From positions 95,675 to 135,674 of the forward strand of contig CAWAMX010000018.1 of the NCBI GenBank assembly GCA_963783295.1: 40,000 bases of DNA, given 5' to 3'. A model generated the notes under the pieces. The model made no database searches and was not told the origin of the DNA. It saw only the letters and a list, made by a program, of their open reading frames with translations. Positions within the stretch are counted from its first letter, which is position 1; every line of letters starts with the position of its first letter. This DNA comes from an uncultured Chloroflexia bacterium. Lineage in GTDB: Bacteria > Chloroflexota > Anaerolineae > Anaerolineales > Villigracilaceae. This document shows, piece by piece, positions 1 to 40,000 of the stretch. Position numbers and translations under genes: made by a program.

Positions 1-173
1 CCACCGTTGCCTTGTTAGATTGGGCGAAGGAAAACAAAATCAAATGGAATATTTCCAAGAAGAAAGGGGTTGAGTGGTGGAACGGACGCGCTGAGTTCTA
101 TTTCTCCGACCCTGCAACCGAAAAGGACCCGACAAAGTTCAAGACTGAGCTTGCATTTCTGATTGCAGATTAA
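1..173 (+). CDS. 3' end of a CDS entering from upstream (partial); unknown function, possibly GyrI-like/SRPBCC ligand-binding fold
   Basis: Frame open from the window edge (codons phase from nt 3) to TAA 171-173. Tail reads ...WWNGRAEFYFSDPATEKDPTKFKTELAFLIAD. Fold assignment is from memory of family tails only. Confidence 0.4.
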   Translation, partial: TVALLDWAKENKIKWNISKKKGVEWWNGRAEFYFSDPATEKDPTKFKTELAFLIAD

Positions 174-246
174 CGCACAACATCGAATACTACGCTTACT
201 TATATCAAACAAACTTTAGAGTTAGATAGAAGAACGGAGAAACAAA

Positions 247-804
247 ATGAGAAAAATAATTTTCTTTATGTTGACATCGCTCGACGGCTTTTTCGAGGGA
301 ACAGGCAGGGGCATTAACTGGCATAATGTGGATGAAGAGTTCAATGAATTTGCGATTGAGCAGCTCGGCACTGTGGAGACTTTATTGTTTGGCAGAGTGA
401 CTTACGAAATGATGGCAAGTTATTGGCCAACACCCGCCGCCAAAACAAATGATCCGGTTGTCGCTGAAAAGATGAATACCACGCCCAAACTTGTATTTTC
501 AAAAACGCTTCAAAAAGGGGAATGGCAGAATACAAGGCTGATCAAAGACAACTTTGTAGAAGAAATGCAAAAGCTAAAAAAGCAATCCGGCAAGGACATG
601 ATCATTTTGGGAAGCTCCGATCTGGCGGTTACTTTTATTGATCATGGCTTGATCGATGAGTTTAGGGTCATGGTCAACCCGCTTATACTGGGAAATGGAA
701 AATCCTTGTTCAAAGGCATCCAGGGAAAACTTGATTTGAAACTTATCAAAACACGAGTATTCAAAAATGGAAATGTTTTACTATATTATGAGCCAAAGAG
801 GTAA
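247..804 (+). CDS. dihydrofolate reductase family protein (RibD C-terminal domain type)
   Basis: 185-aa ORF with ACGGAG SD upstream. N-terminus MRKIIFFMLTSLDGFFEG...LLFGRVTYEMMASYWP is typical of RibD_C/YyaP-like reductases. Confidence 0.85.
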   Translation: MRKIIFFMLTSLDGFFEGTGRGINWHNVDEEFNEFAIEQLGTVETLLFGRVTYEMMASYWPTPAAKTNDPVVAEKMNTTPKLVFSKTLQKGEWQNTRLIKDNFVEEMQKLKKQSGKDMIILGSSDLAVTFIDHGLIDEFRVMVNPLILGNGKSLFKGIQGKLDLKLIKTRVFKNGNVLLYYEPKR

Positions 805-1002
805 TGAATAATGACATAAGGTAATCAAAATACAAGTGACTTTCCGAAGCTATCCAAGCCTGCCCATCAGTCCCCCGCCTCTATAGGTATTCAACGGCTT
901 GAACAATTAACAAAATTCAGTGAGGAAGAGATCAAGCAGTTACATGGTATTGGACCGAATGCACTTGCCCAATTAAACCGCGCCTTGCGTGTGAAGGGAT
1001 AA
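804..1002 (+). pseudogene. small helix-hairpin-helix DNA-binding protein, frameshifted near its 5' end
   Basis: ATG 804 overlaps the upstream stop (TAATG) but hits TAA after 6 codons. The +1 frame is then open to TAA 1000-1002 and encodes ...FPKLSKPAHQSPASIGIQRLEQLTKFSEEEIKQLHGIGPNALAQLNRALRVKG (HhH GIGP motif). Removing one A at 818-819 restores a 66-aa ORF. Confidence 0.45.
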
Positions 1003-1031
1003 CATTCGCCCACAAGAAAGGAGAGATAATC

Positions 1032-1856
1032 ATGGCAAAGAAAAAAGTCAGCACAAAAGCAACAAACAAGAAAGTCAAAGGAAGTTACGCTTCTGTAAAT
1101 GGACTCAATCTATATTACGAGATCCATGGCAAAGGTGAACCGCTAATCCTGCTTCATGGCGGAGTTGGTGCAAGCGAAATGTTTGAAGCGGTTTCACCCA
1201 CCTTTGCAAAAGGCCGAAAAGTGATCACCGTTCATTTACAAGCCCATGGGCAGACAGCCGACATCGAGCGGCCACTCAGCTTCGAGTTAATGGCGGACGA
1301 TATCGCAGCACTAACAAAACACCTCAATCTGGAGCGCACCGACCTCTTGGGCTATTCGCTTGGCGGCGAAGTGGCGCTGCAAACCACAATCCGGCATCCA
1401 GAGTTGATCCGCAAACTTGTGCTCGTTTCCGCTGCGTTCAAACACGATGGGTTTTATCCAGAGGTGCTGGAAAGCTTCGCACATATGGGACCTGATGCTG
1501 CACAGTTCATGAGCCAATCACCTCTTGCCCAACTTTATCCAAACAAGGACTGGGCGGCGCTATTCACCAAACTTGGTCATCTGATGAGGCAAGACTTCGA
1601 TTGGTCGAAAGATGTCGCTAAAATCAAATCGCCTGTAATGCTGGTCTTCGCAGATGCAGATACTTATCGCACATCGCACATCATGGAATTTTTTGTGTTG
1701 CTAGGCGGTGGTCAGCGCGACGCTGGCTTGGATGGTTCTGGCCGACCGACAACACGGCTTGCCATTCTGCCGAACGCGACACACTATGATATTATTTCGT
1801 CGCCAACATTAGCATCTATCGTTACTGAATTTCTTGATGCTTCCTGGCCGCGTTAG
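1032..1856 (+). CDS. alpha/beta fold hydrolase
   Basis: 274-aa ORF with AAAGGAG SD. Contains HGG oxyanion motif (LILLHGGVGA) and nucleophile elbow GYSLGG. Confidence 0.9.
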   Translation: MAKKKVSTKATNKKVKGSYASVNGLNLYYEIHGKGEPLILLHGGVGASEMFEAVSPTFAKGRKVITVHLQAHGQTADIERPLSFELMADDIAALTKHLNLERTDLLGYSLGGEVALQTTIRHPELIRKLVLVSAAFKHDGFYPEVLESFAHMGPDAAQFMSQSPLAQLYPNKDWAALFTKLGHLMRQDFDWSKDVAKIKSPVMLVFADADTYRTSHIMEFFVLLGGGQRDAGLDGSGRPTTRLAILPNATHYDIISSPTLASIVTEFLDASWPR

Positions 1857-1972
1857 AATTGATGCGATGGGAATATCTAACGCCCTACAGTATCCAGATT
1901 AAGCTTTTAACAGCCCGATAGAATATAATATCATTCGTTGATGGAGTCTTTAACTTTAGAAAGGAGAAAAAT

Positions 1973-3085
1973 ATGAATGGAGTACGAGTATTGGTTGGCA
2001 CTCATAAGGGTGCATTTATTTTGACATCGGATGGAAAGCGCGAGAATTGGGACATCAGCGGGCCACACTTTGCAGGCTGGGAAATCTACCATATGAATGG
2101 ATCGCCCGCTGACCCAAATCGAATCTATGCATCGCAATCCAATGGCTGGTTTGGACAAGTGATTCAACGCTCGGATGATGGCGGCAAAACATGGCAACCT
2201 GTCGGTAATAAGTTTGCGTACGATGGCGTGCCCGGTACACATCTTTGGTACGATGGCACACAGCATCCTTGGGAATTCAAGCGCGTCTGGCAACTACAGC
2301 CATCGCTAACTGACCCGGACACAGTCTTCGCCGGGGTCGAAGACGCGGCGATGTTCCGCTCCACCGATGGCGGACAGACCTGGAACGAACTTCCCGGATT
2401 GCGTGAAGCGAAAGGAAATCTCTGGCAACCAGGTGCGGGTGGAATGTGCCTGCATACAATCATTCTCGACCCAAGCGCCCCCCAACGGATGTTCATCGCT
2501 ATCTCAGCCGCAGGCGCGTTCCGTACCGATGACGCTGGCAAGACATGGCGACCCATCAACCAAGGACTTAACTCCGGCGAACTTCCCGATGCAAGCGCGG
2601 AGGTCGGTCATTGCGTCCATAATATTGCAATGCATCCGTCGCGCCCAAACGTTTTATTTATGCAAAAGCATTGGGATGTGATGCGAAGCGATGATTCGGG
2701 CGCTTCATGGCATGAGGTCAGTGGCAATTTGCCGAGCGACTTCGGTTTCCCAATCGCCGTACACACACACGAACCAAACACAATTTATGTTGTGCCGATC
2801 AAGAGCGACGCGGAACATTATCCACCCGACGGAAAATTGCGTGTGTTTCGCAGTCGCACAGGCGGGAACGAATGGGAGCCGCTTACGAAGGGATTGCCGC
2901 AGAACGATTGCTACGTCAACATCCTGCGAAGTGCGCTGGCCATTGACACATACGATTCGTGCGGGATTTACTTCGGCACGACCGGCGGACAGGTTTACGC
3001 CTCAGCCGATTCGGGTGATAGCTGGAAGCCCATTGTCCGCGATCTCCCTGCAGTGCTGTCGGTTGAAGTTCAGACGCTACAATGA
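1973..3085 (+). CDS. BNR/Asp-box repeat beta-propeller protein (sialidase-like / glycosyl-hydrolase-like annotation class)
   Basis: 370-aa ORF with AAAGGAG SD. Repeated S-x-D-x-G-x-T-W type motifs ([41 protein letters not shown]). Confidence 0.7.
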
Positions 3086-3378
3086 TTCGAGTCGTCCTGC
3101 CGCATCATCTGCGGACGCTGGCTCAAGCCGGCAAAGAAGTTGAACTTCAAATTGAAGGGCCGGTGACACTTGGCTCGGTTCTGGATACATTGGAGAATCA
3201 ATATCCGATGTTGAGCGGAACGATTCGCGACCACATAACAAAACAGCGCCGACCCTTTATTCGATTCTTTGCCTGCGGAGAAGATTGGTCACTTGAATCT
3301 CCGAACTTTCTGCTTCCCGACGCGGTCGTAATGGGACGAGAACCGTTTCGGATTGTAGGAGCCATGGCTGGCGGGTAG
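3082..3378 (+). CDS. MoaD/ThiS-family ubiquitin-like small protein with C-terminal GG
   Basis: 98-aa ORF. Its ATG overlaps the upstream TGA (ATGA at 3082-3085). Ends ...VGAMAGG, and length plus beta-grasp-like pattern are typical of sulfur-carrier proteins. Confidence 0.7.
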
Positions 3379-3441
3379 GTTACCGCGAATTGTTTCTACG
3401 CTGCCATATATAGATTCACAGTCAATGAAGAGAGAAATATC

Positions 3442-4023
3442 ATGAGAAAAGTAATCGTATCCGAATATGTGACACTCGACGGTGTTATGGAAGATCCGGG
3501 TGGAGGCGACAAATCTAAATATGGTGGATGGAGCCGCCAATTCTGGAATGAACAGGCGATGAAGTTCAAGTATGATGAACTTTTTGCAAGCGATGCTCTT
3601 TTGTTAGGTCGAGTAACCTACGATGGTTTTGCAAAAGCATGGCCCACCATGAAAGACACCGGTGATTTTGGTGAGAGGATGAATAGCATCGCCAAATATG
3701 TTGTTTCAACCACGCTCAAAAGCGCCAAGTGGAATAATTCAACGATCATCAATAATAATGTTGGTGAAAAAATAAAAGCGCTCAAAGAACAACCCGGAAA
3801 AGATTTTTTAGTCGAGGGCAGTTCTGAGTTAGTTCACACGCTAATGCAATATGATCTCGTGGATGAATTTCGGTTGATGATCCATCCAATTGTAGTAGGA
3901 GGTGGAAAGCAGCTTTTGGGAGAAGGAATTGATCGCAAGGTTCTGACACTTGTGGAAACAAAAACTTTCAACTCTGGGATCGTTGTTCTCATCTATCAGC
4001 TCAATCAAAAAGAAATTAAGTGA
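3442..4023 (+). CDS. dihydrofolate reductase family protein (RibD C-terminal domain type), second copy
   Basis: 193-aa ORF; MRKVIVSEYVTLDGVMEDPGG...LLLGRVTYDGFAKAWP. Paralogous in pattern to 247..804. Confidence 0.85.
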   Translation: MRKVIVSEYVTLDGVMEDPGGGDKSKYGGWSRQFWNEQAMKFKYDELFASDALLLGRVTYDGFAKAWPTMKDTGDFGERMNSIAKYVVSTTLKSAKWNNSTIINNNVGEKIKALKEQPGKDFLVEGSSELVHTLMQYDLVDEFRLMIHPIVVGGGKQLLGEGIDRKVLTLVETKTFNSGIVVLIYQLNQKEIK

Positions 4024-4902
4024 ATGAAGATCCATCTTGTGGATGGCACGTATGAGTTATTCCGAAATTACTTCGGTGCGCCCCCAAAGCAGACTCCCGA
4101 TGGACGCGAGGTCGGTGCGACGCTCGGACTTTTAAGAAGCTTGCTGATGCTGTTGACAAGCCCTGACGTCACGCGTGTTGCGTGCGCCTTCGATCACGTG
4201 ATCAAATCCTTTCGCAATGATTTGTTCGCCGGATATAAAACAGGCGAAGGTGTTGACCCAAATCTTTTAGCACAGTTCCCGCTGGCAGAGGAGGTGGTTG
4301 CGGCGCTCGGAGTCGTTGTTTGGCCGATGGTGGAGTTCGAAGCAGATGATGCATTGGGGACTGCGACTGCACGTTTCAAAAAGAATAAATCCGTGGAACA
4401 GATCGTCATCTGCTCGCCGGATAAATATTTGGCACAGTTGGTATCCGGCGAACGAATTGTGTGTTGGGATCGTCGGCGCGAGATCGTGTTCGATGAAAAA
4501 GGTGTGATGGAAAAATTCGGTGTACGACCGCAATCCATACCTGATTGGCTAGCACTGGTCGGCGATTCTGCGGACGGCTATCCAGGTATTCCGGGCTGGG
4601 GAGCGAAATCGAGTTCAGCAGTGCTGGCGCACTTCGAGCATTTGGAGTCGATCCCAAACGATTCGGGCAAATGGAACTTGAAAGCGATCAGTCCGGGGCG
4701 CGCCGCAAGTTTAGCAGAAAGTCTGATGCAGCATCACGAAGAAGCCCTGCTCTATCGGAAGTTAGCCACATTGCGCAAGGATGTTCCGATGAAAGAAAAC
4801 CTCAGCGACTTGAAGTGGCAGGGCGCATATGATGAATTGAAAAAGATTTGTCATAAGTTGGGTGATGATAGAATCCCCCAGCGCATTTCGCGCTGGCGGT
4901 GA
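4024..4902 (+). CDS. 5'-3' exonuclease (FEN/ExoIX-like, PIN-like N-domain plus H3TH)
   Basis: 292-aa ORF starting directly after the upstream stop (TGAATG). Motifs FDH..SFRN, EFEADDALGT, GDSADGYPGIPGWG. Confidence 0.85.
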   Translation: MKIHLVDGTYELFRNYFGAPPKQTPDGREVGATLGLLRSLLMLLTSPDVTRVACAFDHVIKSFRNDLFAGYKTGEGVDPNLLAQFPLAEEVVAALGVVVWPMVEFEADDALGTATARFKKNKSVEQIVICSPDKYLAQLVSGERIVCWDRRREIVFDEKGVMEKFGVRPQSIPDWLALVGDSADGYPGIPGWGAKSSSAVLAHFEHLESIPNDSGKWNLKAISPGRAASLAESLMQHHEEALLYRKLATLRKDVPMKENLSDLKWQGAYDELKKICHKLGDDRIPQRISRWR

Positions 4903-4963
4903 TATAACCCTGTGACTTATGAATGAAAGATTACAAGATAGCCTTTTGCAGTAAATATACGGG

Positions 4964-5440
4964 TTAGTCTTTCTGGATGGTCTCTTGCATCTTTTGACGT
5001 TCTTGATCTAACACCTTAGCCAATTTACTGATGAAGTCCGATAGAAATTCTAATTCTTTCTCGGTATAACTTGAGAGAAGCTGATCTTGTGCTCTTCGTG
5101 CCGATGCAAATAGGGCAGCGAGTTTGGCTGCTTTTTCCTTGACAACAACAATCAATGTGCCGCGTCGATCCTCGGGATTGCGCCGGCGCTCGATAATACC
5201 ACTCCGCTCAAGTCGATCAAGCATCGCCGTCGTTGCTCCGGATGTGAGTCCAGTATGCTCAGCAAGCTCAGTAGGAGTCGATACTCCTTTCTGAAGGAGC
5301 AGCCCAAGACATTCCCAATCCGTGATGTTTACTCCCAGCTTTTCGACAACAGTGTTTCGAAGCAATACGTTGCTAAAGTTATAGTCTCTGACCGCCAGGA
5401 GGGCTTGTCTTACTAGTACCTTCTTGCTAACCGTTGACAT
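4964..5440 (-). CDS. MarR family transcriptional regulator
   Basis: 158-aa ORF. Winged-HTH stretch TPTELAEHTGLTSGATTAMLDRLERSGIIERRRNPEDRRGTLI. Confidence 0.9.
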   Translation of the reverse strand: MSTVSKKVLVRQALLAVRDYNFSNVLLRNTVVEKLGVNITDWECLGLLLQKGVSTPTELAEHTGLTSGATTAMLDRLERSGIIERRRNPEDRRGTLIVVVKEKAAKLAALFASARRAQDQLLSSYTEKELEFLSDFISKLAKVLDQERQKMQETIQKD

Positions 5441-5450
5441 ATTCTACCTC

Positions 5451-5492
5451 TTGACATTTTTGTTATAACATCTTATTATTCAAGTATCTTGA
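5451..5492 (+). promoter_or_regulatory. sigma70-type promoter for the DUF1801 gene with adjacent palindromic operator (candidate MarR site)
   Basis: TTGACA (5451-5456), 17-nt spacer, TATTAT (5474-5479). Immediately followed by the perfect inverted repeat TCAAG-tat-CTTGA (5480-5492) in the marR-divergent intergenic region. Confidence 0.5.
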
Positions 5493-5572
5493 TTATAAAG
5501 CATTAATTAGGATAACGCAAGGGCAACTTCGTTGTCCTTGACGCCAGAAACATTCGCCAGAAGGAGATTTCT

Positions 5573-6010
5573 ATGAGCCCAAAGAAAGAAACACAAAAGT
5601 CTACAGGATTTAGTGCCGAGGAAAAAGCCGCGGCGAAGGCCCGCGTCCAGGAGCTGAAGGCGGAAGCACAAAAGGCAAACGGGGAAAACGCCGTGCTGGC
5701 GGCGATCGCCGCAATGCAGGAACCGGATCGCACCATCGCCAAGCGGCTCCATGCGATCATCAAAACCAGCGCACCAACCCTCTCGCCGAAAACCTGGTAC
5801 GGGTTTCCCGCGTATGCCAACAAGGATGGCAAGGTCGTCTGTTTCTTCCAATACGCACAGAAGTTCAACACGCGGTATGCAGAGTTAGGCTTCAGCGACA
5901 CGGCAAACCTCGACGAAGGTGCCATGTGGCCAGTCGCTTACGCGCTGAAGGAGTTGACCGCCAAAGAAGAGGCAAAGATCATCGCGCTCGTGAAGAAAGC
6001 AGTGAGTTGA
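5573..6010 (+). CDS. DUF1801 (YdhG-like) domain protein
   Basis: 145-aa ORF with GAAGGAG SD. Pattern ...[38 protein letters not shown]... is typical of the YdhG-like family. Confidence 0.8.
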
Positions 6011-6021
6011 AGAGCAGAGAA

Positions 6022-6576
6022 ATGTCGACAATCCATTTTGAAACTACACCACTTAAAATCCGCGACTGGACCATTCTTATGCTTCCCAAAAGCGCGAGTG
6101 CAAAGCTTCCCTCGCGTGGTATGACATTGGTCGAAGGTACTATAAATGGTTTCCGTTCTAAAATCGTTCTCGAACCGGATGGAAGGGGCAGTCACTGGTT
6201 TAAAGTCGACTCAGGGCTGCGTGAAGCCGCTGGAATAGATGCAGGCGGTAGGGTAACGATAGTAGTTGAGACATCTAAAGAGTGGCCCGAGCCCAAGGTG
6301 CCAGCGGATTTGAAAAAGGCACTAACATCCGACCCGAAGGCGAACGCCCTCTGGGTAAAAATCACACCGATGGCGCGCTGGGATTGGCTCCGCTGGATAG
6401 GCGCGACCAACAACCAGGAAACGCGCAGCCGGCACATCGAGGTAGCATTATCGAAGCTCAGAGCTGGTGAACGAAGGCCATGTTGCTTTAATCGTAACTT
6501 ATGCACCGAACCCGAGGTCTCGAAAAACGGAGTGCTCATAGAACCAACCAAACAACGAAGTCAAGACTTACAGTAA
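6022..6576 (+). CDS. DUF1905 plus YdeI/OmpD-associated family protein
   Basis: The ORF-track start at 5926 overlaps the previous gene. The internal ATG at 6022 (MSTIHFETTPLKIRDW...) sits just after the upstream stop. The C-terminal half ...DLKKALTSDPKANALWVKITPMARWDWLRWIGATNNQETRSRHIEVALSKL matches the YdeI pattern. Confidence 0.75.
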   Translation: MSTIHFETTPLKIRDWTILMLPKSASAKLPSRGMTLVEGTINGFRSKIVLEPDGRGSHWFKVDSGLREAAGIDAGGRVTIVVETSKEWPEPKVPADLKKALTSDPKANALWVKITPMARWDWLRWIGATNNQETRSRHIEVALSKLRAGERRPCCFNRNLCTEPEVSKNGVLIEPTKQRSQDLQ

Positions 6577-6611
6577 ATATTTAATGAATAGAAGAAAGCG
6601 GTGAGCTGAGC

Positions 6612-7025
6612 ATGAAAGCAACTACGAATACTTCCCTAAAAGAGAAATCCCCGTCTCAACAAATAGACGCCATCATCAAGGAACCGGGCGACTGGCGGGG
6701 CAAGAAATTGTCACAGCTGCGCGTTTTGATCAAGAAAGCCGACCCGACTGTAGTCGAAGAAGTGAAGTGGAAAAAGCCCTCCAAGCCATCGGGAGTCCCC
6801 GTTTGGTCTCATGATGGGATAATATGCATAGCGGATACCCTCAAGAATGCTGTGCGGCTGACATTCCCCAAGGGCGCTCAGGTGAAGGATCCGAAGAAGC
6901 TCTTCAATACGCGCCTGGAAAGCAACACGGTTCGCGCCATCGACTTCTTCGAAGGTGAGAAAGTAGAAGAGACGGCTCTGAAGGCGCTCATTCTCGAAGC
7001 CGTGAGGTTGAACATTTCAAAATAG
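6612..7025 (+). CDS. DUF1801 (YdhG-like) domain protein, second copy
   Basis: 137-aa ORF; ...DWRGKKLSQLRVLIKKADPTVVEEVKWKKPSKPSGVPVWSHDGIICIADTLKNAVRLTFPKGA... Confidence 0.8.
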   Translation: MKATTNTSLKEKSPSQQIDAIIKEPGDWRGKKLSQLRVLIKKADPTVVEEVKWKKPSKPSGVPVWSHDGIICIADTLKNAVRLTFPKGAQVKDPKKLFNTRLESNTVRAIDFFEGEKVEETALKALILEAVRLNISK

Positions 7026-7075
7026 TGCAAGCCATAAAACGAATTTATAACTAAGACAATAAAGGAGTAGACAGT

Positions 7076-7454
7076 ATGCAAACAGTCAACAAACTTATGA
7101 TGCTCGCCATTGGCGTCAGCGACATGCCGAAGGCAAAAGCTTTTTACGCGGACAAACTTGGTTTGAAAGTCACAACGGACTATCGCCAAGACGATGACCA
7201 CTGGTGGGTGTCTCTGACTCTCCCCGAAGGTGGAATCACTATTACCCTAACAACCTTTCACGAAAATGCGAAGTCTGGCACGATGACGCTGTGGTTTGCG
7301 ACCTCAGACCTTAGCGCAGCCCACAAAGCATTAGGCGACAAGGGAGTCAAAGTCAGTGAAATCGGAGACGACCTGCACGGCCCGGGGTCAGGCATAAAAT
7401 GGTTTAAACTTTAAGGACCCTGACGGCAATCTGCTCCACCTCGAACAAGGGTAA
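7076..7454 (+). CDS. VOC (glyoxalase/bleomycin-resistance) family protein, C-terminus displaced by a 1-nt frameshift
   Basis: AAGGAG SD. The 112-aa ORF stops at 7412-7414 (…GIKWFKL*), but the +1 frame continues FKDPDGNLLHLEQG* to TAA 7452-7454, the canonical VOC C-terminus. Deleting one A of AAA 7406-7408 restores it. Confidence 0.75.
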
Positions 7455-7480
7455 TATGACGATCGTTTTGCAACCCATTG

Positions 7481-7503
7481 GAGAAGCCGAAAGGCCTCTT
7501 TTT
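7481..7503 (+). terminator. weak candidate intrinsic terminator after the VOC gene
   Basis: GAGAAGCC-gaaa-GGCCTCTT imperfect stem (one A.C mismatch, one G.U) followed by TTTTT. Confidence 0.35.
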
Positions 7504-7528
7504 AGCGTGAGGTTCTTAGTGGTCTCCA

Positions 7529-7651
7529 ATTAGTTCACATTAGCAGATAAGAAGTACCCGTTAGTTGCTATTGAGTTCATGTTAGCTGCTAAGTAGTACC
7601 CGTAGTCGCTATTGGGTTCACGTTAGCTGCTAAGGTTCACGTTGCAATTCC
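7529..7651. repeat. degenerate 41-42-bp tandem repeat (about 2.5 units plus an extra half-site) carrying four copies of GTTCAYRTT(A)GC
   Basis: Units at 7529-7569, 7570-7610 and 7611-7634, then GTTCACGTTGCAATTCC at 7635-7651. Example alignment: ATTAGTTCACATTAGCAGATAAGAAGTACCCGTTAGTTGCT versus ATTGAGTTCATGTTAGCTGCTAAGTAGTACCCGTAGTCGCT. Confidence 0.7.
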
Positions 7652-7960
7652 TGCCTGTCAGCGCAAAACTCTTGAAGTCCATGAAAAAAAGTGGGCGATA
7701 CCATAGAGGTTTATTTAAGAGAAAGACCATAGCACCTTTTTCTTATAGGTAGTGCCGTAATGGGCAAGCGCCTTGTGATATCCGCAGGGAAAGGAATCAG
7801 CAGAGAAAAAGAGTGTACACCTTCACTAGGTTTCGACAGGTGGAACGGATTCGCGGTCGACACACTTCCATTTGTTTCAAGCATTTCTCTTCGTGTGGCT
7901 TCAAGTTTTTCCTGCTCCCAAGCAGAATCCACGACCGCCGCAGAGGAGTAACTCACACCT

Positions 7961-9283
7961 TTACCCAAACAAATTCCCCAAACCTCTTCCACCTGTTTTC
8001 TGCAACGTCTTCATCAACTTCTGCGCTTCGCGGAATTGCTTGATAAGTTTATTCACATCCTGCACATCCGTGCCGGAGCCAGCCGCGATGCGCCGTCTGC
8101 GTGAGGCGTTCAACACATCCGGGTTACGGCGTTCTTTGATCGTCATCGAGCTGATGATGGCTTCCGATTGCCTCATGTTTTTCTCGATGTCCTTCGGGTC
8201 CGCCTGACGCGCGGCTTGCCCGAACTGTCCGGGCAGCATGTCCATCATCTGCGAAAGCGGCCCCATCTTTTTCATCTGCTTCATCTGCTCCAAAAAATCT
8301 TCGAGCGTGAACTGTCCCTTCATCATGCGGTCGGCGGTCTTCTGCGCGGTCTGCTGATCGAACGCGGCTTCGGCTTTTTCGATCAAGCCGATCATGTCGC
8401 CCATTCCCAAAATGCGCGACGACAGCCGCGCCGGATCATAGGTTTCGAGCGCGTCAAGTTTTTCGCCGGTACCGATAAATTTGATCGGCACACCGGTCAC
8501 GGACCGAATCGAGATCGCCGCACCACCGCGTAAGTCGCCATCCATCTTAGTTAAGATCAAGCCAGTGATAGATACATTATCTCGAAAACCTTGGGCGATG
8601 TTCAACGCTTCCTGACCAACCATCGAATCAACTACGAGCAACGTTTCAACAAGCGTGACTTTCGCGGCGATGGATTTCAACTCGTTCATCAATTCCGCGT
8701 CTAACTGCGACCGACCAGCGGTATCCACAATCACGACGCCAAATCCGCCCTTTTCGGCTTTCTCGAAGGCTCGCTTGGCGAGTTCCGGCGGTTTGAGATT
8801 CAAATCTGATTCAACCGGAACATCGATCCGGTCGCCGAGTTGCTGCAACTGTTGCACTGCAGCCGGACGATATGGATCACCTGCGACCAACATCACACGC
8901 TCGCCTTTTGAGCGAAGCAAGCGCGCAAGCTTTCCTGCTGCAGTGGTCTTGCCTGAGCCTTGTAAGCCGACCAACATAATCATGCGCGGCTTCGGACCGG
9001 TTAGATTCAATAGCGCCGGTTCGCCGAGAGTTGCGATCAATTCTTCGTTGACAATCTTGATGATTTGCTGTCCGGGATTCAATGCCCTTGATACTTCCGC
9101 ACCGACCGCGCGTTCACGCACGCGCGCGATGAAAGTTTTGACGACGCTGAAATGAACATCCGCTTCCAATAATGCAAGACGGACTTCGCGCATCGCGGCG
9201 TCTACATCCGCTTCGGATAATTTTCCGCGCCGTCGAAGCTGGTCAAATACTTGATTGAGTCGATTAGTTAATGATTCAAACAT
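7961..9283 (-). CDS. ffh: signal recognition particle protein Ffh
   Basis: 440-aa ORF. N-domain, GTPase motifs GLQGSGKTT and DTAGR, TKMDGD, and a Met-rich M-domain (MKQMKKMGPLSQMMDMLPG). Confidence 0.97.
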   Translation of the reverse strand: MFESLTNRLNQVFDQLRRRGKLSEADVDAAMREVRLALLEADVHFSVVKTFIARVRERAVGAEVSRALNPGQQIIKIVNEELIATLGEPALLNLTGPKPRMIMLVGLQGSGKTTAAGKLARLLRSKGERVMLVAGDPYRPAAVQQLQQLGDRIDVPVESDLNLKPPELAKRAFEKAEKGGFGVVIVDTAGRSQLDAELMNELKSIAAKVTLVETLLVVDSMVGQEALNIAQGFRDNVSITGLILTKMDGDLRGGAAISIRSVTGVPIKFIGTGEKLDALETYDPARLSSRILGMGDMIGLIEKAEAAFDQQTAQKTADRMMKGQFTLEDFLEQMKQMKKMGPLSQMMDMLPGQFGQAARQADPKDIEKNMRQSEAIISSMTIKERRNPDVLNASRRRRIAAGSGTDVQDVNKLIKQFREAQKLMKTLQKTGGRGLGNLFG

Positions 9284-9291
9284 AGGCGAGC

Positions 9292-9320
9292 ATTGTAGTG
9301 CGGTTGCAGGCTTGGGTCAA
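9292..9320 (-). promoter_or_regulatory. sigma70-type promoter of ffh giving a leaderless or near-leaderless mRNA
   Basis: Minus strand: TTGACC (9320-9315), 17-nt spacer, TACAAT (9297-9292). Only 8 nt (GCTCGCCT, no SD) lie before the ATG at 9283. Confidence 0.55.
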
Positions 9321-9331
9321 GAGAAGAAGCG

Positions 9332-9378
9332 CTTCTAAAGACATCAGAAGTCTTTGAGACTTCCGATGTCTTTAGAAG
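9332..9378. repeat. 47-nt near-perfect palindrome/hairpin (20 bp stem) in the ffh/tRNA divergent region
   Basis: CTTCTAAAGACATC-a-GAAGTC-tttga-GACTTC-c-GATGTCTTTAGAAG. Its right foot overlaps the IS target duplication. Confidence 0.8.
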
Positions 9379-9379
9379 G

Positions 9380-10846
9380 GGGAGTACGCAAAGTTTGTCA
9401 GTCGGCCAAGGGTAAACCAGCATAGGATGGCTTCAGGGAATCCCAAGACTTACTGAGCCAAGCGGCTCGGGCTTTGGCAGTTGCAATGACCCCAGGCAGG
9501 GTCCAACGTGCGCCAGAACGTTTCAACCGGACAGCGGCAATCTGCTTGCAAGCGCTTTCGATGGTTCCGCTGCCGATCAGATACCCGAGTTGGCGAAAAC
9601 GTGCGTAGTCCATACGTTTCTCATTGTGATCGTAATAGGTGATTGCCTTTTCGATGAAGGGATGTGCGGCGGTGTGCGAAAGCAAACTGCGACAGGATTG
9701 AATCACATCTTGAATGCGTCCTTCCCACAGTTCGGTACGCACTTGGGTCAGCCATTCGTGAGCCTGTGGCGTGTTTGGGCCGAACGCCGCTTCTGCGATG
9801 GGTGTGAGATATTCGCTGGCGTGATACCAATCCACGATTTGTACGGCGTTTGGATAATATTTTTGCACTAGGTTCCAAATCCACACAGCACCGTCTGAGA
9901 CAAAGACGATTTCTTCATAGCCGTCGACCTGATGTTGGATACCCGTAGCCCATAACAATCGTCCAAATTGTTCGGCTTCCTGGATGTCGCAGTGGTATTT
10001 CATGTTCTTGGCTTGCAGATGACTTTGTTCTCCAACGCGGGATCCGTGGTGATTTTGGGGATGAGAAAGGTGAATCTGCTCCACTTCATACCAACACAAC
10101 GTTTTCAACTCTCGCCACTCCCCGTGCAAGGGCACATGCGCACCATCGACCGAGGCATAGAGGCGCCCAAGATGCCTGGGGAGGCGCTGCTCCCGTTCTT
10201 CTAATCCTTTCATGTCTTCTGCCGCTTGTTTCCATTCTTCTTCGAGTTGGGCTTGTGCCTGTCCATAGCCTTCGGTCTGTTTGAGTACGGTATGATCGCT
10301 TACTCGAAATAACAGAAAACGCTCCGCCAATTGACTGGCTTCTTCAAACGATGTTTCCACTCCCAAGATCCCGAGTAAGCTCGCCAGTCCCGCTGTACTC
10401 TGTCCCGGTCTCAATCCCAAGCGCTCATCCAAGGGTGACTGCCCACAATGGCAATGCGCACACAGATAATATCGACGCCGATAATTCACTTTGCCAAACA
10501 CACTCCATACCACGGCTTCCCGCTTGCCCAGCGGCTCCGCTTCCGCTCCGCATCCACAGCGGACGCAACTTGCATATTTCGCTTCATTCGCTTCAATCAT
10601 TTCCTGCAATCCAAGCCCACAGGCTTCTTTCGCTAACTCGCGCAGCGCTTGTTCGATCTCTGCCACTTGCGCACCTTCCTCGAGTTTCTCCTGCACCGCC
10701 TCGCTCATGATTTCCGCTATCTTTCTTACCACTGCTATGCTAAACTTCATCTCGAGCCTCCTGAGTATCCTTTGGTCTGTGAGAAGCCCAAAGCTTACCT
10801 TAGAGGCTCATTTTTGAAAATCCACTTACAACCTTTACGTGCACCC
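9380..10846 (-). mobile_element. ISKra4-like insertion sequence (1467 bp) with imperfect 18-bp terminal inverted repeats and 8-bp target-site duplication
   Basis: IR-L GGGAGTACGCAAAGTTTG (9380-9397) matches the reverse complement of 10829-10846, GGGTGCACGTAAAGGTTG, at 13/18 positions. Flanking direct repeats TTAGAAGG lie at 9372-9379 and 10847-10854. A single transposase ORF fills the element. Confidence 0.75.
9398..10750 (-). CDS. ISKra4-family DDE transposase
   Basis: 450-aa ORF. N-terminal Cys-rich zinc-ribbon (CVRCGCG...CAHCHCG). DDE-type blocks VSDGAVWIWN, DWYHASEYL and YLIGSGTIESACKQ. Family name assigned from recalled motif pattern, not a search. Confidence 0.8.
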   Translation of the reverse strand: MKFSIAVVRKIAEIMSEAVQEKLEEGAQVAEIEQALRELAKEACGLGLQEMIEANEAKYASCVRCGCGAEAEPLGKREAVVWSVFGKVNYRRRYYLCAHCHCGQSPLDERLGLRPGQSTAGLASLLGILGVETSFEEASQLAERFLLFRVSDHTVLKQTEGYGQAQAQLEEEWKQAAEDMKGLEEREQRLPRHLGRLYASVDGAHVPLHGEWRELKTLCWYEVEQIHLSHPQNHHGSRVGEQSHLQAKNMKYHCDIQEAEQFGRLLWATGIQHQVDGYEEIVFVSDGAVWIWNLVQKYYPNAVQIVDWYHASEYLTPIAEAAFGPNTPQAHEWLTQVRTELWEGRIQDVIQSCRSLLSHTAAHPFIEKAITYYDHNEKRMDYARFRQLGYLIGSGTIESACKQIAAVRLKRSGARWTLPGVIATAKARAAWLSKSWDSLKPSYAGLPLAD

Positions 10847-10862
10847 TTAGAAGGTGCCTTGC

Positions 10863-10891
10863 TTGACAATACCTCTCTCGTCTAGTAAAAT
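10863..10891 (+). promoter_or_regulatory. sigma70-type promoter of the tRNA-Phe/tRNA-Gly unit
   Basis: TTGACA (10863-10868), 17-nt spacer, TAAAAT (10886-10891), about 27 nt upstream of the mature tRNA-Phe 5' end. Confidence 0.6.
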
Positions 10892-10918
10892 CACGAACGC
10901 TTAACAACAGAATATCCT

Positions 10919-10991
10919 GCCGAGATAGCTCAGTTGGTAGAGCACGCGACTGAAAATCGCGGTGTCCACAGTTCAATTCTGTGTCTCGGCA
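10919..10991 (+). tRNA. tRNA-Phe (anticodon GAA)
   Basis: Cloverleaf folded by hand: acceptor GCCGAGA/TCTCGGC, D-arm GCTC-AGTTGGTA-GAGC, anticodon arm CGCGA-CTGAAAA-TCGCG, T-arm CACAG-TTCAATT-CTGTG. No encoded CCA. Confidence 0.93.
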
Positions 10992-11017
10992 CTCTCGGTC
11001 AGGAAGAAGACCGACCT

Positions 11018-11089
11018 GCGGGCGTAGTACAGCGGTAGTACGTCTCCTTGCCAAGGAGAAGGTCGTGGGTTCGAATCCCATCGCCCGCT
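11018..11089 (+). tRNA. tRNA-Gly (anticodon GCC)
   Basis: Acceptor GCGGGCG/CGCCCGC, anticodon arm TCTCC-TTGCCAA-GGAGA, T-arm GTGGG-TTCGAAT-CCCAT. Confidence 0.93.
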
Positions 11090-11093
11090 CTGG

Positions 11094-11124
11094 ATGAGGA
11101 TTGCAAACCAGCAATCCTCATTTT
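11094..11124 (+). terminator. intrinsic terminator after tRNA-Gly
   Basis: ATGAGGATTGC-aaacca-GCAATCCTCAT (11-bp perfect stem) followed by TTTTAT. Confidence 0.75.
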
Positions 11125-11141
11125 ATAATATAGTGAAAGAT

Positions 11142-11212
11142 GGCGTCGTGGCCAAGTGGTAAGGCAAGGGTCTGCAAAACCCTCATCACGGGTCCGAATC
11201 CCGTCGACGCCT
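11142..11212 (+). tRNA. tRNA-Cys (anticodon GCA)
   Basis: Acceptor GGCGTCG/CGACGCC, 3-bp D-stem, anticodon arm AGGGT-CTGCAAA-ACCCT, T-arm ACGGG-TCCGAAT-CCCGT. TATAAT at 11124-11129 lies upstream. Confidence 0.9.
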
Positions 11213-11233
11213 CAATAGACAAATGAACGATAA

Positions 11234-11265
11234 ACAAAGGGGCGGACAATTGTCCGCCTCTTTGT
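11234..11265. terminator. bidirectional intrinsic terminator shared by tRNA-Cys (+) and tyrS (-)
   Basis: ACAAAGGGGCGGACA-at-TGTCCGCCTCTTTGT (15-bp stem with one G.U), flanked by T-rich runs on both strands. Abuts the tyrS stop. Confidence 0.8.
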
Positions 11266-12476
11266 TATTTAACTCTGACAAACTTACGTTTGCCTGCTTG
11301 CAACACTCCTGAGTGTGGAAAAGGAACATCACCCCGCTCCAGTGTTTCGCCATCGAGACGCGCACCTTTCTGTTCGATCAAACGTTTTGCTTCGCTCTTA
11401 CTAGATGCCAATCCCGCGCTCAATAAGACATCAATCACCGTTGCGCCATTTGGCAATTTGAATTCTGGCATTTCTTCAGGTGCTTCTCGTTCTTGAAAAA
11501 CGCGCTTGAACTGTCCTTCCGCTTCTTCCGCCGCAGACTTGCCATAAAAAATCTCGACGATCTCAAGCGCCAATTCCTTTTTCACATCGCGCGGATGACG
11601 TGAATTATTTTTCAATGCGGCTTCAACGTCTCGGATCTGAGCTGGTGTGTAACGAGTCGCAAGCTTAAAGTAGATCGGCATCACGTTATCAGGAATACTC
11701 ATCACTTTGCCATACATATCTTCGGGCGTGGCATGGATCGGGATGTGATTGCCCAACGACTTGGACATGCGAACCACGCCGTCTGTGCCAGGCAGGATGC
11801 TGACAAGGATTCCAATCTGAGGCCGCTCGCCATAGAGTTCCTGCAATTTACGTCCAGCAGTGATGATGTTGAATAACTGGTCACTACCGCCGACTTGAAC
11901 ATCGGTGTTCATGGCGACAGCGTCATAGCCCTGCATCAAGGCGTAAAATGTTTCATGCAAATACACCGGATCACCTTTTTCCCATCGCAGTTTGAAATTT
12001 TCGCGCGAGATAAATTGTTGAATGGTAAACGCCGAACCGAGTTTAATCATATCGGCTAGTTTCAAATCCAACAACCATTCATGATTGAAGCGGATTTTTG
12101 TTTTCTCACGATCCAGAATCGTGAAAGCCTGCTCGGCATAAGTCCGCGCGTTGTGTTCGGTCTCTTCCTTCGATAAAACAGCGCGCAATTTGTCCTTGTC
12201 TGATGGATCGCCAACCATGCTGGTGCCTGTGCCAATCAAGAACGTCACCTCGTGGCCTAAATCCTGAAATTGGCGCAGTTTACGCATGGTAATGGTATGC
12301 CCCAAATGCAAATCGGATGTGCGTGGATCATAGCCGCAATAGACACGCAAAGGCCGTCCCTCTTTTTGCGCTTCAACCAAGCGTGCCCGCAATTCGGTGG
12401 TCATGGCTTTTTTCAGATCCTCGTCGCCATATTCCGTGCCTTGCATCAAAAGTTCAACCTGCTCATCTATGTTCAA
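11265..12476 (-). CDS. tyrS: tyrosine--tRNA ligase (type with C-terminal S4 domain)
   Basis: HIGH motif HLGH, KMSKS variant RMSKS, YCGYDP block, and a C-terminal S4-like SKSEAKRLIEQKGARLDGE. Start reassigned to TTG 12476 (MNIDEQVELL...) preceded by GAGGAGG at 12488-12482. The ORF-track TTG at 12524 lies inside the upstream terminator hairpin. Confidence 0.93.
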   Translation of the reverse strand: MNIDEQVELLMQGTEYGDEDLKKAMTTELRARLVEAQKEGRPLRVYCGYDPRTSDLHLGHTITMRKLRQFQDLGHEVTFLIGTGTSMVGDPSDKDKLRAVLSKEETEHNARTYAEQAFTILDREKTKIRFNHEWLLDLKLADMIKLGSAFTIQQFISRENFKLRWEKGDPVYLHETFYALMQGYDAVAMNTDVQVGGSDQLFNIITAGRKLQELYGERPQIGILVSILPGTDGVVRMSKSLGNHIPIHATPEDMYGKVMSIPDNVMPIYFKLATRYTPAQIRDVEAALKNNSRHPRDVKKELALEIVEIFYGKSAAEEAEGQFKRVFQEREAPEEMPEFKLPNGATVIDVLLSAGLASSKSEAKRLIEQKGARLDGETLERGDVPFPHSGVLQAGKRKFVRVK

Positions 12477-12493
12477 AGAAACCTCCTCAAGAT

Positions 12494-12603
12494 AAAACAA
12501 AAACGCGCCCGCGAGGGCGCGCAATTATTCCCTCGCAATATTCTATGCGCGGGAATAATAGTATGGGAAAGCAAAGATGGAATTCATCCCCATTATTATA
12601 CCA
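12494..12603 (-). promoter_or_regulatory. tyrS leader: extended -10 promoter, Tyr-codon leader peptide, alternative 1:2/2:3/3:4 helices and intrinsic terminator (ribosome-mediated attenuator candidate)
   Basis: Minus strand: TGgTATAAT (12603-12595). Helix 1:2 is UUAUUCCC (12558-12551) with GGGAAUAA (12532-12525). Helix 2:3 is GCGAGGG (12536-12530) with CCCUCGC (12517-12511). Terminator is CGCGCCC (12521-12515) with GGGCGCG (12510-12504) plus UUUUUGUUUU (12503-12494). Confidence 0.7.
12543..12593 (-). CDS. candidate 16-aa leader peptide MGMNSIFAFPYYYSRA (or 14 aa from the second ATG at 12587)
   Basis: ATG GGG ATG AAT TCC ATC TTT GCT TTC CCA TAC TAT TAT TCC CGC GCA TAG. The three consecutive Tyr codons (12563-12555) overlap attenuator segment 1. 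There is no SD, and ATG 12587 lies about 7-8 nt after the -10 (possible leaderless start). Confidence 0.55.
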   Translation of the reverse strand: MGMNSIFAFPYYYSRA

Positions 12604-12606
12604 AAC

Positions 12607-13269
12607 TTATTGACCCAGATTCACGGCAAACGTCCATGGACCCTTGATCGTATAGAATTCGTCACTGTAGACGATTTTCTCAGCGTCCGCCTCCGACATC
12701 GAAGCAGGCTTGCTGACGATCTGCATGGCCATAACGCCGTTCGCGTTCGCCTTGCAATCCAGTGCGATGCCAAGGCCGCGTTTATTCAGGGTCTGCTGAA
12801 TCTTCGGCATATACAATGAACAATATTCATCAGGCGTTGGATAGGCGCCAATCGATTCAATCACCAGCGAAGCGGAAGTCAAATCGGCATCGGGAGGAAC
12901 ATAAAAGGTAACCTGGTCACATCGCTTTCCCGGCTGTCCATTGGAGCCGCTTTGCGTGGTCATTAATGACGCAGTGAAATCCGTGATGGACTGACCGCTG
13001 TAATCAAAGTGGGTGCTCCATATCGTCCAATCCGATGCGTCCGGCAAAGCAAAACAAACATCTGCATAAACTGTTTTACCGTCACGCCAAGCACGCTGAA
13101 GACTGAAATTAAATCCACCAACATTTTGATTGGAAACAGGTCCGGAGGCTTGCATGGTCGGATAGGATGCCTCTTCTATGGTTGGAAGAACAACTTGAGG
13201 CGATTGATTCGCGCCACAAGCCGACATGAATACCGCAGCAAAAACCAAAATTGGAATTAACTTTTTCAT
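12607..13269 (-). CDS. lipoprotein of unknown function
   Basis: Start moved to ATG 13269 (AGGAG SD; the upstream gene ends at 13280). Signal peptide MKKLIPILVFAAVFMSAC carries a lipobox (FMSAC). No recognisable catalytic motifs. Confidence 0.75.
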   Translation of the reverse strand: MKKLIPILVFAAVFMSACGANQSPQVVLPTIEEASYPTMQASGPVSNQNVGGFNFSLQRAWRDGKTVYADVCFALPDASDWTIWSTHFDYSGQSITDFTASLMTTQSGSNGQPGKRCDQVTFYVPPDADLTSASLVIESIGAYPTPDEYCSLYMPKIQQTLNKRGLGIALDCKANANGVMAMQIVSKPASMSEADAEKIVYSDEFYTIKGPWTFAVNLGQ

Positions 13270-13279
13270 TCGTAATCTC

Positions 13280-14170
13280 CTAATGAAACAGATCTGCAAG
13301 CGCAACTTCGACACGCGGAAATCGGAATTGATAACCGAGTTCGAGCAAACGTTTCGGCTGGCAATATCTTCCTTCCGTAACAAGAACACTCATCTCGCCA
13401 AGCATAACACGAAGCATGAATGATGGCGTCGGTAACCAATACGGTCGATGCAGGGTTTTCGCAACCGCCCGCATGAATTCCGCACTGGAGGTTGGTCCTG
13501 GCGCAATTAAATTATAAGCGCCATTCGCGTTTTGGTTCTCCATCAAAAAACGGATTGCGCCGATCACATCAGCCATGTGAATCCATGGCACAGCCTGCCT
13601 GCCATCTCCAATCGGTCCGCCTATAAAGAGGCGCACAGGCAAAGCCATCAGCGGAAAGATGCCGCCTTGCCTTGCAAGAACCACTGCCTGACGAAGGACA
13701 ACGCGTCGCACGCCCAATTCTTCAATTGATTTTATCGCGTCTTCCCATTGAATTGTGAGCTTTGCAAGAAAGTCATCCGCAGAAGGAGTTGTCTCATCGG
13801 CAACAGAGTCACCGCGCAGACCGTAATAGTTGATTCCAGAGGCTTGGACGAAAATGCGCGGGCGCTGAGTCGCTTCTTTGATGGCAGAGGCCAATGCCAG
13901 TCCGGGATTGACGCGTAAGTCAAGGAATTTTTGCTTTTGGGACTTTGTCCACGGCCAATGAGCCAAGCTAAATCCTGTCAGATTTATAATCGCATCCATA
14001 TCATTTACGCGTTGACCCCACTCTTTAGTAGTTTGCCCATCCCATTGAATTTGATTCGTTGATTCGGGAGACTGGCGCGTCAAAATGAAAACTTGATGAT
14101 AATCCGATAAAAGAGAGTCCGTCAGTGCCCGACCGATGAAGCCGGAACCACCTGCGATTAATATTTTCAT
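13280..14170 (-). CDS. TIGR01777-type NAD-dependent epimerase/dehydratase family protein (YfcH-like, C-terminal DUF1731)
   Basis: 296-aa ORF with GGAG SD. Rossmann motif MKILIAGGSGFIGRAL. C-terminal ...CQPKRLLELGYQFRFP is typical of the family. Confidence 0.8.
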   Translation of the reverse strand: MKILIAGGSGFIGRALTDSLLSDYHQVFILTRQSPESTNQIQWDGQTTKEWGQRVNDMDAIINLTGFSLAHWPWTKSQKQKFLDLRVNPGLALASAIKEATQRPRIFVQASGINYYGLRGDSVADETTPSADDFLAKLTIQWEDAIKSIEELGVRRVVLRQAVVLARQGGIFPLMALPVRLFIGGPIGDGRQAVPWIHMADVIGAIRFLMENQNANGAYNLIAPGPTSSAEFMRAVAKTLHRPYWLPTPSFMLRVMLGEMSVLVTEGRYCQPKRLLELGYQFRFPRVEVALADLFH

Positions 14171-14256
14171 AAAATCATCTCCACTTGCATAACCATTACA
14201 GCCAGTTTACCGATTCATTCAAGAAGCAGTATAATCAATGTCAATTACAAATTGCT

Positions 14257-14760
14257 ATGCAGGAACCCGTCTTGGTGCTCAACGCAAACTTTGAACCGAT
14301 CAATGTTTGCACTACGCGACGAGCCATCGGATTGATGTTGGGGGGTAAAGCGGCGATGGTGGCAAATGGCCGCGGTTATATCCGAACAGTCAAAGAATTG
14401 ATCCCACGGCCCTCGGTCATTCGCCTGGATGTGCAAATTCATCGCCCACGCCCGCGCATCAAGCTAACGCGCCGCGAAGTTTTTCGCCGTGACAATTATA
14501 CCTGCCAGTATTGTGGTCGGCGTGATGGGGGCCTGACGGTGGATCACGTGATCCCCAGACATTTGGGCGGACCCCACACATGGACTAATGTTGTGGCAGC
14601 TTGTCCCTCCTGCAATCACCACAAAGGCGGACGTCAACTCGAAGAAGCGCATATGAATCTTTTCCACATTCCAAAAGAACCTCCTGCCAATGCCGCTTAT
14701 ATCTTCGGGCGGCATTTGGCTGAGAATGAAGAGTGGGCACAATATATCAATGGCTGGTAA
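14257..14760 (+). CDS. HNH endonuclease family protein
   Basis: C-x2-C...DH...N...C-x2-C-N-x2-K motif (CQYCGRRDGGLTVDHVIPRHLGGPHTWTNVVAACPSCNHHKG). Start set at ATG 14257, downstream of TATAAT 14230-14235; the ORF-track TTG at 14185 is less likely. Confidence 0.8.
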   Translation: MQEPVLVLNANFEPINVCTTRRAIGLMLGGKAAMVANGRGYIRTVKELIPRPSVIRLDVQIHRPRPRIKLTRREVFRRDNYTCQYCGRRDGGLTVDHVIPRHLGGPHTWTNVVAACPSCNHHKGGRQLEEAHMNLFHIPKEPPANAAYIFGRHLAENEEWAQYINGW

Positions 14761-14776
14761 TTCAAATTACTGAAAA

Positions 14777-16643
14777 ATCGAGTAGGAGGCGGCGGCTAAC
14801 CGCCTCCTCTCACACCACCGGACATGCGGGTCCGCATCCGGCGGTTCATCAAGCAAAACGCAGTTCTTGATACCGTTCTTTGATACTTTTCAGCCCTGAG
14901 TTGTGCCAATAGGTATTGCTCAGGGCTTGGTTTATCACAGGTGAGGCAGACAGTCGCCAAGGACTTGTGCCCTCAGCTCCTTCCTGTGCCCATTGCTTGG
15001 GGACGCCCAGCTTCACTAATTCTCGGTAGCGGGTTATACCCCGTTTCCAGCGTTTCCAAATCAGTTGCCTCAATCGTCGTCGTATCCAACCGTCCAGTTC
15101 TTCAAAAACCTTCGATGCGTCAGCCAGCCGGTAATATCCAATCCAACCGATGATGTAACGGTTGATCTCTTCCAAAATTTGTTCCAACCCGCCGCTTCGA
15201 GTACGTTTTGTCAGGTTACGTAACTTTTCCATAAAGCGTTCCTTCGTCCGGTTCGCTATTCGGATCAGCACGATCCCTTTGCGCTTGAAGAAACTGAACC
15301 CGAGAATTTTCACCTTCCCCGCTTTCTCAACTTTACTCTTCTTGGAGTTGACTTTCAACTTAAGCTTCTTTTCCAGAAACCCTTTCACGCTTTCCATTAC
15401 TCGTTCACCCGCTCGCTGCGTTTTGACATAGATATTGCAGTCATCGGCATAGCGCACAAATTTGTGCCCGCGCTTTTCCAGCTCTTTGTCTAAATCGTCC
15501 AGCATGATATTGGACAGCAATGGGGAGAGCGGACCACCTTGTGGCACACCCTCTTCTGCATCCATTATTACTCCATTAATCATCACTCCCGATTCCAGAT
15601 ACGCTCGGATCAGCTTGAGCACTCGTTTGTCTTTCACCACACGTGCCACGCGGGCCATCAGCATATCGTGATTCACTCGATCAAAGTATTTCTCCAGATC
15701 GATATCCACACACCATTCGTATCCTTCTTGCACATACGTTTGGGCTTGTCTCACGGCTCCATGCGCACTGCGGCCGGGTCGGAACCCGTAGCTATGCTCT
15801 GAAAAGAGCGGTTCGAATAACGGAACCAACACCTGTGCTATCGCTTGCTGGAGTAAGCGATCCACTACATTCGGTATCCCTAACTGCCTGACCCCGCCAT
15901 CGGGTTTGGCGATCTCTACCCGCCTGACTGGGCTCGGCCGATAGGCTCCGCTTTCGAGAATTGCCCTGGTCTCCAACCAATGTTCCTTCAGGTGTGGACG
16001 AAGTTCTTTCACCGTCATCCCGTCGATGCCCGGTGCTCCGCCGTTGCTCTCTACTCGCTTCATCGCTATGAGTAAGTTCTGTCTTTCCCAAATCCTTTCC
16101 CACAGCCCTGCGTCGGAAGTTCGCTCGTCTCGCACTGAGGACGGCTCGGCTCTCGGTTCCAATCCCGTCGGATTCACCGACTTCGCTGGCTCCGCAGTAT
16201 CCCTATCCGGGAAAGACGGCCTTCTGTGTTCATCCTGCAAGCTGCTCAAGTTACTATTCCTGTTTAATGTTCGGCCCTTCCCACTCAAACGGGAGTGGTA
16301 GTATGGCCTCGGCTGACCCCTGCCATTTCAATCCGATTTCTCAATCGGGGTTCCCGGTTTTCCAGTGTAATGGCAGGTCTCCCCAGGTAAGAGCGTTAGC
16401 TGTCTCTGCATCCCTGTCCCATTTACTGCTTCAGCCTTTGACTGCATTGGGCTTCGTTGTTACTTGCCAACTCGCCCTGCCTCACAGCCTCCTATGAGCT
16501 TCTTATTCATCAGGTCGCAGATTTGCCTCCGGCTTCCTCCAGACCCCACCTCACGGTGACGCCCTTGCCTTCAGCTAACGGTTGGTGCAATCTACCTCCG
16601 TAAAGGTCTTTCACCTTCTAGCCAACGCCCATGCTGGGCGCAC
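14777..16643 (-). mobile_element. group II intron (bacterial class C-like), apparently complete, 1867 nt
   Basis: The minus strand begins GTGCGCCCAGCATGGGCG at 16643. Domain V is at about 14845-14814 (CGCCGGAUGCG-gacc-CGCAUGUCCGGUG with 2-nt bulge and a CGC triad). Domain VI is AGGAGGCGG-uuagccg-CCGCCUCCU with a bulged A (14783) 6 nt from the 3' end ...CUCGAU (14777). An RT ORF lies in between, and the element sits immediately after a terminator stem. Confidence 0.85.
14849..16288 (-). CDS. group II intron reverse transcriptase/maturase (no En domain)
   Basis: RT blocks GAPGIDGMT, RQLGIPNVVDR, SYGFRPGRSAH, VDIDLEKYFD, GVPQGGPLSPLLSN, FVRYADDCNIY, plus an X/maturase domain. The true start is probably internal: the first ~50 codons of the maximal TTG-initiated ORF are intron RNA, and the RT-0 block starts near LWERIWERQNLL. 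Confidence 0.9.
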   Translation of the reverse strand: MSGKGRTLNRNSNLSSLQDEHRRPSFPDRDTAEPAKSVNPTGLEPRAEPSSVRDERTSDAGLWERIWERQNLLIAMKRVESNGGAPGIDGMTVKELRPHLKEHWLETRAILESGAYRPSPVRRVEIAKPDGGVRQLGIPNVVDRLLQQAIAQVLVPLFEPLFSEHSYGFRPGRSAHGAVRQAQTYVQEGYEWCVDIDLEKYFDRVNHDMLMARVARVVKDKRVLKLIRAYLESGVMINGVIMDAEEGVPQGGPLSPLLSNIMLDDLDKELEKRGHKFVRYADDCNIYVKTQRAGERVMESVKGFLEKKLKLKVNSKKSKVEKAGKVKILGFSFFKRKGIVLIRIANRTKERFMEKLRNLTKRTRSGGLEQILEEINRYIIGWIGYYRLADASKVFEELDGWIRRRLRQLIWKRWKRGITRYRELVKLGVPKQWAQEGAEGTSPWRLSASPVINQALSNTYWHNSGLKSIKERYQELRFA

Positions 16644-16647
16644 AAAT

Positions 16648-16677
16648 AAGAACGGCGCGGATATCTGCGCCGTTCTT
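16648..16677 (-). terminator. intrinsic terminator of the MBL-hydrolase gene, U-tract interrupted by the group II intron
   Basis: Minus strand: AAGAACGGCGC-agauaucc-GCGCCGUUCUU (11-bp stem), then AUUU, then the intron GUGCG. Joining to the 3' exon (UUUUCAG at 14776 downward) restores AUUUUUUUC. Confidence 0.85.
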
Positions 16678-16699
16678 GCTTAAAATGCAAATCAAAAAC

Positions 16700-17458
16700 C
16701 TAACTGAAATCCAATACCATAAAATCTTCAGCCAACGCAACTTCACCCTGGTAACGTTGATGCGCTTCGGCGATCAGATCTCCGCTAGCGTATTTACCGG
16801 TCGGATAATGGATCAAATATAACTTCCCGACTTCGGCCTGACTGGCAATCTCCGCGGCTTGTGCGGCGGATGAATGTCCGCGCGAGGCACCAGCTGATTC
16901 GTGAATCAAAATGTCCACACCCGCGGCGAGACGGATGACTTGCGCACATGGTTCGGTATCACAGGAATAAGCCATGGTCTTATTGGTATGATTAAATTCA
17001 AAGCGCAGTCCAATCGTCGGCAATAAATGATGAACCGGCGAAGAAAAGATTCGGAAATCGGGAAAGTCAATCACTGTTGTCATTTCCTGCGCGGGCAAAC
17101 GAAAAAAAGCAACAGGGAAAAAATCAGGCCACTCAGACCAGCCATAATACCCCATCAAATCTTCCACCCGATCAAGCGTATGGTGCAGGCCATATATATT
17201 GATCGGCTTGCGACGACCCATCAGCCACATGTCCATCAGCAGGAGCGGTAAGCCAGAGACGTGGTCGGGATGAAAATGCGTCACGATCAAATCTGTTAAA
17301 TCGTTAAAATCAAGACCTGCTTTTTCCAATCTTAAAATCGGATTACTTACGCAATCTACCATCACCATGCGTTCCTCGCCAACCACGACCATATGTGTAT
17401 TCTCATGGTCAGTAGTAGGAATGGCATTGGACGAACCGAGAATGATTACTCTGGGCAT
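16700..17458 (-). CDS. MBL-fold metallo-hydrolase (RNase Z-like subgroup possible)
   Basis: 252-aa ORF with HxHxDH motif (THFHPDHVSG) and later His/Asp ligand positions. Confidence 0.85.
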   Translation of the reverse strand: MPRVIILGSSNAIPTTDHENTHMVVVGEERMVMVDCVSNPILRLEKAGLDFNDLTDLIVTHFHPDHVSGLPLLLMDMWLMGRRKPINIYGLHHTLDRVEDLMGYYGWSEWPDFFPVAFFRLPAQEMTTVIDFPDFRIFSSPVHHLLPTIGLRFEFNHTNKTMAYSCDTEPCAQVIRLAAGVDILIHESAGASRGHSSAAQAAEIASQAEVGKLYLIHYPTGKYASGDLIAEAHQRYQGEVALAEDFMVLDFS

Positions 17459-17470
17459 AGGACACCTATA

Positions 17471-18901
17471 TTATTTAAGCACAGAAGCTAAAATCATCGG
17501 CGTGATATAAGCCTCAATCAGCGCCGCAATTGCCAGCAACGGAACAACCAAACCGATAAAAATCTTGGCCCAATCAGCCAATAATTCAAGTGATATTTGA
17601 CCCATGGATTTTCCCAATTGTGGCGTGACAAGCGCCGCACCAATTCGCAGAACAATTGCGCTGGAGATCATCAATGCTGGGATTTCGAAAATGCCGTGCG
17701 GGAGCAAACCGGCCGCAAATATCAACGTGGGAGAATATCCAATCAATTTAACAATACCCAACACACCCCCAACCAAACCGATATTCAGCAGAAAAGCCAG
17801 CAGACCGAGCACGCTGAAGGAAATCGCCCCGCCCAAAAATACCAAAAAGGTGGCGCGTACATTATTTGAAAAAATAAACAATGCCGATAAGTGCTCTCCT
17901 GTTTGCGCAATACCAGCGGATTGACGCGCGTTCTTCACGATTCCAGATATATCGTTGGTAGTCGCGTTCGGCAGCATTCTTGGCACATTAATGGTCGCCC
18001 ATCGATAACTGACAAGATAGCCGCCAATAGCCAAAACAACAATAATCAAGAACGGAACAAGCAATTGTCGCATCGTTCTTCCAACTTCCAAGCGGTACCA
18101 GCTTCCCAAAGTCTTTGACTCGCCCTTGAACGTGCCCCAAAATGTTTTCCATATCCAACGGAAATTCAATGTATCGAACTCGCGCCCCAATAAATATTCA
18201 CGCTGAAAATGGGCGATGCCCACGCGAATCAGCAAGGAAGCCATGACAAGGACTGCCGCAACGGCTAACCATAAAACCTGATCGTTGCCCCAAAACAATA
18301 ACACACTCTCGCCCTGCATCAACATCGCAACCGGCACTACGATAAAGGAAGCCAGCAAATTCGCTGCCCGCACTGTCGTCGACTGCACCGAGATCACAAT
18401 CGCGGCGCTGACCATCAGAATCGCATGAGCCGTGGTCAGCATGAATAACTGCACAAAGACAGATGCATCCGGCATATGAAGATGCTGACGGGAAACGATG
18501 ATCACATAAAAGATGATGGAGGTATAACCCGCCAACAAAGGCGTGAAAATTCCGACCAAAAGTTTTCCGAAATATAAGTGCCAGTTCTCCAACGGCGAAC
18601 TCAGCAAAGGCTCGATGGTGCCGCGTTCTTTTTCGCCCACGAAAGATTCCAACGCAACCACCAGCGAAATCGTGATCGGGAAGAATCCGATGATCAGAAT
18701 GGAGAACGGAACCAGCCGATCCACGATCAGGTTTGCGCCATATTGATTGATATAAGCAACAGCTTCTTTCGCCACCTCATTCATCAACAAAGGAAAAGCC
18801 AGCGTTAATATCATGAGCGGCGTCAGAATGCGCCAATCGCGAAATTGATCGCGCAATTCCCGCCAGGCTACCAGCCAGACCATTTGCAGATTCTCACGCA
18901 T
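17471..18901 (-). CDS. ABC-2-type transporter permease fused to a SpoIIM/DUF95-like membrane domain
   Basis: Start set at ATG 18901 (MRENLQMVW...), which overlaps the ancestral ATPase stop (ATGCGTGA). N-terminal half is a 6-TM ABC-2-like domain. C-terminal half has the LPHGIFEIPA motif typical of stage II sporulation protein M-like proteins. Confidence 0.7.
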   Translation of the reverse strand: MRENLQMVWLVAWRELRDQFRDWRILTPLMILTLAFPLLMNEVAKEAVAYINQYGANLIVDRLVPFSILIIGFFPITISLVVALESFVGEKERGTIEPLLSSPLENWHLYFGKLLVGIFTPLLAGYTSIIFYVIIVSRQHLHMPDASVFVQLFMLTTAHAILMVSAAIVISVQSTTVRAANLLASFIVVPVAMLMQGESVLLFWGNDQVLWLAVAAVLVMASLLIRVGIAHFQREYLLGREFDTLNFRWIWKTFWGTFKGESKTLGSWYRLEVGRTMRQLLVPFLIIVVLAIGGYLVSYRWATINVPRMLPNATTNDISGIVKNARQSAGIAQTGEHLSALFIFSNNVRATFLVFLGGAISFSVLGLLAFLLNIGLVGGVLGIVKLIGYSPTLIFAAGLLPHGIFEIPALMISSAIVLRIGAALVTPQLGKSMGQISLELLADWAKIFIGLVVPLLAIAALIEAYITPMILASVLK

Positions 18902-19839
18902 GGACAGCCTCCGCGTGCAAAGTCTGCGCATCCGTCATCACTTTGAGATAAACCTGCTCCAGAGCTGCGGGGCACTTCCTGAAACGCCATCAGCGGTGCA
19001 TGCATTGACATCAGTTCACGCATCAGGCGTAGATTCGCTTCGAGCGGGCGCTCCACTCTAAATCGCAGTGAAGACGCATTGCGCTCCATCAACGTTACAC
19101 CCGACGGCAAACTCAATCCGTCGCCATTCCAATCAGAAGAAAGCCGTGCTTCATATTCGGCAACGCCCAGCACTTTTTGTTTCAACTCATCCAATGTACC
19201 AATCATCAAAATCCGTCCCTTGTAAATAATGGCAATCATATCAGCCAGTGCTTCGGCCTCATACAAGTTATGTGTGCAAATTACAATCGTGCGTTGCGAT
19301 GATTTCAAACGCGCGATTTCATCGCGTACCAACCGCGCAGATTCAGGATCCATGGCCGAGGTCGGCTCATCCAGCAAAAGGACCGGCGGTTCATGCATCA
19401 AGGCACGTGCCAGCGCCAGTTTCTGTCTCATCCCTTTGGAATACTCGCCAATGCGGTGCGACGAAGCATTAGCCAATCCAAAATAATCAAGCAGATAATC
19501 GCGCCGCGATTTCCGCATCGTCGCATCGAGACGATAGACCTGACCAAAGAATTCAAGATATTCATCGCCCGTCATGCGCATGTACAAGCCATGTTGTTCG
19601 GTTAGCACGCCAACAGAAGCGCGCACTTCTGCGCCGTGTTTGACAACATCATAACCCGCGACGCGCGCCCAGCCGCGTGTCGGCACCAACAGGGAATTCA
19701 ACATGCGAACTGTGGTGGTTTTGCCGGCACCGTTTTGTCCAAGCAAGGCTAGGATTTGTCCGGGCTTGACAGACAGTGTCACGCCATCAACCGCCCAAAA
19801 ATCATTGAATTGCTTGCTTAAATCATGAATTTCAATCAT
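18868..19839 (-). CDS. ABC transporter ATP-binding protein; last ~25 codons out of frame (1-nt frameshift near 18969-18972)
   Basis: Walker A GQNGAGKTT, signature YSKGMRQKL, Walker B VLLLDEPT. After ...AFQEVPR the alternate frame reads ALEQVYLKVMTDAQTLHAEAVHA* and ends at TGA 18896-18894, overlapping the permease ATG. Confidence 0.9.
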   Translation of the reverse strand: MIEIHDLSKQFNDFWAVDGVTLSVKPGQILALLGQNGAGKTTTVRMLNSLLVPTRGWARVAGYDVVKHGAEVRASVGVLTEQHGLYMRMTGDEYLEFFGQVYRLDATMRKSRRDYLLDYFGLANASSHRIGEYSKGMRQKLALARALMHEPPVLLLDEPTSAMDPESARLVRDEIARLKSSQRTIVICTHNLYEAEALADMIAIIYKGRILMIGTLDELKQKVLGVAEYEARLSSDWNGDGLSLPSGVTLMERNASSLRFRVERPLEANLRLMRELMSMHAPLMAFQEVPRSSGAGLSQSDDGCADFARGGCPCVRICKWSGW

Positions 19840-19851
19840 TATTCACCCAGC

Positions 19852-19894
19852 ATAAAAGAAATGGAGGACAGTGTCAATGAGACAACAGTCCTCC
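19852..19894 (-). terminator. candidate intrinsic terminator downstream of the lgt region
   Basis: Minus strand: GGAGGAC...GUCCUCC (7-bp stem with extra internal pairs) followed by AUUUCUUUUAUG. It lies 25 nt after the stop of the Lys-rich frame (19920), not after the nominal lgt stop (20127). Confidence 0.5.
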
Positions 19895-20126
19895 AAACAA
19901 TTCTGTTAGCAAATACCGACTATTCCCGTTTCTTTGCCTTCCTAGATGATGTTACAGTGGAAGGTTTCTTGCGAGGCGTGGAAGTAGAACGTGACGTTGA
20001 TTTTTTCGCGGCTGGCTTGGACTTTTTAGCGGCTGCCGATGAAGTAGATTTTCTTGCAATCTTTTTTTCTTCAACAGGTTCTTCTGCTCAACCGCCACAA
20101 ACGACAACTCCGCCTTACTTTGGACT

Positions 20127-21002
20127 TCAATCGACTCCTTGGCCCGTTGAACGATGACGCCAGATCAACGTCACCGCGGCAAGAACTGCCACCACGGCCA
20201 CCAGAACCTGATTCGGGTCAATCCCGCCAATCAGCGGATAATCGACTCGGAGAAATTCGAGAAAGAAACGAACTGTCGGATAGAAGATCAAGTAAACAAG
20301 GAAAATATCGCCTCGTTTCATTTTGTTTGCATAGCGGCGCGTGAGCCATACCAACAAAAACATGTTCGCCAGATTCAAGATCGACTCATAAAGAAACAAC
20401 GGATGAAAGCGCGTAATATCCAGCGGATACTTCGTCAAATCGGTATACGGCGCAACGCGTGCGGCGGCATCCGTGATTTTGATACCCCACGGCAAGGTAG
20501 TCGGCGATCCGTATAATTCCTGATTAAAAAAATTACCCCAGCGACCAATCGCCTGGCCCAAAGCAAGACCCGGCGCGACAATATCTGTCCACTCGAGGAA
20601 GCTGACAGCTTTATATTTACGAACATACAAATACAACGCAATCAATCCGCCGATAATAGTGCCGGGGATTCCCAATCCGCCTTTCCAAATCTCGATGACA
20701 TCAAGCGGATGGGTTAGGTAATAGTAGGTTGTTAATCCTGAGGCAGGAGTCGGAGTAAACACATGCCACAACCGGGCTCCGATCACACCGCCAATAATGA
20801 GATAGATCAAGAGATCCCAAACCATCTCCGGGTCATGACCGCGGCGTTTAAGCTCGAGTGAAGCAAGCCATGCGCCTGCGACCGCGCCAAGCATGAGCAT
20901 AATGCCATAATAGTGTAAGATAAATTCGCCGCCAAAGAGACAAAAATGGAAACCGTCAAACTGGAAAAAATTAAACGCAAGAGTACCGCAATGAACTAAC
21001 AT
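20127..21002 (-). CDS. lgt: prolipoprotein diacylglyceryl transferase
   Basis: 291-aa ORF with AAGGAG SD. Motifs HYYGIMLMLG, GARLWHV, GGLGIPGTIIGG, GRWGNFFNQELYG. A Lys/Ala/Ser-rich tail may continue to 19920 (see findings). Confidence 0.92.
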   Translation of the reverse strand: MLVHCGTLAFNFFQFDGFHFCLFGGEFILHYYGIMLMLGAVAGAWLASLELKRRGHDPEMVWDLLIYLIIGGVIGARLWHVFTPTPASGLTTYYYLTHPLDVIEIWKGGLGIPGTIIGGLIALYLYVRKYKAVSFLEWTDIVAPGLALGQAIGRWGNFFNQELYGSPTTLPWGIKITDAAARVAPYTDLTKYPLDITRFHPLFLYESILNLANMFLLVWLTRRYANKMKRGDIFLVYLIFYPTVRFFLEFLRVDYPLIGGIDPNQVLVAVVAVLAAVTLIWRHRSTGQGVD

Positions 21003-21004
21003 CT

Positions 21005-21619
21005 TTATTCTCCTTTATAAACTTTGCGCATTTTATCATGCGCCTGAGTACGCACGACCCAAATGCGCTGAAGAGCCGTGAAGTTAGCAAGTATGGCGAT
21101 GATCCATACACCGATAATCGGGATATTGAACAATAATGTTGGGCCTAAGATTAAATACCGTTCTGCGCGCGTCAGCAAACCTTCTCTGGCGCTGAAACTT
21201 TGCGCCTCAGCACGCGCCTTGACGTAGGAAACCAAAATCGAGCCCGCTGCCGCGACGAAAGTGACAACAGCCATGATAGGTTGATCGGTCATCGCAAAAT
21301 AATAAAGCACGGCGCCAAGAATGATCAACTCCGAATAACGGTCGCTGACCGAATCTACAAACGCACCCCAATCGCTTGCCTCGCCGCGCAAACGAGCCAT
21401 AGTGCCGTCCAACGCGTCAATCGGCCAGACGATCAGAACGATCAACCCGCCAATGCTAATATGTCCGCGAGCAATGAAGTACGCCGCAAACACATTTCCG
21501 GCTACGCCAATCAACGTAACCGAAATGGGTGTCAATCCAATTCGGTTCAGGAATCGAGCAACAGGATCCAGAAACCACTTAAATCCCAAACGTAGAACAT
21601 CTGTGAATGTCTTTTTCAA
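21005..21619 (-). CDS. CDP-alcohol phosphatidyltransferase family protein
   Basis: Signature D-x2-DG-x2-AR-x8-G-x3-D-x3-D present (DALDGTMARLRGEASDWGAFVDSVSD). Start chosen at TTG 21619 with GAGG SD 5 nt upstream; the maximal ORF starts at TTG 21646. Confidence 0.85.
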   Translation of the reverse strand: MKKTFTDVLRLGFKWFLDPVARFLNRIGLTPISVTLIGVAGNVFAAYFIARGHISIGGLIVLIVWPIDALDGTMARLRGEASDWGAFVDSVSDRYSELIILGAVLYYFAMTDQPIMAVVTFVAAAGSILVSYVKARAEAQSFSAREGLLTRAERYLILGPTLLFNIPIIGVWIIAILANFTALQRIWVVRTQAHDKMRKVYKGE

Positions 21620-21683
21620 TGAAACCTCGCAGGCAAGACTGCCCAATGATACCCGAAATTCATACCTGATGCCCTGTCAAAAA

Positions 21684-23864
21684 TTATTCTTCCTCTTCGA
21701 ACGGCATCACGTCGCGCTCTCTTCCACCGCCTTGCGATGGACCAACAATCCCCATTTCCTCAAGCTGGTCTAACAAACGCGCGGCGCGCGGATAGCCAAC
21801 CCGCAAACGACGCTGCAACAATGAAGCGGAGGCGCGTTGTGTGCCGCGCACTATGGAGATCGCTTGCTCGATCAAACCTTCATCTTCGTCTTCGTCAGGT
21901 TCAGTTAGTATTTTTTCCCACGGCGGCGCACTTTCACTTTCCATATTGCTGTTCTTTTGCCAATAATCGAGGATACGCTCGATCTCCATATCCGTAACCA
22001 TAACACCCTGCGCGCGGATAGGATTGCCGACTTCAGGATTCTGAAACAGCATATCGCCATGACCAAGCAAAGTTTCTGCGCCGGTGGTATCAAGGATGAC
22101 GCGCGAATCTATACTGGATGCGACCGCAAATGCCAAGCGCGCAGGGAAGTTGGCCTTAATCAGACCCGTTACCACGTCTGTGGATGGCCGTTGGGTTGCA
22201 ACAATCAAATGGATACCGGTCGCACGCGCCATCTGCGCGAGACGAACCAGATTATGTTCGGTTTGATCCGGCGCGGACATCATCAAATCAGCCAGTTCGT
22301 CAATCAACACAACAATGCGCGGCAGAGTAACGCCATCTTCCTTGCGAGCCTGTTTGCGGTTATAACCTTCGAGATCGCGCACATGCCCGGACTCGAGCAG
22401 ACGATAACGATGTTCCATCTCGAGCACCACCCAACGCAAAACGCCCATGATTCGATCAATGTTGGTTTCGACTTTTCCATAAAGATGTGCGAGGCCATTG
22501 AAGCGAATCAGTTCAACCATCTTCGAGTCGATCATGACCATGCGCAAGTCTTCAGGCGCGTTATTCATTGCAAAGCACGCCGCCAGCGAGGTGATGCATA
22601 CCGATTTTCCAGAACCTGTTGCCCCGGCGATTAACAAATGCGGCATGCGTGCAAGGTCTGCAACGAGCGGATTGCCCGATACATCGCGTCCGAGCGCCAT
22701 GGCCAGCGGAGCGCTATCCTTATGAAACACTCCGCTTTCCAAAATTGGACGCAAGCGCACAACCGTTGAAGTGGAATTCGGCACTTCAATACCCACATAA
22801 GGTTTGCCTGGCACAGGCGCTTCAATTCGCAGTCGCTCCGCAGATAACGCCAACGTCAAATCTTTTTCCAACGCGGCAATCTGTGCCACGCGCACCTTCA
22901 TTTGCTGGGCTTCATCATCCTCATTTGCGCCCGGCCTTTTTATATAGCCCGGCTGCACCGCAAACTGAGTTACCGAGGGACCAATGCGATAACCAATCAC
23001 GGTTGCAGGAATACCAAATTCCGAAAGCGTCTTCATGATCATGCCCGCGGTTTGATTGATTGTCCGCTCGTCATCTCGCGCAGCCTGCTCGGTCATCAAG
23101 ATATTGAGCGGCGGCAACCCCTCTTCACGTGGGATTGGTTTGATCGGCTTCTCACTTTTTTTATCAACGGCTTTCAACGACGGTTGAAATTCGGGCGGAA
23201 GCGGAGTAGACTTTTTCCTTCTAAGTGCAGACTTTGCAGGTTGCTCTTCCTTCGAAGATTGAGCAACCGCTTCTTTCTGATCTGTTTGCGGCGGAGGCAT
23301 CATAGGCTCGCCCGCCAACTTCAAAAGCCACGCTTCGAAAACAGCCCACAACCCAAACCCAGTGATAACTGTCAACAGCCATAGAATACACATAATCAAC
23401 GCTGCCCACACAGGTCCGGCATACCTATCAAGGAAATATGCAATGCTCCAGCCCAAACGTCCGCCGTCCAGACCAGATTCTGCGCGGGCGAGTAAATCGC
23501 TTCCGATAACAGCAAGCAAACCCAAAGTCAGAAGCGCGGCGAGTTCAAGAGATAGAATCCGAAACAAACCGAGTGGTTTGTTATCGTGGCGAAGGAGAAC
23601 AAAACCGCCATATCCGATCGCAATAACAATTACGTAACCTCCCCAGCCAAACCACTTTGAAAGAAACTCCGACCACGGTGTCAATAGAATGCCGCTGGTC
23701 AGATTCCATAGCGCAAGCAAAGACATCAGCGCGCCAGCAATCAACAGAACGCCCACCACATCGCGCAAATAACGCCCGAAATGCAAGTTGAAATGCCCGA
23801 AGCGATCCAGCCAATCGTCGGTAACAGGTTTTTGTGGATCGCTCTGTTCAGAATTAATCGGCAT
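21684..23864 (-). CDS. ftsK: DNA translocase FtsK
   Basis: 726-aa ORF. N-terminal TM segments, Pro/Lys-rich linker, motor domain with Walker A GATGSGKS and Walker B VVLIDELADL, and gamma wHTH domain (LLQRRLRVGYPRAARLLDQLEEMGIVGP). Confidence 0.95.
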   Translation of the reverse strand: MPINSEQSDPQKPVTDDWLDRFGHFNLHFGRYLRDVVGVLLIAGALMSLLALWNLTSGILLTPWSEFLSKWFGWGGYVIVIAIGYGGFVLLRHDNKPLGLFRILSLELAALLTLGLLAVIGSDLLARAESGLDGGRLGWSIAYFLDRYAGPVWAALIMCILWLLTVITGFGLWAVFEAWLLKLAGEPMMPPPQTDQKEAVAQSSKEEQPAKSALRRKKSTPLPPEFQPSLKAVDKKSEKPIKPIPREEGLPPLNILMTEQAARDDERTINQTAGMIMKTLSEFGIPATVIGYRIGPSVTQFAVQPGYIKRPGANEDDEAQQMKVRVAQIAALEKDLTLALSAERLRIEAPVPGKPYVGIEVPNSTSTVVRLRPILESGVFHKDSAPLAMALGRDVSGNPLVADLARMPHLLIAGATGSGKSVCITSLAACFAMNNAPEDLRMVMIDSKMVELIRFNGLAHLYGKVETNIDRIMGVLRWVVLEMEHRYRLLESGHVRDLEGYNRKQARKEDGVTLPRIVVLIDELADLMMSAPDQTEHNLVRLAQMARATGIHLIVATQRPSTDVVTGLIKANFPARLAFAVASSIDSRVILDTTGAETLLGHGDMLFQNPEVGNPIRAQGVMVTDMEIERILDYWQKNSNMESESAPPWEKILTEPDEDEDEGLIEQAISIVRGTQRASASLLQRRLRVGYPRAARLLDQLEEMGIVGPSQGGGRERDVMPFEEEE

Positions 23865-23876
23865 GAGTAAAAAGAA

Positions 23877-24839
23877 TTACACGCTCAGGCGAAGACTCAA
23901 TCCCATGCGTTGATGAACGGCATCCATATGCAGAATACGGACCTGCACGGGTTGACCAACATGCAAAACATCCTTTGCAGTTTGCCCTTCTTCAAGCAAC
24001 ATTTCCGAAGCGTGGATCAATCCTTCCACACCAAGATCAAGCTTCGCAAATGCGCCATAGGAAAGAATACTTGTGATCGTCGCCGGCAAAACTTGTCCCA
24101 CCGAAAAATCGGTCGCGACCTTTTCCCACGGGTTGGGCTGCAAACGCTTCAGGCTAAGCGCCACACGGCAGCGTTCTGAAGAAAGGTCCAGTACTTGCAC
24201 TTCGAGTAACTGCCCCATTTGCACAATTTGGTTTGGATGCACGACGCGTCCCCATGAAAGTTCGGAAATATGAATCAACCCTTCGACGCCACCAAGGTCA
24301 ATGAACACACCAAAATCCGTAATGTTGGTGACCGTTCCTTGGACACACTCTCCCGAATGCAGCGAGTGAAACAATTCAGAACGCTTGCCAGGTTCCGCCA
24401 ACGCGGCACGCTCAGAAAGAACGATGCGTCCATCCTCGGGAACACATTCAATGACCTTAAGCCTGAGCGATTGACCCACATATGCACCAAGGATTTTTTC
24501 TCGATCGGGCATATCATTGCGCCCCGCCATTTCAACCAAATGCGAGAATGGTACAAAACCATACAAGTCTTCGCCTTCGACCAGCAAACCACCGCGATTA
24601 CTTCCGGTCACTTTCAGTGTCACAATTTGATCGTGATGATAAAGCTCCTGAACTTGCGCCCAGTCGGGTTGAATCCTATTCGACTCCTCCATTTTCGGCT
24701 CCGTGCGGACCGGAGGATGGGTCGGCGCTCGAGAAGGCGAAGATGGCGCGTGGCGCTCATCTTCTGCCAACACTGATTCCCACCAGCCATCGTCTGTCAC
24801 CGGCATCGGACTTTCATATACATTTTTGTGATTCGTCAT
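23877..24839 (-). CDS. S1 RNA-binding domain protein (ribosomal protein S1-like, multiple S1 repeats)
   Basis: Start set at ATG 24839 (MTNHKNVY...), just after the upstream stop at 24856. Repeated S1 motifs include GTVTNITDFGVFIDLGGVEGLIHISEL and ATITSILSYGAFAKLDLGVEGLIHASEM. Confidence 0.85.
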   Translation of the reverse strand: MTNHKNVYESPMPVTDDGWWESVLAEDERHAPSSPSRAPTHPPVRTEPKMEESNRIQPDWAQVQELYHHDQIVTLKVTGSNRGGLLVEGEDLYGFVPFSHLVEMAGRNDMPDREKILGAYVGQSLRLKVIECVPEDGRIVLSERAALAEPGKRSELFHSLHSGECVQGTVTNITDFGVFIDLGGVEGLIHISELSWGRVVHPNQIVQMGQLLEVQVLDLSSERCRVALSLKRLQPNPWEKVATDFSVGQVLPATITSILSYGAFAKLDLGVEGLIHASEMLLEEGQTAKDVLHVGQPVQVRILHMDAVHQRMGLSLRLSV

Positions 24840-24855
24840 ACCTACCTGTCCTTCC

Positions 24856-26773
24856 TTATTTGATTTGAGATTCCATGAACAATATGGCTTTGGCAACTGC
24901 CTCCACGGCAATACGCTGCTTGCGATACAAATCCGCCTCCGACATAGCCAAGCGCTCTGCCACCTCACGAACTTTTCGTCCCTCAATGAACTTCATTTCA
25001 AGGATATTATATAAAATCCATTCCGTGGTAAATCGCCGCTCTCCTTCCGGGCGGACTTGATCCACTGCCTTACGAAGCAGGGCGCGTAAAGCATTAGCTG
25101 GATTATCGTCATGTTCACGCGCCAATTCCTGAACAACCTGCAATCGCATCAATGGGCTGTTCGTCAACTTTGGCCCACCCCAATAATGGGTTAACGCGTC
25201 CTTGACCCAATTTGCCAAGTCCGCTTCAGGAGGCAAGGATTGGTCAAGCATATTCAGCGCGACTATCATATCGACCAAACGCGCGCAAGCGTTGGAGCAT
25301 GTCCACCCGCGGTTGTAAATCCTGAAGAGAACGAAAGACTCGCTGTTGCAACAAACGATCTTCCAATGCCATCGCCGCACGATCCGCCAAAAGCCAGAGT
25401 GCATCGCGCTGATCTTGTTCCATGGAAGAATGACCGTCGCGCCGCGCCACTCCCATTAATCCAAGCAGAGGCGGAATTTCATCCAAGTCCATATCATCTC
25501 GTTTGCGCTGATGCAAAGGCAACATCCAAAACTTTCCCGATTCAAATTCCTCCCGTTCGTTTCCATTTCCATTGCTTATTCTTTCCAGTGCGTCAGAAAG
25601 ACCTTCATGCTCGATAAGATTACGATTACCTGCCATAACAATCAGCGAGAGCTCGCTCTCGTCCAACGCGGCAACGAAGGCCGCGGGAGCTTGCATATGA
25701 TCTCGCACAGCAGCAAGAACGGCTTCAAGGAATTGCTGCAAGTCGCTCTGTGTGAGCAAGCGCTCTTCCATGTTTTGCAATATCTGCAATTCGGACCGAT
25801 CATGCCCAAAGAAGAGATAACGTTCCCATAAGGGATAAAACAATGTAATGGCATGTTCAAAAAGCAAAACCGTGGCGACCATGGTCAGAGGAACAAAAAC
25901 AGAATAATCCGACCCCATCAAAACGCCGGCGCGACGAACGATGGTCATCAGGCCCAAGGCCAAGGAAGCGGTTATCGGCCCGCGAATGATCCATTTGAAC
26001 AAGCGGCTCTTGATCACACGATCCGGCCAGGACACGCCGAAGAAAGCCACAGCATAGGCCATGACAACAACCAACCCACCGACCAAAATATTGATGAATG
26101 CAGATCCAAGCCAAAACAATAGCGGGAATCGCGCCGCGAACAAAGAACCATACAATAAATAAGGATATGAACCCAGCGCAGGTGCAGTGGCCCCAGCCAT
26201 GAGGTACAGCATGCGGCGGCGACCAGAACGCGTCAGCATACGGCGATAGGCACGGACAAAGTTCCAGCCAGCCCAAAGCATCGCGGCGATATAGTAAAGA
26301 GTAAAAACCTCGGACCAAAAAGTTGGTTGAAGATGTGGAGCCGGTTGACCCTCCGGTACGAGCGGACCAAGTAAATATCCTGCCGCGAGTGAGAGAACAA
26401 AAATTGTTGAGATTGCGTATGTCAATCGAATCGCAAATCTCCGGCGCCCGCGCGAAGGACGACCCGCGGTCACCAACACTGCATCCGAAAGATGCAGATA
26501 TGCGGCAGGCAAATAAATGATCCCAAACCAGTGAAGACGAAGGAGTAAATCGATCCCCCAAAGAGGCACATCCTTGCTTTGCAATGCATTGGTGGTAAAG
26601 ATCACTACCACGCACAAAAGAATGATTGCAAAAGAACGGGCAACGCGGTCTCGTAAATTGAAGGATAGTGAATAAAGAAACAACGAAAAGGCCGTGATGG
26701 CAATTCCGGCCGTTAGAATTTGATTGATTACCTGGGTACCCGCCAGTAAATTTTCCGTCCAACCGTTAAACAT
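24856..26773 (-). pseudogene. membrane-bound regulator: N-terminal multi-TM (HisKA_7TM-like) domain, GAF-like middle, C-terminal sigma70-region-4-like HTH; split by a 1-nt frameshift near 25277-25279
   Basis: The 509-aa ORF (25244..26773) and the 182-aa ORF (24856..25404) overlap by 160 nt in adjacent frames. Deleting one T of TTT (minus strand) joins ...PRVDMLQRLRA to LVDMIVALNMLDQSLPPEADL... The C-terminus EWILYNILEMKFIEGRKVREVAERLAMSEADLYRKQRIAVEAVAKAIL is HTH-like. Confidence 0.7.
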
Positions 26774-26792
26774 AATACCTTCCCAAATCGCC

Positions 26793-27329
26793 CTATTTCA
26801 ATGCCCTCGCAAAGAAAAGAGCTACATCCTGCGTCAAATAATAATGGTCATTATACCCGCAGAATTCATATCCATGTTTTTGCGCTAAACGAATTGCCGG
26901 TTGATTCTTGGACTGCATTTCGAGGAACAATTTGCGGTGACCTCGCGCCAGACCCCATTCGTGAGCGGTGCCTAACAAAGCACTGGCTACCCCTCGGCGT
27001 CTCCAATCGGGCGAGACCACAAGGTCAGTTATCGATGCCACAGAGCTTAGGCGATCCATCAACGAAAGATAACCTATCGGATTGTTATCAACTAGGGCAG
27101 TTAATATCGCTGATTTACGTGTCCAGTCATCCGCAAGAACGAAAGGATTGTTTGGGTAGGTCAGTGGAATGGGTCGCGGCAATCGAACCTCTCGAAAGGT
27201 CGCAGCAATTTGGCCGCTATCCCGGCGCAATTCCAACTGCCAGACGTACTCAGATGTGACAGAATGGTCCATCCCCATCATACGAAGAAGGTCACCAGCT
27301 ACAGTCGGTCGGATTTGAATTTCAGACAT
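26793..27329 (-). CDS. GNAT family N-acetyltransferase
   Basis: 178-aa ORF with AGGAG SD. Acetyl-CoA motif A is VVSPDWRRRGVASALL. Confidence 0.85.
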   Translation of the reverse strand: MSEIQIRPTVAGDLLRMMGMDHSVTSEYVWQLELRRDSGQIAATFREVRLPRPIPLTYPNNPFVLADDWTRKSAILTALVDNNPIGYLSLMDRLSSVASITDLVVSPDWRRRGVASALLGTAHEWGLARGHRKLFLEMQSKNQPAIRLAQKHGYEFCGYNDHYYLTQDVALFFARALK

Positions 27330-27374
27330 AGTCTCCTAAATTCCAGAATCAATCTAATAAACTCGAAAAACTAC

Positions 27375-28055
27375 TCATGGAGCAGTTATCCGCAGAGGAA
27401 TGACACAAGGCGGTAGAGATTGTCCCTGTGTATTCGTAACCACGAGACGCAATTGATAGTCGCCGGGTGTCAGAATAGAAGTATCCCATTGTCCAAGCGA
27501 ATTATTGGGAACGGGAGTAGTACTCGCGGCAATGGTAGCCCAGTTATTGGTATTAAGCGGCGCAACTTCATATTTATAAAATCCAAAATCAGGAATGTTC
27601 ACTGTTCCGATCAAGTCCACTACACCGCTGACCTCGCTTCCGGGTTTGGGAGATGTAATCATTAATTGATCAGCGACACAACCGCTGGTATTCCCAAGGG
27701 TCGGAACAGGGAGAGGCGTCAACGCAATTTGAGTCGCAAGGTCAGCGGAGATCGTTCCTGTCGGTGTGGCAAGTACGTCGATGGTCGGTGTAGAAATAAA
27801 AAAGGAGGCAGGAAGCTCGGGTATCACAAAAGAGACCGTGGTCAATTCTCCAAAGAACAAAATCAGAATAAGGATTACAAAAGCTACCGCTTGACCCATT
27901 CGATGCAAGGCAAACTCACGTTCTAGGGTGTAAACCGACTCTCGCCACTCATTCCAAGTTTTAAACAGCTGCCGAAAAGCAAATAATCCTCCGATAGCCA
28001 GTACAACATAAATCAGCACTTCGTATTTGCTGAGGAATTGATAAATTCCAGACAT
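27375..28055 (-). CDS. membrane-anchored hypothetical protein with C-terminal beta-sandwich-like domain
   Basis: 226-aa ORF with two predicted TM helices (VLIYVVLAIGGLFAF; AVAFVILILILFFGELTTVSFVI). The C-terminal ...GDYQLRLVVTNTQGQS pattern resembles Ig-like/pre-peptidase domains. No functional motif. Confidence 0.6.
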   Translation of the reverse strand: MSGIYQFLSKYEVLIYVVLAIGGLFAFRQLFKTWNEWRESVYTLEREFALHRMGQAVAFVILILILFFGELTTVSFVIPELPASFFISTPTIDVLATPTGTISADLATQIALTPLPVPTLGNTSGCVADQLMITSPKPGSEVSGVVDLIGTVNIPDFGFYKYEVAPLNTNNWATIAASTTPVPNNSLGQWDTSILTPGDYQLRLVVTNTQGQSLPPCVIPLRITAP

Positions 28056-28066
28056 ATCAAAGTTTT

Positions 28067-28903
28067 TTACAGCTGACGCAGAACTCCGCGAATCAACTTC
28101 TCCATCTTAGGTGTGATGAGTTTTCCGGCGTCCATCACCTCTTGATGTGTAGTGATTGTCGAGCCATCCAGATTCGCTTTATTGCTGATTCCAGAAAGCC
28201 CAAGAACGCGCATCCCACCGTGGCGCGCAATAATCACTTCAGGAACAGTGGACATACCCACTGAGTTTGCTCCAACAAGGCGCAGGAAGCGTAAATCGGC
28301 AGGTGACTCAAAAGATGGACCGCTCAATCCGGCGTAGACACCTTCACGCAAAACAATGGTTTCTTGTCTGGCTGTACTCCGTGTTAGATCGCAAAGCGCG
28401 CGATCATAGGCCTGGCTCATATCGGGAAATCGTGGTCCCAGTTCATCAAGGTTAGCACCGATCAACGGATTTTGTCCTGTCATGCCAATCAGGTTTAGGT
28501 TATCGGTGATCAACATAATATCGCCCGGCGCAAAGGCAGGATTTACGCCGCCTGCGGCGTTGGTCACAATAAGAATTTCAATTCCAAGGCGTTGCATCAC
28601 GCGCACCGGCAGGGTCACTTGCGCCATGCTATACCCTTCATAAAAATGAATCCGCCCCTGCATGACAAATACGGTTTGCCCTTCCAATGTGCCAATCACC
28701 AAACGGCCCGCGTGCCCCAAGACCGTCGAAACCGGAAAATGCGGCAGATCACCGAACGGAATCACGTCAGGCTTTTCAACCGAGTCTGCTAACCCGTTCA
28801 GGCCGGAACCGAGAATAATCGAAACCCGCGGCCGATATGAGGTTCGCGCCTGAATCGCTTTAACGACTTCGTCAATTTGATCAAGAGAAAAATGGGCAAT
28901 CAT
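28067..28903 (-). CDS. punA: purine nucleoside phosphorylase (PNP/MTAP family, PunA-type)
   Basis: 278-aa ORF with blocks ILGSGLNGLAD, STVLGHAGRLVIG, VMQGRIHFYEGY, IVTNAAGG, VGMSTVPE. Confidence 0.9.
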   Translation of the reverse strand: MIAHFSLDQIDEVVKAIQARTSYRPRVSIILGSGLNGLADSVEKPDVIPFGDLPHFPVSTVLGHAGRLVIGTLEGQTVFVMQGRIHFYEGYSMAQVTLPVRVMQRLGIEILIVTNAAGGVNPAFAPGDIMLITDNLNLIGMTGQNPLIGANLDELGPRFPDMSQAYDRALCDLTRSTARQETIVLREGVYAGLSGPSFESPADLRFLRLVGANSVGMSTVPEVIIARHGGMRVLGLSGISNKANLDGSTITTHQEVMDAGKLITPKMEKLIRGVLRQL

Positions 28904-29115
28904 TAAATTGAACCTATCCTAAAATTCATATCTCCGGAGCAGAACCAGCGTCCCCTTCAAAGTTCTGTTCGCTTTCTGATTATATCAGAAATCACAAAGC
29001 GTTTCTTTACGCGCATGCAAAAGCTTTATAAAAAAGCAATGGACAATAAGCCTTCACAACTGGGATTAATTCCTCAGGAGCAACGAATTTCAGCGCTGCC
29101 ATATTCAATTACTGG

Positions 29116-29477
29116 AATGTCGTCATCGATTTAATCGTGATCAACGGAATTGGAATGTGGCGCTAAGAAAAAAACAATCTCATCGTCCAGCACCGACGCG
29201 GTGGTCGCTGGAGCGGAGAGAATTTGTTATTTCGCTGCCAGCTGCAAATGGAAAGCAGGCTCAACAGGTTGCTGAACGCATTCACACATCTTTGCTGACA
29301 CTAGCTCTGCATAATCACAAGCAAACAAGCATGCCTTCGCCAACCGTCAGCCAGGGAATCGTCGTCTATCCGTTTGAGGGAAATGAGATGATGAAATTAA
29401 TTGATCATGCAGATAAACGTTTGTAGGTTGCCAAAGAACGCGGGCGAAATCAAGTTGTACCAGATGAAAGTCACTAG
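29116..29477 (+). pseudogene. decayed GGDEF (diguanylate cyclase) domain remnant
   Basis: Recognisable pieces: NVVIDLIVINGIG (DxD-FK-IND region, frame 1), then TRWSLERREFVISLP..AQQVAERIH..TVSQGIVVYP...LIDHADKRL-TAG-VAKERGRNQVV. The GGDEF motif is destroyed, an in-frame TAG sits where the family has Tyr (AD.ALY.AK), there is a frame change at the A7 run 29168-29174, and no N-terminal domain or start remains. Confidence 0.7.
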
Positions 29478-29541
29478 GAAAAACTTTACGCTGGTGATGA
29501 TTATCAAAGGTCCGATTCATGAAACGAATCAGATCTTCTTT

Positions 29542-30578
29542 TTATTGCAGAATCTGGCGAATGGCTTCGACGGTTTTGTTAACCCCAATATCATCAATCC
29601 AGTAATGCGTCACGAGACGGAAGCGTCTTGCGCCTGACGCGCTTACCAATATTCCACGATCTTTCAATTGATCGGTAATTTCATCCGTGGACATCTTAAC
29701 TTGCGGCGCGAGATCGAAGAAGACCATGTTCGTTTGCGGTATTCCATCGAGAACGATACCTTGGCTCTCGCTCAGACCTTCAGCAAGATTGCGCGCCCGC
29801 GCGTGATCCTCGCCTAATCGCTTGGTCATTTTTTCCAACGCCACGATTCCAGCCGCTGCCAAGATTTCCCACCTGACGCATCCCACCTCCAAGCATTTTG
29901 CGAAGACGGTGTGCGCGTTTGATAAACTTCTTATCGCCACACAACACGGAGCCAACCGGCGCACACAATCCCTTGCTCAAACAAAATGTAACCGAGTTCA
30001 ACTGGCGCAGTTAATTCTTTAACATTCACGTTCAGCGCCGCGGCGGCATTGAAGATGCGCGCCCCATCGAGATGGACTTTAAGCTCACGAGCATGAGCAA
30101 AGTCCGCGATGCGACGCGTGGTTTCTGGAGTCTGCACTGTTCCACCACAATGATTGTGGGTGTTCTCAAGACACACAAGCCGCGTGATCGGTTCGTGTTG
30201 ATCATCGGCACGAATCGCCGATTCAATGTCCGAAAGAAGAAGCGAGCCATCAGTTTGATTTATCAACTGACATGAATGAACTCCGCCCAATACTGAAATC
30301 CCGCCCGCTTCATGCAGATATGTATGATTCTCTTTACCAAGAATCACTTCATCGCCGCGTTGACAATGCGCAAGAATACCAGCCAGATTTCCCATCGTCC
30401 CCGAAGGAACAAACAAAGCCGCTTCTTTGCCCATCAAGTCTGCAGCCATCTCCTGCAACCGATTGACCGTCGGGTCATCGCCATAAACATCGTCGCCGAC
30501 TTCGGCCCTGGCCATCGCTTCGCGCATTTCTGAAGTTGGCTTGGTCACGGTATCAGAACGAAGGTCAACATATTCCAT
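29542..30578 (-). pseudogene. ltaE: low-specificity L-threonine aldolase, interrupted by two 1-nt frameshifts
   Basis: Three consecutive frames carry [15 protein letters not shown]...[21 protein letters not shown], then [44 protein letters not shown], then [31 protein letters not shown]...RLVTHYWID. Shifts lie at about 29995-30003 and at TTT 29865-29867 (plus strand). Confidence 0.85.
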
Positions 30579-30579
30579 T

Positions 30580-31507
30580 TTATTTTTCCTTTCGCAAAGA
30601 GGTTAGAACTTGGGTCAATTCTTCAGGTAATGGTGCCTCAAAAACGCTGGGTTGCTTTTCATTGGGCAAAATGATCTTGAGTTTTTGCGCGTGAAGAAAA
30701 TGCCGATTTAAATCGAAGACTTGATTTTTTTCTGCCGTAGATTTCATCGCCGACAATCGGACAACCAAGCAACGCACAGTGCAATCGAATCTGATGCGTG
30801 CGTCCGGTCAACGGATGAAATTCAAGCAAGGTGTATTGAGGAAACGATTCAAGAGTTTTATACTCACTAATTGCTGTGCGGCCTTTATTTTCCGAAACAA
30901 TCGCCATCTTCTTGCGATGACTTGCATCGCGTCCTATCGCGGCCTCGACCCTGCCTGATGGTGTGGGTGGCTTGCCATCCACCAAAGCGATATATGTCTT
31001 TTCCACCTTACGCAATCTGAATTGATCCTGCAACCAGCGATGCGCCTTATCATTCTTTGCCAACACAATCAACCCTGACGTTTCTTTATCCAACCGATGC
31101 ACAACACCGGGACGTTCTTCACCGCCGATGCCTTCGATGTCGGGATCATATCCCAGCACGGCATGAACCAATGTCCCTGATTCATGTCCTGCCGCGGGAT
31201 GAACCACCATGCCCGCTGGTTTATTGACAACAATCAGATCATCGTTTTCAAAAATAATATCGAGCGGAATATTCTCGCCAACCAAATCCGTCGGTACGGA
31301 GGGCGGAACATGAACTTCGATCACAGAATCATGTTCGAGCATCTGCCCGGACTTTTTGGCGGGCGCACCATTCACCAAGACGAATCTATCCTTGACCAAT
31401 GCCTGCAAACGGGCGCGCGAATACTCAGGCATGGACTCAACTAGAAAATGGTCGAGCCGCTCCTCGTCCGGCTTTTGGAAGTGAAAAGTAAAAATCGAAT
31501 CCGTCAC
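30580..31507 (-). pseudogene. rluD: RluA-family 23S rRNA pseudouridine synthase (RluD-like), frameshifted in an A7 run near the 3' end
   Basis: S4 domain (RLDHFLV), catalytic HRLDKETSGL, TGRTHQIRLH. After ...GDEIYGRK the +1 frame carries the family C-terminus DLNRHFLHAQKLKIILPNEKQPSVFEAPLPEELTQVL. The T7 run is at 30725-30731 (plus strand). Confidence 0.85.
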
Positions 31508-32019
31508 GAATTTGAGTCAGTCTTTTGGAGCGCGGCTTTTTTCTCAGCGCGTTCCTTCCACCAAACCCCAAGCAACAAAACAACCACGCCAACAGTAATG
31601 GATGAATCCGCAAGATTGAAAACAGGAAATGTGCCGATCGAAATAAAGTCTGTAACTTTAGCCTTCAGCAAACGATCCACTAAATTTCCAGACGCTCCCG
31701 CCAATTGCAAAACGAGCGCAACACGCAACGTCCAATCACTGGCATCGATGCGCGGAAAATAATAAAAGATCAACGCGATCACGATGATTGCCAGCACCGT
31801 GAAAACAGGATTGCCATTTTGAAACGAGCCAAATGCCGCACCGCTATTAGACCAATTGACAATCCGCGCATAAGGGCTAAGCCATAATAAGCTAGGAGGA
31901 AGCCACGCGCTATCGAATGGCAAGTTGGTTCGCACCAGCCATTTTGTCCATTGATCGAGCGCCACAATCACTGCGGCTGGCAAAACCAGAATCAAATAAT
32001 CACGCAAAAAACAATTCAA
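31504..32019 (-). CDS. lspA: lipoprotein signal peptidase II
   Basis: 171-aa ORF with TTG start and GAGGTGA SD. Motifs NSGAAFG, GNLVDR, FPVFNLADS. The 4-nt overlap with rluD matches the classic lspA-rluD arrangement. Confidence 0.92.
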   Translation of the reverse strand: MNCFLRDYLILVLPAAVIVALDQWTKWLVRTNLPFDSAWLPPSLLWLSPYARIVNWSNSGAAFGSFQNGNPVFTVLAIIVIALIFYYFPRIDASDWTLRVALVLQLAGASGNLVDRLLKAKVTDFISIGTFPVFNLADSSITVGVVVLLLGVWWKERAEKKAALQKTDSNS

Positions 32020-32073
32020 CTTTTCACCTCAAAAGAAATTACACGCCAAAGCGCGCGCCCTATTTTACCCCGT

Positions 32074-33168
32074 TTACTTGATAAACACCCTCGGCACACG
32101 CGCGCTGATATTCGTCATCACTTCATATTCATTCGTGCCGGCCCAATCCGCAAAATTTTCGGCAGTGATTCCGTTGCCGAGCAAGATCACTTCATCATCA
32201 ACTTTCACATCATCATCGCCGACATTGACCATTAATTGATCCATGCAGATACGCCCTACTTGCGGATATATTTTCCCGTTGATGATAACCTGCGAGCAAT
32301 TCGTCATGCGGCGAAAATATCCATCCGCGTAACCGCAAGGGATGGTTACGATTCTTGTCGGAACTTCAGACTGCCACAACGATCCATAGCTGACCGGCCT
32401 CCCCGGCTGTGTAATTTTGCTATAGACTACATGTGAATGCCATGTCAGCGCAGGATTGACTTCAACAGTTTTCCTAATATCTCGTTCCGGATAAACTCCA
32501 TAAAACATCACACCAGGACGAACCATATCGAAATAACTCTCCGGCAATTGCAAGATCGCTCCGGAGTTTGCCGCGTGTCTGATTCGCGGATGAGGCAAAC
32601 TTCGCTTTTCGTAAATATTTAAAACGTCTTGAAATCGTTCCAACTGTAATTTAGCATGAGTTAAATCATTGGATTCTGAGTTGGCAAAGTGGGTAAATAT
32701 GCCTTCTATATCTAAATGGCTACACGTTAAAGATTTTTCGATGAATGCTTTAGCTTCATACTCATGAACGCCAATGCGTTCCATGCCAGTATCAATCTTG
32801 AGATGAACTTTGAGTCTTGTTGTTGAGGCTTGTGCAGCCTGCTCTGCTGCATCCAGCAATTCAGTCGAAGAGGCCGCGAGAGTTAAATTATGTTTGATAA
32901 AAAACGGAACCTGTTCAGGCAGGGACCCACCCATCACTAGAATCGGTTTATCGATTCCAAGCTCACGAAGATTAATTCCTTCCTCTACAATCGCCACGCC
33001 TATGTAATCTGCATACGGCGCAATATATGGTGCAACACCATCCACACCGTGACCGTATGCATTCGCTTTCAATATTACCATCACCCTCGCCGGAGCAACA
33101 TGGGTACGAATGTTTTCCAAATTTTGTTTCAGGCGAGAAAGATTGACTTCAAGATAAGTTGGACGCAT
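32074..33168 (-). CDS. alr: alanine racemase
   Basis: 364-aa ORF with PLP-lysine motif VILKANAYGHG and C-terminal block ...GYADGY.R.... Confidence 0.93.
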   Translation of the reverse strand: MRPTYLEVNLSRLKQNLENIRTHVAPARVMVILKANAYGHGVDGVAPYIAPYADYIGVAIVEEGINLRELGIDKPILVMGGSLPEQVPFFIKHNLTLAASSTELLDAAEQAAQASTTRLKVHLKIDTGMERIGVHEYEAKAFIEKSLTCSHLDIEGIFTHFANSESNDLTHAKLQLERFQDVLNIYEKRSLPHPRIRHAANSGAILQLPESYFDMVRPGVMFYGVYPERDIRKTVEVNPALTWHSHVVYSKITQPGRPVSYGSLWQSEVPTRIVTIPCGYADGYFRRMTNCSQVIINGKIYPQVGRICMDQLMVNVGDDDVKVDDEVILLGNGITAENFADWAGTNEYEVMTNISARVPRVFIK

Positions 33169-33186
33169 AGAACCATTTAAACCTGA

Positions 33187-33221
33187 TGCGTAAAACGTAA
33201 ATTACAATTACGTTCTACGCA
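33187..33221. repeat. 35-nt palindrome (14-bp arms, 7-nt spacer) 19 nt upstream of the alr start
   Basis: Plus strand TGCGTAAAACGTAA-attacaa-TTACGTTCTACGCA. It has one mismatch, which becomes a G.U pair in the minus-strand (alr mRNA-sense) RNA. Confidence 0.7.
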
Positions 33222-33253
33222 CTATGAATTCCAGAAAAAGGCCTCATAGCTTC

Positions 33254-33282
33254 AATAAACCACCTGGCGAGGCTGGCGGTTT
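33254..33282 (-). terminator. weak candidate terminator after fabF
   Basis: Minus strand AAACCGCC-agccucgcca-GGUGGUUU (8 bp including one G.U) followed by AUUGAAG. The U-tract is poor. Confidence 0.3.
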
Positions 33283-33290
33283 GCATGAAG

Positions 33291-34526
33291 TCAGTTAAAC
33301 CTTCTGACTGCTAACACCGCGTTGTGACCACCGAAGCCAAACGCGTTGCTGATCGCCAGATCAATCTTCTTCTCACGTGCTTTGTTCGGGATGACATCCA
33401 GATCGCATTCGGGATCGGGAGTCTGATAATGGATTGTTGGGGGGAGAATCCCATCACAAATAGTTTGCACACAAATGATGGCTTCCAATGCACCGGTTGC
33501 ACCCATCATGTGTCCGGTCATGGACTTTGTAGATGAAATCGGAATCTGATAAGCCAGTTCGCCAAACGCACCTTTGACCGCGCGCGTTTCGGACTGGTCG
33601 TTCAATTGCGTTCCGGTTCCATGCGCGCTGATATAACCGACATCTTCCACATTGGCTTGCGCCGAGGCCAATGCTTGACGAATTGCAGATGTACCACCTT
33701 CGCCTTTCTCGTGCGGCGCGGTGACATGGAATGCGTCCGCCGTGGCGCCATAACCTGCTAATTCTGCATAGATTCTCGCTCCGCGCGCCTTCGCATGAGA
33801 TTCTCTCTCCAACACAATCACCGCCGCGCCTTCGCCCATCACGAGGCCATCTCGATTCTTGTCGAACGGCGCGGGCGTCATCGAATAATCATCGTTATGA
33901 CGCGACATCGCACCGACGCGGTCAAAGGCCGCCACACCGACCGAAGTCACAGTGGATTCGGACGCGCCAGCCAGCGCCACATCAATCATTCCTGATCTGA
34001 GCATCATGAAAGCCATTCCAATTCCATCGGCGCCGGAAGCGCAAGCGGAAGCGACCGAAAAACATGGCCCCTTGATTCCATGATCAATTGCGATCAACCC
34101 CGCCGCGCCGTTGGCCATCAACATCGGAATCAAAAACGGACTCACACGCCGTGGACCTTCTTTGTCATTGGTCAGCACTGCATCCGCGATGGACTTCAAT
34201 CCACCGATTGCGGATGAGACTACGATTCCAATGTGCGGCGCGTTTGATTCCGTCACAGTCAAGCCCGCATCGGCGATGGCTTGATCGGCTGCCACGCTTG
34301 CAAACTGTTCAAAGCGATCGCGGCGGCGAGCTTCCTTGCCATCCATATATTTTTCCGGCTCAAAATTCTTGACTTCGCAGGCAATGTGCACCATCAAATT
34401 GGAATGATCAAATTGGTTGATCGGTCCCACACCGGAAACACCCTCCGTTAAATTCTTCCACGTTTCGGCTACGGTCATACCGAGCGGATTGATCGTACCC
34501 ATTCCAGTGACCACAATTCGTTCCAT
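33291..34526 (-). CDS. fabF: beta-ketoacyl-ACP synthase II
   Basis: 411-aa ORF. Active-site Cys context SVASACASG, His motifs VTAPHEKG and ISAHGTGT, C-terminal NAFGFGGHN. Confidence 0.95.
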   Translation of the reverse strand: MERIVVTGMGTINPLGMTVAETWKNLTEGVSGVGPINQFDHSNLMVHIACEVKNFEPEKYMDGKEARRRDRFEQFASVAADQAIADAGLTVTESNAPHIGIVVSSAIGGLKSIADAVLTNDKEGPRRVSPFLIPMLMANGAAGLIAIDHGIKGPCFSVASACASGADGIGMAFMMLRSGMIDVALAGASESTVTSVGVAAFDRVGAMSRHNDDYSMTPAPFDKNRDGLVMGEGAAVIVLERESHAKARGARIYAELAGYGATADAFHVTAPHEKGEGGTSAIRQALASAQANVEDVGYISAHGTGTQLNDQSETRAVKGAFGELAYQIPISSTKSMTGHMMGATGALEAIICVQTICDGILPPTIHYQTPDPECDLDVIPNKAREKKIDLAISNAFGFGGHNAVLAVRRFN

Positions 34527-34538
34527 TAATTCACTCCT

Positions 34539-35576
34539 CTACGAAAGATATTTCAAACCCGAACCGGTCAATACAACGACAACAGGATCAGGTAAATTGG
34601 AAATTGATTCATCCAACGCATGCCATACCAATGCCGACGTTGGTTCTACATAAAACCCCAAACGTGCCAATGCGTCACGCCCTGATAAGATAAAGGCTTC
34701 GTCCACCGACGCAAAGCAGCCAGCGCTTTGACGCGTGATCTCCACGACAGCTTCTGCCCGCACCGGCCAGCGCGTGCGGACTCCTTCTGCTATCGTAGAA
34801 GACTCTACCACATCACTCATTGTCCCAGATTTCCACAACGCATACAATGGTGCACACGCGCTGGCTTGCACTCCGATCATCCTTGGCATCTTTTGAATTT
34901 TCTCAGCCCGCAACAATGCTTCAAAGCCGCGTGCGATGCCAAGCAAAAATCCGCCCTGCCCCGCAGGGACAATTACCGCGCCGGGTTCGCGTCCGAGCTT
35001 TTCATAAATTTCATAAGCACAGGTTGCATAACCGGGAAGATTGAAAGGCAAGTAAGCGTGACTCGCATAGACTATTCCTGATTGAGCGGCTTGAATCACA
35101 GCCTCCGAAGCATTGGAGCGCGGACCCGGAACGGGGATCAATTCCGCACCATATGCTTCGATCTGTTTTCGTTTTGGACCGGAAGCCGAGTCCGGCACAT
35201 AGACGCGAGCCTTGATCCCTGCACGTGCCGCATAAGCCGCAAACGACGCGCCCGCATTGCCTGACGAATCTTCAATCGCTACTTTGACATTTCGTGAATG
35301 AAGAAAAGAAACAAGAGTCGCTGTGCCGCGATCCTTGAATGATCCAGTCGGATTCAAATATTCATACTTGAAATGAACTTCGCGTCCAAAAACCTTAGCA
35401 GACAATAATGGAGTGTTCCCTTCGCCCAACGAAACAGAATCCTTTTGTAACATCGAGCGAAGCGGGTTGTATGTCAATGGTTCGACATAATCATACAGTC
35501 CGCCGCAGTTGGGACATTTATATGGCAGAGCGGAATCAGGATATGGCTCTCCGCAATTGACACAAGCGATTTTCAT
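34539..35576 (-). CDS. threonine synthase-like PLP-dependent enzyme (fold type II) with N-terminal zinc ribbon
   Basis: 345-aa ORF. CVNCGEPY...CPNCGG zinc ribbon and PLP-lysine motif NPTGSFKDRG. Its ATG overlaps the moaE stop (TAATG at 35574-35578). Exact reaction not assignable from sequence. Confidence 0.7.
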   Translation of the reverse strand: MKIACVNCGEPYPDSALPYKCPNCGGLYDYVEPLTYNPLRSMLQKDSVSLGEGNTPLLSAKVFGREVHFKYEYLNPTGSFKDRGTATLVSFLHSRNVKVAIEDSSGNAGASFAAYAARAGIKARVYVPDSASGPKRKQIEAYGAELIPVPGPRSNASEAVIQAAQSGIVYASHAYLPFNLPGYATCAYEIYEKLGREPGAVIVPAGQGGFLLGIARGFEALLRAEKIQKMPRMIGVQASACAPLYALWKSGTMSDVVESSTIAEGVRTRWPVRAEAVVEITRQSAGCFASVDEAFILSGRDALARLGFYVEPTSALVWHALDESISNLPDPVVVVLTGSGLKYLS

Positions 35577-36055
35577 TACTCACCCGCTTTGGGAATGTAT
35601 TCGCCTTCCACCCAAAACCCACCGTTCGGGCCGACTTCCTTTTTCCAGATGGGAACAATTTCCTTAAGGCGATCAATACCATAACGCGCCGCATCAAAGG
35701 CGCCAGTATCGCGATGCGCAGCAGTACAAGCGATCAGCACCGTCGGCGTTTGCGGATAAAGTTTACCGACGCGTTGAACAATGGCAATTCCTTCAACGCT
35801 TGGCCATTTGAAGCGAATCTCTTCGGCGACTTGTTTCATCTTAGTTTCAGCCATTGGCACGTATGCTTCATATTCAAGGTAAGCCGTCTCATGTGGATCA
35901 TCGCGGGCCGTTACGCCGCGCACCATACCAGTGAATATTGCGGCCGCACCGGTTGATGGCGAGGTAACCTTTGCGAGCAGATCATTGAGATCGATTTCTT
36001 CTTCGGTGATCTTAAATATTGTTGGAAAGTTTGAATTTTCCATGTTCAATCTCAC
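35576..36055 (-). CDS. moaE: molybdopterin synthase catalytic subunit MoaE
   Basis: 159-aa ORF with AAAIFTGMVRG, LEYEAY, and IWKKE near the C-terminus. GTG 36055 overlaps the moaD stop (GTGA); an ATG at 36043 is an alternative start. Confidence 0.85.
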   Translation of the reverse strand: MRLNMENSNFPTIFKITEEEIDLNDLLAKVTSPSTGAAAIFTGMVRGVTARDDPHETAYLEYEAYVPMAETKMKQVAEEIRFKWPSVEGIAIVQRVGKLYPQTPTVLIACTAAHRDTGAFDAARYGIDRLKEIVPIWKKEVGPNGGFWVEGEYIPKAGE

Positions 36056-36300
36056 CCACCGCTCACAGGCGGAAACAATGCTACTTCCGCGTTCTGGGGA
36101 ATGGCCGCTTCATCAAAAGAGTACTCTTTATTGACCGAAACCAATACTGTCTTCATTGATTCTTTAAGGTTGGGATAATTGCTTGCAAGCTTTTCTTTCA
36201 AGGCTCGCACGGTCATTTCAGCAGGAATTTCGAGCTCAACAAACTTTGTCCCAACGCGGTCGCGAAGCGTAGCAAAGAACAAGACTTTGATTTTATTCAT
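36052..36300 (-). CDS. moaD: molybdopterin synthase sulfur carrier subunit MoaD
   Basis: 82-aa ORF; [17 protein letters not shown]... ending FPPVSGG. Overlaps the moaC 3' end by 8 nt. Confidence 0.85.
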
Positions 36301-36772
36301 TCACCACATCACCTGAACGGCCGCCATGCTTTTCAACAAGTCGGATGTTTTGAATATGCATCGTTTTCTCGGCGGCCTTCGCCATATCATATACCGTCAG
36401 TGCCGCGACGGAGACCGCGGTCAATGCTTCCATCTCGACGCCAGTTTTGCCGGTCACTTTTGCAGTTGCAATGATCAACACACCGGGCAAAGAATCATCG
36501 AGTGCAAGGTCGACATCTACTTGGGTAAGCGGTAAAGGATGACATAACGGAATCAAGTCTGAGGTCCGTTTTGCAGCGGTGATGCCCGCGATCTGCGCAA
36601 CCGCTAACACATCACCCTTTTTGATCTGCCCCGCGCGAATCAGTTCGAGCGTCTCTTTTTTCATTTTCACTTCACCCTTGGCAATCGCAATGCGCGCCGT
36701 ATCCGGCTTGGCACTGACATCCACCATTTGTACGTGGCCTGTTTCATCAAGATGAGTAAGTTTGTTTGCCAT
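36293..36772 (-). CDS. moaC: cyclic pyranopterin monophosphate synthase MoaC
   Basis: 159-aa ORF with blocks [64 protein letters not shown]. Confidence 0.93.
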
Positions 36773-36804
36773 GGATAAATTATAACCGAGAGGCTTATCC
36801 TGAA

Positions 36805-36813
36805 TGATATAAT
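36805..36813 (+). promoter_or_regulatory. extended -10 promoter element for scpA (near-leaderless transcript)
   Basis: TGaTATAAT at 36805-36813. Only 9 nt (CCAGCCAAC, no SD) lie before the ATG at 36823. Confidence 0.45.
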
Positions 36814-36822
36814 CCAGCCAAC

Positions 36823-37593
36823 ATGGATAACTTGTTAGGGCGCCAGACGAACTATACGGTCCATACGCCGGTGTACGAAGGTCCGCTCGATCTATTGCTC
36901 GATCTCATCGAACGCGCCGAGCTGGACGTTACCACCGTTTCGCTGGCAATGGTCACAGACCAATACCTTGTGTACATTCACAGTCTGGAGCAAGCACGCG
37001 CCGACGAAATTTCAGCATTCCTTGTAATTGCCGCAAAATTATTGCAGATCAAGTCGGAAGCATTATTGCCGCGTCCGCCAGTACACGAACCGGGCGAAGA
37101 AAATATCGGCGAGGATTTGGTTAGACAGTTGAAACTTTACAAACGTTTCAAGGAAATCGGCGGATGGTTAATGGAAAGACAAGAGCAAGGTCTGAGAACT
37201 TACCTGCGCATCGCTCCGCTACCGAAAGTGGAACCCAAACTCGATCTTTCGGAACTCACTTTGAGCGCCTTGGTCGCCGCGGCCAAATCAGCTTTCGCGA
37301 AAGGGAAAGAGAAAGAGCCGCTTGCATCGGTGATTGCCGCGCCGAAGATCACCATCCGCGAAAAAATCGATCTCATATCCAAAACATTGAGGGAGATACA
37401 ACACACATCGTTTCGCGGCTTGCTAGGAGATACTCCAACGCGTCTCGAAATCGTGGTCACGTTTTTGGCATTGCTCGAACTGGTCAAGCGTTACCGCGTC
37501 GAAGCACGGCAGGAGGGCCTGTTTAGCGACATCGAGATCGATCGTCTCGAGGGCTGGCAGGACGATGAAGAAATCGAACTAGAATTCGAATAG
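36823..37593 (+). CDS. scpA: segregation and condensation protein A
   Basis: 256-aa ORF. N-terminal [32 protein letters not shown] and C-terminal winged-helix region. Confidence 0.9.
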
Positions 37594-37608
37594 AGTAAGC
37601 GTCGCAGT

Positions 37609-39063
37609 TTATAAAACTTTATCGCATGCCGAAAGCACAGATTCAAACCGCGCCAAAGCGTCATCAATCACCTCATCGGTGTCCGCCATCGATGTATACA
37701 TGCGCGATCCGGCCAGTGTGATCACTCCTTCCGCCATATACGCCGCGCCCATTTCTTCCATCATATGCTCGCGCGGGTGAACCTCCCTCAACAAACGAAA
37801 AACATTTTTGAAGTCAAGCAACATCGTGCCAGATGTTTCGAGATGGACAATCGAGCCTTGATTGTAGGCCACAAAAGGCAATGCATATTTTTCAATGATT
37901 TGATTCAAACCTTTTGTCAATCGGTCACCTGCTTTTCCTGCCAGTAAAGGTGCATTCATTCGTTCCATTTCAAGCAAAGAATAATAACCAGCCACACACG
38001 AAAGCGGATTGGCCGAGAGCGTTCCGCCAACGTATGCGCGTTCACCGGTTCCGCCAAGACCAGCCGCAAAGCTCAGAATCACTTCGCGTCGTCCGCCCAC
38101 ACCGCCCGCCATCGGATATCCGCCTGCGACACATTTGCCAAACACCGTCAGGTCGGGTTTGATACCAAAGAATCCCTGCGCCCCGCCCATGCCGAGTCGA
38201 AAACCCGTCACAACTTCATCGAAGATCAATAAAGCGCCGAATTCCTCGCATAATTCCTTGACCTTTTGATTGAAATCAAACGGAACGGGCCGCGTGCCGC
38301 TTTCAGGTCCGACCGGTTCGACAATGACCGCTGCCGTCCCGCCGCGTAGACGATTGAAGATCAAATGTCGTTTCAGCGCGCCCAAGCTATTCGGATAAAA
38401 CTCTTGCGTGGCGCTACTAGCTCCACGCGGAATACCTTTTGCTTCCATCCGACCTGTGCCGGGGACGTGCAACCCATACACCATCTGATCGCTCCAGCCG
38501 TGATAGGCTCCACCAACCTTAATGACATATTTCTTTTTCGTAAATGTCCGCGCCGCGCGAACCGCCGCCATAACGCTTTCTGTTCCCGAACCTAACATAC
38601 GAAACATTTCAATCGACGGCATAAAGCGCTGGATCAATTGCGCCAGCCTGAGTTCATATTCATGAAACAATCCAGTGATCGGTCCGCACGACCTTAGCAT
38701 CTCAAAAACTTTTTCGCGGACAGGCGCATAATTGCTTCCCAACATGGTTGGGCCGCCCGCCTGCAGGAAATCAATATAGCGGTTTCCATCCACATCCCAC
38801 AAATAGGGGCCGTCCGCCTTATTAACAGCAATCGGAAATGGATAGTTAAATGCCAGGTTGTGTTGAACCCCGCCCGGAATGATTTCGCACGCCGCATCAT
38901 TCAACTCTTTTGACCGTTTGCATTTCGTCTCGAAGTAATCGAGATAGGCCTGCATCTTTTCGCGCTTCACTGGTCGAATCGGCTGGCTGATCAATGCATT
39001 CAAACGCGCATACACTTCTTCCACGTTCAAGTATTCAGATATAGCATATTGTTGTTCGTTCAT
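37609..39063 (-). CDS. class III (GSA-aminomutase-like) PLP-dependent aminotransferase with ~60-aa N-terminal extension
   Basis: 484-aa ORF with LGSGTESVMAAVRAAR, IFDEVVTGFR, and Schiff-base Lys context TVFGKCVAGGYP. Confidence 0.8.
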   Translation of the reverse strand: MNEQQYAISEYLNVEEVYARLNALISQPIRPVKREKMQAYLDYFETKCKRSKELNDAACEIIPGGVQHNLAFNYPFPIAVNKADGPYLWDVDGNRYIDFLQAGGPTMLGSNYAPVREKVFEMLRSCGPITGLFHEYELRLAQLIQRFMPSIEMFRMLGSGTESVMAAVRAARTFTKKKYVIKVGGAYHGWSDQMVYGLHVPGTGRMEAKGIPRGASSATQEFYPNSLGALKRHLIFNRLRGGTAAVIVEPVGPESGTRPVPFDFNQKVKELCEEFGALLIFDEVVTGFRLGMGGAQGFFGIKPDLTVFGKCVAGGYPMAGGVGGRREVILSFAAGLGGTGERAYVGGTLSANPLSCVAGYYSLLEMERMNAPLLAGKAGDRLTKGLNQIIEKYALPFVAYNQGSIVHLETSGTMLLDFKNVFRLLREVHPREHMMEEMGAAYMAEGVITLAGSRMYTSMADTDEVIDDALARFESVLSACDKVL

Positions 39064-39102
39064 GTCTCTTCTCTTCGAAATGATATAGAAAGTTCCGACG
39101 AA

Positions 39103-39789
39103 TTACTCTCCGCCTGTTTCAAAATTACCGGCTTCGACTTTCTTCTGGTCAGCTCGTAATTTCGAGAAGGCAATCTCACGTATTGCCAGCGGAATCTTAC
39201 TGACAGGTTTTTCAGCACACAATGCTAGTAGATAAGCCAGCGAGCATTTCTCCAGGATCTCCACGTTATGTTCGGCACGCTCCGCGTCATGACCAAAACA
39301 TAATGCACCATGATTCTGCATAATAAAGGCGTTGTTATGATTCTTAACGTGTTTTGCAATCGTATTCTTTAGGAAGGAGGTTCCTGATGGAGCATACGGA
39401 ATAATCTCCACCGTGCGCCCAAGGAAGCGCGCTTGTTCATCAAACAATGCTGGAATGGACGCATGAATGAGTGCCAGCGCGCTGGCATAGACTTGATGGG
39501 TATGCACAACAGCATTGACGTCCGGACGCACTTGATAGATTGCACAATGCATGGCGCTTTCCACCGATGGCTTGAGTTGACCCTCCAATATATTGAGTTC
39601 AAAGTCCAGAATGCATACATCTTCCGGCCGCATTTTCATATAATCATAATTAGAAGGCGTAATGGCAAATGCCTTTTCCTGAAGGATGCGAATCGATACA
39701 TTTCCTCCTGTTGCAACAAGATACCCTTTTTGTGTCAACTTCTGCGCGGTATCCACAACCATTTTTTTTACGAAATCATACGATGACAT
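39103..39789 (-). CDS. class II aldolase/adducin N-terminal domain family protein
   Basis: 228-aa ORF with ATGGNVS, PSVESAMHCAIY and metal-ligand HTHQ motifs. Same operon as the aminotransferase (39-nt gap). Confidence 0.85.
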   Translation of the reverse strand: MSSYDFVKKMVVDTAQKLTQKGYLVATGGNVSIRILQEKAFAITPSNYDYMKMRPEDVCILDFELNILEGQLKPSVESAMHCAIYQVRPDVNAVVHTHQVYASALALIHASIPALFDEQARFLGRTVEIIPYAPSGTSFLKNTIAKHVKNHNNAFIMQNHGALCFGHDAERAEHNVEILEKCSLAYLLALCAEKPVSKIPLAIREIAFSKLRADQKKVEAGNFETGGE

Positions 39790-39850
39790 ATTGTCTCCTG
39801 AATATTAGGAAGAATTATAATTCAACACTGCATCGGCGCACCTCCACAAT

Positions 39851-39889
39851 AACAAAAGGAGAAAGAGGTTGTCTCTTTCTCCTTTTGTT
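39851..39889. terminator. strong hairpin/terminator between sodA and the aldolase operon
   Basis: AACAAAAGGAGAAAGAG-gttgt-CTCTTTCTCCTTTTGTT, a 17-bp perfect stem with a T-rich 3' arm on both strands. Confidence 0.7.
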
Positions 39890-39910
39890 AACACATCATT
39901 ATGATTTCAG

Positions 39911-40000
39911 TTACTTTGCCGCAAAGCGACTCGCCACTGCATCCCAGTTGACCACGTTCCACCAGGCGGTGACATAATCCGCCCGGCGATTTTGATATTT
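39911..40000 (-). CDS. sodA: Fe/Mn superoxide dismutase, C-terminal 29 codons (partial at window edge)
   Basis: The minus frame reads KYQNRRADYVTAWWNVVNWDAVASRFAAK*, the conserved Fe/Mn-SOD C-terminus. Stop is at 39911-39913. Confidence 0.85.
   Translation of the reverse strand, partial: KYQNRRADYVTAWWNVVNWDAVASRFAAK

Follow-up and report, generated by a model that had tools for sequence, protein, structure and literature searches.

A candidate tyrosine leader-peptide attenuator upstream of tyrS in Anaerolineae of the phylum Chloroflexota

Introduction

Leader-peptide attenuation is among the oldest known RNA switches, and its known repertoire comprises Trp, His, Leu, Ile/Val, Thr and Phe, to which a few aminoacyl-tRNA synthetase (aaRS) genes add Ala, Cys and Met. 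The tyrosine--tRNA ligase gene, tyrS, is a textbook T-box gene. The question raised here is how tyrS is controlled in an Anaerolineales (Chloroflexota) bacterium in which the gene is preceded by a leader module on the minus strand (12603-12476) of a 40-kb stretch of DNA, the whole of which is hereafter called the window. A first-pass annotation had proposed that a leader peptide with repeated Tyr codons, rather than a T-box, stands before the gene. In this study, we conclude that the element is very likely a ribosome-mediated (leader-peptide) transcription attenuator linking tyrS transcription to the supply of charged tRNA-Tyr.

Results

Organization of the locus

The regulated gene, tyrS (11265-12476, minus strand), encodes 403 aa from a TTG start codon at 12476, and the ORF downstream of the leader is identified as tyrS by TIGR00234 (E = 1e-101); relatives have ATG or GTG where the window has TTG. 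Its Shine-Dalgarno sequence, GAGGAGG (12488-12482), was read from the sequence and is kept in close relatives. The ORF upstream of the leader ends with a stop codon at 12609-12607, and the upstream genes have no Pfam or NCBIfam assignment except for a weak bPH_6 hint. No tRNA-Tyr adjoins tyrS, the neighbouring tRNAs being those for Phe, Gly and Cys. All attenuator elements listed in the first-pass annotation were found in place when the minus strand was read, and they are given below with their coordinates on that strand. Between the U-tract of the terminator and the tyrS start codon there are only 17 nt, without a promoter, so that tyrS must be transcribed through the terminator.

Direct reading of the sequence identifies an extended -10 element, TGGTATAAT (12603-12595), and no good -35 is present for this promoter. 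The full ORF, ATGGGGATGAATTCCATCTTTGCTTTCCCATACTATTATTCCCGCGCATAG (12593-12543), encodes MGMNSIFAFPYYYSRA*. The conserved leader ORF, defined by the sequence and by relatives, is the shorter MNSIFAFPYYYSRA plus a UAG stop (12587-12543, 14 aa, with the stop at 12545-12543); the in-frame ATG at 12593 is not conserved among relatives and lies upstream of the predicted transcription start. The coordinates and Tyr codons first given for this upstream ORF (uORF) are exact, but its first ATG (12593) has to be given up, since relatives keep only the second (12587). Three consecutive Tyr codons, UAC UAU UAU (12563-12555), occupy codons -6 to -4 before the stop, and in all likelihood they are the sensor codons of the leader.

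Because AUG 12587 begins only 7 nt after the -10 hexamer, the window uORF is probably leaderless, with the second ATG as its start. A leaderless start had been guessed at from the beginning, and the relatives lend support to the guess: 37 of 43 stand-alone uORFs have a perfect TATAAT whose distance to the start codon is 6-8 nt, a spacing that would suit leaderless translation. For the other six, the automated search took an earlier in-frame start; an ATG 6-7 nt past the hexamer is also present in at least five of them. A TA[T/C]AAT hexamer is found 5' of all 43 (perfect TATAAT in all but one), TG occurs within 3 nt before it in 17/43, and the leader uORFs carry no Shine-Dalgarno sequence. We know of no demonstration of leaderless translation in Anaerolineae.

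RNA helices of the leader

Three segments and a terminator follow the pattern of alternative pairing. Segment 1, AUUAUUCCC-G-CGCA (12559-12546), is the 5' arm of the anti-antiterminator, as judged from minimum free energy (MFE) structures and masking tests. Segment 2, UGCG-A-GGGAAUAAU (12537-12524), was delimited by MFE, masking, sequence and covariation with segment 3; its partner is either segment 1 or, via UUGCGAGGG (12538-12530), segment 3. In the 1:2 helix, TTATTCCC (12558-12551) pairs with GGGAATAA (12532-12525), and an inner helix joins CGCA (12549-12546) to TGCG (12537-12534). Segment 3, CCCUCGCGG (12517-12509), is the 3' arm of the antiterminator according to masking folds and covariation, and it consists of the end of the terminator 5' arm, the terminator loop and the first bases of the 3' arm. 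The antiterminator core pairs GCGAGGG (12536-12530) with CCCTCGC (12517-12511).

The intrinsic terminator, GCGCGCCC-UCGC-GGGCGCGU followed by U5GU4 (12522-12494), was recognized by terminator scan and folding. Its core pairs CGCGCCC (12521-12515) with GGGCGCG (12510-12504), followed by TTTTTGTTTT (12503-12494); the scan reports an 8-bp stem (7 pairs G-C), a 4-nt loop and a T-run, and the core hairpin has a free energy of -16 kcal/mol. The pattern occurs once in the 40-kb window vs 0 expected (100 shuffles), and each locus has a single copy of the motif, invariably immediately 5' of tyrS. The MFE fold of 12595-12470 consists of the 1:2 hairpin plus the terminator (z = -3.4; 1 of 200 shuffles as stable). 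With this z score, the terminator scan match and the single occurrence of the terminator pattern in 40 kb, the leader structure exceeds chance. In the window clade, the 1:2 helix is a 13-bp hairpin that forms part of the -34.5 kcal/mol MFE structure.

Conservation across relatives

The annotation had called for a search of relatives for a uORF with tandem Tyr codons, and the search was positive: the module is kept in 64 of 80 Anaerolineae tyrS loci (about 80%; TyrS 65-96% identical) and also occurs on about 17 metagenome contigs, while the element is absent altogether from the remaining 16 loci. A covariance model of the module gives one match per locus at 42-82 bits, with a weaker one of 32.5 bits in locus L036, and matches of 53-82 bits on 17 metagenome contigs. 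Tyr is found at codon -4 in 58/64 leaders, at -5 in 58/64 and at -6 in 50/64. The Tyr runs comprise 2-6 codons (six in a row in L113), with TAT and TAC interchanging synonymously. In nearly all loci the stop follows the last Tyr by 3 codons, with the terminator about 20 nt further on, and in relatives segment 2 begins 5-8 nt past the leader stop. The 43 stand-alone uORFs have 12-18 codons and are all in frame with the Tyr run and stop; the N-terminus of the peptide varies freely, and uORF length and frame are kept. Leader ORFs of 12-16 codons such as these are missed by gene finders.

A scan of 540 kb (window plus flanks) for a -10 followed by a short ORF with a residue run and a terminator matched only tyrS leaders, and no other leaderless leader peptides apart from the tyrS ones were found in the window or its 500-kb flanks. 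A metagenome scan with ACGCGCCC-N4-14-GGGCGCGTTTTT returned 120 stretches, most of them generic gene-end terminators and about 17 of them further Tyr/tyrS leaders. The idea that the terminator module is shared with leaders for other amino acids is unsupported, as this metagenome scan contained none with another residue run.

A sister group of Anaerolineae (class B; 21 of the 80 loci, among them a metagenome-assembled genome (MAG) of Anaerolinea thermophila) has no separate leader peptide. There, the Tyr run forms codons -6 to -4 of a conserved upstream protein of about 180 aa, and the antiterminator arm comes directly after the stop codon of that protein. These helices were read directly, without column scoring, because MAFFT shifts one subgroup. 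Homologues of the protein found elsewhere end in ...Y[S/T]R-x-stop, and the end of the window leader, YYYSRA, fits the class B pattern Y-x-R-x-stop. We see an even chance that in class B the end of a true protein gene acts as the amino-acid sensor for an intercistronic tyrS attenuator, and that the window leader may be its derivative, or the reverse.

Covariation of the alternative helices

The antiterminator was scored over 47-67 sequences on two alignments. On the MAFFT alignment (A1) it is 92.6% paired vs 34-51% for slid controls, with 50 cells changed on both sides. The model-based alignment (A2), in whose fitting only the terminator stem was used, gives 93.2% pairing vs 23-48% for slid controls, with both sides changed in 7 of 8 pairs. 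In neither case did any of 500 shuffles reach the observed value, and 4 to 7 pairs are doubly changed across the two scorings. Among the covarying partners are GCGAGGG/CCCUCGC, CGAUGGUG/CACCAUCG, CGCUGCGG/CCGCAGCG and CCUGCUGUG/CACAGCAGG. The terminator helix was left unscored on A1 because its 5' arm is misplaced there in the window clade, which A2 mends partly.

For the 1:2 helix, family-wide pairing is 63.8% vs 37-52% for slid controls and, in a second scoring, 69.4% vs 28-57%; 95 of 500 shuffles reach its observed covariation, and its register differs among subfamilies. A cognate-vs-swapped duplex test gave 0/5000, a value confounded by relatedness. Within the clade of the window the 1:2 helix stands out clearly, but it has no convincing covariation family-wide. 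For the original proposal of three mutually exclusive helices, compensatory changes in 7 of 8 antiterminator pairs lend support, and the 1:2 helix pairs above the slid controls across the family.

Masking geometry and energetics

In a masking model of the window, segment 2 is freed when a ribosome stalls at the Tyr codons and is covered when the ribosome stands at the stop codon. If the RNA is masked to +11 to +13 nt from the Tyr A site, the nascent transcript still forms an antiterminator of -11.5 kcal/mol; with segment 1 masked and the RNA ending at 12511, this is a 7-bp hairpin of the same energy. When masking starts at the stop codon, only -2.2 kcal/mol is left for 2:3, and without a ribosome the 1:2 hairpin forms (-19 kcal/mol). 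At equilibrium, even with segment 1 masked, the terminator is the more stable structure (-20.7 kcal/mol with flanking A/U pairs, against -11.5 kcal/mol for the antiterminator), so that the switch must be kinetic, as in the trp operon. In distant relatives the simple model separates the stalled and at-stop states less cleanly. Three-state masking of all relatives, with its crude truncation point, is mixed in distant subfamilies, partly because segment 3 reaches into the 3' arm there and partly because of the truncation point itself.

Searches for T-boxes and known RNA families

The annotation had held that no T-box precedes this tyrS, and the searches agree: there is no RF00230 match in the window at Rfam gathering thresholds and none in 12350-12750 at E <= 10. 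Rfam likewise found no T-box in the relative L010 (2250-2520), and none stands before tyrS in the 16 relatives without the leader. The amino-acid leader families of Rfam (Trp, His, Leu, Thr, Phe and others) gave no match, the only ones being chance-level sRNA matches (E >= 1). The same search detects real T-boxes in L057 and L079, members of the same class. A T-box or other known RNA family is ruled out by Rfam on the window and L010. Of the refuting conditions set out in the annotation, all that computation can address were examined, and none counted against the proposal.

Discussion

It seems that tyrS in this lineage would be controlled as follows. Transcription would start about 7 nt past TGGTATAAT, so the mRNA would begin at or beside AUG 12587, and a ribosome would translate the 14-codon leader right behind RNA polymerase. 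When Tyr-tRNA(Tyr) is scarce, the ribosome would stall when a Tyr codon (12563-12555) occupies the A site, and its footprint would then cover segment 1 up to about the stop codon. The free segment 2 (12538-12530) could then pair with segment 3 (12517-12509) once this is made, and as 2:3 pairing uses up part of the terminator, polymerase would read through into tyrS. When Tyr-tRNA is plentiful, the ribosome would reach the UAG (12545-12543), four codons on, and its footprint would cover the 5' part of segment 2; after its release, segment 1 would pair with segment 2. In both of these situations the terminator (12522-12503) and U-tract would form, and transcription would stop before tyrS. The elements, their conservation and the covariation of the antiterminator are observed; from them we infer where transcription starts, that the uORF is translated leaderless, that the ribosome stalls, and what this does to tyrS transcription.

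Other explanations of the locus have to be weighed against this one. The terminator might report any ribosome travelling behind the polymerase, and so overall translation capacity instead of tRNA-Tyr charging, as a general sensor of translation coupling in which the Tyr codons are incidental. It is true that a leading ribosome slowed on the uORF for whatever reason would lead to the same structures, and that the antiterminator is the default fold of untranslated RNA in several relatives and in class B loci; however, codons -6 to -4 are Tyr in 50-58 of 64 leaders, against variation at all other positions, the runs grow to six Tyr codons, and the gene under control is the synthetase specific for Tyr, so we regard this explanation as very unlikely. 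Still less probable in our estimation is an ordinary terminator of the upstream gene accompanied by a chance short ORF, with tyrS expressed by constitutive leakage or from an unseen promoter. There is no other terminator between the upstream ORF (stop at 12607) and the leader, so that read-through transcripts from upstream would end at the tyrS leader terminator, and in metagenomes the bare stem ACGCGCCC..GGGCGCG-U5 is widespread as a generic terminator. Against this, a conserved consensus -10 sits 5' of the terminator, the interval from the U-tract to tyrS in the window is too short for a promoter, and the loop covaries with segment 2, a feature for which a plain terminator has no use; the generic metagenome terminators have neither the long complementary loop nor a Tyr ORF.

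An RNA that senses tRNA or protein, with the uORF untranslated, was also considered, either as a minimal T-box-like element with a UAU/UAC specifier and UGGN in segment 2 or as TyrS autoregulation. Segment 2 of many relatives does contain GGUGGU, recalling the T-box UGGN bulge, and T-boxes occur in the same class (L057, L079), yet even at E <= 10 there is no T-box match, the window clade has UGCGAGGG without UGGN, and in the covarying antiterminator all the GGUGG bases are paired, with none bulged. There is no equivalent of Stem I, the whole leader being only about 90 nt, and the conserved signals are frame-specific: a fixed distance from -10 to start, a stop 3 codons past the Tyr run, and expansions by 3 nt. 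We judge such an RNA more improbable again than a plain terminator. Least probable of all is a functional micropeptide with unrelated hairpins; the ORF is indeed kept in presence and length, but conservation is limited to the Tyr run and the codons overlapping the RNA helices, the first 8-10 residues look essentially random, and in class B the same tail occurs within an unrelated protein.

If the attenuator reading is true, Chloroflexota sense tRNA-Tyr charging by means of a ribosome instead of a tRNA-binding RNA. The roughly 80 sequences with clear covariation constitute a new family fit for an Rfam entry and for genome annotation. Moreover, they offer natural variants for the study of how attenuators are built and rebuilt, with 2-6 Tyr codons, stand-alone or gene-end sensors, and the 1:2 helix present or absent. 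One class B locus bears the label Anaerolinea thermophila, and since that species has a cultured type strain, the mechanism would be testable if the cultured strain carries the element.

The gene-end arrangement proposed for class B resembles the E. coli rph-pyrE intercistronic attenuator, in which a full-length upstream gene supplies the leader ORF with its 3' end and the position of its leading ribosome decides whether transcription terminates before the next gene. The pyrE attenuator senses UTP through polymerase pausing and has no run of cognate codons, whereas in class B the upstream protein ends in a Tyr run and an explicit antiterminator follows.

The Bacillus subtilis tyrS T-box regulates the same gene in response to the same signal, uncharged vs charged tRNA-Tyr, with the same terminator-vs-antiterminator read-out. 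However, its Stem I, specifier codon and UGGN bulge bind the tRNA directly, without ribosomes, and no such parts are present here. Replacement of the T-box expected for an aaRS-type gene by a leader peptide has a parallel in the His leader peptides of the Bacillus hisS paralogue and hisZ (PMC2965389; PMC9413887); these concern His in Firmicutes, in contrast to Tyr in Chloroflexota, and the sequences are unrelated. Another Tyr-containing leader peptide in the context of aromatic amino acids is aroR of Corynebacterium glutamicum (Phe-Tyr-Phe), which precedes aroF and is reported to respond to Phe, not to Tyr availability (PMC11802643). Unlike the present leader, aroR governs a biosynthetic gene and has a single Tyr codon.

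Classical ribosome-mediated attenuation is represented by the E. coli pheST attenuator (pheM) and the trp, his, leu and thr leaders (PMC1262725, PMC1183508). The window leader shares with the pheST/trp type a short ORF with tandem cognate codons, a predicted mutually exclusive set of anti-antiterminator, antiterminator and terminator, and a ribosome that at the stop would block segment 2; pheST is, furthermore, also an aminoacyl-tRNA synthetase operon. It differs from pheST in the pair Tyr/tyrS, in its occurrence in Chloroflexota, in a uORF that is apparently leaderless and without Shine-Dalgarno sequence, in having no sequence or Rfam similarity to it, and in the weak family-wide support for helix 1:2.

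The first-pass annotation knew of no Tyr-leader family described for tyrS. We agree insofar as no Tyr leader or tyrS attenuator was found in the full-text literature searched, but the novelty is less than it implied, since leader attenuators of other aaRS genes are already known. Leaderless leader peptides lie 5' of alaS, thrS, trpS and leuS in Streptomyces lividans (PMC8079986), attenuators of trpS and leuS have been predicted in Streptomyces (PMC1262725), and in Deinococcus deserti leaderless leader peptides are described 5' of cysS and others, 14 in all (PMC4007540). In the available text of these papers, D. deserti table S9 aside, there is no Tyr/tyrS example. The Streptomyces and Deinococcus leaders have the closest architecture to ours, with a 5'-terminal AUG, which in ours is predicted, a cognate-rich peptide of 10-22 aa, a hairpin with a U-run and then the aaRS gene. 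They belong to other phyla, and they are supported by mapped transcription start sites, in contrast to the comparative support presented here (about 80 loci, covariation). As leaderless aaRS leader peptides are already described in Streptomyces and Deinococcus, the window attenuator is a Tyr/tyrS addition to a known type: what is new is Tyr/tyrS and Chloroflexota, and the mechanism itself is of the classical trp/pheST type.

Results

The tyrS leader and its conservation

The minus strand was read between 12620 and 12470, and each coordinate was then checked by script; all the attenuator parts that the first-pass annotation had listed upstream of tyrS are present there. The upstream ORF stops at a TAA (12609-12607), and a -10 element, TGGTATAAT (12603-12595), comes next and is followed by a short leader ORF (uORF), ATG GGG ATG AAT TCC ATC TTT GCT TTC CCA TAC TAT TAT TCC CGC GCA TAG (12593-12543), whose Tyr codons lie at 12563-12555. 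Segment 1, TTATTCCC (12558-12551), is the complement of segment 2, GGGAATAA (12532-12525), and this 1:2 helix has an inner part, CGCA (12549-12546) with TGCG (12537-12534). The antiterminator (2:3), GCGAGGG (12536-12530) with CCCTCGC (12517-12511), competes with a terminator, CGCGCCC (12521-12515) with GGGCGCG (12510-12504), which is followed by TTTTTGTTTT (12503-12494), GAGGAGG (12488-12482) and the TTG start (12476) of an ORF identified as tyrS (TIGR00234, E = 1e-101). The terminator scanner gave a stem of 8 bp, 7 of them G-C; the terminator pattern was found once in the 40 kb, with zero expected from shuffles. Both the terminator and the 1:2 hairpin are part of the minimum free energy fold of the leader, which scores z = -3.4 relative to dinucleotide shuffles. 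Rfam returned no T-box or leader family in the whole window at gathering thresholds or in 12350-12750 at E <= 10, in agreement with the earlier view that no T-box covers the tyrS leader.

Its TyrS homologues place the window in the Anaerolineales (Chloroflexota), and the upstream regions of 80 tyrS loci, one genome per species and with TyrS 65-96% identical to the window's, were compared. The predicted conservation of an upstream ORF with tandem Tyr codons was borne out in 64 of these 80 Anaerolineae loci, where a Tyr run stands at the end of an ORF, nearly always with exactly three codons more before the stop, followed about 20 nt on by a strong hairpin and U-run and then tyrS. Tyr occupies codons -4 and -5 in 58/64 leaders each and codon -6 in 50/64; the codons swap between TAT and TAC, and the run varies by whole codons from two to six, the longest being that of a metagenome leader (L113:1601-1677, minus strand; TAT five times, then TAC). 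Outside the run there is no amino-acid conservation among the 64 leaders except an Arg/His tendency at codon -2, where C-rich codons sit in an RNA helix. UAU accounts for 79% (145/184) of the Tyr codons in the 64 leaders versus 47% in the adjoining tyrS genes, a bias that may come from selection for the wobble-read codon or from constraints of RNA pairing, of which AUUAUU with AAUAAU in the window is an example.

The 43 stand-alone uORFs have 12-18 codons and an essentially random N-terminal sequence. Upstream of each is a TA[T/C]AAT hexamer, which is a perfect TATAAT with one exception and ends 6-8 nt from the start codon in 37/43; for the remaining six the start chosen by script was an in-frame codon further upstream, and an ATG 6-7 nt past the hexamer is also present in at least five of them. 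Of the two candidate starts in the window it is thus the second ATG (12587) that is conserved, while the first (12593) is not the conserved start and overlaps the stretch before the predicted transcription start. The conserved spacing implies that translation would begin at 12587, on a leaderless uORF without a Shine-Dalgarno sequence.

A scan for a -10 element, a short ORF with a residue run and a terminator in 540 kb (the window plus flanks) returned tyrS leaders only. Each locus has exactly one copy of the terminator motif, in every case just ahead of tyrS. A covariance model built from 47 leaders, with the terminator stem as the sole structure supplied, likewise gives one match per locus (42-82 bits, with a single weaker hit, at 32.5 bits, in locus L036) and also matches 17 metagenome contigs (53-82 bits). 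In L066:1980-2500 a distance of 417 nt separates the leader MNVPVYFYYFLS and its terminator from tyrS, and a small ORF starting at 2128, with a hydrophobic N-terminus, lies in that gap, so that the attenuator would control a two-gene unit. The terminator-tyrS spacer of L012 and L013 (about 140-190 nt) is filled by short-repeat blocks, AGAGATTAGAGAATAG... then CTCCACTCTCCACTCTCC..., whose partial mutual complementarity might give a long second hairpin.

The whole module is missing in 16 loci, including Thermoflexales and Thermanaerothrix, and Rfam detected no T-box before tyrS in these either. Two Thermanaerothrix loci from genomes that lack the Tyr leader carry true T-box leaders near tyrS, encoded on the other strand (93-98 bits; L057:1128-1392 and L079:1093-1356, both minus), indicating that the class possesses T-boxes without using one for tyrS. 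In no locus is the terminator retained beside an ORF clearly free of Tyr codons; the few degenerate leaders (L036, L185, L020) still have one or two spaced Tyr codons.

Support for the three helices

Covariation had been proposed as a test for all three helices, and it is the antiterminator that shows it (93% paired); it is the best-supported helix of the leader. Segment 2 begins 5-8 nt past the stop and in each subfamily complements the terminator loop and adjoining stem bases, its arms changing together from GCGAGGG/CCCUCGC in the window to CGAUGGUG/CACCAUCG, GCGGUGGUG/CACCAUCGC, CGCUGCGG/CCGCAGCG, CCUGCUGUG/CACAGCAGG and CCCUCGGC/GCCGAGGG. In a structure-blind MAFFT alignment it is 92.6% paired versus 34-51% with the partner slid by 1-3 columns, and 50 cells changed on both sides, a number reached by 0/500 shuffles. 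A model-based alignment, whose fit used the terminator but left this helix out, gives 93.2% versus 23-48%, with 7/8 pairs changed on both sides (again 0/500 shuffles). The terminator stem is nearly invariant among relatives. Within the clade of the window the 1:2 helix, a 13-bp hairpin, is convincing, and there the change from CGCA/UGCG to CGCG/CGCG in one relative (L008) looks compensatory. Its family-wide pairing (63.8% in the window's register, 69.4% in that of the commonest subfamily) exceeds the slid controls, yet is often matched by shuffles, and cognate-versus-swapped duplex energies favor both 1:2 and 2:3 (0/5000 permutations each) in a test confounded by relatedness. We therefore treat 1:2 as real in the window and optional in the family.

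Geometry of the proposed switch

The nascent window leader was folded with the ribosome footprint masked. With the A site at a Tyr codon and the RNA ending before the 3' arm of the terminator, 2:3 folds into a hairpin of -11.5 kcal/mol, whereas with the A site at the stop codon only -2.2 kcal/mol is left, which fits the proposal that a ribosome stalled at Tyr would free segment 2 and one at the stop would block 2:3. When no ribosome is placed on it, the RNA adopts 1:2 (-19 kcal/mol) in place of 2:3. The near-invariant three codons from the last Tyr to the stop fit this stalling geometry, as an advance of four codons (12 nt) would carry the downstream edge of the ribosome, at first over the stop codon, onto segment 2. 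Once the leader is full length, the terminator is the thermodynamically favored structure (-20.7 kcal/mol), so the choice must be a kinetic one, as it is in the trp leader of E. coli. Since the gap between U-tract and start is only 17 nt and holds no promoter, all tyrS transcripts must pass the terminator. Transcripts that run through from the upstream gene would hold the uORF internally and without a Shine-Dalgarno sequence; these would fold 1:2 and terminate, and the element therefore probably doubles as the terminator of the upstream gene.

A putative Tyr sensor at the end of a gene

In 21 loci (L024, L026, L028-L030, L034, L035, L037, L038, L040, L046, L052-L054, L061, L065, L067, L068, L072, L077 and L078), here termed class B, there is no separate uORF for the Tyr run, which instead forms the last codons of a conserved protein of about 180 aa, placing the putative sensor about 60-150 nt upstream of tyrS; L068, labelled Anaerolinea thermophila, is of this fused type. 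The protein carries the motifs ENGLR...RWG..VQV.G..HF.F.T.LGEV.FQGEVRGRTGF.EG..IL and has no Pfam assignment, only a weak bPH_6 hint. Fused-class tails read ...AYYYARG, ...MVYYARA and ...VYYYGRA, and those of homologues followed by a stand-alone leader read ...RYTRP, ...RYSRM, ...TYSRP and ...IYSRE. The stand-alone peptides themselves (window 12587-12543; L001-L008, L014, L023) end Y-x-[R/H]-x-stop, as in YYYSRA, YYYTHT and YYYPHP, a pattern shared with the native C-terminus of this protein family (Y-[S/T]-R-x-stop) and hinting at common origin, or at RNA constraints acting on both.

The RNA after the stop differs in 16 of the 21 fused loci. There ACGUUUUACG(UUUC), at 1-7 nt past the stop, forms the antiterminator with (GAAA)CGUAAAACGU, which lies in the loop of the terminator (GCGCAUCACG...CGUGAUGCG, then a U-run) and also overlaps its 3' arm. 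The flanks covary between subgroups (UUUC/GAAA versus AC/GU), and with a ribosome placed on Tyr the masked fold keeps at least 6 antiterminator pairs in 15/16 loci. Class B, as read from these sequences, independently supports the view that Tyr codons three before a stop, with a switchable terminator, would control tyrS. This putative gene-end sensor is the most unusual thing observed; its nearest known precedent is rph-pyrE of E. coli.

Neighborhood of the window's tyrS

The leader is preceded by a 260-aa ORF (12607-13389, minus) that is syntenic with tyrS in many relatives, ends in ...FYT[IV]KGPW.F..NLGQ and matches nothing in Pfam or NCBIfam. From the GTG listed as its start it overlaps by 110 nt with the yfcH-like oxidoreductase gene that precedes it (13280-14170, minus), so the real start probably lies further downstream. 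A group II intron (Rfam RF00029, RF01998, RF02001; 14777-16560, minus) that encloses a 479-aa ORF (14849-16288) is found three genes upstream of tyrS. Downstream of tyrS and convergent with it is a tRNA-Phe(GAA), tRNA-Gly(GCC), tRNA-Cys(GCA) cluster (10919-11213, plus), just past which lies an ISKra4-family transposase gene (9398-10750, minus; NF033572, E = 6e-73); no tRNA-Tyr lies near the window's tyrS.

Discussion

Strong comparative evidence supports the interpretation, put forward in the first-pass annotation, that the tyrS leader is a putative Tyr-codon leader-peptide attenuator. Functionally, its mechanism would be that of trp and pheST, the latter being, in E. coli, a leader-peptide attenuator before an aminoacyl-tRNA synthetase gene. 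Other such cases, a mix of documented and predicted ones, include Streptomyces trpS and leuS (PMC1262725), S. lividans alaS, thrS, trpS and leuS, several with leaderless uORFs (PMC8079986), the Bacillus hisS paralogues (PMC2965389) and, with leaderless transcripts, Deinococcus deserti cysS and others (PMC4007540). The aroR leader of C. glutamicum has one Tyr codon and is reported to be unresponsive to Tyr (PMC11802643). No Tyr-run leader or tyrS attenuator was found in the full-text literature searched, the coverage of which is incomplete and does not take in the D. deserti list. The comparative data support the view that the tyrS leader, with its probably leaderless uORF, extends a well-known kind of switch to Tyr and tyrS in the Chloroflexota, and the variant with its putative sensor at the end of a real gene adds somewhat to its significance.
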